Origin: an uncultured Gammaproteobacteria bacterium
GTDB taxonomy: Bacteria > Patescibacteriota > Patescibacteriia > Patescibacteriales > UBA12465
NCBI GenBank assembly: GCA_964645545.1
Contig: CAZXZR010000003.1
Coordinates: forward strand, 1-47,743
Direction of reading: 5' to 3'
DNA length: 47,743 nt
Shown here: in pieces, positions 1-47,743 of the stretch
Numbering within the stretch: position 1 is the first letter of the stretch
Layout of the letters: every line of letters begins with the position of its first letter
The notes under the pieces: model-generated
The model's database searches: none
The model's input: only the letters and a program-made list of their open reading frames with translations
What the model was told of the DNA's origin: nothing
Position numbers and translations under genes: made by a program

Positions 1-490
1 GATATTGGAGCCAAATACTGTCTGGGCAGCCGATTTCACCTATATCAGATACCGGACTTCCTGGCTCTATCTGGCCACGGTGATGGATGGCTATACCGGC
101 GAAGTGATCGGCGCGGCGATATCAAACCGGCATAACCGATACCTGGTCAAATCGGCCGCCCTCGACGCCATCAAAAAAAGAGGCCTTTTGCCTCAATACT
201 TCCACAGCGATCAGGGCTCTGAATATCAGAGCGAAGAACACGCTGATTTCCTAGCTAGACTAGGCGTCACCGTTTCTATGAGCCGGAAAGGCAGCCCCTG
301 GGAAAACGGCCGCCAGGAATCGTTCTTCTCGCATTACAAGCTGGAACGGGGAAACGTGAACCGATTCGGAAGCGAAGGCGGACTGATTGCCAATATCTAC
401 AATCAGATATACTATTTCAATAACGTGAGGATCAAGACGAAACTCGGGATGGCTCCGACTAAGTTTTACGAACTGACCGCCAAAGGTTGA
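1..490 (+). CDS. IS3-family transposase, integrase core (5' truncated by window edge)
   Basis: rve-type motifs WAADFTYI, HSDQGSEY, SRKGSPWENGRQESFF; stop TGA at 488-490. Confidence 0.92.
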   Translation, partial: ILEPNTVWAADFTYIRYRTSWLYLATVMDGYTGEVIGAAISNRHNRYLVKSAALDAIKKRGLLPQYFHSDQGSEYQSEEHADFLARLGVTVSMSRKGSPWENGRQESFFSHYKLERGNVNRFGSEGGLIANIYNQIYYFNNVRIKTKLGMAPTKFYELTAKG

Positions 491-531
491 TTTATGTGGA
501 CAAGCGTGTCCGAAGAAATGGGGTCATGCCA
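1..531 (+). mobile_element. Right end of an IS3-family insertion sequence; putative right inverted repeat 506-531
   Basis: GTGTCCGAAGAAATGGGGTCATGCCA just after the transposase stop resembles IS3/IS150-type ends finishing in CA; left end is outside the window. Confidence 0.7.
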
Positions 532-532
532 C

Positions 533-649
533 AGAGCAGAACTGGACGGAGTGAGTCGCCTGACGGCCGATAATTTGAATCAGGAAGAGCAGATAGTACT
601 CAATAAGTCGGCTTTGCTTTCGTGTGAGCTTGACGATTTGTTGAAATAG
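533..649 (+). pseudogene. Probable 3' remnant of the gene interrupted by the IS3 element
   Basis: Open frame with no evident start begins at the IS end (RAELDGVSRLTADNLNQEEQIVLNKSALLSCELDDLLK*) and stops 22 bp before the next ATG. Confidence 0.4.
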
Positions 650-671
650 AATATCTCCAGTGAAAAATAAT

Positions 672-1418
672 ATGCCGCCAAAATATGATCTGAACAAAAT
701 AAAGTTCGCGACGTCTGCGCCGACTTTTGAAAAAGCGGTAGCTATTTATGATTCGGGCGGGGTAAAAAATTTTGCCGATAACGGCCGGTCCGGCTTTTCG
801 GCGCGCGTGCGCGGAAGTCGCGGAAATGTTTATGAGGTTTTTGTTTCGGCGCGCCGTTATGACGAGGGTGACTGTAGCTGCTACCTCGGCCAAAATGACA
901 GGCTTTGTAAACACCTGGTGGCCTTGGCGATTTATGCCGCTAAAGACGGCCGACCACTTACGGATGAAGAAAAAAAACAAGTGCCGTCAATAATTTGCGG
1001 TGGTAAGTTAGGAAATTTAAGTAAAAGCGAGCTGGTGGTAATTAGGAAAGCAATTACTGGGGCCAAGCGATGTATTAAGGCGTATGAAGGTCCGTCCCGC
1101 TTTTGGTTCGCTTACCAAACCTCGCTTTTTGAAGGTTGCAATCGCCTGGCTAAGATTGTGTCCGAATTGCCGGTAAGCGAGCAAACGACGGGATTGCTGC
1201 TTGATTTACTTTTACAGCTTGATGACAAACTTTGCCGAGGCGGAGTGGATGATTCAGATGGTACGGTCGGCGGATTTATTGAGGAAACCGTACAAATTCT
1301 TGAAGAATATACAAAACTTGATCCGAATTGTATAAAGGCCTTGGCGAAGCTTAAAGGCAAAGAAACTTGTTTCGGCTGGGAAGAGCCGTTAATAAAACTC
1401 CTTGATAAAAAGCCATGA
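672..1418 (+). CDS. SWIM zinc-finger domain protein
   Basis: CSCYLGQNDRLCKH fits CxCx(n)CxH, preceded by ARVRGSRGNVYEV; later DDSDG motif; ATG at 672, alternative GTG at 660. Confidence 0.85.
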   Translation: MPPKYDLNKIKFATSAPTFEKAVAIYDSGGVKNFADNGRSGFSARVRGSRGNVYEVFVSARRYDEGDCSCYLGQNDRLCKHLVALAIYAAKDGRPLTDEEKKQVPSIICGGKLGNLSKSELVVIRKAITGAKRCIKAYEGPSRFWFAYQTSLFEGCNRLAKIVSELPVSEQTTGLLLDLLLQLDDKLCRGGVDDSDGTVGGFIEETVQILEEYTKLDPNCIKALAKLKGKETCFGWEEPLIKLLDKKP

Positions 1419-1949
1419 ATAAAAAAAATTATATTAATATTACTGCTTGTTGTTTCGGCGGTCATTGCCTTAGGAATCGGCGTTTATTTTTGGCGTCAAC
1501 TAAATTTCAAAAAAATTAAGAAACCGAAAGAGCCGCCGTCAAACCGCTTGACCTCCAGTCCCTGGCCGGACCGCATAGAAATCACCGCTGTCAGGCAATT
1601 CGGCGCCGGCGCTTACGACGTGAGCGGGGAAATTATAGATATGACCAGTACGGGTGCGGCCGGCGCGCGGCCGCTTGAAATCGGCGTGGTCGATTTCAAC
1701 GGCCGTTGGCTGATAAGCGGCGTTTCAGTCACTCCCGCGCCGCCCGCCGGTCTTAATCTCGCCGCCGAACTGGCCGCCCGCCTGCCTTTAAGCGATATGA
1801 CCAGTAGAGATAAATGCGCCATCCTGTTGGCGCAAATTACCGATTTTCAAAGCTGCGCCGCCGCCGGTTTTGCCGTGACGAAATCAGATCCGTCGCAATG
1901 CCGGACGCCGGACGGCCGAGCTTTCGTCGGGGAAATAAGCGGAGATTGA
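1415..1949 (+). pseudogene. Membrane-anchored or secreted CPR-type protein, frameshifted in an A8 tract
   Basis: ATG 1415 overlaps the upstream stop (ATGA). Removing one A from 1421-1428 gives MNKKIILILLLVVSAVIALGIGVYFWRQ... in frame with ORF 1548-1949, which ends in a two-Cys motif ITDFQSCAAAGFAVTKSDPSQCRTPDG. Confidence 0.7.
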
Positions 1950-2081
1950 AAAAGGGAAAATGGGCGGCGATTAAGAATATGGCAATTGGGAATGGAGATT
2001 AAGAACCGGCCCGTATCTCGCGTATTACTATAAGATAAACAGAGAGCCTTGCGTTTCAAGCGCAATCACTCTAATAAAAAT

Positions 2082-2327
2082 ATGATGTATTATAGTTTCG
2101 GCCAGGGGCCGTTTTTCTTCGGTTTCGGCTGGATTTTCTCCCTCATATTTTGGTTCTTGGTGATTTGGCTGATTTTCGGACTGATTTTTGGTTCACGCCG
2201 CCGCCATCATCGGCTGTACCGCGGCTGGGGCTCCAGTAATGCCTTGGATGTTTTGAATGAACGTTATGCCAAAGGAGAGATTTCCAAGCAGGAATATGAG
2301 GAAAAGAAAAAAGACTTGCTCAGTTAA
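2082..2327 (+). CDS. SHOCT domain membrane protein
   Basis: One aromatic/Gly-rich TM helix then ALDVLNERYAKGEISKQEYEEKKKDL; ATG 2082 preferred to TTG 2049. Confidence 0.9.
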   Translation: MMYYSFGQGPFFFGFGWIFSLIFWFLVIWLIFGLIFGSRRRHHRLYRGWGSSNALDVLNERYAKGEISKQEYEEKKKDLLS

Positions 2328-2439
2328 AATTTTCCGACCGGATAATCCGGACAGTCTGGACAATTCGGCCAATTTTAGCCATTAAAAAATCGCCTTTTTT
2401 GGCAATTTTTGTTATAATTAAACTATAATTAATAAAAAT

Positions 2440-4319
2440 ATGCGTTTCGGTGAAAGTTTCCCCACCGGCGCCGATCCGCGAAGCCGCTTGAACGCCCTGA
2501 AAATAAAAGAAGGGCGAGCGGACGTACCAGAATACGTTAAATTTTCTTTGGCGATAAGGGAAAAATTCCAGGAGCGAATTGACCGGGAGAGCTGGCCGGA
2601 GTTGCCAGTGCCCGAAAATCTCGAGGGCGCTGAAGGCATCTTTGCGGCCGCCAAAACCGAAGTCGATAAGACTTGGAGGGAAGCGATTGCGCGAATCATT
2701 ACGGAAAAAGCGGGGCAATGGGAGAAAAATTTGGCGCCTGATATCCCGGAAACGAAAGCGGCTCGGGAACTTTTGCGTAATCCCGAAGAATTAGAGCGCG
2801 ATTTCAGTCTGCGCCAGTTTGGCGTTTTGGAAGTTTTACGGGAAAGTGTCCCCGCGGCTTGGCGGACTTTGATTATGACTTCTTCAGAAAGGCAATTAGC
2901 CGGTCTCGCCCTCATGGAACATTGGCTTAAGCATGCCGCGCCGAAAGATTTGGCGTCCGTTTGTGAAAAGATCGGGCTTAAAGCCGAGGAATTGAATTTG
3001 TTCGTGGACACGGCGGCGATTTTGGGCAAATACGTCGATCACGCCTAGGTGAAGCAAATAGAATTGGCTGATTTGCCCGGCGGTTCCGAAGAAACGAAAT
3101 TAAACGAAGAGCCGGGCGCAGAGTATCTGTATGATTTGTATAAAAATCCAAGAAACGAGGATATCGACGTCAAAACTTACGCGCAAATCTTCCCTTACGA
3201 ATGGCCGAAGATAGAAGCGCGCCCGCGGGCTTTGTCATCAAGGACGAAAAAGGAAGCCGAAGAAGCGCGCCTGCCGGCCGCTTATGAAGATTACGCTCGG
3301 CTTTTGGAAAAAGTCGCTGATCTCTACGGTTCGCCGAACGTTGACCCAAAGGTTCTGGATAAAAGCTGGGATGAATTGTATGCCCTCGCCAAAAAGGTTA
3401 CGGACGGCGCCTGTCCATTAATACTTATCCCCCAAGGAGCGGTCGCGGTCGCCGGCGCGGCCGAAAAAGTGGACGTAGAAATTCGTTTGGAGCTGAAAAC
3501 CGTAAAAAACCAAAGGCAAGAAGAAGAGCTTAATAAATATACCCATCTCGGCCAGGAAATCTTGGCCGGTCAGGCTTCGACCCTAGCCAAGCCTTATACC
3601 ATTCCTCGCGTCAATCTTACTTACCAGCCTTGGGCCTTCGGCCCCAATCTTTATTGGCAGACGCGGGGCGAGTCTAACGCCAGCCAGATTTTACTCCATA
3701 CCAACGCTGTTTCCGAAGCCGCTTTGGCCAAGGAATGGCCCTTATTAAAGAAGGCCTTTAAAGGCGAAAAAATCGAAGAAACGGCCTATCAAGAAGCCGC
3801 TCTTGCTGAAACCGTTTTGCATGAAGTTGGCCATAACGTTATTCCTTATAACGATAAAGCGGTTAGAAAAAGATTGGGTCCGGGCTTTGCCGTGGAAATC
3901 CTGGAAGAGCTGAAAGCGGAAACGATCGGCATGAAAATCCTCGGTGCCGCCATAAAAAAAGGATTTTCTCCGGCCGGTCTGGAGGCCAGGAGCCAGCTTC
4001 TGGCTAAACTCGGCGCTAATCTGGATTATTTGAAGAACAAGAGCAGTAAGAAAGCCTCCAGCGGCGAACCATATTATCCTTGTGCCGCCGCCATTATTGG
4101 CCGGCTTTTGGAAAGGGGTTTATTGGTTAAGGGGGAAAACGGCTACGAACTCGGCGCTACCGGTGCCTGCGCCTTGACGAAATCGCCGCCTTGAACGAAG
4201 AAATCTTGCCTTTTTACGTTTCTGACCGGCATAAACCGGCGGATGTGAAAGAATATGTTGAAAATTTGAGGACTAAAAGCCGGGCGAAAGGATTAGCTGA
4301 CTTCGCCGCTTCCTTATAG
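2440..4319 (+). pseudogene. HEXXH zinc metallopeptidase-like gene (M49/DPP III-like motifs) with an in-frame TAG and a distal frameshift
   Basis: ORFs 2440-3048 and 3049-4194 are in one frame separated only by TAG; motifs LHEVGH and EELKAE; near 4170 a second frame continues LDEIAALNEEILPFY...ADFAASL* to 4319, followed by a terminator. Confidence 0.65.
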
Positions 4320-4369
4320 GCCGGGCTTAAGCCGCTTTGACGATTAAAAGATATCGGCCGATAAAAAAA

Positions 4370-4400
4370 GATCCGAAATTCAATCTCGGATCGTTTTTTT
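4370..4400 (+). terminator. Intrinsic terminator
   Basis: GATCCGA/TCGGATC stem, T7 run after and A run before. Confidence 0.65.
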
Positions 4401-4494
4401 GTTTTGGATCGTTTTTATTTAACTATTTTTAGCATAATCGTAAATTTAAAAAAGGGCGACAATATTTATATAATAATGTCAATACTAAAAAATG

Positions 4495-5356
4495 GGGTAT
4501 ACTATACCTGTTGGAACAAGATATAATTAAAATATAATAATTAATCTTGTTCTATGATCGCACTTTTAAACCAAATTCCCTCGGAAGCCAAAATCAAAAA
4601 GCATTTAAGGAAAATTATTTTCGGGAAAAATGTATTTTGCCCTCATTGCCGTTCCAGAAAAGTTTATGTTTCAGAAAACCGGTATCGCTGCCATAACTGC
4701 CGCAAGCCATTCAGTTTGCTTTCCGGCACTTGGCTTTCTGATCTTAAATTATCTTTACGCACTTTTTGGGCTTTACTCTGGTGTTGGACACAAAAAATTC
4801 CGGTTCTGCAAACCATGAAATTATGCCATGTTACCGAAAAAACAACGAGATTCTGGTTCCGGCAATTTAGGCTGCATTTACCTGAATTTGAACCTATTTT
4901 GAGCGGTCAAGTTCAAATGGATGAAGCCTATTTTAAAAGCTTATCACTGCTGATGGCAAAACAAATCGGATCAAGAAAACTGGCGCATCAAATGATATTT
5001 AAAAATTCCGTAGATAAGACTGAAGCGGCTAATTTTTTGTTTCAATTTGTAGAGCCGAAGAGTAATTTGCATACCGACGGATCAAGCATATACCGAGGCA
5101 TTGATAATTGGTGGCAAGTCCGCCACAGGAAGGATATTCATCAAAAATGGGAATTTGAGTTAACGTCGGAAATCGAAGGAATGTTTGGTAACTTACGTAC
5201 TTTTATTAGAAGAATGTATCATCATACTACCCCGGAATACCTGCCAGAATATGTGAGTGAATTTTGTTTCAGATTTTCCTCACCAGAAATCTTTGATTCT
5301 CCGCTAAGTTATCTTAAAAAATCAATTTAGATTGTTCCAACTTGTATTGATTACCC
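4495..5356 (+). mobile_element. Complete IS1595-family insertion sequence (862 bp)
   Basis: 25-bp terminal inverted repeats at 4495-4519 and 5332-5356 (20/25 match); perfect 8-bp duplication AAAAAATG at 4487-4494 and 5357-5364; lower GC than flanking genes. Confidence 0.93.
4554..5330 (+). CDS. IS1595-family transposase
   Basis: Zn ribbon CPHC...CHNC; VQMDEAY, LHTDG, IEG; YVSEFCFR. Confidence 0.93.
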   Translation: MIALLNQIPSEAKIKKHLRKIIFGKNVFCPHCRSRKVYVSENRYRCHNCRKPFSLLSGTWLSDLKLSLRTFWALLWCWTQKIPVLQTMKLCHVTEKTTRFWFRQFRLHLPEFEPILSGQVQMDEAYFKSLSLLMAKQIGSRKLAHQMIFKNSVDKTEAANFLFQFVEPKSNLHTDGSSIYRGIDNWWQVRHRKDIHQKWEFELTSEIEGMFGNLRTFIRRMYHHTTPEYLPEYVSEFCFRFSSPEIFDSPLSYLKKSI

Positions 5357-5427
5357 AAAAAATGACCCTTTAAAGCCTTTTTATTTAAAAAAATTTAGCT
5401 TATTTAAGCCCGATTTTTAAGATTTTT

Positions 5428-7792
5428 TTAAACCAGCTTGCGCACCCTCATCTTCTTGTAGAAAATCTGCTTGACCAGTTCCACAGTGAAGAGATAAATA
5501 AGGACCGTCAAGAAGATAACCAGAAGCGCCCGGCCGGGCACGACCTGAAAACCGAAAAAGCCGCCGACCCGGCCCTGGGTCAAAAGGAAACCGACTAAAA
5601 CCGCGCCCAAGGTCGTGAAAACCAGATAGCGGCTCGGCCGCGACTGGAGGAAAGGGATTTTTTGCGTGCGGATGCTTCGGTTTCCGCAAATAGTCTTCAT
5701 CCACGTTGTCGGCCGGGATGGAAAGCTGGGAGCCGTCGTAGAGGAAGTTGTTGAGCAGAATCTGGCCGGCAGTCATGGGGAAGAAGGGCAGGAAAAGGCT
5801 GGCGCCGATCAAGGAAAACATATTGCCGAAATTGGAGCTTAGGCCCATAAGCAGGTATTTCATGGTGTTGCCGAAGCTTTTGCGGCCTTCAAGGACCCCG
5901 GCCATCAGTTCTTTTAAGCCTTTTTCCAGGAGAATGATGTCGGCCGTGTCTTTGGCCACGTCCACGGCGTTGTCCACGGAAATGCCGACGTCGGCGCTTT
6001 TCAAAGACGGGGCGTCGTTGATGCCGTCGCCCAAGTAGCCGACGGTCAGGCCGTGGCGCTTCAATTCGGCGATGATTTTTTCCTTTTGGCTCGGTGAGAG
6101 GCGGGCGCAAATCGTCGCCGTTTTCGTTTTCAAATAGATTTCCTCGTCGCTCAAAAGGTTCAAATCCAGGTCGTCGCCGGTGACGATGCCCTCGATTTCC
6201 AGGTCCAGGTCGCGGCAGATTTTTTCCGTGACCAAGGGGCAATCGCCGGTCAGGATCTTTATGTCCACCCCGTGCGCTTTCATGAAAACCAAGGTTTCCT
6301 TGACGCCGGCCTTGGGCGGATCGTAGAAAGCCATAAAACCCAACAGGGCCAAGTCGCGTTCCTCGCCGACTTCGTAACGCTTCTTTTCCCGCCCGATGTT
6401 TTTGGCGGCGATGGCCAGCAGCCTTAAGCCCTGCCGGCTTAAATCATCATAGACGGCCCGGGCTTTTTTTAAGACCGCCTTTGTCAGGACTTCGTTTTTC
6501 CCGTTTTCTTGGTAAAACGAGCTGATCTTGAAGATTTCTTCCGGCGCCCCCTTGGTGACCATAGTCAGGCGGCCGGCCGTCTTATAGATAATGGAGGAGC
6601 GCTTGCGGCTGAAGCTGTAAGGCAGCTCCTCCACTTTTTCATAAGCGCGCAAATCCATTGGCCGATAATCCAGGATCGCCTGATCCAGGATGCTCTTGAT
6701 GCCGGTTTCAAAATAGCCGTTAAGGTAGGCTTGGCTGAAGACGGAAAGGGAATCGCGGCCGAAAAGGTCCACGTGTTTTATCAGCGTGATGCGGTTTTCG
6801 GTCAAGGTGCCGGTCTTGTCCGTGCATAAGACGTCCATGGAACCGAAAGTGGGGATGGCGTTGAGCTTTTTTACAAGGACGCCGCCCCGGCTCATTTTCA
6901 AGGCGCCCTTGGCCAGGTTGACGCTGATTATCATCGGCAAAAGTTCGGGCGTGATGCCCACGGCCACGGCCAGGGCGAAGAGGAAGGAATTAAGGATGCC
7001 CTTATGGTTCAAGGCGTTGAGGAAAAAGATGACGGCGACGATGAAGGCGATGACGCGGACGATGAGGAGGCCGAAGCCGCGGATGCCTTTTTCAAAGGCG
7101 TTCGCTTCCGCCGGCCGCCGGAGTTTTTCGGCCAGGCGGCCCAACTCGGTTTGCGCGCCGATGGCGGTGACCAGGAATTGGCTGAAGCCGGAGACGACGT
7201 TGGTGCCGGAAAAGACGACGTCGTTTTCCGGCCCGTATTTTTCCACGGGCAGACTTTCGCCGGTGAGCGCGGATTCGTTGACGAAGAAATCATTGGCGCT
7301 GATGATTTTGCCGTCGGCCGGCACGATGTCGCCGGCCGCCAGGAAAACTAGGTCGCCGGGCACGAGGTATTTGACGTTCAGGGAAATTTTTCGGCCGTCA
7401 CGCCGGACATCGGCGGCAATGGCCAGCCGACGGGTCAGTTTGTCGCTGACGCCGGTAGCCTTGCGCTCCTGGTAAAAATTCAGGCCGATGCTCAAGAATA
7501 TTATGAGGAGAATGATGGTCAGGCTGTGCATCTGGCCGGTCAGACCGGAAATCAGGGCGGCGAAAATCAGGACGATGAGGAGCGGATTTTTGAAATAATT
7601 TAGGAATTGGAGGATGGGCGGGACTTTCTTGGCTTTGGCGATCTGGTTGTAGCCGAAAAGGCGGGAGCGCTTGATGGCTTCCTTGGTCGTGAGGCCCCCG
7701 GGAGAAGAAGCGGTCAAGCGGAAAAATTCTTCCAGGCCGGTCTTTTTCAGGGCGGACGCGCTTAGGGCCGGATTTTTTAAAGCAGTTTTCAT
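5428..7792 (-). pseudogene. mgtA: Magnesium-translocating P-type ATPase with an internal deletion and frameshift near the C-terminus
   Basis: TGES, AVGITPELLP, DKTGTLT, GDGINDAP, SSNFGNMFS motifs. After DEDYLRKPKH (~5673) the sequence jumps to IRTQKIPFLQSRPS in another frame that ends at 5428. Confidence 0.85.
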
Positions 7793-7799
7793 GCTTACA

Positions 7800-8645
7800 T
7801 TATAGCATCGCTTCGGGTTTTCCCGTCAATAATCGGCGGAATTTTTCCGTTTCCGCGGCCGCTTTTTCCAAAGGCAGAAGGAGCTCTTTCAAGAGGCGGC
7901 CGGACGGCTTCAGGCCCGCTTCGGCGGCCTTTTGCCGGGCTTTGGCCGTCAAACTTTTGATTTGTTCCGCGAGGCTGGAAGCGCTAAGGGCGAAAAGCAA
8001 GCGCGGAATTTCCGGTCGGGCGGCCGGATCCAGGGGGAGGCGGCGTCTTTTCGCCGCCCTTAAGAGGGGGAGGTTGGCGGCCGTTATCAAGCCCCGCCGC
8101 AAATCTTCTTCCCAGTCGCGGGCGTCGTCGGCCAATTGTTTAGCCGCCAAGCCGTAGCGCCAGAAGTCCAGGGCGGCCCGGCTTTCCCGGCTCCGAACCG
8201 GCCGACCGAGGTAGCTTAAGGCCGCCAGTGGGGCGAGCGCCAGGGCCAAGGATTTTCGGGACAATTCCGTCGGGCGGGGAAAGCCGGGCCAGCGGCCCGG
8301 CCAAAGCAGGCGCCCTTTTTGTATCTTCAAGCGCGGCCTTAAAACTTCGGCGCGATCGGCGGCTTCCAAATCGGCCATAAGGCGATCACCAAGGCGGTAA
8401 TAGTCAGTTGGCAAATTTAGGCGGTAAAGGCCGGTTAAAAAACGGCGGCGATAAGAATTGGCCAAGGGCAATTTTTGCCTTTGGCCCTGGCCGTCTAAAA
8501 AATCATCGTAGATATTTAATGATTGCCAGAGATAAAATTGGGTTTGGTTGAGGCGTTTAATTAAAGTTGGGGCAATTTTTCTCTTTCTCGGATCATTTAA
8601 AGCCTCTTTAAACCATTGCGGCCAGAAATAGACAGAGGTTTTCAT
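7800..8645 (-). CDS. Class I isoprenoid synthase/prenyltransferase-fold protein (ComQ-like candidate)
   Basis: Two Asp-rich motifs, IYDDFLDG and KQLADDARDWEED, in a 281-aa helical protein; SRKS precedes the second motif. Confidence 0.7.
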   Translation of the reverse strand: MKTSVYFWPQWFKEALNDPRKRKIAPTLIKRLNQTQFYLWQSLNIYDDFLDGQGQRQKLPLANSYRRRFLTGLYRLNLPTDYYRLGDRLMADLEAADRAEVLRPRLKIQKGRLLWPGRWPGFPRPTELSRKSLALALAPLAALSYLGRPVRSRESRAALDFWRYGLAAKQLADDARDWEEDLRRGLITAANLPLLRAAKRRRLPLDPAARPEIPRLLFALSASSLAEQIKSLTAKARQKAAEAGLKPSGRLLKELLLPLEKAAAETEKFRRLLTGKPEAML

Positions 8646-8660
8646 TGCTTTTGTTAGGGT

Positions 8661-10037
8661 TTAAGCCGTTTTTAAGGGCAAAGACAAATTAAATTCACTG
8701 CCGCGTCCCAGTTCGCTATTGAGCGTTATTTTTCCTTGAAAATCTTTTTCCACGATGTGCTTGGCGGAAGCCAGGCCCAGGCCCAAGCCGCGACCCCCTT
8801 CTTTTTTCGTGCTGAAAAAGGGTTCAAAGACACGGCTTTGATCGGCGGCGGCAATACCACAGCCCCGATCAACTACTTTCAGCAAGAGTTTACTGCCATT
8901 AATCGCCATTTTGACGCTGACGATTTTTTCCTTTTTATTATTTTCGCAAGCCTCGATGGCGTTGGCGAGCAGGTTGGTGATGACTTGTCCGAATTTAATC
9001 GGATCCCCGTAAAGGCGGGCGTCAGGGCCTTTAAGTTCCAGGCGCACGCCGGCGCGCCGGGCCTTGTAGACGAGAATTTGCAAGGTCTGGGAAATTTCCT
9101 CGCGCACGGAAAAATTTTTCTTTTCGTTTTCGCGGGCGATCTGCTTCTTAATGCTCGCGATTAAGTTCTCCATCTTCCTGGTCGCTAAAAGCGCTTGGCT
9201 TAAGTATGATTTGGCGTTGCTAATCTGGTTTTGCCCCTCACTTTTTATCTGCTCCAAATTTAGGGAAACGGCGGTCAAGGGATTAACGAGATCGTGAAAA
9301 ATACCGGAGGACAAACGCCCGAATTCCGCCAAGCGGTAAAGTTGGTTGATTTTTTCCGCTTGCATTTGTCTGATTTGTTGCGTTCGCTCTTCCACTTTAA
9401 TTTCCAATAAGTCCCTTTCTGTTTTCAAGGCTTCTTCGCTTTGTCGGGCGCGTTTTAAAGCCCGGCCGATTTCGCGGCTGAAAAGCCAGGCGACGGCGGC
9501 AATAACCATAAACAGGACGGCGTAAGCAATGGCGTCGGCCAATTCGTGTTGACCGGCGCGCCAGGAAATATCCACGGCGATTAAATTATGCGCCTGCAGG
9601 TAAGTGAGCAAGAGAGAAAAGACAATAAAAACGGCGGTGCTGATTAAAGCCAAATTGGCGCCCAAAAGAATGCCCGACAAAGTGATCATCAAAACGGCTA
9701 AAAGCAGGCCGGCCGGCAAGTCCGCGCCCCAGACGATAAAAGAATAGAACATGGGCAAAGAATAAGTGATGATTAAAAGACTGGCGGCCGTTTTCACCGC
9801 GCCTTTTCTGTTTAACCAAAAAAGGAAGACAAAAAAGGCCATAATCAGGAGGGTATAAACGAAGGGCAAGCCGTGATGCGGGTCTTTAATGACGTCAATT
9901 AAGCGGATAACGTTAATGACGAAAAAGCAGGCGAGGGAAAATAAGAGGAGAATGTTTAAGATCAGTTCGCGCCGCCTTTTGTCTTCATTTTCGGCCCGCG
10001 GGTGAATGAGTTTTCCCAAAAATATTTTTATTGACAT
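8661..10037 (-). CDS. Membrane sensor histidine kinase with about 6 TM segments
   Basis: H box FHDLVNPL, N box NLLANAIEA, DRGCGI, FEPFFSTK, GLGLGL; polytopic N-terminus without a large extracellular domain. Confidence 0.95.
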   Translation of the reverse strand: MSIKIFLGKLIHPRAENEDKRRRELILNILLLFSLACFFVINVIRLIDVIKDPHHGLPFVYTLLIMAFFVFLFWLNRKGAVKTAASLLIITYSLPMFYSFIVWGADLPAGLLLAVLMITLSGILLGANLALISTAVFIVFSLLLTYLQAHNLIAVDISWRAGQHELADAIAYAVLFMVIAAVAWLFSREIGRALKRARQSEEALKTERDLLEIKVEERTQQIRQMQAEKINQLYRLAEFGRLSSGIFHDLVNPLTAVSLNLEQIKSEGQNQISNAKSYLSQALLATRKMENLIASIKKQIARENEKKNFSVREEISQTLQILVYKARRAGVRLELKGPDARLYGDPIKFGQVITNLLANAIEACENNKKEKIVSVKMAINGSKLLLKVVDRGCGIAAADQSRVFEPFFSTKKEGGRGLGLGLASAKHIVEKDFQGKITLNSELGRGSEFNLSLPLKTA

Positions 10038-10071
10038 AGTTTAGTTTTTAACCGGCGTTGGGGCGGAAATT

Positions 10072-10104
10072 AAAAACACTTCCGGCTCCGAAGAAGCGGA
10101 AGTG
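10072..10104 (-). terminator. Intrinsic terminator or attenuator between the peptide gene and the kinase
   Basis: Minus strand CACTTCCG...CGGAAGTG followed by TTTTT, about 10 bp after the peptide stop. Confidence 0.65.
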
Positions 10105-10113
10105 CCCGTAATC

Positions 10114-10224
10114 CTAATTGCGCCACGGCGTGCCGGGATTTAAGACTGCGGCCAAGAGCATGGCCATTAAAGCCATTTCTTTAAGCCGCGCTTTAATTAG
10201 GATTTTTTTATTCATTTTTCCCAT
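10114..10224 (-). CDS. 36-aa peptide MGKMNKKILIKARLKEMALMAMLLAAVLNPGTPWRN (ComX-like pheromone precursor candidate)
   Basis: Translated by hand (below ORF-track cutoff); own TATAAT at 10284-10289 and downstream terminator; single Trp third from the C-terminus; alternative ATG at 10215. Confidence 0.65.
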   Translation of the reverse strand: MGKMNKKILIKARLKEMALMAMLLAAVLNPGTPWRN

Positions 10225-10281
10225 AGCTTTTTTCTTTAAAACAGCGACGCGGCGATACGACCTTTAAATTTATCGCCGCTG

Positions 10282-10333
10282 TTATTATAGTCTCTCGGGA
10301 ATAAATATTTTTTAAATTATTTTTAAAAATAAG
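10282..10333 (-). promoter_or_regulatory. Peptide-gene promoter: TATAAT plus 11-bp-periodic TTTA repeats in place of a -35 box
   Basis: TATAAT at 10284-10289; near-copy of 11294-11345 at the same spacing. Confidence 0.5.
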
Positions 10334-10335
10334 TT

Positions 10336-11010
10336 TTATTTAATTTTTTCCTCCAATTTATAGCCGCGGCCGGAAACGGTTCGGATTAAAGGGCCCTGCG
10401 GGGCGGCAATTTTTTGCCGCAGTTTCATAATATGGACTTCAATGGTATTGGAAAAGGGATCGGCATTTTCGTCCCAAACGTGTTCCATGATTTCCTGGCG
10501 TGAAAGGACGCGGCCGGCGTTAGCCATTAAATATTCCAAAAGCGCGAATTCCTTAGTGGACAGGGGCAGGCGCCGGCTTTGGAAGCTGGCCGCGAATTTA
10601 TCCGGATCCAATTCCAAGTCGCCGATTTTTAAGATATTTTCCTTAAGCTTTTCCGGCCGGCGCAGAAGCGCTTTGACACGGGACAAAAGTTCGGAAAGGA
10701 CAAAGGGTTTAGTCAAGTAATCGTCGGCGCCCGAATCCAAAAGTTCCACTTTATCCTTGATTTCGGAACGGACGGTGAGCATAAGGATGGGGACTTGTCG
10801 GTTGTCAGCGCGGATTTTCTCCACAATTTCTTTGCCGTTTAAGCCGGGCAGATTATAGTCTAAAATAATCAGATCGTAAACGTTGGTTAGAGCCGTAAAA
10901 CAGCCTTTTTCGCCGTCGTTAGCTGTGTCCACGGTAAAACCGGCTTCTTTCAAAGCCAGACTCAAAGGGCGGACGATTTCCGCGTCGTCTTCAATGATTA
11001 ATAGACGCAT
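10336..11010 (-). CDS. OmpR/PhoB-family response regulator
   Basis: Receiver LIIEDD...LIILDYNLP...GADDYLTKPF; winged helix SNTIEVHIMKLRQK...TVSGRGY. Confidence 0.96.
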   Translation of the reverse strand: MRLLIIEDDAEIVRPLSLALKEAGFTVDTANDGEKGCFTALTNVYDLIILDYNLPGLNGKEIVEKIRADNRQVPILMLTVRSEIKDKVELLDSGADDYLTKPFVLSELLSRVKALLRRPEKLKENILKIGDLELDPDKFAASFQSRRLPLSTKEFALLEYLMANAGRVLSRQEIMEHVWDENADPFSNTIEVHIMKLRQKIAAPQGPLIRTVSGRGYKLEEKIK

Positions 11011-11022
11011 AAATTTATTTAT

Positions 11023-11051
11023 ATTTTAGCTCAAATTTTAAAGAATGGCAA
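11023..11051 (-). promoter_or_regulatory. Sigma70-type promoter of the response regulator
   Basis: TTGCCA (11046-11051), 17 bp, TAAAAT (11023-11028); implies a very short leader. Confidence 0.55.
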
Positions 11052-11056
11052 TCAAA

Positions 11057-11092
11057 TTATCCCCGCCGCCTTTTAAGGAACGGCGGGGATAA
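11057..11092 (-). terminator. Strong hairpin after the Cys-rich ORF
   Basis: TTATCCCCGCCG/CGGCGGGGATAA 12-bp stem. Confidence 0.65.
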
Positions 11093-11094
11093 AT

Positions 11095-11277
11095 TTAGGC
11101 CCGAAAAAAGTCTTCGGGTAAAAGAACGTCCTCGGGCTCATAGCGGCCGAAAGGCCTAGGGGCGCAATAGGCGCAATCGCAAGGCCCTAAATGGCAGAGG
11201 GGCAAATAGCCGAGCCAGATTTTATGCCGGCAGTCCCCGCGTTTAAAACACTGATGTTTTAGGCAAGCTTTGCTCAT
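11095..11277 (-). CDS. Small Cys-rich hypothetical protein (60 aa)
   Basis: ATG, 7 Cys including CDCAYC, upstream TATAAT (11296-11301), downstream hairpin. Confidence 0.55.
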   Translation of the reverse strand: MSKACLKHQCFKRGDCRHKIWLGYLPLCHLGPCDCAYCAPRPFGRYEPEDVLLPEDFFRA

Positions 11278-11293
11278 TTTTTTTATTTTTTCT

Positions 11294-11345
11294 TTATTAT
11301 AGCTTTTTGGTGATAAAAATTTTCTAAATATTTTTTAAATAAAAG
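11294..11345 (-). promoter_or_regulatory. Promoter of the Cys-rich ORF, same architecture as the peptide promoter
   Basis: 9/9 identity around the -10 box and 27/33 identity over the upstream repeats versus 10282-10333. Confidence 0.5.
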
Positions 11346-11415
11346 ATAAACAGCTTTTCTGGTTTTTGGCCACATTGCCTTTCCCGCCTTTTCAGGATAA
11401 TATGGAAAGTAGATT

Positions 11416-13527
11416 ATGAGCGCGAAAATTTTCAAAATCGCCAAAAAGAAACGTTGGGCCGAGAGCTTAGAAGAGAAAAAAAGCGATCCTTTCGCCATTA
11501 AGGAAGGCAAATACGGTTTTGGCCAGCTTAAAGACTCTTTCTATCATACCGATTGGACGGAGCAGTCCTTTTTATCTGACACCAGCTGCAAAGAAGTGGT
11601 TAGCCGGACTTTTGATTTTTCTCGTTTAAAGTATTACGTTCTCTTCGCCGTTTTTACCCTTTTAATTATTTTTACTCGCGCCGCTTGGCTGCAAGTGATA
11701 AGAGGCGGTTACTATTACCTCCTCTCGGAAGGCAATCGTTTGCGTTCGGAAACCATCGAGGCCAAGCGAGGTGTAATTTACAGTCGGGACATGAAGCCCT
11801 TGGTCAGGAATAAGGCCAACTTCGTCCTCTATTTCCTGCCCGTGGATCTGCCCAAGGACGAATTGACGCGTGATGATTTAATTCGAAAAATCAGCTGCAT
11901 TTTGGAGGGCCAGCCGCCGCCGCCGCCGACTCCTGAAATCCTGGCCGCTAGCAGTAAAGAACTGGATCTGGTCAAGGACAACGCCACTTTCTATAGGATC
12001 AAGGAATTTTTGGCCGCCATAAAAATCGGTTCTTTAGAGTCGTATCGGCCTTTGTTTGTGGCCGATAATATCGCCTACGACAAAGCCATGCTCATTTCCC
12101 TGTCTTTAGAGAATTGGCCGGGGGTGTTTTTGACCACCAAAATCAGGCGCGAATACCTTTTACCAACTTCGGCCACGACCAGTGCCGTGTTAGGTGAGAG
12201 TAGTTTAGCCCATATTTTAGGCTATACCGGCAAGATAAACGCCGATGAATTGGCGACTTTGGGTCCTGACTATTCTTTAATTGATTACGTCGGTAAAGTC
12301 GGCTTGGAATATTCTTGGGAGAAAGAATTAAAAGGCCAAGCCGGCCAGAAAAATATTGAAGTGGACGCTTTGGGGCGGCAGGAAAAAGTCATTAATGAAG
12401 TGCCGGCCCTAGACGGCGATAATTTAGTTCTGTCTTTGGATGCCGCTTTACAGGCCAAGGCGGAAGAAGTCCTAGAAGCCTATATTAGTAAAGCTAATTT
12501 AAAGCGCGCCGCCGTTATTGTTATGAATCCAAATAACGGCGAAATCTTGGCTTTGGTCAGTTTGCCCAGCTATAACAATAACGCTTTCGCCCGCGGTATC
12601 AACCAGGAAGAGTATGATAAGTTTTTAAACAATCCCAACCAGCCCTTGTTTAACCGGGCCATTAGCGGCGAACTACCTTCCGGTTCCACCATTAAGCCGA
12701 TTTTCGCCGCCGGCGCCCTGCAAGACAAAGTTATCACCGAGAAGACCACGGTTTTAAGCACGGGCGGGCTTCAGGTCGGCGACTGGTTCTTCCCGGACTG
12801 GAAAGCGGGCGGCCATGGTTTAACTGACGTTAAATCAGCTTTAGCTTGGTCCATAAACACCTTCTTTTACTATATCGGCGGCGGCTACGGCGATTTTAAA
12901 GGTTTGGGCGTGGACGGTTTAGATAAGTACGCCGAGCTTTTCGGCTTGGGAGAAAAAACCGGCATTGACTTGCCTGGGGAAGCGACCGGCTTCGTGCCCA
13001 CCGCCGCTTGGAAGCAGGCGGTCAAAGGCGAATCTTGGTACATCGGCGACACTTATCATTTCGCCATTGGTCAGGGCGATGTTTTGGTCACGCCTTTACA
13101 GGTGGCTAATTACACGGCCGCTATCGCCAACGGCGGCACTTTGTATGTTCCCCATTTGGTTACCGAAGTTTTACACTCGGATAATAGCTTGCTTTACGAG
13201 GTCCAGCCGCAAGTTTTACGGAGTGATTTTATCGCCCCGGCCAATTTAGCCATTGTCCGCGCCGGCCTGCGCCAAACCGTTACGGCCGGCAGCGCCCAAT
13301 CTTTGCAAAGCCTGCCGGTTAGCGTGGCCGGCAAGACCGGCACGGCTCAATGGTCCACGAAAAATTCTCCGCATGCCTGGTTTACCGGTTTCGCTCCCTA
13401 TGAAAATCCGCAAATCGTCATTACCGTTTTAGTGGAAGAGGGCGTGGAAGGCAGTACTATCGCCGTGCTCATAGCCCGCGATATTTTAAATTGGTATTTT
13501 AGTCAGCCCGAACATCGCTCCTCTTAA
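11416..13527 (+). CDS. mrdA: Penicillin-binding protein 2
   Basis: Single TM, dimerisation domain (GKVGLE), SxxK (GSTIK), SxN (SIN), KTG (AGKTGTAQ). Confidence 0.92.
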   Translation: MSAKIFKIAKKKRWAESLEEKKSDPFAIKEGKYGFGQLKDSFYHTDWTEQSFLSDTSCKEVVSRTFDFSRLKYYVLFAVFTLLIIFTRAAWLQVIRGGYYYLLSEGNRLRSETIEAKRGVIYSRDMKPLVRNKANFVLYFLPVDLPKDELTRDDLIRKISCILEGQPPPPPTPEILAASSKELDLVKDNATFYRIKEFLAAIKIGSLESYRPLFVADNIAYDKAMLISLSLENWPGVFLTTKIRREYLLPTSATTSAVLGESSLAHILGYTGKINADELATLGPDYSLIDYVGKVGLEYSWEKELKGQAGQKNIEVDALGRQEKVINEVPALDGDNLVLSLDAALQAKAEEVLEAYISKANLKRAAVIVMNPNNGEILALVSLPSYNNNAFARGINQEEYDKFLNNPNQPLFNRAISGELPSGSTIKPIFAAGALQDKVITEKTTVLSTGGLQVGDWFFPDWKAGGHGLTDVKSALAWSINTFFYYIGGGYGDFKGLGVDGLDKYAELFGLGEKTGIDLPGEATGFVPTAAWKQAVKGESWYIGDTYHFAIGQGDVLVTPLQVANYTAAIANGGTLYVPHLVTEVLHSDNSLLYEVQPQVLRSDFIAPANLAIVRAGLRQTVTAGSAQSLQSLPVSVAGKTGTAQWSTKNSPHAWFTGFAPYENPQIVITVLVEEGVEGSTIAVLIARDILNWYFSQPEHRSS

Positions 13528-13564
13528 GCGAAAGATCTGCTTTTTGCCCGCGGAATTTTTATTT

Positions 13565-14056
13565 ATGCCTTTAGCTCTACATTTATCCCTTCATCTTATT
13601 ATCGCTTTGGCGGTCGGTTACACTTTTGGCCGCTATTTTAAAAACGTCACTTTAGGCTTGATCGCCGGTTTCGTTGGCGGTTTTTTTATTGATTTGGATC
13701 ATATTTTAGAATATTTTTTGACTTTGCCTTGGCCTTTTCATCTCACCTATTTTCTGCAAGGACGCGAAATTTTAATCAGCGATAAAATCCGCCTTTGGTT
13801 TCACGCCTGGGAGTATTTGCCTGTTTTACTCTTGGCGGCCTGGCTTTTGCGCCGCCGCCGAAAATTGGCCGTGTTTTTACTGACCGTGGCCGTGGCCGCC
13901 GGCGTTCATTTACTTTCCGATTCCCTCATTAACGCTTACCCTTTAAAATTTTATTCCTTAAGCTATCGTGCCAGCGTTAATTTTTCTGCCGCTCGTCTTT
14001 TGCCGCCGGAAAAATACCAAGAAAACCTGAAAGACAAGGCAGAATTGGGGCTCTAG
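13565..14056 (+). CDS. Membrane protein, possible metal-dependent hydrolase
   Basis: Several TM helices with His/Asp motifs IDLDH, FHAWE, HLLSD. Confidence 0.65.
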   Translation: MPLALHLSLHLIIALAVGYTFGRYFKNVTLGLIAGFVGGFFIDLDHILEYFLTLPWPFHLTYFLQGREILISDKIRLWFHAWEYLPVLLLAAWLLRRRRKLAVFLLTVAVAAGVHLLSDSLINAYPLKFYSLSYRASVNFSAARLLPPEKYQENLKDKAELGL

Positions 14057-14149
14057 GGTCGCGCTGGGGAGAGCGCCGGCTTCGTGTCGGTCGCCGCCCC
14101 GCCGGCTTTATCCGGCCAAAAGCGGAAAAAGCGAAAAAGCGTACTACTT

Positions 14150-14176
14150 TTAGCACTCTCTTGACTTGAGTGCTAA
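14150..14176. promoter_or_regulatory. CIRCE element (HrcA operator)
   Basis: Perfect TTAGCACTC-N9-GAGTGCTAA upstream of hrcA. Confidence 0.97.
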
Positions 14177-14189
14177 TTTGCTTTATAAT
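14161..14189 (+). promoter_or_regulatory. Sigma70 promoter of the hrcA-dnaK operon
   Basis: TTGACT, 17 bp, TATAAT; the -35 box lies inside the CIRCE spacer. Confidence 0.85.
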
Positions 14190-14243
14190 GGATTTAAAGT
14201 CCGGAGAAGGATTATTTTGTTTAACTTCAACCCTATTTAAGTT

Positions 14244-14933
14244 ATGATAAATGAGCGCAAAAAATTTATCTTGGAAACCATTATTAAGGAATATGTGAAA
14301 ACGGCGCAACCGGTTTCTTCCGGCGTCTTGGTGGGAAAATATAGGCTGGACGTTTCGCCGGCCACGGTTAGAAATGAAATGATGGAGTTGGAAGATGAAG
14401 GCTATATTTTCCAGCCTCACACCTCCAGCGGCCGCGTGCCCACCGTCGCCGCCTATGAGCTAGCCGTGAGCGACTTAGTGCCACGTAAAAAAAAAGTTTT
14501 GAAAGAGGGCGAAATGAAATTATTAAGCCAGCTTTTTAAGCGCGACGAAGCGGCCTATAAACAAACGGCGAAAACGATTGCCGACTTGGCTAACGCCGCC
14601 GTTTTTTGGGCCTTCCATAAGAACGATTTATATCATACCGGCTTGTCCAATCTGTTTTCTCAACCCGAATTCAACCGTTTGGACATGGTTGGCGACGTTT
14701 CCGGCACTATTGACCGCTTGGAAGAAATTATCGACGGCTTGTTTGAAAAATTGCCGGCCGGCGAGCAGGTTTTGTTAGGCGATAACAATCCTTTCGGCAA
14801 TTTTTTGGGTGCGGTTTTGGTAAAATATAAACACAATAACCGCACCGGCATGTTCGGCATCTTGGGGCCCTTGCGCATGGACTATGAGCGCAACCTGGCC
14901 TTGGTGGATTTTGTTAAAAATAAATTTGCATAA
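14244..14933 (+). CDS. hrcA: Heat-inducible transcription repressor HrcA (short form)
   Basis: SPATVRNEM, QPHTSSGRVPT, GILGPLRMDY; upstream CIRCE. Confidence 0.93.
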   Translation: MINERKKFILETIIKEYVKTAQPVSSGVLVGKYRLDVSPATVRNEMMELEDEGYIFQPHTSSGRVPTVAAYELAVSDLVPRKKKVLKEGEMKLLSQLFKRDEAAYKQTAKTIADLANAAVFWAFHKNDLYHTGLSNLFSQPEFNRLDMVGDVSGTIDRLEEIIDGLFEKLPAGEQVLLGDNNPFGNFLGAVLVKYKHNNRTGMFGILGPLRMDYERNLALVDFVKNKFA

Positions 14934-14935
14934 TT

Positions 14936-15550
14936 ATGGCGGAAATTAAATTAGGCGTTTACCGTCACTACAAAGGCAAGGAATATGAAATTTTGGCCGA
15001 GGGTTTTGACAGCCGAGATGAGAATGCCGTCGTCATTTACAAAAGCTTGCAAGACGGCCGGATTTGGACGCGGCCGAAAATCGAATTCCTTTCGGAAGTG
15101 GCGGTCGGCGAAGAAAAGAAGCCGCGCTTTGTCTTCCTGCGCGAAAACGAAAACGGCAGTTGGGAAGAGCGCTACAAACGCGCCTTGGCCGATTACCAAA
15201 ATTTGCTTAAACAGACAGCCAAGGAAAAGGCGGAGTTCGCCAAGTATGCTTTAACCGATTTCCTTCATAATATTTTGCCGATTTACGACTATTTAAAAAT
15301 GTCCTTGGTCGGACTGGACGGAAAAGATAAGGACAACCCCTGGGTGGAAGGCGTGGAGCACGTTCTACACAAGTTTAAAAAAGTCCTTAACCAACATGGC
15401 ATTGAAGAGATAAGGGCCGTGGGCGAGAAATTCAACTACGACACCATGGAAGCAGTCGGCGGCCAAGGAGAAAGGGTCAAGCAGGAAGTCATGCCTGGCT
15501 ATAAGCTGCACGACAAAGTCATCCGTCACGCCAAAGTGATTTTGGGATAA
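14936..15550 (+). CDS. grpE: Nucleotide exchange factor GrpE with N-terminal DUF1653-like domain
   Basis: N-terminal GVYRHYKGKEY...IWTRPKIEF...PRF; C-terminal RALADYQN...GYKLHDKVIRHAKV. Confidence 0.9.
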   Translation: MAEIKLGVYRHYKGKEYEILAEGFDSRDENAVVIYKSLQDGRIWTRPKIEFLSEVAVGEEKKPRFVFLRENENGSWEERYKRALADYQNLLKQTAKEKAEFAKYALTDFLHNILPIYDYLKMSLVGLDGKDKDNPWVEGVEHVLHKFKKVLNQHGIEEIRAVGEKFNYDTMEAVGGQGERVKQEVMPGYKLHDKVIRHAKVILG

Positions 15551-15676
15551 GGCCAGCTCCGCGCGGAAGCCTCGGAGAAAAGTTTTAAAAACAAAAATAA
15601 TTTGTCTATAAAAAAACAGCTTTTTCTCTTCACTCGGATTTTTATTCCGAGTTTCAGAAAAAGCCGCAGTAAAAAT

Positions 15677-16108
15677 ATGGCTTTAATAAAGTGGACGCCC
15701 TTTTTTCCGGAGTTTGAGGACATGGATAAAATGATGGACTCCATGTTGCCGGCGGTGCGCGGTCATGAGTTTGGCTTCACACCCGCGATTGATATGTACG
15801 AGGACAAAGATAACATCGTCGTGGAAACGCAACTGGGCGGTATTGATCCGGAAAAAGTGGACATTGCTATTGAAAATAATGTTTTAACCATAAAAGGCGA
15901 GAGCGAAAAGAAAAGCGAGGTGGAAGACAAGAATTACTATCGCAAAGAAATCCGCCGCGGCTCTTTTTACCGCTCCGTGCCTTTGCCGGTCAAAGTGGAC
16001 GGCGATAAAGCCATGGCCGTCAACGAAGACGGCCTCCTGAAAATCACGGTGCCGAAGGCCCCGGAAGTCAAGCCGAAGACGATTAAAATACAGAATAAGA
16101 AGAAATAA
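15677..16108 (+). CDS. Hsp20/alpha-crystallin small heat-shock protein
   Basis: [31 protein letters not shown]; ATG at 15677. Confidence 0.93.
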
Positions 16109-16121
16109 AATAAAAAACTAT

Positions 16122-18035
16122 ATGCCAAAAATTTTAGGTATTGATTTGGGCACTACCAATTCCGCCATGGCCGTCGTGGAAGGCGGGGCGCCGAAAATCA
16201 TTGAAAACATTGAGGGCAACCGCACCACCCCCTCGGTGGTGGCCATTGCCAAAAACGGTGAACGTCTGGTCGGCCAGGCCGCCAAGCGCCAAGCCGTCAT
16301 TAATCCGGCCAACACGATTTACGCCGTTAAGCGTCTAATCGGCCGGCATTTCGGCGAAGAGGAAATCCAGCGCGACGTGAAAACCGTTTCCTATCAAATT
16401 CTCCAGGCCGGCGAAGGCGTGAAAGTAAAAATGGGCGACAAGGAATACACGCCGCAGGAAATTTCGGCGATGGTCTTGGCGAAACTGAAAGCCGACGCGG
16501 AAGTGAAGCTAGGCGAGAAAATCACGGAGGCGATAATCACCGTTCCCGCCTATTTCAACGATTCCCAGCGCCAAGCGACCAAGGATGCCGGCCAAATCGC
16601 CGGCTTGGAAGTCAAGCGCATTATCAACGAGCCGACCGCGGCCGCTTTGGCTTACGGCTTTGACAAGAAACAGGGGCAAAAGATCGTTGTCTATGATTTG
16701 GGCGGCGGCACTTTTGACGTTTCCGTCCTGGACATTTCTAGCGACACCGTGGAAGTCAAGGCGACTAATGGCGACACGCATTTGGGCGGTGAAGACTTCG
16801 ATCAGCGCCTCATTAATTGGATAATCGAGGAATTCAAGAAAGACCAGGGCATTGATTTGTCCAAAGACAGTCTGGCCTTGCAGCGCATCAAGGAATCGGC
16901 GGAAAAAGCGAAAATAGAATTGTCCACAGCCATGGAAACGGAAATCAACCAGCCCTTTATTACCACTGATTCTAACGGCCCCAAGCACTTGGTTATGAAA
17001 ATGAGCCGGGCAAAATTAGAGTCTTTGGTCGGCGACTTGGTGGAAAAGACCATCGAACCTTGCAAAAAGGCTTTGGCTGACTCCGGCTTTAAGCTGTCCG
17101 ACATCAACGAGGTCCTTTTGGTCGGCGGCATGACGCGCATGCCTTTGGTCCAACAGAAAGTCAAATCTTTCTTCGGTAAGGAGCCGAATTTAAGCGTTAA
17201 TCCGGACGAAGTCGTGGCTTTAGGCGCGGCCGTGCAAGCGGGCGTCTTGCAAGGCGACGTTAAGGATGTTTTGCTTCTGGATGTGACGCCTTTGACCTTA
17301 GGCATTGAGACTTTAGGCGGCGTGGCCACCCCCTTGATAGAGCGCAACACGACGATTCCGACTTCCAAAGCTCAGATTTTCTCCACCGCCGCCGACAGTC
17401 AGACCTCGGTGGAAATTCACGTTGTCCAGGGCGAACGGCCGATGGCGCATGACAACAAAACTTTGGGCCGCTTCATTTTGGACGGCATTCCGCCGGCGCC
17501 GCGCGGCATTCCGCAAATAGAGGTGAAATTTGACCTTGACGCCAACGGCATTTTAAACGTTTCCGCGACCGACAAGGCGACCAACAAGCAGCAAAAAATA
17601 ACGATTACCGCCTCTTCCGGCCTGTCTAAGGAGGAAGTGGAGAAGATGAAGAAAGAAGCGGAGGCGCACGCCGAGGAAGATAAAAAGAAAAAGGACGAGG
17701 CCGATCTTAAGAATCAGGCGGATGTGGCCGTTTTCACCATAGAAAAAATGATTAAAGAATCCGGCGATAAGATGAAGGCCGAAGACAAAAAGGAACTGGA
17801 AAACAAGGCGGCCGAACTGAAGAAGGCCAAGGCAGCGAATAATTTAGACGAGATGAAAAAGAAAATGGAAGAATTGAACGCCGTCGCCCAGAGAATTGGC
17901 GCTAGCTTGTATCAACAGCCGGGCGGTCAGTCTGGCGCTGGTCAAGCCGGTCCGGGCGAGAACGCGACCGGCGGTCAAGCTGGTCAGGACAATAAGGATG
18001 ACGTTGTGGAAGGGGAAGTAGAAGAGAAGAAATAA
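16122..18035 (+). CDS. dnaK: Chaperone DnaK
   Basis: [27 protein letters not shown]. Confidence 0.99.
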
Positions 18036-18051
18036 GCGCTTTAAATTCCAC

Positions 18052-18077
18052 GCCCCTCTGTTAGAGAGGGGCATTTT
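18052..18077 (+). terminator. Hairpin between dnaK and dnaJ
   Basis: GCCCCTCT/AGAGGGGC stem followed by ATTTT. Confidence 0.6.
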
Positions 18078-18091
18078 GTCCCCGATAATTT

Positions 18092-19183
18092 ATGCCTAAA
18101 GACTACTATGACATATTAGGCGTGAAAAAAGACGCCGGCCAGGACGAAATCAAAAATGCTTTCCATAAGAAAGCGCATGAATTCCATCCCGACAAAGGCG
18201 GGAACGCCGAAAAATTCAAAGAGATAAATGAAGCTTATCAGATTTTAGGTAACCCGGAAAAACGCCAGCAATATGACCAGTTCGGGGCGGCGGCTTTTTC
18301 AGGCGGCCAAGGCGGTTTTAATTGGGGCGGCTTTAGTCCGGGTCAAGGCTTTTCTGGTTTTCAAAACGCCGGTTTTAATTTTGATTTTGAAGATTTAGGC
18401 GATATTTTCGGCGGTTTAGGCGATATGTTTGGTTTCTCTAGCGGTCGCCGGACTAAAAAGTCGCGCGCCGGCCACGATTTGGAAATGGATTTAAACATCT
18501 CTTTCCGTGAGGCGGTTTTTGGGGCGGAGAAGGAAATAAACTTTACCAAAAACGTCATTTGCCCGCGTTGCCGCGGTAACGGCGCCGAACCGGGCGCGAA
18601 AATAGAAACCTGCAAGACCTGCGGCGGCTCGGGTCGTGTCAGTCGTATCCAGCGCACCATTTTAGGCAATATCCAAACACAATTAATTTGTCCGCATTGC
18701 CACGGTGAGGGTAAAATTTTTAGTCAGAGGTGTTCTCAATGTTTAGGCACGGGCATTGTTCGCGAGCCGGTCAAAATTAAAGTGCGCATTCCGGCCGGCG
18801 TTGACGACGGCGAGTCCATACATTTGCGCGGCCAGGGCGAAGCCGGGCAAAACGCCGCGCCGGCCGGTGACTTGTATCTGCGTTTGGGCGTAGGTAGAGA
18901 CAGGAAATTCATCCGCGACGGTTATGATTTAAAAACCGAAGAAACGATCAGCGTTAAACAAGCGGCCCTGGGTGACAAAATTGAAATTGAAACGGTTTAC
19001 GGACTGGTGAAATTGAAAATTCCCGAAGGCACGCAATCGGGCACGATTTTCCGTCTCAAGGGCAAAGGTATAGCTCGTTTACATAATCGCGGCACCGGCG
19101 ACCAACTGGTCAAGGTCAAGGTGAAAATTCCTTCTGGGCTCTCCAAAAAGCAAAAGCAGATTTTGGAGGAATTGGATTTATAA
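18092..19183 (+). CDS. dnaJ: Chaperone DnaJ
   Basis: HPD J-domain, G/F-rich region, four CxxCxGxG repeats. Confidence 0.99.
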   Translation: MPKDYYDILGVKKDAGQDEIKNAFHKKAHEFHPDKGGNAEKFKEINEAYQILGNPEKRQQYDQFGAAAFSGGQGGFNWGGFSPGQGFSGFQNAGFNFDFEDLGDIFGGLGDMFGFSSGRRTKKSRAGHDLEMDLNISFREAVFGAEKEINFTKNVICPRCRGNGAEPGAKIETCKTCGGSGRVSRIQRTILGNIQTQLICPHCHGEGKIFSQRCSQCLGTGIVREPVKIKVRIPAGVDDGESIHLRGQGEAGQNAAPAGDLYLRLGVGRDRKFIRDGYDLKTEETISVKQAALGDKIEIETVYGLVKLKIPEGTQSGTIFRLKGKGIARLHNRGTGDQLVKVKVKIPSGLSKKQKQILEELDL

Positions 19184-19204
19184 AAACTATTTAAATAAAA
19201 AAAG

Positions 19205-19235
19205 AAGGCAGCGCTTAACTTCGCTGCCTTTTGTT
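19205..19235. terminator. Probable bidirectional terminator after dnaJ
   Basis: AAGGCAGCG/CGCTGCCTT stem with A and T runs on either side. Confidence 0.7.
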
Positions 19236-19255
19236 ATAAATATTTTCCCAAGATG

Positions 19256-19489
19256 TCAAAGATAAGAGAATAAGAGGGGTGTGTATTTACTTGGCAGAGG
19301 TCGCCCTTGTTCTAAAAGTTTTAGAATGCTTCCAGGTGCTATTTTTGCCCTCCTTTCCGCCTCCTCTACAGATAAGCCTTTTTCAATAATGTGTTTAAGG
19401 GCCCGTTGTGTGCTATAAGACGTAACAGAGAAAGTTTTTTTCTCTCCGGTTTTATTTATTATTACCGTTATTTGTTCAACATTTCCCAT
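19256..19489 (-). CDS. Hypothetical protein (77 aa, AT-rich)
   Basis: ATG-started ORF convergent with dnaJ; no recognised motif. Confidence 0.45.
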   Translation of the reverse strand: MGNVEQITVIINKTGEKKTFSVTSYSTQRALKHIIEKGLSVEEAERRAKIAPGSILKLLEQGRPLPSKYTPLLFSYL

Positions 19490-19616
19490 GGCCGTTTATT
19501 TTTTGATTATTTTAAATTTACGATTTGAATGTATGTTATCGTATTTAAATATTTTTGTCAACGTTACCTTTATAAACAGGTTTAAGCCGGCTTTTAGAGG
19601 GGTTTTAGCCTTTTGA

Positions 19617-19644
19617 TTGACTTTTTATAACTAAATGCTACAAT
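19617..19644 (+). promoter_or_regulatory. Sigma70-type promoter with extended -10
   Basis: TTGACT, 16 bp, TGnTACAAT upstream of the 19677 ORF. Confidence 0.55.
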
Positions 19645-19676
19645 AAAAATGTCTTTATTATTAACCCTCTAAATTT

Positions 19677-19826
19677 ATGAGTAACTGGTTTAGAAGGCTT
19701 TTTGGGGGTAAAAAGACCGCTAAGGAAATGGAAGCAAACCGGGCTGAACCTATGGAAATGCCAATTAACATCGAGCCCAAGAGCGAAGATAGTACCATGA
19801 AAGATCAAGGCCAAGCACCCCAGTAA
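19677..19826 (+). CDS. 49-aa small protein MSNWFRRLFGGKKTAKEMEANRAEPMEMPINIEPKSEDSTMKDQGQAPQ
   Basis: Translated by hand; promoter upstream, hairpin at about 19845-19872 downstream; amphipathic N-terminus. Confidence 0.6.
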   Translation: MSNWFRRLFGGKKTAKEMEANRAEPMEMPINIEPKSEDSTMKDQGQAPQ

Positions 19827-19913
19827 TTTTTAGCCGATCCAGCTTAAAAGACGCGTTTTTCGCGTTTTTTAAGTTCTCGGGAAAAAATTTTTTTTAAATC
19901 CCGACTTAAGTTT

Positions 19914-20765
19914 ATGTTTATTGATACTCACGCCCACGTCAATTTCGCCGCCTTTAAAGAAGACGCCGAGGAAACCATTCGCCGGGCCTTAGCTAATGAA
20001 ACTTGGATGGTTTTGATCGGTTCTGAATTTAAGACTTCCAATCGCGCCCTGAATTTCGCCAACAAGTACCAGCGCGGCGTTTACGCCGCCGTCGGCCTGC
20101 ATCCGATTCATTTACAGTCGGGTTCAGTGGATAGTAGCGAAGAGGGGAATGAGTATAGTTTTACCGCCCGGGCCGAGGAGTTTGATTACGACAGCTACGA
20201 AAAGCTGGCGAAATTTGAAAAAGTCGTGGCTATTGGCGAAGCCGGTCTGGATTATTATCACTTGAGCCCGACTAAGGATATGGCGGCGCTTAAGCGCAAA
20301 CAACAGGAAGTTTTCGTCCAGCAGCTTTTATTAGCCCGCAGTTTGGATTTGCCCGTCATTATTCATTGCCGTCAGGCGCACGACGACCTCTCAGTGATTT
20401 TAGAGGATTTTAAAAAGGAGTACGGGCAAATTATTCCCACTAACAAGCCTTGGGGCGTGGTCCATTGTTTTTCCGGCGACGAAGATTTGGCTTGGAAATA
20501 TTTTTCCTTAGGCCTTTTGATTTCTTTCACCGGCCTTATCACTTTCAGCCAACAATGGGATGATTTAATTCGTAAAATTCCTTTGGAAAAAATGATGGTG
20601 GAAACTGATTCCCCCTATATGACGCCGGAACCTTACCGCGGCCAGAGAAATGAACCACTTTTAGTCCAATACGTGGCCAAGCGGGTGGCGGAAATTAGGA
20701 ACCTGAAGCTGGAAAAAGTGGCGGCCGTAACCACGGCCACGGCTCGCGCCTTTTTCCGGATTTGA
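19914..20765 (+). CDS. tatD: TatD-family hydrolase/DNase
   Basis: IDTHAH, GLHP, AIGEAGLDY, IIHCR, VHCFSG, ETDSPY. Confidence 0.95.
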   Translation: MFIDTHAHVNFAAFKEDAEETIRRALANETWMVLIGSEFKTSNRALNFANKYQRGVYAAVGLHPIHLQSGSVDSSEEGNEYSFTARAEEFDYDSYEKLAKFEKVVAIGEAGLDYYHLSPTKDMAALKRKQQEVFVQQLLLARSLDLPVIIHCRQAHDDLSVILEDFKKEYGQIIPTNKPWGVVHCFSGDEDLAWKYFSLGLLISFTGLITFSQQWDDLIRKIPLEKMMVETDSPYMTPEPYRGQRNEPLLVQYVAKRVAEIRNLKLEKVAAVTTATARAFFRI

Positions 20766-20778
20766 TTTTTAAATAATT

Positions 20779-21072
20779 ATGAAAAATTCTTCCTGGGCCA
20801 TTGCTTTACGGGTTTTAGTTAATGTTTCCGGTTGGATTTTAGCGCCTTTAATCGTCGGCCTTTTGCTCGGCAAATGGCTGGATAGAAAATATGGCACCGA
20901 GCCTTGGTTGTTTTTGACCACCATTGGCGTTTGTTTTTTGATTTCCATGTACGGCCTGATCATCAACGCCGTTAAAGAGTTTAAGAAAATAGAGAAAGAG
21001 AGCCGGAAAGAGGAAAGGTCGACGGCGGGCGATAATAGCGGCAAGCGGGACGAGAAAAACGATAAGGCTTAG
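20779..21072 (+). CDS. AtpZ/AtpI-family protein
   Basis: Two TMs around GKWLDRKYGTEPW; first gene of the atp operon. Confidence 0.85.
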   Translation: MKNSSWAIALRVLVNVSGWILAPLIVGLLLGKWLDRKYGTEPWLFLTTIGVCFLISMYGLIINAVKEFKKIEKESRKEERSTAGDNSGKRDEKNDKA

Positions 21073-21077
21073 CTCCT

Positions 21078-21896
21078 GTGTCAGACACGATTTTACATGA
21101 GAATACCTTATACGCCGAGCCGGTGGCCCACCTTGGCAATTTTCCCATTACCAACGCCATGATTAATTCCTGGCTGGTGGTTATTATCGTTATTCTTGTC
21201 GCCATCGCTTTGACGAAAAGCTTGAAAAAGGTGCCGCGCGGTTTGCAAAACGCTTTGGAAATGATTATTGAAGGCTTTTTGGGTATTTTTGACAGCGTCA
21301 CCGGCAGCCGCAAGCGATCCCTGAACTTCGCCCCCTTGGTTCTGGCTTTTTTCTTTTTTATTTTGCTTAACAATTGGTCGGGCCTTCTGCCCGGCGTTGG
21401 TTCGCTCGGCCAAGTAGTGGCCAGTGGCGGCCAGCAATTTTTTGTTCCCTATCTGCGTTCCGGCAGCGCCGATTTAAACGCCACTTTGGCCTTGGCCACC
21501 TTAGGCGTGATTTTAAGCCACATTATCGGCGTTATCGCTTTGGGTTGGTGGCGTTATTTGAATAAATTTATAAATTTTAAGGCTATTTTGGAAATTCCCA
21601 AAAAAGTCTGGAAGAACCCCACCATTTTAATCGTCAATCCCATTAAAATCTTCGTTGGTTTTATAGAAATAATTTCCGAATTGGCGAAAATTGCCAGTCT
21701 GTCTTTCCGGTTGTTTGGCAATATTTTCGCCGGTGAAGTTCTTTTAGCCTCCATGTCCGCCATTTTAGCCTTTGGCCTGCCTTTGCCCTTTATGTTTTTG
21801 GAAATTTTAGTCGGCCTCATACAAGCTTTGATTTTCGCCATGTTGATTTTAACCTATTTAACCATTAACACGACCGTAGAGGAAGAAGAGTTTTAA
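21078..21896 (+). CDS. atpB: ATP synthase Fo subunit a
   Basis: SLSFRLFGNIFAGE, IQALIF. Confidence 0.97.
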   Translation: MSDTILHENTLYAEPVAHLGNFPITNAMINSWLVVIIVILVAIALTKSLKKVPRGLQNALEMIIEGFLGIFDSVTGSRKRSLNFAPLVLAFFFFILLNNWSGLLPGVGSLGQVVASGGQQFFVPYLRSGSADLNATLALATLGVILSHIIGVIALGWWRYLNKFINFKAILEIPKKVWKNPTILIVNPIKIFVGFIEIISELAKIASLSFRLFGNIFAGEVLLASMSAILAFGLPLPFMFLEILVGLIQALIFAMLILTYLTINTTVEEEEF

Positions 21897-21923
21897 GAGC
21901 ATTGTTTTTTTTAAGACCATTAA

Positions 21924-22163
<240 letters not shown>

Positions 22164-22214
22164 TAGGCTGACGACCTGCCCCTTAGGGGCAGTGGTTAGC
22201 TTATTATCAATAAT

Positions 22215-22703
22215 ATGGAATCATTAATTTCAACTTTTGCTGTTGATTGGCGTTTGATGATTGCCCAATTAATTAATTTCGCCATCGTTTTGGCCATTTT
22301 GTATTTTTTCGCTTTCAAGCCTTTGGTTAAAATTATGTCGGCAAGAACGGAGAAAATAGATAAAAGTCTGAAGGATGCCGAGGCGATCGAGAAAAAGTTA
22401 GCTTTAACCGAAAAGGAAAAAGCGGACATTATTCGCGCCGCTAAAACGGAAGCGAACGCCATTGTCGCCGAAGCGGGCAAGCGCGGCGAAGATAAGAAGA
22501 ACGAACTGGTCAAGAAGGCTAAGGAGGAAATCAATCGTGTCATCGTGGAGGAAAAGGCCAGGATCGCCCGCGACAAAGAGGAGAGCTTGAAAGAAATAAA
22601 GAAAGAGGTGGCCGATCTCGTGGTTTTGACTGTGGAGAAACTGTTGGACGAGAAGATGACAGCCGACAAGGACAGGGAATTTATTAAAAGGTTGGTGAAA
22701 TAA
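22215..22703 (+). CDS. atpF: ATP synthase Fo subunit b
   Basis: QLINF TM then coiled coil; operon position. Confidence 0.95.
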   Translation: MESLISTFAVDWRLMIAQLINFAIVLAILYFFAFKPLVKIMSARTEKIDKSLKDAEAIEKKLALTEKEKADIIRAAKTEANAIVAEAGKRGEDKKNELVKKAKEEINRVIVEEKARIARDKEESLKEIKKEVADLVVLTVEKLLDEKMTADKDREFIKRLVK

Positions 22704-22727
22704 AATAGCATCCTGACCCGCATTATT

Positions 22728-23129
22728 ATGAAAATATCAGCCCGACAATACGCCCAAAGTTTGTATGAAGCCCTGGCTGGCAAAAGCGAGGCCGAGGTTA
22801 AGGCGGCCTTAAGGAATTTCGTCATCCTTTTGGCGCGCCGGCGCGATTTGAATAAAGGCGGGGAAATTGCCCGGCGCTTGAGCGAGATTTGGGACGACGC
22901 CGAGGGAACGCTTAGCGCCGACTTGGTCGGCGCCCGTCTTCTGTCGGAAACGGTCAAAACGGTAGTGATAAATTATTTAAAAAACCGAGCCGGCGCCAAG
23001 AAAATTGTCATTAAAGAGGAAGTGGATAAAAAAATCATCGGCGGTTTCATTTTGAAATACGGCAGTCAAATTTTGGACGGCAGCTTGAAAACTAATTTGG
23101 CGGGACTGAAAGAGAAGATCAGTGGGTAA
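22728..23129 (+). CDS. atpH: ATP synthase F1 subunit delta (short)
   Basis: ARQYAQSL, IIGGFIL, ILDGSLK. Confidence 0.9.
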   Translation: MKISARQYAQSLYEALAGKSEAEVKAALRNFVILLARRRDLNKGGEIARRLSEIWDDAEGTLSADLVGARLLSETVKTVVINYLKNRAGAKKIVIKEEVDKKIIGGFILKYGSQILDGSLKTNLAGLKEKISG

Positions 23130-23253
23130 GTTTTTTGAAATAAAAAAAGCGGTGTTTTAAATCGCTTTCGATTGTCCTGATAAACCCGGAGTTTTAGTTG
23201 AATCGTTTTATGAATCGTTTTATTAAATAATATTATACTATAAAATAAAAAAT

Positions 23254-24777
23254 ATGTCAACGACCAAAGACTTTATCGTCAAGCAGCTGAAGGAAGAGAT
23301 AGCCGGTTATAAGGCTGAAATTAGCGAAAAATCAGTCGGGAAAGTCCTGAAAATTTCAGACGGTATCGCTCTTGTTTCTGGCTTGTCCGAGGCCATGATG
23401 AGCGAAATTTTGCGCTTCAAGAGCGCGGCAGGCGACGTCAACGGCGTGGTTTTGAATTTAGAAGAAGATCAGGTTGGTGCCATTATTTTAGGCGATTTTA
23501 CCGGTATTAAGGAAGGTGATGAAGTCCAGGCGACCAAAAGGATCCTGGAAGTGCCGGCCGGCGAAGCTGTTATTGGCCGCGTTTTGAATCCCCTGGGCGA
23601 ACCTCTGGACGGCAAGGGCAAAGTGGAGAGCAAACAGTTTTATCCGATTGAGAAAATCGCTCCCGGCGTCATCACCCGCGAGCGCGTGAAGCAGCCAGTC
23701 CAGACTGGCATCAAAGCCATCGACGCCATGATCCCCATCGGCCGCGGGCAAAGGGAACTTATTATCGGCGACCGCCAAATCGGTAAAACCGCTTTAGCCA
23801 TTGACACCATCATTAACCAAAAAGGTCAAAACATGAAATGCATTTACGTGGCCATTGGTCAGAAAGAATCTAAGGTCGCCAATATCGTGGCCAAACTGGA
23901 AAAAAGCGGCGCCATGGCTTATACGACCGTTATTTTGGCCGGCGCTTCCGTTGCCGCTCCCTTGCTCTATTTCGCTCCTTACGCCGGTTGCGCCATGGGT
24001 GAATATTTTTTGGATAAAGGCGAAGATGTTTTAATTATTTACGACGACTTGTCCAAGCACGCCGTTTCTTATCGGGAAATTTCTTTGCTCCTGCGTCGGC
24101 CGCCGGGCCGAGAAGCTTATCCGGGCGACGTTTTTTATCTCCATTCCCGCCTTTTGGAGCGCGCTTGCAAACTAAACAAGGATTACGGCGGCGGCTCTTT
24201 AACCGCCTTGCCGATAATTGAAACCCAAGCCGGCGACCTTTCCGCCTATATCCCCACCAACGTCATTTCTATTACCGACGGCCAGATTTTCTTGGAGCCG
24301 GAACTCTTTTATCAAGGCAACCGCCCGGCCATTAACGCCGGCTTGTCCGTTTCCCGCGTCGGTTCCTCGGCCCAGATAAAGGCGATGAAGAAAGTGGCCG
24401 GGAAAATGCGTTTGGAAGCGGCTCAATACCGCGAATTGGCCGCTTTCGCCCAGTTTGGCTCGGATTTGGATGAGGAGACGAAAAAGAAACTGGAGCGCGG
24501 CAGGCGGCTTTATGAGATTTTCAAGCAGGACCAGTACCAGCCCTTGCCGGTGGCCAAGCAGGTTTTGATTTATTACGCTTTGATTAACGGTTTTATGGAC
24601 GACGTGCCGGTGGAGAAAGTGCGCGAATTTGAAAGCGGTTTATATGAATACGCCGATTTAAATGACAAGGTTTTAAAAGTGATCGCGGACAAGAAAGATC
24701 TGGACGAAGCTATAGAAAAAGATTTACGAAAATTGATCGGCGATTACAAGGGGGCGCTGGATTATTTAGTTAAGTAA
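23254..24777 (+). CDS. atpA: ATP synthase F1 subunit alpha
   Basis: [29 protein letters not shown]. Confidence 0.99.
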
Positions 24778-24779
24778 TT

Positions 24780-25718
24780 ATGGCCAAAACCAAGGAAATT
24801 TTGCGCCGCATCAAGTCCGTTTCCAGCACCAAGAAAATCACCAAGGCCTTGGAAATGGTTTCGGCGGCCAAAATGCGCAAAGCCATTGAAGCGGTTTTAA
24901 AGACCCGGGCTTACGCCAGTTTGAGCTGGGAGACGGTTTTGCGTTTGGCCAAATTAGCCGCCGCTAACAGCGAGAGTCTGCATCCGCTTTTAAAGCCGCG
25001 GCGACAGGTGAATAAAGCGGCCATTATTCTCTTGACCGGCAACCGCGGCATGTGCGGCGGCTATAATACGGCGGTTATTAATAAAGCTAAGGAGTCAATC
25101 AAGAAGCATCCGGCGACAACCGAATTCATCTTGGCCGGTAAAAAAGGCACGGCTCTTTATCATCAAGGCTTTAATATCGCCGCCGAATTTGAGAAAAGCG
25201 AACTTTTGACCGACGCGCGCGAGATTTACCCGATCGTGAAAATGGTTTTAAGCGATTACGCCCGCAAGAAATATGACAAGATTTTAGTCGCCTATACCGA
25301 TTTCGTTAATCCCGTAAAGCAGGTGCCGCGCTTGAGACAGCTTTTACCCGTGAACATAGAAAACCCGGAACAATATCTAGGCAGTATTGAATTAAAAGCG
25401 GCGTGGGAAGGGGGAGAAGAAGCGGAAAAAGGCTCAAGAAAAGTCATTGGCGACGTTTATGAATATGTTTTTGAGCCTAGTCCGCGCGAAGTTTTGGACA
25501 AAATGATCCCGCGCCTATTGGAAGTCCAGCTCTACCAAGCCTTCCTGGAAGCCAACGCTTCCGAACACAGTGCTCGCATGACGGCTATGCACCAAGCCAC
25601 CGACGCCGCCACCGATATGGTGAGTGAATTGACCTTATTCTATAACAAGGCGCGCCAGGCCGGCATCACTTCGGAAATCGCCGAAATTTCCGCCGGGGCC
25701 AATGCCTTGGCGGAGTAG
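24780..25718 (+). CDS. atpG: ATP synthase F1 subunit gamma
   Basis: KITKALEMVSAAK, NKARQAGITSEIAEI. Confidence 0.98.
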   Translation: MAKTKEILRRIKSVSSTKKITKALEMVSAAKMRKAIEAVLKTRAYASLSWETVLRLAKLAAANSESLHPLLKPRRQVNKAAIILLTGNRGMCGGYNTAVINKAKESIKKHPATTEFILAGKKGTALYHQGFNIAAEFEKSELLTDAREIYPIVKMVLSDYARKKYDKILVAYTDFVNPVKQVPRLRQLLPVNIENPEQYLGSIELKAAWEGGEEAEKGSRKVIGDVYEYVFEPSPREVLDKMIPRLLEVQLYQAFLEANASEHSARMTAMHQATDAATDMVSELTLFYNKARQAGITSEIAEISAGANALAE

Positions 25719-25802
25719 ATTTATTAATTTGAACTGGTCATAATTTGTGACCGGTTCAAGAAGTTAAAACTCTTTTTTTTGACGACTTTATATTTAAAAT
25801 AA

Positions 25803-27203
<1,401 letters not shown>

Positions 27204-27248
27204 CTCACGGTAATTCGCCGCCGGCCGGCTTTTTAAACAACTAAAATT

Positions 27249-27719
27249 ATGTCCGCAAAAACCATAAATTTCGCCATCGTCACCCCGGAAAGAGTGGTCT
27301 TAAAGCAGGAAATTCTACAGGCCACGGTGCCGACTAAAAATGGGGAAATAACGATTTTGCCCGGCCACGTGCCTCTGGTTTCGGTTTTGGAGCCAGGAGT
27401 GATTGAGGTTAAGCGCGCCGATAATTTAGTGGAGATTATTTCTGTCTCCAGCGGTTTTATTGAGGTCAGCCAAGACAATAAAATTGTTATTTTGGCCGAC
27501 ACGGCCGAACGGGCCGAAGAATTAGACGAAGCTCGCATTAAAGAAGCGCAAAAGCGGGCCGAGGAGTTGAAACAAACTGCCCGGCGTCAGGACGAGGTGG
27601 AATTCGCCGCCATTTCCGCCCGCCTAGAAAAAGAATTGGCCCGTCTGAAAGCGGTCAGCCGCTGGCGCCGCTTGAAAGGCGCGGATAAACGAGGAGAGGA
27701 AGAGCGCCCCAAGGTCTAA
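27249..27719 (+). CDS. atpC: ATP synthase F1 subunit epsilon
   Basis: IVTPER, GEITILPGHVPL, ILADTAE. Confidence 0.96.
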   Translation: MSAKTINFAIVTPERVVLKQEILQATVPTKNGEITILPGHVPLVSVLEPGVIEVKRADNLVEIISVSSGFIEVSQDNKIVILADTAERAEELDEARIKEAQKRAEELKQTARRQDEVEFAAISARLEKELARLKAVSRWRRLKGADKRGEEERPKV

Positions 27720-27807
27720 GCGAAGCCTTGAGCGAAAGTAAAAATCGCGTTAAACATATAAATTAAAAAAGTTAATTAAAAAATAACGTTAAAAAAAGGA
27801 GGAAACT

Positions 27808-28230
27808 ATGCACAAATGCCAAGCCATTATTCTGAAATGTATGGACTTCCGACTCCTTGAAGAGCTGGATCGTTTTGTTGCCGAGAGGGATCTTGTTCAC
27901 AACTGGGACGACGTCTCTTGGGCCGGCGCCGGCTGGGAATTGGTCCATGGGAAACGCGCGGTGAGGAAATTTATTTTGAAGCAAATTGCCCTTTCCCGGG
28001 ACCTGCATAAGGCCGAAGTCGTTATTATTTTCCACCACAGCGATTGCGGCGCTTACAAATCCGCCTATAATTTCGCCAGTGAGGAGGCGGGAAAGAGGTT
28101 CCAGCTTGAGGATATGAAGAAGGCGGAAGAAATCATCAGGGAGCGTTTTCCCGAAATGGAAGTCAAAAAAATTTGGGGCCAACTTCTGGATCCGGAGGGC
28201 AGGAAAGTGGAATTTTCCGAAGTCGATTAA
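27808..28230 (+). CDS. Beta-carbonic anhydrase-like protein
   Basis: CMDFR and HSDCGAY zinc ligands; AGGAGG ribosome-binding site upstream. Confidence 0.8.
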   Translation: MHKCQAIILKCMDFRLLEELDRFVAERDLVHNWDDVSWAGAGWELVHGKRAVRKFILKQIALSRDLHKAEVVIIFHHSDCGAYKSAYNFASEEAGKRFQLEDMKKAEEIIRERFPEMEVKKIWGQLLDPEGRKVEFSEVD

Positions 28231-28317
28231 ATCGCCGCCGCCTAAAATTTTAAAGGGTCTCCGACAAAACCGCCAGCTTCGGCCGGCGGTTTATTTTTGG
28301 GAACATTTTATTCTGGC

Positions 28318-29127
28318 TTAGCGGGCGATTGTCAGCCAGGCGATAACGGCGGCCGCCAGGGCCAGGCGGTACCAGCCGAAAGGCCGGAAGTCGTGCTTTT
28401 GGATGAATTTTAGGAAGAAGCGGACGGCGATGACGGCGGTCAAGAAGGCGGCGATGAAGCCCAAGAGCCAGACGAACTTGTCGGCACCGGGCAAAAGGCC
28501 CAAAGCCCGCCGGCTTTCGTAAAGGTCTAGGACCGTGGCCGCCAGCATGGTCGGAATGGCCAGGAGGAAAGAAAATTCCACGATACTCTTCCGTTTTACG
28601 CCCAAAGCCAAACCGCCGATGATGGTCGCGGCCGCCCGGGAAACGCCCGGGACGATCGCCAGGGCCTGGAAAAGCCCGATCCAAAGCGCCTGTCGGTAAG
28701 AAATTTTTTCCAGAACGAGATCGCCGCCTGCCGCTGTTTGGAGAAGGGCGTTTTTTTCCGCGTAATACCTTTCAAAGAGAAGCAAAACAAGGCCGCCGAC
28801 CGCCAAGGCGCCGGCGACGACGTAAGCGTTGCCGAGCAAAAAGTTTTTGACGAGTTTATAGAAAATCAAACCGATAAGTGCGGTCGGCAGGAAAGCCGCC
28901 AGGATTTTTCCGATCAATTCCCAGCTGGACCAGAGCCGGCGCCAATAAAGGACGACCACGGCTAGAATCGCGCCCAACTGTATGGAAATTTCAAAAGTTT
29001 TTAAAAAGGCCGTCGGCGGAATCCGCAACCAGGCGCTGGCCAGGATGAGATGGGCCGTAGAAGATATGGGCAGGAATTCGGTTAGGCCTTCGATTATACC
29101 TAATATTAGGCCATGGATGATGGTCAT
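28318..29127 (-). CDS. uppP: Undecaprenyl-diphosphate phosphatase
   Basis: EGLTEFLPISSTAH, PGVSRAAATI, EFSFLLAIP. Confidence 0.96.
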   Translation of the reverse strand: MTIIHGLILGIIEGLTEFLPISSTAHLILASAWLRIPPTAFLKTFEISIQLGAILAVVVLYWRRLWSSWELIGKILAAFLPTALIGLIFYKLVKNFLLGNAYVVAGALAVGGLVLLLFERYYAEKNALLQTAAGGDLVLEKISYRQALWIGLFQALAIVPGVSRAAATIIGGLALGVKRKSIVEFSFLLAIPTMLAATVLDLYESRRALGLLPGADKFVWLLGFIAAFLTAVIAVRFFLKFIQKHDFRPFGWYRLALAAAVIAWLTIAR

Positions 29128-29312
29128 ACTTTTTTGATGATTTATCTTATTTTACCCCAATTATTATATCTTAAAGTTAGTTTTTGGAGTAGTATTGACA
29201 TTGTTTATTATTTATGTTTTGATATACCAATAATAATTTCAGACCCATTTTGCTATTTTTTAGGGGCCTAGTGTCTAAAAATAGTTCATTCACAATTTAA
29301 ATTTATAGCATC

Positions 29313-29920
29313 ATGAACGAAATGTGTGCTTTTATCGGAAAAACGCATGAGTTTCTTCTGGCTCTCGAGAAAGCCGGTTTTACCGACGAACTCATCCAGG
29401 AGATCATCAATTCCAAGGATAACGAATTGGCAATCAAAATGTATGCCGCCGTTATGCCCACCAAACGGTTAAATCGGATAATAACGAAGTAATCCTTGAT
29501 TGTACCGTCGATTACACTCGGACCGTCGAGGAAATGGTCAAAGCCGGTAAATATGACTGGTCAAACGGCGATATTACTCCCGACCATTATCCTATTCCGC
29601 CCGACAAAGCCGGAAAATCCGAAGCCATCAGCACCAGAGTTTTCCATTTCAACCGCTCCATATTCAGCCCAGACGCTGTCAAAGAAATGGAAAAAGAAGG
29701 CTATCGTCCGGCTACCGCCCATGAAATCATGGCCTTCGGCGAAAAGAACCCCGAATTGCAAAGGCAATTCCCAATCGTTGCCCTCGGCTCGGTTTGGCGC
29801 AACGACATCAATCGCTATGTCCTGGTTCTCAACGAGAACGATTCCAAGCGCAAGCTCAACCTCAACAACTGGGACGGCGACTGGAATGACAACTACCGCT
29901 TTCTGGGTGTCCGCCAGTGG
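29313..29920 (+). pseudogene. DGR-target-like (CLec-type C-terminus) gene, frameshifted, stop codon apparently lost
   Basis: 29313-29492 (MNEMCAFIGKTHEFLLALEK...) shifts near 29460 into QTVKSDNNEVILDCTVDYTRTVEEMVKAGKYDW...RPATAHE...WDGDWNDNYRFLGVR; the frame then runs on to 30058 through non-coding-looking sequence. Confidence 0.6.
29795..29920 (+). repeat. DGR variable/template-repeat-like segment (partner not in window)
   Basis: 7 AAC and 2 AAT codons in about 40 codons, ending RFLGVR. Confidence 0.55.
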
Positions 29921-29929
29921 CTAATTTTT

Positions 29930-29951
29930 CTCCGTCAAATTCTTGGCGGAG
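29930..29951. other. Hairpin just downstream of the VR/TR-like segment
   Basis: CTCCGTCAA-ATTC-TTGGCGGAG with flanking T runs. Confidence 0.6.
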
Positions 29952-30105
29952 TTTTTCAAAATTGCTTCCGCCAACCGCCTAACATTTTGCCGCACGGAAA
30001 TAGCTTTAAGATAAGAGGAGAATTGTCAAATAACTACTGGTTATCTAATAATAACTAATTATATTAAGCTTTTTGAGATTTTAATCCGAATAACGTCCGC
30101 CACCC

Positions 30106-30134
30106 TTGACAGCCGTTTCTTTTCGCTTTAAAAT
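30106..30134 (+). promoter_or_regulatory. Sigma70 promoter of groESL
   Basis: TTGACA, 17 bp, TAAAAT. Confidence 0.85.
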
Positions 30135-30144
30135 AATAATAAGC

Positions 30145-30171
30145 TTAGCAGTCATATTATTAGACTGCTAA
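30145..30171. promoter_or_regulatory. CIRCE element, symmetric variant
   Basis: TTAGCAGTC-N9-GACTGCTAA between the promoter and groES. Confidence 0.92.
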
Positions 30172-30200
30172 TTAAAATCATTTAATCTTAAAGAAAAAAT

Positions 30201-32157
<1,957 letters not shown>

Positions 32158-32301
32158 TAAAAGGGAAATTCGTCTAAGACAAAAAGATCCAAAAAGGTCT
32201 TTTTGTTTTTTATTCCTTGACGAATTTTGGCCGGGGCAATTTTAGCCAAGACGCTTCCTTTCTGCTATAATAAATTTATATCTAAATTTGCCGCGTTTTT
32301 T

Positions 32302-32790
32302 ATGCCGGTTAAGAGAAAAACTAAGAAACCAGTGGTCGTGGCCGTGTCCGGCTATTTCAACCCGCTTCACGTCGGGCATTTGGAAATGATAGCCAAAGCG
32401 AAAAAGCTGGGCGATAAATTAGTCGCCATAGTCAACAGCGATTACCAGGTGGAACTGAAGGGCCGCGTACCTTTTATGAAGGAAAATGACCGTTTGAAAA
32501 TCATCAAGGCTTTGCGCGACGTGGACGAAGTTTTTTTGTCCCTGGACCGCGATTTGAGCGTCTGCCGCTCTCTGGCTAAAGTCCGGCCCGATATTTTCGC
32601 CAACGGCGGCGACCGCCACAACGTCGGCGACGTGCCCGAGGCCGCGCTTTGCCGGCGTTTAGGCATAAAGATGGTGGACGGTTTGGGTAAAAAAATCCGG
32701 GCCAGTTCGGAATTGATTTCCCGGGCCGCCACCGAGAAACTGAAGGCGGCCGGGCAAAGAAAATTAAGAACAAAGGCGGCCGGCCATTAA
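32302..32790 (+). CDS. Cytidylyltransferase/adenylyltransferase family protein (TagD/RfaE-like)
   Basis: SGYFNPLHVGH (HxGH), FANGGDR, IRASS. Confidence 0.88.
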   Translation: MPVKRKTKKPVVVAVSGYFNPLHVGHLEMIAKAKKLGDKLVAIVNSDYQVELKGRVPFMKENDRLKIIKALRDVDEVFLSLDRDLSVCRSLAKVRPDIFANGGDRHNVGDVPEAALCRRLGIKMVDGLGKKIRASSELISRAATEKLKAAGQRKLRTKAAGH

Positions 32791-32792
32791 GT

Positions 32793-33722
32793 ATGAAACG
32801 GTTTAATTTACGTTTTTGCTGGTTGATTTTAGTGGTTTTATTTCTCGTTTTATTTTTTTGTTTGATTTTCCTGCCAGTTATTCGCCGCCAGGCCGGCTCG
32901 GGGAAAACGCCCTTATTAACGAGAATTATAGCTAAGTTAGCCGGCCGCCAACCGGCGCCAACTCTGCTTTTAAAGGCGGAAAAAACAGTGATCATTCCCG
33001 AAGGCCAGACGGTTTTAGACATCGCCGAGACTTTAAGCGCCGCCGGTTTTTGGCCGAGTTCCCAGTTTTTGGACGTGGTCGGTTGGCCGCGCCTGGATTA
33101 CCGGCATAATAAAAATCATCCCGATTTACCCGATTTTTTTCGGGAATTTTCTTTCTTGGCCGACAAGCCCAGCTATTACGGTCTAGAAGGCTATCTCTTT
33201 CCCGATACTTACCGTTTTTACGCCAGCTCCATGCCCGTGGAGGTGGTTGAAAAGATGCTGGCCAATTTTGACCGGAAATTAACGCCGCCAATGCGCGCCG
33301 ATATCAAGGCCCAGGGCAAGACGATTTATGAAATAGTTACCTTGGCTTCCTTGGTGGAGAAGGAGGCGCCGATAGATTACGCCACCGGCGATAATCGCGA
33401 CGCCCGCCTTATCGCCGGTATCTTCTGGAATCGCTTGGCCATTGGCCAGGCTTTGCAATCGGACGCCACCTTGTCATATGTCTTGGGCGATAACAAAATC
33501 CAGCACAGCGGCGCGGATTTAACGTTTGATTCTCCTTATAATACCTATAAATACTCGGGTTTACCGCCCGGCCCCATCTGTAATCCCGGCCTGTTGGCTT
33601 TAGAAGCGGCCGTTTATCCTTTGGTCAGCGATTACAATTATTTTCTCACCGCTGACGGCCAAGTTATTTACGCCAAAACTTACGCCGAACAGATGCTTAA
33701 CAAACAGAAATATTTAAAATAA
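32793..33722 (+). CDS. mltG: Endolytic transglycosylase MltG
   Basis: LEGYLFPDTY, LASLVEKE, LQSDAT, SPYNTY, GLPPGPICNPG. Confidence 0.95.
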   Translation: MKRFNLRFCWLILVVLFLVLFFCLIFLPVIRRQAGSGKTPLLTRIIAKLAGRQPAPTLLLKAEKTVIIPEGQTVLDIAETLSAAGFWPSSQFLDVVGWPRLDYRHNKNHPDLPDFFREFSFLADKPSYYGLEGYLFPDTYRFYASSMPVEVVEKMLANFDRKLTPPMRADIKAQGKTIYEIVTLASLVEKEAPIDYATGDNRDARLIAGIFWNRLAIGQALQSDATLSYVLGDNKIQHSGADLTFDSPYNTYKYSGLPPGPICNPGLLALEAAVYPLVSDYNYFLTADGQVIYAKTYAEQMLNKQKYLK

Positions 33723-33729
33723 TTTAACT

Positions 33730-36111
33730 ATGTTTGACCAGCCAGCGACCGTTATCTCTTCTTCAGCCTCAACGCCGCCACCGCCCGTCGGCAGTCCGGA
33801 AGGCCGGGGGAAAAAGATAATCATCATCGCCGCCATTGTCGCGGTTTTGGCTCTTTTAGTCGGTGCCGGTTTTTTGATTGTGAAAAAAATAACTTCTCGT
33901 CCGGCCGCGCCGGAATCAACCGCCGTTAATGAATTAACTAATGACTGGGCGGACAATCTTTCTCAGGAGAACGCCTCGTCAACGCCGACTTTGCCCGATT
34001 TGAACGCGCCGACGACCGCCAGTTCAACGGCGGGCGCGGCTTTTTCCGATTTAGCCATAGAATATTTGTCTTTCGCCGATTTTTATAAAGCGCCCAATAA
34101 GCAAGTGGAAACAAAACTGAATGACTATAGCTTGCCTTTAAACGTGAAAATAGACGTGATGAATTATTATGATCTTTCCCGTAAACTTAATTTGGATCCG
34201 GCCTTGGACGACTTGAATAATTATGGCTTCGCCACCATTAATAATCCTTGGACCAAGACCGCGCCTGATTTTTATTCTATTTACGCCAATTTGGACGAGA
34301 AACAGATCCCGCTTTTTATAAGCGCCGATTTCATCGCCTATTATTACCAAGAAATTTTGAAAAAAGCTTTTAAAAACGTGGAAGAAGACGTTTTTTACGA
34401 CAATTTATGGGATATTAACAAAGAAATGTATGAGGCCGCCAAAACCCGCTACGAGGCCCGGCTGGCGGCCATGGGCAACGTTAATGATTCAGTTCTAGAA
34501 GGCGAACGTTTGGAAACGGCTTTTTTCGCCGTCGCTTTGGAGCTTTTAAAACCGACGGCGGGCCAATTAGCCGCGGCCAATAGCGCCGACCCTAACAAAT
34601 TCTCAGCCGCCGACGCTGACCGCTTCTATTTCGTTGTGCCGCCCTATTTGCGCGACGATGTTTTAAAAGAAGAAGCGATGATTAGGCAGGCGAAAGGGAC
34701 GACTAAATCCCCGGTTTTGCTTTATAGCAAAAATTACGCCGATTTTACCGTGCCCGTTGACTACCGCGCCCAGGCCAAATTGAACAACTTCTATCTGACG
34801 ACCGTTTGGCTCAATGCTGTTTTTCCTTTAAATTACCGCAACAGTCATTGTCCCGACTGTCTTTTGGATTACGCCGATTGGCGGATAAACCTGACCGCCG
34901 CCAGTTTCATGGCTCAAGATTTTTCTTCTTTGCCGGAATTAAAAAACAAGTGGGCGCGGGTTTATAAAGTCATGTCATTTTTTAAGGGTTTAAGGGAGGA
35001 ATTGAATTACGTCCAATATCGCGACGCTTTAACGGCCGTTTTCGGCGCCGACTATAAAATTGATCGTCTCTTTGACGACACTAACAGTGAGGCTAAGGCC
35101 AATTTGGAAAAATTACGGAATAAGCTTTTAACCTATAATTTCCCGGCTATTCAGGGCGGTCGCGACCAGAGCCAGCCTGTAGAAGCCGCCCTCCTTGGCT
35201 TCCGCATGTTAGCCGAGCCTTTTTCGCCCAATGATTATTTATTCGCTCGCTTGACTTATCCCAATGTCGGCGTTTATCAAGCGGCCAGTTTGCCCAGCGA
35301 TAATTTGACCGCCTGCCAAGTAAAGGGCGCTTTCAGGCGTTGCCAAGGCTTCGCTCTGGATCCGGTTAATTTGGTTTTTCCGCTCGGCGCCAATGATTAT
35401 TTTCAGGTCAATACTGATTACGCCGGTTACGCCAGTGCCGCCAGCGATCTAAAAAAGGAATTGACCGAGAGCGGGTTGGCGCACGCCACCAGCTATTGGT
35501 CAACGCTGTCTTTAATTGGCGCCTATTTAGAAATGCCGAAAGCAAGTTTGCCGATTTTCAGCCGCAATGAGGCCTGGAACGAAGCCTCGCTAAAAACGGC
35601 GCCCGCCCTTTGGGTTAATTGGCAATTGCCTTGGGAAGAATTTTCCCTGAACCAATTGTTTCACGGCCAAGGGCTGACTAATCTCTCCCGCTGGAACGAA
35701 AATTCTTACGTGGAACCGAATTTAACCATACTAAACGAACTTATTGCCACCAATGATATGATTAAGGCGATGTTCAATGCTTTGCAATTGGATCGGGAAG
35801 CGCCTTTGGCCTTAAGCCTCTTAAGCGGCGCCGGCGATAATTTAAGCCTGTTAAAAGATGTTGTCGTCAAAGAATTGCGGGGCGAAAGTCTTTCCGCCGA
35901 CGATAATGAAAGCGTGGCCGATTTCACCAAGCAATTGACAATTACGCCGGCCAAAGCGGAAGACAAGCGCCTGACTATAGGTTTCGGCCAACAAAAAACC
36001 GGCCTCAAAGAAGATTTAAGCCAGTTGGAATTGATGTTGGTCATTCATCAAGAAGGCGAAAGCAAAGTTTTGTCCGTTGGTCCGGTTTGGGATTATATTG
36101 AGAGTAAATAA
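33730..36111 (+). CDS. Large single-pass membrane-anchored protein (DUF3160-like)
   Basis: N-terminal TM, Ser/Thr linker, IPLFISAD, YVEPN, C-terminal VGPVWDY; family recalled from memory. Confidence 0.65.
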   Translation: MFDQPATVISSSASTPPPPVGSPEGRGKKIIIIAAIVAVLALLVGAGFLIVKKITSRPAAPESTAVNELTNDWADNLSQENASSTPTLPDLNAPTTASSTAGAAFSDLAIEYLSFADFYKAPNKQVETKLNDYSLPLNVKIDVMNYYDLSRKLNLDPALDDLNNYGFATINNPWTKTAPDFYSIYANLDEKQIPLFISADFIAYYYQEILKKAFKNVEEDVFYDNLWDINKEMYEAAKTRYEARLAAMGNVNDSVLEGERLETAFFAVALELLKPTAGQLAAANSADPNKFSAADADRFYFVVPPYLRDDVLKEEAMIRQAKGTTKSPVLLYSKNYADFTVPVDYRAQAKLNNFYLTTVWLNAVFPLNYRNSHCPDCLLDYADWRINLTAASFMAQDFSSLPELKNKWARVYKVMSFFKGLREELNYVQYRDALTAVFGADYKIDRLFDDTNSEAKANLEKLRNKLLTYNFPAIQGGRDQSQPVEAALLGFRMLAEPFSPNDYLFARLTYPNVGVYQAASLPSDNLTACQVKGAFRRCQGFALDPVNLVFPLGANDYFQVNTDYAGYASAASDLKKELTESGLAHATSYWSTLSLIGAYLEMPKASLPIFSRNEAWNEASLKTAPALWVNWQLPWEEFSLNQLFHGQGLTNLSRWNENSYVEPNLTILNELIATNDMIKAMFNALQLDREAPLALSLLSGAGDNLSLLKDVVVKELRGESLSADDNESVADFTKQLTITPAKAEDKRLTIGFGQQKTGLKEDLSQLELMLVIHQEGESKVLSVGPVWDYIESK

Positions 36112-36120
36112 TTCGGTTAA

Positions 36121-38103
36121 TTAAGGGGAATATTTGAAGATATAATCATCATCGTTTATCGACTGCCAGTTGTCGGCGCTTAATTTGGCGGCGTTGATTA
36201 TCCGGTCGCTTTGGTACCAGTACTTATTGACCACGAGGTAGCCTTCATTTACTCCGACCAGAGCCAAGGCTTGGCGCATGGCTTCACGGTCGGGGTTTTT
36301 ATATACCATGGCCAAATAATATTGATAAAGAGGGCCGCCGGTGGGTATGGGGTAGAAGTAGAGGGGGCCAAAGATGCTGTTATAATAATGATTAAAACCC
36401 AGTTCTTTCAAGGCGGCCGCCGAGACCTGCTGGTCGGCCAAAACCAAATAAGGTCCCCGGGCCTCTTTGTCTATGAGACGGACGGCGCGGATATCGTTTA
36501 GGCTGGTGCTGTAGCCGTGAGAATTGAAATACTTGTCAAAGCGAGGGTAGGAGAGATAAAGGCTGACGGATAAAAAAACGGCGCCGAAAAAAAGCCAGAT
36601 AAGGCGCGTGAGCGTTTCCTGGCGAAGAATTTTTTTAATTAATTGATTAAGGGCTTCTATGAGAAAAGGCAGGAAAAAGAAGGTCATGATTAAAAGCAGG
36701 CGGTCGGCGTAATTTTGCTGTTCGTAGCTTATTAAATTGTTAAAACGAATTTGGGCGCTGAAGATATAGGCCGCCAAGAGAGACAGGTTCATGAACAAAA
36801 GGCCGTTTTCCGACAAGTCGCGGCGCACTTCTCGCGGGCGGAAGAAATAAAAATAGGCGAGACTGGCGATAATGAAAGCGGCCAGCCAGAGATTGTAATT
36901 GTTTTTAAAAAAATAGACGGCGTTTATAAACCAAGTTTCCCGACCGGCCGCACTTAAAGTCGTGATTAAATTTTTAAAGGGCGCCCAGAGGGAAGCGGCC
37001 TTTAAAGCCGTGATTTTTTGGCCGTCGGCGAAAAATAAAGCCAAGGGCAAGAGCACGGCGTTGGCGCTAAAAATACTCAGGCTAAGAAATTTTCTGGCCG
37101 CCGGGCGCAGACCTTCCTGGCGGCGTTTTAAAAATAGCCAGGCGCTCCAGAAAATCGCCGGCAGGCCGGTCAAGGGGTGAATGGCTAAAGCCGCCAAAGC
37201 GAGCACAAAAACTTTTACCGGTCGAGCCCGGCTTAGACCGGTGAAAATAGCCAAGAGCAGGAAAAGGTAGCTTAAATTTTGCGGAGTGGTGACGATAAAA
37301 GGTGAAAAAGTCAGTCCGAGCAAAAACAAGACGCTTAAAAATTCGGACAGGCGCTGGTTTCTCTCGCCGGCACTTTCATCGGCGCGCCTTAAAAAACGAA
37401 AAGCGGCTAGGGGCAGGAAAAGGGCGGTTAAAAAGGGCACTAAAATTTTATTGAGAGCGTAAATGGAAAGCGTCGTCAACTTATGGAGGCTGACGATTAA
37501 GCCGTATTGACCGAGATAATAAGGGGGTTTGGGTAAAACGGCGCCGCGCGCGTCGATTAATTCCATGGTCGCCTGATGGACGAAGGGGTCATAGCCGTAG
37601 CCGATTTTATAGATAATAACGGCCACGGCTAAAGGCAATAAATAATGGGCGCTTAAGAAGACGATTTTTAAGCCGGCGGAAAGGTTCCGGCGCCAAAGCA
37701 AATGCGCCAAAACCAAGGAAGCTAAGCCGTAGAAAATGAAAAAGCGGATTGAGACCACCTGCCAGGGGGAAATAAGAGCTTTATCGCTTCGACCTAACCA
37801 TAAAAAGGCGGCTGCCGCCAGAAAGAAAAGGATATAGATCAATAATACCAAAAAGGATTTTTTATTTAATTTTAGGTAATTTTTTTCAATGGAACGGTTT
37901 TTTTCCAGCGCTTCCGGCCGCCAATTTTTAAGCAAAAGAAAAAAAGTGAGCAAACTTAAAAATAGGGCGATTAAGACTCCAACCCAATTTAAAGCCCAAA
38001 AATAATAGACGAGGGCGCTAAAAATAATCAATAAGGAAAGGAAAAGCAAGAGGTAATCATTAATGTTGGCGGCCAGTTTTACAATAATATTCCTGGTTTT
38101 CAT
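36121..38103 (-). CDS. Polytopic membrane protein (possible GT-C fold)
   Basis: More than 10 TM segments, GYDPFVH loop, soluble C-terminal domain; ATG at 38103. Confidence 0.75.
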   Translation of the reverse strand: MKTRNIIVKLAANINDYLLLFLSLLIIFSALVYYFWALNWVGVLIALFLSLLTFFLLLKNWRPEALEKNRSIEKNYLKLNKKSFLVLLIYILFFLAAAAFLWLGRSDKALISPWQVVSIRFFIFYGLASLVLAHLLWRRNLSAGLKIVFLSAHYLLPLAVAVIIYKIGYGYDPFVHQATMELIDARGAVLPKPPYYLGQYGLIVSLHKLTTLSIYALNKILVPFLTALFLPLAAFRFLRRADESAGERNQRLSEFLSVLFLLGLTFSPFIVTTPQNLSYLFLLLAIFTGLSRARPVKVFVLALAALAIHPLTGLPAIFWSAWLFLKRRQEGLRPAARKFLSLSIFSANAVLLPLALFFADGQKITALKAASLWAPFKNLITTLSAAGRETWFINAVYFFKNNYNLWLAAFIIASLAYFYFFRPREVRRDLSENGLLFMNLSLLAAYIFSAQIRFNNLISYEQQNYADRLLLIMTFFFLPFLIEALNQLIKKILRQETLTRLIWLFFGAVFLSVSLYLSYPRFDKYFNSHGYSTSLNDIRAVRLIDKEARGPYLVLADQQVSAAALKELGFNHYYNSIFGPLYFYPIPTGGPLYQYYLAMVYKNPDREAMRQALALVGVNEGYLVVNKYWYQSDRIINAAKLSADNWQSINDDDYIFKYSP

Positions 38104-38162
38104 AGTATTATCATCATAGCAAATTCTTGCTAAAAATGGCAATTTCCGATAACATAAAGTTA

Positions 38163-39938
38163 ATGAAAACTAATCTCAAAAAACAGTTGCCCGCGCTTAT
38201 CGTCGGCCTTTTGGCCGCGGTTTTTTTCGCGGCCACGGCCGCTTTCAATTACTTGGTCCAAACTAAAGATTACGTCTCCTGGTCTTCGCCGGACGAGAAC
38301 GCTAATTATTTTTTCAGCGAGGAGTTCGCCCGCACCGGGCGGTTGGCCTTTTTTGATCCGGCGGCGCCTTACGGCAATAATATTTTAATGCCGCGCAGCG
38401 TCCGCGACGACTTTGGTTGGCTAAAACCGGTGAGCTTTTTGGGTTTACTTTTAATCTACGGCGGCATCGCTTTTTGCTTGGGGACGGCGGTTATTCCTTT
38501 TTTGACTCCGCTCTTCGCCGCCTTAGGCATTATTCTTTTTTATTTCTTGACGCGCCGGCTTTTCGGCCGCCGCGTCGCTTTAATCTCGGCTTGTCTTTTG
38601 GCGGTTTTCCCGGTCTATATTTATTATTCCGTCAGGAGCATGTTCCATAATGTTCTCTTTGTTGTTTTATTGTTGGCCGCCAGTTATTTGGCCGTTTTAG
38701 CCGTCGGGAAAAAACAGGCAAGAGAAAAAAGAAAATTTCTGTCCCTTCCTTTTTCTCCTTGCTTTTCTTGGGAATTCGCGGCCGCTTTCGCCGCCGGCCT
38801 TTTGGCCGGCCTGGCTGTCATCACTCGCACTTCCGAATTGCTTTGGCTGGTTCCGGCTGGTTTCGTCATTTGGCTTTTTTACGCCCGCCGTTTCGGCCTG
38901 ATGAAACTAATTTTATTTTTGGCCGGACTTTTCCTCGCGCTTTTACCGGTTATTTATTATAATCAAGCTCTGTACGGTTCGATTTTTCACGGCGGCTATA
39001 ACGAAATGAACCGTTCCCTGGATTCCATTTCTCAAAGCGGCGGTGATCTCGTCACCCGGGTTTTTTCCGGCGGAGTTAATCAATTCGGCGTTTATTTGGC
39101 GGTTATCGCCAAGAACGTTTTTTATTTCGGTTTTCACCCCGGCCAGTCTTTAAATCTGTTCGGGAATTACGTGGTTAAAATGTTTCCTTATTTATTTTTT
39201 CCCGCCTTGCTCGGTTTTGTCCTTTTGCTCGGCCAGAATAGCCGGCGCTGGCAAAAAAAACATTTGGTCTACGTTTTGGCTGGCTTGATTTTAACGGCGA
39301 TTTTGCTTTTTTATTACGGCAGTTGGCGCTTTAACGACAATCCCGATCCGAGTCGCTTTACTATTGGCAATTCCTATACCCGTTATTGGTTGCCAATTTA
39401 TCTTTTTCTTTTGCCTTTGGCCACCTTAGCTATAGTTAAAGTTAGTCGTTTTATTTTCTGGTCAAAGGTTAAAACTCATGATAGGCTTAGGCAGTGGGCA
39501 GCCAGTGCTTTGCAGGCGGCGCTGGTTTTAACCTTCGCTGCTTTGTCTTTAGTTTTTGTTTTGTACGGCTCCGAAGAAGGTTTGGCGTCCTTGTATGATA
39601 GTACCTTAGCGGAAAGGGCCTCGGCTCGACAAGTTCTGTCTCTGACCGAACCGGCCGCCGTTATTATCACGACTTATTACGATAAACTCTTATTTCCTTA
39701 CCGGCGTATTATCATGGGTCGCTTGCCCAATGAGGAAATTGAACAGGCGGCCAAGAATTTGACGCGCCGATACCCGGTTTATTACTATAATTTTTATCTG
39801 GACCCGGCCGCCGTTAATTATTTGAATATCGGTAAACTTTCCGCTTACGGCCTGAAATTGGAGCTCATAAAAAAAATTAACGGCCAGTTCGGCCTTTATC
39901 GTTTAAACACTTCTGCTTATGAGCCTGAGAGCCAATAA
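38163..39938 (+). CDS. GT-C (PMT/ArnT-like, family 39) glycosyltransferase
   Basis: SPDE motif after TM1, many TMs, TRYWLP; ATG at 38163. Confidence 0.75.
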   Translation: MKTNLKKQLPALIVGLLAAVFFAATAAFNYLVQTKDYVSWSSPDENANYFFSEEFARTGRLAFFDPAAPYGNNILMPRSVRDDFGWLKPVSFLGLLLIYGGIAFCLGTAVIPFLTPLFAALGIILFYFLTRRLFGRRVALISACLLAVFPVYIYYSVRSMFHNVLFVVLLLAASYLAVLAVGKKQAREKRKFLSLPFSPCFSWEFAAAFAAGLLAGLAVITRTSELLWLVPAGFVIWLFYARRFGLMKLILFLAGLFLALLPVIYYNQALYGSIFHGGYNEMNRSLDSISQSGGDLVTRVFSGGVNQFGVYLAVIAKNVFYFGFHPGQSLNLFGNYVVKMFPYLFFPALLGFVLLLGQNSRRWQKKHLVYVLAGLILTAILLFYYGSWRFNDNPDPSRFTIGNSYTRYWLPIYLFLLPLATLAIVKVSRFIFWSKVKTHDRLRQWAASALQAALVLTFAALSLVFVLYGSEEGLASLYDSTLAERASARQVLSLTEPAAVIITTYYDKLLFPYRRIIMGRLPNEEIEQAAKNLTRRYPVYYYNFYLDPAAVNYLNIGKLSAYGLKLELIKKINGQFGLYRLNTSAYEPESQ

Positions 39939-41238
39939 ACGCTATCATATCATCACCATCGGTTGCCAGATGAACAAGGCGGACAGCGAACGGCTGGCTG
40001 CTTTTTTAGAGAGCCAAGACTATCGGGAAGCGGCCCGGGCGAAGGCGGCCGATTTGCTTTTAATCAACACTTGCGGGGTCAGGCAGGCGGCCGAAGACCG
40101 CGTCTACGGCTTGGCAACCAGCGTCAAACGCGAAAATCCGGCCGGCAAGATAGTTATAACGGGCTGTTTAAGCCAGCGTGAAGACGTGAAAAAACGTCTG
40201 GCCGGCTGTGCCGACCTGTTTTTGCCGATTAACGAGATGTTCCGTTTGCCGGAATTATTGGCCGGTGAGAAATTAAAGCCATATTTCAGCTTGGACGCGG
40301 TCAGAAAGCGTCAGGGCGAGAAATATTTAACCATCACTCCCAAACTGTCTACGCGTTTTAGCGCCTATGTACCCATCGGCAACGGCTGCGACAATTTTTG
40401 CGCCTATTGCGTCGTGCCTTATGTTCGCGGCCGCGAGGTTTATCGGCCGGCCGAAGATATCATCAAGGAAGTAGAGGCTTTGATAAAAACAGGTTATAAA
40501 GAAATTTATTTGTTGGCCCAGAACGTTAACAGTTATCGCGACAGAGATTATGACTTTCCTCGTCTCTTAACGACTTTAAGCCGCTTCCCAGGCCGTTTTT
40601 GGCTGCGCTTTTTTTCCAGCCACCCCAAGGACATGAACGACAAGCTCATTAAGGCCTTGGCCGCTTCACCCAAGATTTGCCGGCATTTGCATTTGCCCGT
40701 TCAGGCCGGTGACGACGCCGTCTTAAAAGCCATGAACCGGCATTATACTATTAGCCATTATCAATCCCTGATTAAAAAAGCCCGCCGGGCCAAGCCGGGT
40801 TTGGCGGTGACAACCGATGTTATCGTCGGTTTTCCCGGCGAAACGAAAAAGCAGTTTCTGGCCACGGCTAAACTTTTCCGGGAAGTGAAATTTGACCTCG
40901 CCTATATCGCCCCATACAGTCCTCGGCCGCAAACCGCCGCCTATAGATTGAAAGACGACGTCGACCGCGAAGAAAAGCGCCGCCGCTTCAAGGTCCTGAC
41001 GGACATTTTGAAAAAGACGGCCCTGGCCAACAACAGGAAATACTTGGGCCAAACCGTGACGGTTTTGGTGGAAGGGAAAAATCGGGCGGGGAAATACTAT
41101 GGCCGGACGGACAGCTATAAGACGGTCCTGTTTACGGCGGAAAATTTTCGCCGGAAAAAGAAGAGCTTGATCGGGGAGTTCGCGGAAATTGAAATAAAAA
41201 CCGCTTATGATTTCGGCCTGGCCGGGGTTTTAAAATAA
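39919..41238 (+). CDS. miaB: tRNA-2-methylthio-N6-dimethylallyladenosine synthase
   Basis: GCQMN, NTCGVR, radical-SAM CDNFCAYC, IVGFPGET, TRAM; next to miaA. Confidence 0.93.
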   Translation: MSLRANKRYHIITIGCQMNKADSERLAAFLESQDYREAARAKAADLLLINTCGVRQAAEDRVYGLATSVKRENPAGKIVITGCLSQREDVKKRLAGCADLFLPINEMFRLPELLAGEKLKPYFSLDAVRKRQGEKYLTITPKLSTRFSAYVPIGNGCDNFCAYCVVPYVRGREVYRPAEDIIKEVEALIKTGYKEIYLLAQNVNSYRDRDYDFPRLLTTLSRFPGRFWLRFFSSHPKDMNDKLIKALAASPKICRHLHLPVQAGDDAVLKAMNRHYTISHYQSLIKKARRAKPGLAVTTDVIVGFPGETKKQFLATAKLFREVKFDLAYIAPYSPRPQTAAYRLKDDVDREEKRRRFKVLTDILKKTALANNRKYLGQTVTVLVEGKNRAGKYYGRTDSYKTVLFTAENFRRKKKSLIGEFAEIEIKTAYDFGLAGVLK

Positions 41239-41423
41239 AAAAAGAGCGTCTTGGAAAATGAGGGGACGCTCAAGCCTCGAAATTTCCTCGCAAGAGATAG
41301 CCGTTAGATCGCCGTTCTCGTGACGATGTTCTGTAAAGCCATTTTTTTTATCGTTTTTTGGTTTTAGTTAATAATAAATAGTTTGAAAAAGGACATTTAT
41401 ATTATAGCAAATCGGCCTAATTT

Positions 41424-42371
41424 ATGGAAAAATTTATCCCCAAGCGTAATCTTAAAGCCATTAAAGCCAAAGCGAAAGTTTTGGTCATTTTAGGCCCGAC
41501 CGCTTCGGGTAAGACAAGCTTGGGCGCGGCCTTGGCCGCCGAATTCAACGGGGAAATCGTCAGCGCCGACAGTCGCCAGGTCTATAAAGGCCTGGACGTG
41601 GGCACGGGCAAGGATTTAAGCGAATATAAAGTCTGGGGGAAGAAAATCATTTATCATTTAATAGATGTTGTCGGCCCAAAAAGGCAATTCGACGTCGCCC
41701 GTTACCAAAGCGCCGCCCTGAAGGCGATCGCGGGCATCTTGGAACGCGGCCGCCTGCCGATCATAGTCGGCGGCAGCGGCCTTTATTTGCAGGCCCTGGT
41801 GGACAATTACCGCCTGGCCGCTTTTAAGGCCGGCGCCAAGCGCGCCCACTGGGAAAAATTGCCGACCGAAGAGCTTTTGGAAAAGATCGCCGCCTTGAAG
41901 CCGGGTTTCGCCAAGCGCCTCAACAACAGCGAACGCCATAACGCCCGCCGTTTGGCCCGTTACCTGGAAATCATCAGGGCCGGCGGATCTCGGGCCGGGA
42001 AAAAAGAGAGACTTTATGATTTCCTCCTGCTCGGTCTGACTTGGCCAGACGAAGTTTTGCGGCGCCGCATCGCCGAACGCCTGCAAGCGCGTTTGGAGAA
42101 GGAAGATCTGATCGGCGAAGTCAAGGCCTTGCATAAGGCCAGCGTTTCCTGGCCGCGCCTGGCCGCTTTCGGCTTGGAATATAAATTCGTTTCCCGTTAT
42201 TTAAAGGGAGAATTGGGCTACGAGGAGATGGCGGAAAGATTGGCCACGGCCATTTACCGTTTCGCCAAGAGGCAGAAAACCTGGTTCAAGCGCTGGGAAA
42301 AACAGGGGACGGAAATTAAGTGGATAAAAGATAAGGGGGAAGCGGAAAAATTGGTTGGAAAGTGGCTTTGA
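41424..42371 (+). CDS. miaA: tRNA dimethylallyltransferase
   Basis: GPTASGKT, SADSRQVY, GGSGLY, AKRQKTW. Confidence 0.97.
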   Translation: MEKFIPKRNLKAIKAKAKVLVILGPTASGKTSLGAALAAEFNGEIVSADSRQVYKGLDVGTGKDLSEYKVWGKKIIYHLIDVVGPKRQFDVARYQSAALKAIAGILERGRLPIIVGGSGLYLQALVDNYRLAAFKAGAKRAHWEKLPTEELLEKIAALKPGFAKRLNNSERHNARRLARYLEIIRAGGSRAGKKERLYDFLLLGLTWPDEVLRRRIAERLQARLEKEDLIGEVKALHKASVSWPRLAAFGLEYKFVSRYLKGELGYEEMAERLATAIYRFAKRQKTWFKRWEKQGTEIKWIKDKGEAEKLVGKWL

Positions 42372-42456
42372 AAAAAGGGCGCCGGCCAGGCGGAAAAAAT
42401 TTATAAAATAAAAAAGCCGGGTTTGCATCCGGCCCTTTTTTACGGTCGGCCCGGTT

Positions 42457-43962
42457 TTATCGCAAAAATTTTTCCAATAGTTCCTTGACCGTTTTCGGGT
42501 TGGCTTGGCCGCGCGTTTGCGCCATTACCTGGCCGATGAAGAATTGCAGAAGGCCGGTCTTGCCTTTCTTGTACTCGGCCGCCTGCTTGGTATTGGCGGC
42601 AATCGTTTTTTTGACCGCTTTTTCCAAAGCGAGAGCGTCGTCAATCTGCTCCAGGCCTTCAGCGGCCATGATGTCGGTCGGGTCGCCGCCCCTTTCGTAC
42701 ATTATTTGGAGGATTTTTTGTCCGGCCGAGGAATTGATTTTTCCTTGGTAAAGCAAACAGGCCAGTTCGGCGAAATTTTCCGCCGTCAATTTCAGATCGG
42801 CCACCGTCTTACGGTCGGCATGCAAATATTTCAAGAGTTCGGAAGTGATGAGATTGACGGCCGTTTTCGCCAGGCGCTTTTCCTGGCGCTCTTCTTCGTC
42901 GCCGTTCGCCTCTATCCAGGCGTCCAGTTCGGAAATGACATCTTCCGTCCAATTGGCCAGCGCCTTGTCCGCGACCAAAACGGCGGCCAATTTTCTCTCC
43001 AAGCCGTATTGCTTGAGGAAGCGCCGTTCCTTTTCGGCCGGCAGTTCGGGCAGGGACGCTTTTAGGCGCTGGCGGTAGGCGGGCGTGATTTTCAAAGGCG
43101 GGATGTCCGGTTCGGGAAAATAGCGGTAGTCGGCCGAAGTTTCCTTACTCCTCTGACTGACGGTTTCATTTTTACTTTCGTCCCAACCGCGCGTTTCCGC
43201 CCTGACTTTTTCGCCTTTTACCAAGAGAGTCGTTTGGCGGGCGATTTCAAAATTTATGGCTTTTTCCACCGCCCGAAAAGAATTTAAGTTCTTTACTTCC
43301 ACTTTTGGATTTAATTGATAATCGTCTCTGGCGACAATTTTTCCGTCTTGATAAAGCCAGTGGCCCTTTTCCTGGACGCTAACGTTGGCCTCGCAGCGCA
43401 TCTCGCCTTTTTCCATGTCGGCTTTGCTGATTTCCAAATAACGCAGAATTTGCTGGTAGGCTTGGCAGAATTTTTTCGCTTCCCCGGCGTCTTTTATGAT
43501 CGGCTCGGTAACCATTTCCATTAGCGGTGTGCCGGCGCGATTAAAGTCTATCAAGGTATAGCCCTTGTCTTTGAAATGCAAAGATTTGCCCGTGTCTTCT
43601 TCCAAATGGACGCGGGTGATTAAAATTTTATGCCCATCTATGTCTAGCCAGCCGTTGACCGCGAAAGGCAAATCATATTGCGAAATTTGGTAACCCTTGG
43701 GCAAGTCGGGGTAGAAATAGTTTTTGCGGTCAAATTTGGAAAGGGGGTTGATGCGGCAGTTTAAAGCCAAGCCGGTTAAAATCGTCCAATCAATCGCTTC
43801 CTGGTTGGGCACGGGCAAAGTGCCCGGATGGCCCAGGCAAATCGGACAGACCGTCGTGTTCGGCGCCTTGTCGGCGCCGCCGTTGTCGCAGGCGCAGAAC
43901 ATCTTGCTTTTAGTTTTTAGCTCGGCGTGGATTTCCAGGCCGATGAGAGCGTCGTAAGTCAT
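42457..43962 (-). CDS. gatB: Asp/Glu-tRNA amidotransferase subunit B
   Basis: GLEIH, FDRKNYFYPDLPKGYQISQ, DYRYFPEPD. Confidence 0.98.
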   Translation of the reverse strand: MTYDALIGLEIHAELKTKSKMFCACDNGGADKAPNTTVCPICLGHPGTLPVPNQEAIDWTILTGLALNCRINPLSKFDRKNYFYPDLPKGYQISQYDLPFAVNGWLDIDGHKILITRVHLEEDTGKSLHFKDKGYTLIDFNRAGTPLMEMVTEPIIKDAGEAKKFCQAYQQILRYLEISKADMEKGEMRCEANVSVQEKGHWLYQDGKIVARDDYQLNPKVEVKNLNSFRAVEKAINFEIARQTTLLVKGEKVRAETRGWDESKNETVSQRSKETSADYRYFPEPDIPPLKITPAYRQRLKASLPELPAEKERRFLKQYGLERKLAAVLVADKALANWTEDVISELDAWIEANGDEEERQEKRLAKTAVNLITSELLKYLHADRKTVADLKLTAENFAELACLLYQGKINSSAGQKILQIMYERGGDPTDIMAAEGLEQIDDALALEKAVKKTIAANTKQAAEYKKGKTGLLQFFIGQVMAQTRGQANPKTVKELLEKFLR

Positions 43963-43984
43963 GAATTTAAAAATTTTTGCCTTT

Positions 43985-45091
43985 TTAAAATTTGCCCGAA
44001 CTGCCGAAGCCGTTTTCCTGGCGCTCGGTTTCGTTTAAAGGGCTTTCACTAATTTCTAAGTCTAAAACCGGCTGAATGAGAATTTGCGCGACTTTTTGGC
44101 CTTGGGCGATATGGAAAATATCCTCGCTTAAATTTTTAACCACTACTTTGACCTCACCGCGGTAGTTGGCGTCAATGACGCCGCCTAAAGTGGTGATGCC
44201 TTCGGCCGCCAGGCCGCTTTTATCCCAAATCAGGCCGACATAGCCTTCGGGAATAGCCATTTTGACGCCGGTTTTGACCGTAGTCTGGGCATAAGGAGCG
44301 AGAGAATAATTCTCGGCGGCATAAAGGTCGTAGGCGGCATCGCCGACGTGCGCTTTTTGCGGCAGTTTGGCCTCCGGGGAAATTTTTTCCACCAGCAGAT
44401 GGCCGTCGATTTTAAAACTGATTTTTTCCGGCGCGTTTTTGTTGATTATCTCGCCGACGGACTGGAAGCCGGCCGCTTTTTTGGCGCCCGCCCTGACGGT
44501 CAAGAATTTTTTGACTTGGTGCCAAAGTTCTTCCTGGATTACGTCTATCGGCCGGTTGGCGTTTATTTTCAGCCAGCCGTATTCTTGGCGCAGTTTTAGA
44601 TGCGCCCAACGGACTTTAGTGAGTAAATCCTCGTCATTTTCATGGCGGTGATTATTTTCAACCGCTTCCTTAAACCTTTCGCCATCAAAAAGAAAAACCA
44701 AATCCTCTTCCACTAAGCCGGCGTTAATGGTTTTAAGATAATTTTCCTCCACGCCCGCGCCCAAACCCCAAGCGATACCTGTGCCTTTATAATCCTCGGC
44801 GACTATAATCGCGCCCGCCGCTAAGTCAGTCTCTAATTTTTCTTGGTATTGGAAGCGGTTAAAAGCGTAAATTGTCTGCGCTTCCCGCGGGCTTAAACGA
44901 TGGGGATTATCCCGCCGCAGATATTCGTTTAAAATCGGGCCGGAAGGAGTGAGTTCGTAAAGAGGGTATTTTAAATATTGCGCTCGGTAGCCTTCCTGGC
45001 GCAAACGTTCCACCAATAATTTCGCCTGCACACTTTTGCCCAAGTTATTGATCCCGTAAATGACGATAAGTTTTCCCGGATAATTAGACAT
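43985..45091 (-). CDS. dut: Thymidylate kinase-dUTPase fusion
   Basis: N-terminal kinase-like GINNLGKS; C-terminal dUTPase motifs AAYDL, DKSGLA, GVIDANYRGE, KVAQ, RQENGFGSSG; no stop between. Confidence 0.88.
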   Translation of the reverse strand: MSNYPGKLIVIYGINNLGKSVQAKLLVERLRQEGYRAQYLKYPLYELTPSGPILNEYLRRDNPHRLSPREAQTIYAFNRFQYQEKLETDLAAGAIIVAEDYKGTGIAWGLGAGVEENYLKTINAGLVEEDLVFLFDGERFKEAVENNHRHENDEDLLTKVRWAHLKLRQEYGWLKINANRPIDVIQEELWHQVKKFLTVRAGAKKAAGFQSVGEIINKNAPEKISFKIDGHLLVEKISPEAKLPQKAHVGDAAYDLYAAENYSLAPYAQTTVKTGVKMAIPEGYVGLIWDKSGLAAEGITTLGGVIDANYRGEVKVVVKNLSEDIFHIAQGQKVAQILIQPVLDLEISESPLNETERQENGFGSSGKF

Positions 45092-45647
45092 AATCTTTTT
45101 TCAGAGCGGCAACGAGGCCGTCTATTTGTCGGTAAAAGTTTTGCAAAGAAGCGTTATTATCCAAGCGCTGATCGGCCGTCGTCAGGACGCGCGGAATTTC
45201 CTGTTCCGCCTCTTTTTCCTCGTCCGCCCTAAATTCGGTGTAAGTCTTTTTGGCGTCACCGGCGTTTTCGTTTCGTTTGATTAGACGTTGGTAGCGAATT
45301 TCTGGATCAGCGTCCACGGCCACCAGCTGCCAGCCGGGGAGTTTTTTCAGATAAACAATATCGTCCAAGCGCCGGACGCCGTCAATAACGACGATGCTTT
45401 TTGGCTCGTTTTTAGCTTCTTCGGCCATGACGCGCGCTAAAACATCGCCGCCGAAGCGATCACGCAAGCAAGAGGATAGGTTTTGCAAATTCTCGCGGCT
45501 GACAGGCAAATAGAGACGGTTTAAGATATCACGCAGGATCGTGGAAAAGCGGTGTCCGCCCGCCCCGTATTTTTCTTGTAAATATTTTTTGGCCACCTCC
45601 TTGCCGCTGGCCGCCAAACCGACCAAGCCGATAATTATTTTGGGCAT
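45084..45647 (-). CDS. P-loop nucleotide kinase (dNMP or dephospho-CoA kinase-like)
   Basis: GLAASGKE, VIDGVRR, RYQRLIKR; ATG at 45647. Confidence 0.8.
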   Translation of the reverse strand: MPKIIIGLVGLAASGKEVAKKYLQEKYGAGGHRFSTILRDILNRLYLPVSRENLQNLSSCLRDRFGGDVLARVMAEEAKNEPKSIVVIDGVRRLDDIVYLKKLPGWQLVAVDADPEIRYQRLIKRNENAGDAKKTYTEFRADEEKEAEQEIPRVLTTADQRLDNNASLQNFYRQIDGLVAALKKDYV

Positions 45648-45648
45648 A

Positions 45649-46980
45649 TTATTTTTTCGCTTCGCTTCTAATTTGTTCGTCGTTTTGCTTCTCGCGACTA
45701 ACAATGTCCTGCAAGCCGCGCCGCGCGTCCCAATCGTCGGGATCAAGATCGGCACGCAATTTTAAATTAGGCAGGCGTTCTAAAACGGCGGCATGCATTT
45801 TGTGGGCGATTTTTCTTAAAGTCGGGTGGACGGTGCGTCCGGAACGCAGCTCAATGACGTAAACGGCGGCCGTCAAGGGGAAGGTGAACTGACAGGCGAC
45901 GTCAAAGCCGATGGCAACGTAATATTGTTTTATTTCCGCCGGCGCCTTTAGGGCGTCAATGGCCGTCCTTTGACTGGCGATTAACGTTTCGGCTTCCTGA
46001 CGGATAGTTTCCGGCAATTGCTCCAAATACCAAGGGTTGAAACCCAAGGCGGTCGTCAAAAGCGGCATGCGGCAAAGGCCGTTGCGATGGCGCTGAATGT
46101 CGCGGAAGGAACCAAAGTCCAAGCGGAAACGGAAAGTAAACGTGCCCAAATCGTTAAGGAAGTTCGGCAAGCCGGTTTTTGGTGGCCGGCCGTTAAAGAT
46201 CTCTTGATAAGGCGCCAAGTCTTTCGGTTTTATAGTGCTTTGTAGATTAAAATCGGGGGCTTCGGTCGGGGGAAAATAGCTGTATTTTTTTACCATTTCT
46301 TCGCGGTAGCTTTCCTGTTTAGGCTCTAAGACATGAGAAAAACTATGGGAATATTTTTGCTTAAGTTGGCTTAAAATTATTTCCGCCACTTGCCGCACTT
46401 CTTCTAAAGGATGATGACGCAGTAAAGCCAAATGATCCCAGGCTTGGCGCAAATTCGTGTGCCAGCTTAATTGCGTCGTGATGCCGGCCGGCAAAAAACC
46501 GCGCAAAGAATCAAAGGCCCGGGCTTTAATGGCTTTTAAATACATGGCTTCATTTTCTTCCGGCTGGCGCGGATATTTGGCTTGCAAATGAGTCTGCGTC
46601 GCTTCCTGGTGGCGGGTATAGAAACTCATCCAGTCATCCAGGATTTTTTTTGATTCAGGAAGTCCCATGGGATCGACCAGGGGCTGCTTGGACATATCAA
46701 TATAGCGGGTGCTGGTTTCCTGGCCGCTGTAAAGCTGCCAGTCTTGAATGGCTTTGTCGCCCAAGATACTGATATTTTCTATAAAAATGGTGGTGCTGCC
46801 GCAATCGGCGATGCTGGCGTGGCCGTAACCGACGTAAAAAGTTTCCATGAACTTGCCCGAGTCGCTCTGCCGCACTTTGGCCACGTGTTCGGTAACGCTT
46901 TTCGGACTGCGCGAATAAAGAGCCTGCAACATGGCATTGTCCTCGGGATTGAATTCGTCGTAAATAAAAATATTGGCCAT
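45649..46980 (-). CDS. thyX: FAD-dependent thymidylate synthase (long, two-domain form)
   Basis: YGHASIA, QETSTRY, LRGFLP, RDIQRHR; thymidylate operon context. Confidence 0.85.
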   Translation of the reverse strand: MANIFIYDEFNPEDNAMLQALYSRSPKSVTEHVAKVRQSDSGKFMETFYVGYGHASIADCGSTTIFIENISILGDKAIQDWQLYSGQETSTRYIDMSKQPLVDPMGLPESKKILDDWMSFYTRHQEATQTHLQAKYPRQPEENEAMYLKAIKARAFDSLRGFLPAGITTQLSWHTNLRQAWDHLALLRHHPLEEVRQVAEIILSQLKQKYSHSFSHVLEPKQESYREEMVKKYSYFPPTEAPDFNLQSTIKPKDLAPYQEIFNGRPPKTGLPNFLNDLGTFTFRFRLDFGSFRDIQRHRNGLCRMPLLTTALGFNPWYLEQLPETIRQEAETLIASQRTAIDALKAPAEIKQYYVAIGFDVACQFTFPLTAAVYVIELRSGRTVHPTLRKIAHKMHAAVLERLPNLKLRADLDPDDWDARRGLQDIVSREKQNDEQIRSEAKK

Positions 46981-46997
46981 AAAATTATTTGTTTCTC

Positions 46998-47507
46998 TTA
47001 TTGATCTTCGTAAGGGGCGATAGTGCCGTCCAGAAGCGTGAATTCCACGCCCGCTTCTTTAAAAACTTCTTTACTCCTTTCGCTGTCGTGGTAGTCCTGC
47101 TGGCAAACGACGCGTTTAATGCCGGCGTTGATGATTATTTTGGCGCAGGTATAGCAGGGCGTCATTTTGGCATAAAGGGTGCCGCCGTCCAAAGAGACGC
47201 CGAATTTGGCCGCCTGGCAAATGGCGTTTTGCTCGGCGTGGGTGGTGCGAATGCAATGCCGGGAAACGCTGCCGTCATCGTTGGTGACGGTGTGCATTTC
47301 ATGGCCGATTTCGTCGCAATGGGGCAAGCCGACCGGCGAACCGACGTAGCCGGTGGAGATGATTCTTTTTTCTTTGGTGACGACACAGCCGGCACGGCCG
47401 CGATCACAAGAACCGCGACTGCCGACCATGTCCACGATTTTCATGAAATACTCGTCCCAGGAGGGGCGTTTATAAACGTTTTTTTGAGCGGCGTTAGACG
47501 AATTCAT
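46998..47507 (-). CDS. dCMP deaminase (ComEB-like)
   Basis: RPSWDEYFM, HAEQNAI, TPCYTC. Confidence 0.93.
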   Translation of the reverse strand: MNSSNAAQKNVYKRPSWDEYFMKIVDMVGSRGSCDRGRAGCVVTKEKRIISTGYVGSPVGLPHCDEIGHEMHTVTNDDGSVSRHCIRTTHAEQNAICQAAKFGVSLDGGTLYAKMTPCYTCAKIIINAGIKRVVCQQDYHDSERSKEVFKEAGVEFTLLDGTIAPYEDQ

Positions 47508-47743
47508 AAATTTTAAATTTTAAAGCCGATTTTAGGAATAATTTTTAAATAATTTAAGTACTTACATTCTAATATATTATTTTAAGAAAATAAATCTTGA
47601 CAGATGATAATTAATGTTCCCATGACTTTTAAAAAAAGAAAAAAAAGGTTAAACTATAGACGGATATTTTAAAGAAAAATCCTTTTTTAATTATTATCTT
47701 AACTCAACTGGATGTCAGTTTTCCGTATTAATAATTTAGCCTG

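Follow-up and report, generated by a model that had tools for sequence, protein, structure and literature searches.

ComX168, a peptide of the ComX pheromone system of Bacillus, carries a farnesyl group on the tryptophan that stands third from its C-terminus (PMC13731918), and a preprint reports that ComQ and StheQ carry a pseudo-second motif, NDxxx, in which an Asn-to-Asp change removes 90-98% of activity (10.64898/2026.08.29.745113). PalQ belongs to the isoprenoid-synthase superfamily, is remote from its annotated subfamilies and accepts C5-C15 donors (PMC10853753); it has also been described as requiring a terminal tryptophan (review PMC13290415). According to section 2.4 of that review, all of the characterised trans-IDS-like peptide prenyltransferases act on tryptophan. 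The review also describes a glutamine that they share just upstream of the second Asp-rich motif, and places this glutamine and the first aspartate of the motif near the indole NH (PMC13290415).

The cassette described here looks like a new, uncharacterised relative of the ComX system. It was found in a window (the whole stretch of DNA analysed, 47,743 nucleotides) that a sequence-only reading had attributed to a probable CPR bacterium, and the source names of homologues do place the host lineage in the Patescibacteria/Falkowbacteria. The four co-oriented genes of that reading were all recovered on the minus strand, in the 5′ to 3′ order regulator, 36-aa peptide, kinase and 281-aa enzyme, with operon-like gaps of 111 nt (regulator-peptide), 76 nt (peptide-kinase) and 15 nt (kinase-enzyme). 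The features, in transcriptional order, are these:

11023..11051, minus strand: sigma-70-like promoter match (TTGCCA-17-TAAAAT) a short way ahead of the regulator start, 10/12 consensus positions; a consensus match only
10336..11010, minus strand: OmpR-family response regulator, 224 aa (Response_reg 5.7e-27, Trans_reg_C 3.9e-27)
10114..10224, minus strand: 36-aa precursor-like peptide, MGKMNKKILIKARLKEMALMAMLLAAVLNPGTPWRN, Lys-rich at its N-terminus and with NPGTPWRN as its conserved C-terminal core
10077..10098, minus strand: terminator-like hairpin and T-run in the gap from peptide stop to kinase start, -14.7 kcal/mol
8661..10037, minus strand: histidine kinase, 458 aa; six-helix membrane module, then HisKA and HATPase_c
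[quoted passage not shown]
5417..7792, minus strand: mgtA-like gene for a Mg2+-type P-type ATPase, broken here, 7 nt downstream of the enzyme gene and in the same orientation

A promoter scan over the whole 4 kb gave 8 sites, against 3.7 expected from shuffles. The regulator is of the OmpR type, as had been proposed; it scores under the cut-off of every named equivalog, and is thus not assignable to one, and its position upstream of the peptide is conserved in homologous loci. In the kinase, HATPase_c was matched together with a weak HisKA (22.5 bits against a cut-off of 26.9), and the hydrophobic stretches over residues ~22-191 (window 9465-9974) were read from hydropathy as six membrane helices. 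Hydropathy also indicates short loops and no large external domain, in support of the earlier description of a kinase with about six TM helices that lacks one. The N-terminal module suggests, as a lead only, a MASE-type membrane sensor. Full-length orthologues of the kinase occur in homologous loci at 49-65% identity, and at 33-41% in loci where the enzyme is fused. Genes for an exporter or a processing protease are absent from the cassette. The product of the mgtA-like gene matches TIGR01524 at 708.8 bits over residues 18-712 only; homologue residues 15-712 lie in one frame and 770-844 in another, with ~57 residues missing. An intact mgtA stands downstream of the enzyme gene in 11/39 homologous loci, and the gene may be a target or cargo of the cassette.

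The hidden 36-aa peptide that had been proposed is present, and is conserved in every homologous locus where it could be assessed (34 of 39; the other 5 are cut by contig ends). In all 31 of the loci that have an interval between regulator and kinase, this interval holds a small ORF that ends in NPG(T/I)PWR-x or close to it. In the three loci without a two-component system, a Trp-tailed ORF with a NAATPWRD or GNWIPWRD end stands directly upstream of the enzyme gene, so that a Trp-tailed ORF is paired with the enzyme gene in 34/34. The expected synteny of small ORF and kinase was thus seen, with the kinase absent in 3 loci. In the alignment of these peptides P33, W34 and R35 are invariant, and N29, P30 and G31 reach at least 90%; the codon of Trp34, which stands third from the C-terminus, is at 10123-10125. 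Across the 31 loci, every Pro codon and every Gly codon (four each) and four Arg codons occur in the conserved tail with no change of residue, and such synonymous variation points to selection on the residues rather than on the DNA. The peptide motif pattern has a single match in the whole genome, which is the 36-aa ORF. By these comparisons the ORF is a real gene, beyond chance, and across the homologous loci it is inseparable from the enzyme gene.

The two motifs noted in the 281-aa protein were located at residues 47-51 (DDFLD, D47-D48-x-x-D51; window 8493-8507) and 170-177 (QLADDARD, Q170-x-x-D173-D174-x-x-D177; window 8115-8138). D47, D48, D51, K131, Q170, D173, D174, D177 and D181 do not vary among 49 aligned homologues of the enzyme, and Q170 and D173 fit the Gln/Asp signature of trans-IDS-like peptide Trp prenyltransferases. 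A profile search against PDB sequences gave nothing meaningful. The predicted structure (pLDDT 95.2, pTM 0.92) was best matched in Foldseek by 3aqb_B (E 7.6e-5), and the 12 matches at E<=0.001 were all prenyl synthases or Ord1. The best structural match overall was 9jqs_A (Z 18.7, rmsd 3.0 A over 244 residues), others being the indole prenyltransferase Ord1 (Z 15.6) and MoeN5 (Z 13.4), and the best 30 structural matches listed were prenyl synthases and prenyltransferases. From this model, the product of 7800-8645 is confidently assigned the trans-isoprenyl-diphosphate-synthase fold, as the proposed comparison with ComQ and terpene synthases had anticipated.

A chain-elongating synthase had been named beforehand as the outcome that would speak against prenylation of the peptide, and by its sequence the enzyme does not look like one. 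No Pfam or NCBIfam model was matched at E<=1, whether PF00348 for chain-elongating synthases or any other ComQ or polyprenyl-synthase model. Five canonical Patescibacteria synthases hold K47, R50, R95 and R96 invariant, in the IPP-binding motifs GGKxxR, near the N-terminus, and RRG, which comes after the first Asp-rich motif. The enzyme family has no invariant Lys or Arg before R67 and no conserved Lys/Arg pair near its N-terminus, and in hhalign it places non-basic residues opposite RR; this profile-profile alignment is weak (E 0.055), and residue equivalences accordingly come mainly from the fold match.

The family extends well beyond these loci. A profile search with the enzyme family returned 1469 representatives at E<=1e-3, and relatives are spread across the Patescibacteria; among the matches listed, ~45 are short forms and most others are proteins of 540-700 aa with the enzyme domain at the C-terminus. 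The N-terminal domain of these fused relatives carries PYPDDLDDT, four residues of which are conserved at 90% or more, and it resembles the class II cyclase domain of drimenol synthase (9mhs_B, E 3.2e-14). The Q-x-x-D-D pattern persists in the fusions, where Q544, D547 and D551 are invariant. Regulator, Trp peptide and homologous kinase precede the longer form of the enzyme in 13/13 assessable loci (12 cyclase fusions and one 442-aa variant), one of which, L074, has a canonical polyprenyl synthase gene inside the cassette. The peptides of these loci are 35-39 aa long with Trp 2-7 residues from the end; in the fused form they have a conserved leader and variable tails with Trp alone in common. 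PF00348 was found in 10/12 genomes carrying the fused form and in 146/388 others in the sample, a comparison uncorrected for relatedness. A single cyclase-domain query found no such domain in the source genome.

Taken together, there is a slightly better than even chance that the cassette belongs with ComQXPA and PalPXQ as a peptide-signal module. By this analogy tryptophan would be the acceptor, a prenyl chain the group transferred, and the kinase the receptor. The 36-aa ORF would yield a precursor whose Lys-rich leader varies and whose C-terminal core is fixed. The enzyme, which shows no hydrophobic stretch by hydropathy and would be cytoplasmic, could use its two Asp-rich motifs, Mg2+ and Lys131 to hold an allylic prenyl diphosphate, and move the prenyl group onto the indole of Trp34. 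The lipidated peptide, possibly trimmed, would then be sensed in or at the membrane by the six-helix module of the kinase, which would phosphorylate the OmpR-type regulator, and the latter would control the operon and, where present, the downstream mgtA.

The main problem for the prenylation reading is the supply of prenyl donor, for the carrier genome has no visible donor pathway. In the source genome (93.5% complete), there was no match to polyprenyl_synt, UppS, IspH or the GHMP kinases, in searches that picked up the controls in 10-14 of 14 reference genomes. A whole-genome search with PF00348 gave zero matches, the 281-aa gene included, where 14/14 control genomes were detected, and within the same genus PF00348 occurs in only 2/36 genomes. 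The source genome does carry polyprenyl-carrier genes, namely two of the MraY/WecA type and BacA/UppP.

This difficulty lends some weight to the idea that the peptide is the enzyme's substrate in a chemistry other than ComX-type Trp prenylation, with Arg35 or the C-terminus as acceptor, a lipid-cycle polyprenyl diphosphate as donor, or another reaction. No short-chain donor pathway is detectable and polyprenyl carriers are in use; both Asp-rich motifs are canonical, unlike those of ComQ, and the close family keeps Arg35 and Pro33 as strictly as it does Trp34. Such a chemistry is nonetheless rather unlikely, given that the characterised trans-IDS-like peptide prenyltransferases of the review are Trp-acting (PMC13290415), and that Trp is the sole residue common to all tails in the wider family, where YTYWLN-type tails lack both Arg and Pro. 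The class II terpene-cyclase fusion in relatives also argues for C15-C20 prenyl groups. It is quite improbable that the product of the small ORF is instead a micro-protein, in the membrane or regulatory, that acts on the kinase or MgtA on the model of MgrB, SafA or MgtS, the 281-aa protein having a separate role. The Lys-rich N-terminus and a hydrophobic stretch in the 36-aa peptide (best 15-residue window 1.91), the place of the ORF immediately upstream of the kinase, and the mgtA that follows the cassette in 11/39 loci would suit a micro-protein; a hydrophobic 15-residue window is, however, found in only 14/31 peptides, several of which are strongly polar, conservation is concentrated in the last eight residues rather than in a membrane helix, and the ORF stays with the enzyme gene in 3/3 kinase-less loci.

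The same three loci, where the ORF is directly upstream of the enzyme gene, also weigh against a regulatory leader peptide whose ribosome stalling or attenuation controls read-through into the kinase gene. Arrest peptides have a conserved C-terminal tail and a variable N-terminus, as does the 36-aa family, and in 26/30 loci a hairpin at least as stable as -8 kcal/mol, with T4+ behind it and a stem sequence that differs between loci, lies no more than 110 nt from the peptide stop. A terminator after a precursor gene would fit an abundant short precursor transcript equally well, however, and the fused-form peptides reverse the pattern, their leader being conserved and their tails variable except for Trp; a regulatory leader peptide is highly improbable. 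There is also the view of the 281-aa protein as a housekeeping isoprenoid or lipid-carrier enzyme that replaces polyprenyl synthase or UppS and is only regulated by the peptide and the two-component system. The protein has the fold and the two Asp-rich motifs of a prenyl diphosphate synthase, PF00348 and UppS are absent from the genome, and among 37 genomes of the genus the enzyme (24/37) and UppS (5/37) never occur together (Fisher p 0.003, uncorrected for relatedness). Replacement appears decidedly improbable all the same: 8/13 genus members without the enzyme also lack UppS, the other families of the order have the enzyme in 1/24 genomes and UppS in 21/24, searches for IspH and GHMP kinases gave no sign of an IPP source, the basic motifs for binding IPP lack conservation (in the weak alignment), and the invariant Trp peptide is left unexplained.

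Within the preferred reading of a prenylated peptide signal, the signal may stand for cell density, donor supply or the host; pherotype-style quorum sensing is unlikely, since the peptide core is invariant across species and ComX has no consensus. The cassette could conceivably be a sensor of donor availability or host contact rather than a quorum sensor, although this too is unlikely. In a cell unable to make prenyl diphosphates, lipidation of the peptide would be tied to arrival of the donor, and would take place only when a host-derived or lipid-cycle polyprenyl diphosphate reached the cytoplasmic enzyme; the MASE-like kinase could then read the lipidated peptide within the membrane, with no need of export. 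If so, an episymbiont would learn of host attachment and feeding, and could adjust its envelope and ion-transport genes. Candidate-phyla bacteria live on other cells, to which they attach, and their genomes are minimal; a conserved and experimentally tractable cassette, in which a soluble enzyme of 281 residues and its putative substrate of 36 residues stand beside a kinase, would offer a handle on how they sense neighbours or hosts. The family would also add an unannotated branch to the few synthase-fold enzymes that lipidate peptide tryptophan, which are wanted as biocatalysts. The missing donor pathway is a paradox whose answer could lie in metabolite supply by the host or in new chemistry for the fold.

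How close, then, is the cassette to the systems already described? The enzyme has its all-helical synthase fold in common with StheQ/StheX of Sphaerobacter thermophilus and with Ord1, along with donor binding (putative here) at the first Asp-rich motif, a Lys and, one helical turn ahead of the second motif, a Gln; a Trp-tailed ORF also lies next to StheQ. StheQ differs in its pseudo-motif with an essential Asn and its 69-aa substrate, and Ord1 is a farnesyltransferase of free tryptophan; neither is reported beside a two-component system.

With ComQXPA, the cassette shares four roles on one strand, a polytopic kinase and a locus without exporter or protease (PMC4008528), and with ComQ the trans-isoprenyl-diphosphate-synthase superfamily and a DDxxD first motif (preprint 10.64898/2026.08.29.745113). 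The synthase fold, the DDxxD first motif and the adjacent short Trp-tailed ORF are features of the ComQ family, and Trp34 holds the same place as the modified residue of ComX168, third from the C-terminus. Membership of the ComQ family (IPR033965) was rejected on the canonical DDxxD second motif, the OmpR-type regulator and the invariant peptide core; at the position of the ComQ Asn, set by the shared Q-x-x spacing rather than by direct alignment, the 281-aa family has an invariant Asp. The ComQXPA system as a whole fits no better: the order here is regulator-peptide-kinase-enzyme, the regulator is OmpR-type rather than NarL-type, the kinase differs from ComP in having HisKA and a six-helix MASE-like module, and the peptides, of 25-39 aa, have a core invariant in 31 loci whereas ComX is hypervariable and without consensus. 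The host differs as well, being a Patescibacteria genome without visible isoprenoid synthesis, where a 2014 census found com-like loci only in Firmicutes. The sequence-only claim that the four roles of comQXPA recur holds for gene set, fold and synteny, its prenylation and sensing steps standing as predictions, and falters on a second motif that is not ComQ-like and a genome with no visible donor pathway. The kind is already known beyond Bacillus from PalPXQ, StheQ/X and ChrPC, which makes the cassette less unprecedented than was assumed.

PalPXQ of Paenibacillus alvei likewise combines a histidine kinase (PalP), a precursor with a conserved C-terminal Trp (PalX) and a prenyltransferase (PalQ) (PMC10853753, section 2.1). 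PalX, compared by description, has a long NHLP leader and Trp as its last residue, in contrast to the ~25-residue leader and the two residues after Trp here. Finally, the 281-aa protein corresponds to a transferase domain alone and is not itself a ChrPC-type fusion. ChrPC uses C10-C20 donors to prenylate an internal Trp by its trans-IDS-like domain, and the chain is cyclised by the cyclase domain fused to it (PMC13290415), an arrangement resembled by the Patescibacteria relatives, in which a class II cyclase-like domain is joined to the transferase domain.

Four co-oriented genes in the window, previously taken in a sequence-only reading for a ComQXPA-like prenylated-peptide signalling system, are all present in the ORF listing on the minus strand, and the observation on which that reading was built is confirmed. 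These genes, together with the other features considered here, are arranged as follows.

10336-11010, minus strand: OmpR-type response regulator, 224 aa (Response_reg and Trans_reg_C matches)
10114-10224, minus strand: peptide ORF, 36 aa, MGKMNKKILIKARLKEMALMAMLLAAVLNPGTPWRN, conserved in homologous loci
10077-10098, minus strand: hairpin and T-run after the peptide stop codon (hairpin scan)
8661-10037, minus strand: histidine kinase, 458 aa (HATPase_c and a weak HisKA match)
7800-8645, minus strand: enzyme, 281 aa, with a synthase-like fold and without a family match
5417-7792, minus strand: mgtA-like P-type ATPase gene, 7 nt past the enzyme gene
28351-29109, minus strand: BacA/UppP match

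The regulator does not reach the cut-off of any named equivalog model in NCBIfam, and neither the 281-aa protein nor the 36-aa ORF matches a Pfam or NCBIfam family at E<=1. The DDFLD and QLADDARD motifs quoted earlier for the 281-aa protein lie at residues 47-51 and 170-177. Hydropathy places the hydrophobic stretches of the kinase across residues 22-191, which can be read as six helices joined by short loops, and an Atlas look-up, serving as a lead only, suggests a MASE-type membrane sensor module.

The surroundings of the cassette have features of their own. The spacer between regulator and peptide (10225-10335, minus strand) contains a TATAAT at 10284-10289, which the promoter scan did not report. 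Beyond it come an inverted repeat, GCGGCGATA ... TATCGCCGC, and a T-run, both ahead of the peptide start; the repeat may serve as a terminator for the regulator gene or as a stem at the 5′ end of the peptide transcript. A candidate 60-aa Cys-rich ORF (11095-11277, minus strand) lies between the cassette and a divergent PBP2-type gene (11416-13527) and has behind it a strong hairpin resembling a terminator (11057-11092); loci that have no two-component system also have the PBP2 gene as a neighbour. On the other side, the mgtA-like ATPase gene is broken, with homologue residues 15-712 at 7765-5672 in one frame, residues 770-844 at 5673-5449 in another and about 57 residues missing between them; the break marks a pseudogene or else a mistake in the assembly. 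In 11 of 39 homologous loci the enzyme gene has an intact mgtA after it.

Those 39 enzyme loci came from a scan of species-representative genomes, and they provide evidence for the peptide. Of these loci, 31 include the stretch upstream of the kinase gene, and all 31 contain a Trp-tailed ORF of 15-39 aa ending in NPG(T/I)PWR plus one variable residue; the exceptions are one NAG for NPG, one ORF without the last residue and one that is N-terminally shortened. In three further loci, which have no two-component system, a Trp-tailed ORF ending in NAATPWRD or GNWIPWRD adjoins the enzyme gene upstream (3/3). With the five loci cut by contig ends left out of the count, the ORF is found at 34 of 34 assessable loci. 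Alignment of the 31 peptides leaves P33, W34 and R35 invariant, and the tail codons are fully degenerate, with four codons each for Pro, Gly and Arg in use, so it is the peptide that is under selection. Towards the N-terminus the sequence varies and is rich in Lys; since a hydrophobic 15-residue window occurs in only 14 of the 31, what is conserved is not a membrane anchor. In 26 of 30 loci a hairpin and T-run come after the peptide stop codon, the stems differing in sequence, and the peptide motif occurs once in the genome. Judged from these alignments, the small ORF is a genuine gene, conserved and linked to that of the enzyme, and the pairing of the two is well supported on comparative grounds. 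A 2A-like reading of NPG(T/I)P was dropped, as the motif is not NPGP and the 2A mechanism is not known outside eukaryotic ribosomes. Prediction of an enzyme-peptide complex, with both partners supplied as alignments, scored 0.26 against a mark of 0.32 and counts neither for nor against the pairing.

Structural evidence bears on what the enzyme might do. Among 8000 candidates scored, 77 homologues were found at E<=0.001; where a source is named it is Patescibacteria or Falkowbacteria, and one homologue bears the name 'class 1 isoprenoid biosynthesis enzyme'. An AlphaFold2 model built on an alignment of 49 of the 77 reached a pLDDT of 95.2 and a pTM of 0.92. In an exhaustive comparison its best structural matches were trans-prenyl diphosphate synthases (9jqs_A, Z 18.7, rmsd 3.0 Å over 244 residues), next came Ord1 (Z 15.6) and MoeN5 (Z 13.4), prenyltransferases that do not elongate chains, and squalene synthase and class I cyclases stood at Z of about 11-12. 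Foldseek returned 12 matches at E<=0.001, all of them prenyl synthases or Ord1. The isoprenoid-synthase fold foreseen for this protein is borne out in the model, and the testable predictions of the sequence-only reading hold, in that a Trp-tailed ORF and a kinase are syntenic with the enzyme homologues and the enzyme has a synthase fold. Sequence and profile searches of the enzyme against PDB chains gave nothing usable, and the nearest Atlas clusters, again as a lead only, are unannotated or labelled 'prenyltransferase family' and come from Bacteroidota and Chloroflexota.

Invariant across the 49 homologues are D47, D48 and D51, E100, K131 and S132, Q170, D173, D174 and D177, and D181. A weak profile-profile alignment (E 0.055) with five canonical synthases from related genomes matches both Asp-rich motifs, the Lys, and D181 to the synthases' invariant Asp, and places non-basic residues opposite their invariant RR; the homologues have no invariant Lys or Arg ahead of R67. 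With the Asp-rich motifs and Lys kept and these basic residues apparently absent, the enzyme is predicted to retain the machinery that binds and ionises an allylic diphosphate, and it would be without an IPP site of the kind recognisable in elongating synthases. Comparative and modelling evidence together lend good support to a prenyl-handling family.

The family is wider than the lone transferase domain seen here. A profile search of 1.84 billion representatives yielded 1469 proteins at E<=1e-3 and 542 at E<=1e-30; among the matches listed, about 45 short forms came first, followed mostly by proteins of 540-700 aa with the transferase domain at the C-terminus. An alignment of 36 such long forms, plus one from a fetched locus, has an N-terminal domain with the consensus PYPDDLDDT, where D107, D109, D110 and T111 are kept at 90% or more. 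This domain is probably class II terpene-cyclase-like, given the motif, sub-threshold Pfam matches to squalene-hopene cyclase models in 12 of the 37 members, and a profile hit on drimenol synthase (9mhs_B, E 3.2e-14) that falls in its class II cyclase domain and brings the Asp motifs into register. Among 401 genomes sampled evenly from the phylum, there are 12 carriers other than the window's genome, all with long forms or fragments. The window's genus carries the family in 23 of 36 genomes (24 of 37 including the window's), mostly as short forms, and other families of the order gave one carrier among 24 genomes, with a fused form.

The same gene order recurs with the fused enzymes. Fourteen long-form loci were fetched, comprising 13 cyclase fusions and one 442-aa variant, and in the 13 that are not cut (one ends inside the kinase gene) the order is always regulator, 35-39-aa ORF, homologous kinase and enzyme. 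The kinases share 33-41% identity over almost their full length, and the peptides share a leader, MKxLxKKxLxxKxxR. Their tails (GNPWGGE, GIPWSGK, SPWYS, EPWTVA, YPWSGEAQ, SPWGPV, IPWR, MPWSDVAVP, YTYWLN, YTYWIN, YDYWLS and YSYWLS) have no residue in common except Trp. In one locus (L074) a canonical polyprenyl synthase gene lies between regulator and peptide, and in another (L062) a methyltransferase-like gene separates kinase and enzyme. Fused relatives with Trp-peptide cassettes (loci L062-L074) come from other Patescibacteria families.

From these patterns we infer that the Trp would be prenylated and that the kinase would sense the product, whatever biological meaning such a signal may have. 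The donor is the difficulty. In a genome of 714,785 bases that is 93.5% complete, no match was found to polyprenyl_synt, UppS, IspH or the GHMP-kinase domain, although the controls were detected in 10-14 of 14 reference genomes. The genome does have two MraY/WecA-type genes plus BacA/UppP, so the cell relies on polyprenyl carriers while apparently being unable to produce them, which implies that they would be scavenged. Of 36 other genomes in the genus, 2 have PF00348 and 5 have UppS, and enzyme and UppS never occur together (UppS in 0 of 24 enzyme carriers versus 5 of 13 others; Fisher p 0.003, kinship ignored), an exclusion that could stem from shared ancestry. Among carriers of the fused form, PF00348 is present in 10 of 12 genomes versus 146 of 388 others (p 0.002), with six carriers belonging to one family. 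Nothing else argues as strongly against simple ComX-like farnesylation in the window's lineage as this donor gap, and it motivates two alternative readings, namely use of a different donor, or sensing of the host's supply. As a separate observation, a related genome contains a 513-aa ORF (L080:312-1853, plus strand) in which an N-terminal domain of about 190 residues is apparently fused to a canonical polyprenyl synthase (PF00348); by eye only, this domain looks like a Nudix-type isopentenyl-diphosphate isomerase.

Among the publications searched, none was found to describe the cassette in Patescibacteria, and earlier coverage elsewhere is possible; comparable ComQXPA and PalPXQ systems are already known in other bacteria. 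A 2014 census places com-like loci in Firmicutes only (PMC4008528), and PalQ is described within a kinase-precursor-transferase cluster (PMC10853753). A 2026 review brings ComQ, PalQ and the ChrPC P domain together under trans-IDS-like peptide prenyltransferases, states that every characterised member acts on Trp and that the C domain of ChrPC cyclises the prenyl group afterwards, and puts a Gln just before the second Asp-rich motif, with that motif's first Asp, near the indole NH (PMC13290415); Q170 and D173 fit this pair. ComX168 is farnesylated on the Trp third from its C-terminus, the same position as Trp34 (PMC13731918). However, the ComQ family as defined in the StheQ preprint has DDxxD as its first motif and a pseudo-second motif, NDxxx, in which Asn to Asp costs 90-98% of activity (10.64898/2026.08.29.745113), whereas the enzyme family here has Asp at that position. 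Given the shared Trp position and the fitting Gln/Asp pair, yet Asp in place of Asn, the cassette is best filed as one that would work like ComQXPA and PalPXQ while lying outside the ComQ family.

Follow-up and report, generated by a model that had tools for sequence, protein, structure and literature searches.

We found that positions 29195–30074 of the window, by which we mean the whole 47,743-nt stretch of DNA that was analysed, probably (at a rough probability of 0.8) contain a collapsed, non-functional DGR remnant of the Patescibacteria-type clade, inserted between bacA/uppP and groES. The relic spans 880 nt, compared with 2,633 nt for the intact cassette of the metagenome contig L100, and its AAC-rich repeat, judged from alignment with relatives, is the template repeat (TR) itself and not a variable repeat (VR). 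The assembled genome lacks all four features of a functional DGR cassette, namely a TR/VR pair, an intact reverse transcriptase (RT), Avd and a VR end, and the locus would presumably no longer have a function.

Architecture of the relic

The closest relatives of the relic lie on the metagenome contigs L100, L101, L102 and L104 (72–77% protein identity). Comparison with L100 by blastn returned three blocks. The first (window 29195–29921, L100 4257–4982, 80% identity) comprised the target with its VR, the second (window 29784–30014, L100 5319–5550, 86%) the TR and the sequence behind it, and the third (window 29993–30074, L100 6809–6889, 77%) the 3' end of a 333-aa RT gene. Blocks 1 and 2 were confirmed by L101 and L102, where the TR block reached 89%. 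This colinear homology runs across target, TR, avd and RT, which supports descent from a DGR cassette; with the avd and RT stubs described below, it bears out the suggestion of the first-pass annotation that the locus might be a decayed DGR.

The homology to L100 begins about 118 nt upstream of the target ATG, and positions 29195..29312 (plus strand) form the upstream end of the cassette, with a conserved leader and a probable promoter region. The target follows in two overlapping plus-strand frames, an ORF at 29313..29492 (59 aa) and a frame that is open from 29423 to 30058. The N-terminal 49 codons (29313..29459, plus strand), which match the homologues P0002, P0003 and P0005, lie in the first frame and end at a 1-nt frame-shifting deletion; compared with three of three close relatives (L100, L101 and L104), one nucleotide is missing near 29459, and the frameshift separates these codons from the remainder of the target. 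The target core (29462..29784, plus strand) lies in the second frame and, according to the homologues and an AlphaFold model, corresponds to the invariant scaffold of a C-type-lectin-like domain. Fused to it in frame is the AAC-rich stretch at 29785..29919 (plus strand), assigned to the TR by its TR-state columns and TGG end. A TR-adjacent hairpin (9 bp, 4-nt loop) with a T-run occupies 29930..29956 (plus strand) and aligns with L100 and L101. Behind it, a tblastn search that used the L027 and L037 avd proteins as queries located an avd stub on the minus strand (29956..29992), consisting of the last 11 codons (GKMLGGWRKQF) and the stop. The avd homology ends after 29992, and the minus-strand frames upstream of the stub are full of stops. 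The RT gene stub, its last 21 codons and stop (29993..30058, plus strand), was identified by blastn against the 3' end of the L100 RT gene and reads HGNSFKIRGELSNNYWLSNNN before the stop, compared with HGNSFKIKEELLNNYWLADNH in L100. The same blastn comparison placed the final bases of cassette homology, past the RT stop, at 30059..30074 (plus strand). The earlier statement that no RT is visible in the window held in that there is no RT gene beyond this stub, and needed amending in that the last 21 RT codons and the stop are present.

In the frame open from 29423 to 30058, the first ATG lies at 29534 and begins a 174-aa ORF (29534..30058). This frame is open by chance through the target, the TR, the hairpin, the antisense avd stub and the RT stub, and it stops at the RT's own stop. 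As a result of the deletions, the ORF is a chimera in which the target core is followed by the TR, the non-coding hairpin, the tail of avd in antisense and the tail of the RT; it would be annotated as a hypothetical protein, yet it unites pieces of four features. Its read-through tail QPPNILP arises because the target runs on into the TR flank and the antisense end of avd, and the same tail is present in the homologue P0008. A Pfam search of the two ORFs and of the joined frame returned just a sub-threshold SpuA_C match (E 0.14), which was disregarded.

AlphaFold modelled the 152-residue core of the target with a pLDDT of 93.1 and a pTM of 0.88. All listed Foldseek rows were C-type lectin or C-type-lectin-like domains, with weak E values of 7e-3 to 0.1. 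VIA-align, run against structural representatives, matched the model to Bd2740-C (8oks, Z 8.2) and also to PvdO, the DGR variable protein TvpA (2y3c, Z 6.8, rmsd 3.8 over 134 residues), an FGE paralogue (1y4j, Z 6.6) and Mtd (1yu0, Z 6.3, rmsd 3.3, 108 residues). These matches, whose Z values lie in the middling range of the tool, support a predicted C-type-lectin-like fold for the target domain, as the first-pass annotation had anticipated. The internal ATG at 29534 would start past the first beta strand of the model, so a folded product from this codon is unlikely.

The target family and the nature of the AAC-rich repeat

The peptide WRNDINRYVLVLNENDSKRKLNLNNWDGDWNDNYRFLGVR, encoded at 29795–29914 (plus strand), uses 7 AAC and 2 AAT in 40 codons. 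Against the genome background, in which AAC makes up 1.97% of the codons of ORFs of at least 250 aa, the probability of at least 7 AAC in 40 codons was 1.2e-5 and that of at least 9 Asn was 5e-5. Third-codon-position adenines accounted for 0/31 in 29795–29914 versus 26/101 in the 111 remaining codons of this frame. The hairpin at 29930–29951 has 9 pairs and a 4-nt loop and is followed by TTTTT. The AAC probability, the adenine positions and the hairpin together indicate that the richness in Asn codons is real and non-random, and the initial description of an AAC-rich 3' end followed by a hairpin was correct.

At E ≤ 0.01 the target has 325 homologues, of which the best scores 3e-79; most are Patescibacteria proteins annotated as hypothetical and about 185–190 aa long. 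The identity of the target to P0002–P0005 is 72–77%. Neither P0002 nor the target protein matched a Pfam family. The aligned proteins have a well-conserved scaffold, hypervariable columns are confined to the last ~45 residues, and these columns are exactly the positions at which the window has Asn. Nearly all homologues end in RFLGVRK followed by the stop. An end motif could be recognised in 112 homologues. In 106 of these, the last 46 residues contain 0–4 Asn, and in the other 6 they contain 6–11; a read-through tail was present in three of the latter six.

A scan of species-representative genomes gave 80 loci, and the later pool comprised 104 related loci, 33 of which have an RT about 0.9–1.0 kb downstream of the target. 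In about 25 loci, a second copy of the last 126–142 nt of the gene lies some 340–370 nt downstream, and the mismatches between the two copies fall nearly all at adenines of the downstream copy (L009, 20/20; L010, 24/24; L029, 18/18; L037, 23/23; L047, 23/23; other loci, 14–25 adenine mismatches of 16–27 total). This pattern indicates that the window's gene belongs to a genuine DGR target family, which agrees with the first-pass view of a DGR-target-like gene. That annotation had named beforehand what would speak against it: no TR and RT in the genome or relatives, mismatches not specific to adenines, and no C-type-lectin-like fold. The genome was found to hold no TR/VR pair and no intact RT, while the mismatches in the relatives are adenine-specific and the predicted fold is C-type-lectin-like.

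In the intact cassettes (L027, L037, L010 and L100), the order is target with VR and stop, spacer, TR, hairpin, antisense avd and RT. Target and RT (325–343 aa) lie on the plus strand and avd on the minus strand, and the spacer measures about 340–370 nt. The L100 RT matched RVT_1 at E 5.7e-25, and the L100 avd (5491..5757, minus strand) matched Pfam bAvd at E 1.3e-9 with 38.9 bits, just under the 40-bit cut-off. The antisense position of avd between TR and RT can be seen, for example, at L027:5189–5698, L037:6730–7297 and L100:5319–5873. A GC-rich hairpin with a T-run lies within ~10–25 nt behind the TR in nearly all of 23 sequences (single-sequence folds; L027 weak), with a stem sequence that varies by locus. 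When 22 of these hairpins were aligned with MAFFT, the 5' arms came out of register, and for this reason RNAalifold gave a consensus with 0 pairs.

Two further observations concern the intact loci. CTTGG motifs occur in 1–4 copies in the first 100 nt past the VR stop in 19 of 25 loci (for example L009:1344–1443 and L032:6402–6501), compared with a background of 0.03–0.35 per 100 nt; the copies are often ~8–16 nt apart, and a terminator-like hairpin lies behind them. They may be a target-side recognition element, and they are missing from the window because the corresponding interval is deleted. In addition, just upstream of the L100 target, at L100:2258–4180, there is another avd-like gene (bAvd E 6.9e-11) together with another DGR-type RT, of 425 aa, so that two RTs flank one target there.

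We compared the window's repeat with both repeats of its relatives in a joint alignment. The window agreed with the TR at 21/21 columns that differ between TR and VR in L101, and again at 21/21 in L102, and with the VR at none. In the comparison with L100, it agreed with the TR at 16/20 differing columns and with the VR at 3/20, and some of the discordant columns belong to the flanks, where the alignment begins or ends. The sequence at the 3' boundary is ...CGCAAGTAG (Lys, stop) in the VRs, ...CGCAAGTGGCTAG in the TRs of the relatives and ...CGCCAGTGGCTAA in the window; the window repeat ends in TGG as TRs do and lacks the TAG stop of VRs. The next 70 nt of the window match the post-TR sequence of L100 and L101 nearly base for base, in the order hairpin, T-run and reverse complement of the avd C-terminus, and in related loci the hairpin element comes after the TR, not after the VR. 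The minus strand at 29991..29956 encodes GKMLGGWRKQF and a stop, compared with GRMLGGWRRQF (stop) in L100, GKIIGGWKKLF (stop) in L027 and GRMLGGWRRQ... in L037. The TR state at every adenine-variable column, the TGG end and the TR-specific flanks together argue that the repeat is a TR fused to the target, and the earlier reading of the gene end as a barely diversified VR could not be maintained. A solitary AAC-rich gene end can therefore be a TR rather than a VR, and it is the 3' flank that separates a VR (stop and VR-type flank) from a TR (hairpin and avd).

By blastn against L100, L101 and L102, the TR and its flank are 86–89% identical, compared with 78–80% for the gene body. This difference, the retention of all TR adenines and the intact hairpin would suit a solo template donor, whose TR and hairpin would still be transcribed and would serve an RT encoded elsewhere in diversifying a remote VR. 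We regard this role as very improbable, since no VR, intact RT or avd was found in 714,785 bases at 93.5% completeness, and the same better conservation is to be expected of an element that died recently and whose ancestor was under constraint.

Lesions, assembly and the rest of the genome

Three lesions account for the present state of the cassette. In the first, a deletion between equivalent points of two direct repeats (~474 nt relative to L100) would have taken out the VR and the spacer and joined the 5' part of the target in frame to the TR, with the result that the gene carries unmutagenised, all-Asn template sequence and has no stop codon. The second is a ~1,281-nt deletion (L100 about 5528–6808) that left 11 avd codons and 21 RT codons, and the third the 1-nt deletion at about codon 49 of the target. 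By arithmetic on L100, the losses of ~474 nt and ~1,281 nt account for the difference between the intact 2,633 nt and the 880 nt of the relic. A working DGR has a VR-type 3' flank (IMH-like end and stop) on an intact target ORF; the window has a TR-type end on a frameshifted ORF. The deletion of avd and RT and the frameshift mark a dead cassette, whatever the origin of the first lesion, which we infer to have arisen by VR–TR recombination in the cell rather than in the assembler.

The first lesion has a rival explanation in assembly collapse, in which heterogeneous VR reads make the assembler pass from the target into the uniform TR; even then, the loss of avd and RT and the frameshift may be genuine. 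Five sequencing runs contain part of the stretch, and the short-read contigs (Logan) of four were compared with the window; the comparison listed no difference, joint or indel. A contig of run X2, which may share a campaign with the source sample, covers 29300–30114 with 0 differences and crosses the frameshift and both junctions. In run X1, contig pieces end at 29806 and restart at 29849, leaving 29807–29848 without cover among the listed contigs, a gap that counts neither for nor against the deletion. Runs X3 and X4 gave short parts only, plus TR-like pieces of other organisms. Short-read contigs drop rare variants, and X2 may not be independent of the source sample; as regards the first lesion, some of the population may therefore carry an intact cassette, or the assembler may have jumped from VR to TR.

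In favour of an assembly origin, short-read assemblies contain further collapsed members of the family, whose crossover points differ. In the MAG contig L011 (L011:3724–5724), the repeat is diversified but its 3' flank is of the TR type; avd and RT are intact there, and a separate TR is missing. In P0095, a protein from a Logan run assembly, the 5' half of the repeat is diversified, the 3' half is all-Asn and the tail is antisense avd; P0008 and P0075, also from Logan run assemblies, show a similar collapse. The crossover point in the repeat lies at the 3' end in L011, in the middle in P0095 and at the 5' end in P0008, and these four forms may fit a recurrent assembly artefact as well as recurrent biology. 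In the window, an assembler crossover would need to fall within ~17 nt, between the repeat start at 29785 and the first TR-state adenines at ~29802. This interval is shorter than the usual assembly word, which would make such a jump unlikely. The X2 contig, from a second run, also argues against collapse, as do the lack of a counterpart elsewhere in the assembly for the missing avd or target-family sequence and the other two lesions, which independently point to a dead cassette. On balance we consider it unlikely that the first lesion is an assembly artefact, and we retain in-cell recombination as its probable cause.

To a lesser degree of confidence, VR–TR recombination could be a recurrent natural route of self-destruction of Patescibacteria DGRs that locks the target in the all-Asn template state, a generalisation that we hold only tentatively. 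If it is true, the relic represents one such event with every TR adenine still intact, and P0008, P0075, P0095 and L011 are independent events with different crossover points. Deletions would then put an end to DGRs of this group long before their TR adenines had slowly eroded in the way that theory predicts.

We also searched the remaining assembly (714,785 bases in 38 contigs, 93.5% complete) for the missing partners. No second copy of 29760–29960 was found, the best other match being 16 nt, and self-comparison of the genome gave 0 repeat pairs with at least 70% of mismatches at A or T of one copy. The earlier remark that no second repeat copy is visible in the window thus extends to the assembled genome. 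Searches by tblastn found no other target-family member and, with two avd queries, no other avd match in the assembly. The single RVT_1 match in the genome lies on contig C16, beside ftsZ, and carries the motif IGNLTSQ. Residues 9–67 and 148–331 of intact RTs align to it in two different frames; residues 68–147, including the CDIRKFF motif, are absent, and Pfam RVT_1 covers profile positions 111–205 only.

C16 begins with ~13 codons of antisense avd, and C16:1–842 (genome G000, locus L007) represents a second, distinct broken DGR cassette beside ftsZ, which runs off the assembly because the contig starts inside the avd gene. We considered whether the C16 RT is the missing part of the window's cassette and rejected this; it has its own C-terminus and ~36% identity to the L100-type RT, and the window's RT stub is L100-like, unlike the C16 RT.

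These data bear on the proposal of the first-pass annotation that the gene is a working orphan target with a barely diversified VR, for which a TR and an RT at another site in the genome would act in trans. Solo family members are indeed common, since 27 of the 50 related loci whose flanks both reach at least 3 kb contain no RT, C16 offers a DGR-type RT with IGNLTSQ, and P0006 combines an Asn-rich C-terminal repeat (9 Asn) with a normal ...VRK stop, which makes it an undiversified VR of the sort that the annotation envisaged. The window copy, however, has a TR-type 3' flank, no stop and no VR-type downstream region, its target gene is frameshifted, and the genome holds no TR-like second copy and no TR/VR pair. 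The C16 RT lacks ~80 residues including a catalytic motif, and the avd and RT stubs immediately past the repeat are the remains of a destroyed local cassette. Service in trans is therefore a reasonable idea for the family and a misfit for the window copy, for which we give it scarcely any credence. At 93.5% completeness, the missing part of the genome could still harbour an intact RT or a remote VR.

Insertion site and comparison with known DGRs

The decayed cassette lies between two genes. On one side, bacA/uppP (28318..29127, minus strand; Pfam BacA, E 3e-74) precedes it, and on the other groES (30201..30491; Cpn10, E 5.5e-31) follows, the gap between them measuring 1,073 nt. Ten same-genus loci with groES were compared. 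In six of them bacA adjoins groES directly and divergently, ~150–190 nt away; in a seventh (L120) just 76 bacA residues are present at the locus end, and in two bacA was not found. The gap of 1,073 nt versus ~150–190 nt points to a lineage-specific insertion of the cassette that decayed afterwards. In the remaining locus, from a same-genus genome of another species (G044), the bacA–groES gap contains an unrelated 201-aa ORF (L116:713–1318), which suggests that this intergenic site accepts insertions. The best match of the target among same-genus reference genomes is 51% identical, with no close orthologue there, and the genomic neighbourhood of L100, the closest intact cassette, differs from that of the window.

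Two sites were noted just past the relic. A groES promoter-like site (TTGACA-17-TAAAAT, 11/12 matches) lies at 30106–30134, and a perfect 9-nt inverted repeat, TTAGCAGTC-N9-GACTGCTAA, lies directly downstream of the relic at 30145–30171. The latter is CIRCE-like and presumably resembles the CIRCE/HrcA operator.

The relic has several implications beyond its own locus. DGR surveys with tools that need an RT and a TR/VR pair miss relics of this kind, and contigs in which VR and TR have collapsed, be it in the cell or through assembly, may skew the numbers of targets and of 'inactive' DGRs that such surveys report. A reduced genome of 0.7 Mb with two dead DGR cassettes offers a snapshot of element loss. 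Knowledge of the DGR mechanism is unchanged by it: the feature is a decayed member of an already understood kind of element, the Patescibacteria DGR, and is ordinary in kind. A partly poorly targeted literature search found no description of VR–TR deletion as a route of DGR loss. The parts of a theory preprint that treat DGR loss describe it as proceeding by erosion of TR adenines or by RT mutation (bioRxiv 10.64898/2026.02.18.706561); in the window, every TR adenine is intact while deletions destroyed the cassette.

At the level of fold, the window target resembles TvpA of Treponema denticola (2y3c) and FGE-type C-type lectin folds. It differs from them in having 10–13% identity and no detectable sequence similarity, and its domain measures ~140 residues.

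The nearest known systems are the Patescibacteria (CPR) DGRs, on which Paul et al. reportedly worked in 2017. An (I/L)GxxxSQ-type motif is a hallmark of DGR RTs, and the RT in this group of relatives has such a motif; the adenine-specific TR/VR mismatches of the window's relatives are a further likeness to CPR DGRs. Roux et al. 2021 (PMC8144416) name the Patescibacteria (CPR) DGRs 'DGR clade 2' and describe CPR targets as small proteins with no recognisable Pfam domain and a C-terminal VR. The family studied here shares with those DGRs the host group and the small, Pfam-less target with a C-terminal VR, it also agrees with the paper's description of VR regions, and from host and target type we infer that the relatives belong to 'clade 2'. 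Compared with working CPR DGRs, the window copy, with no VR, 11 avd codons and 21 RT codons, is a remnant.

In the reference system, the DGR of Bordetella phage BPP-1 (PMC5758913), the layout is mtd-avd-TR-brt. The intact relatives share with it a target of C-type lectin fold with a 3' VR, as well as avd, TR and RT. In contrast to BPP-1, the window's clade has avd on the opposite strand, between TR and RT, with a hairpin and T-run directly behind the TR and CTTGG-like motifs behind the VR, and the window itself retains fragments only of this arrangement.
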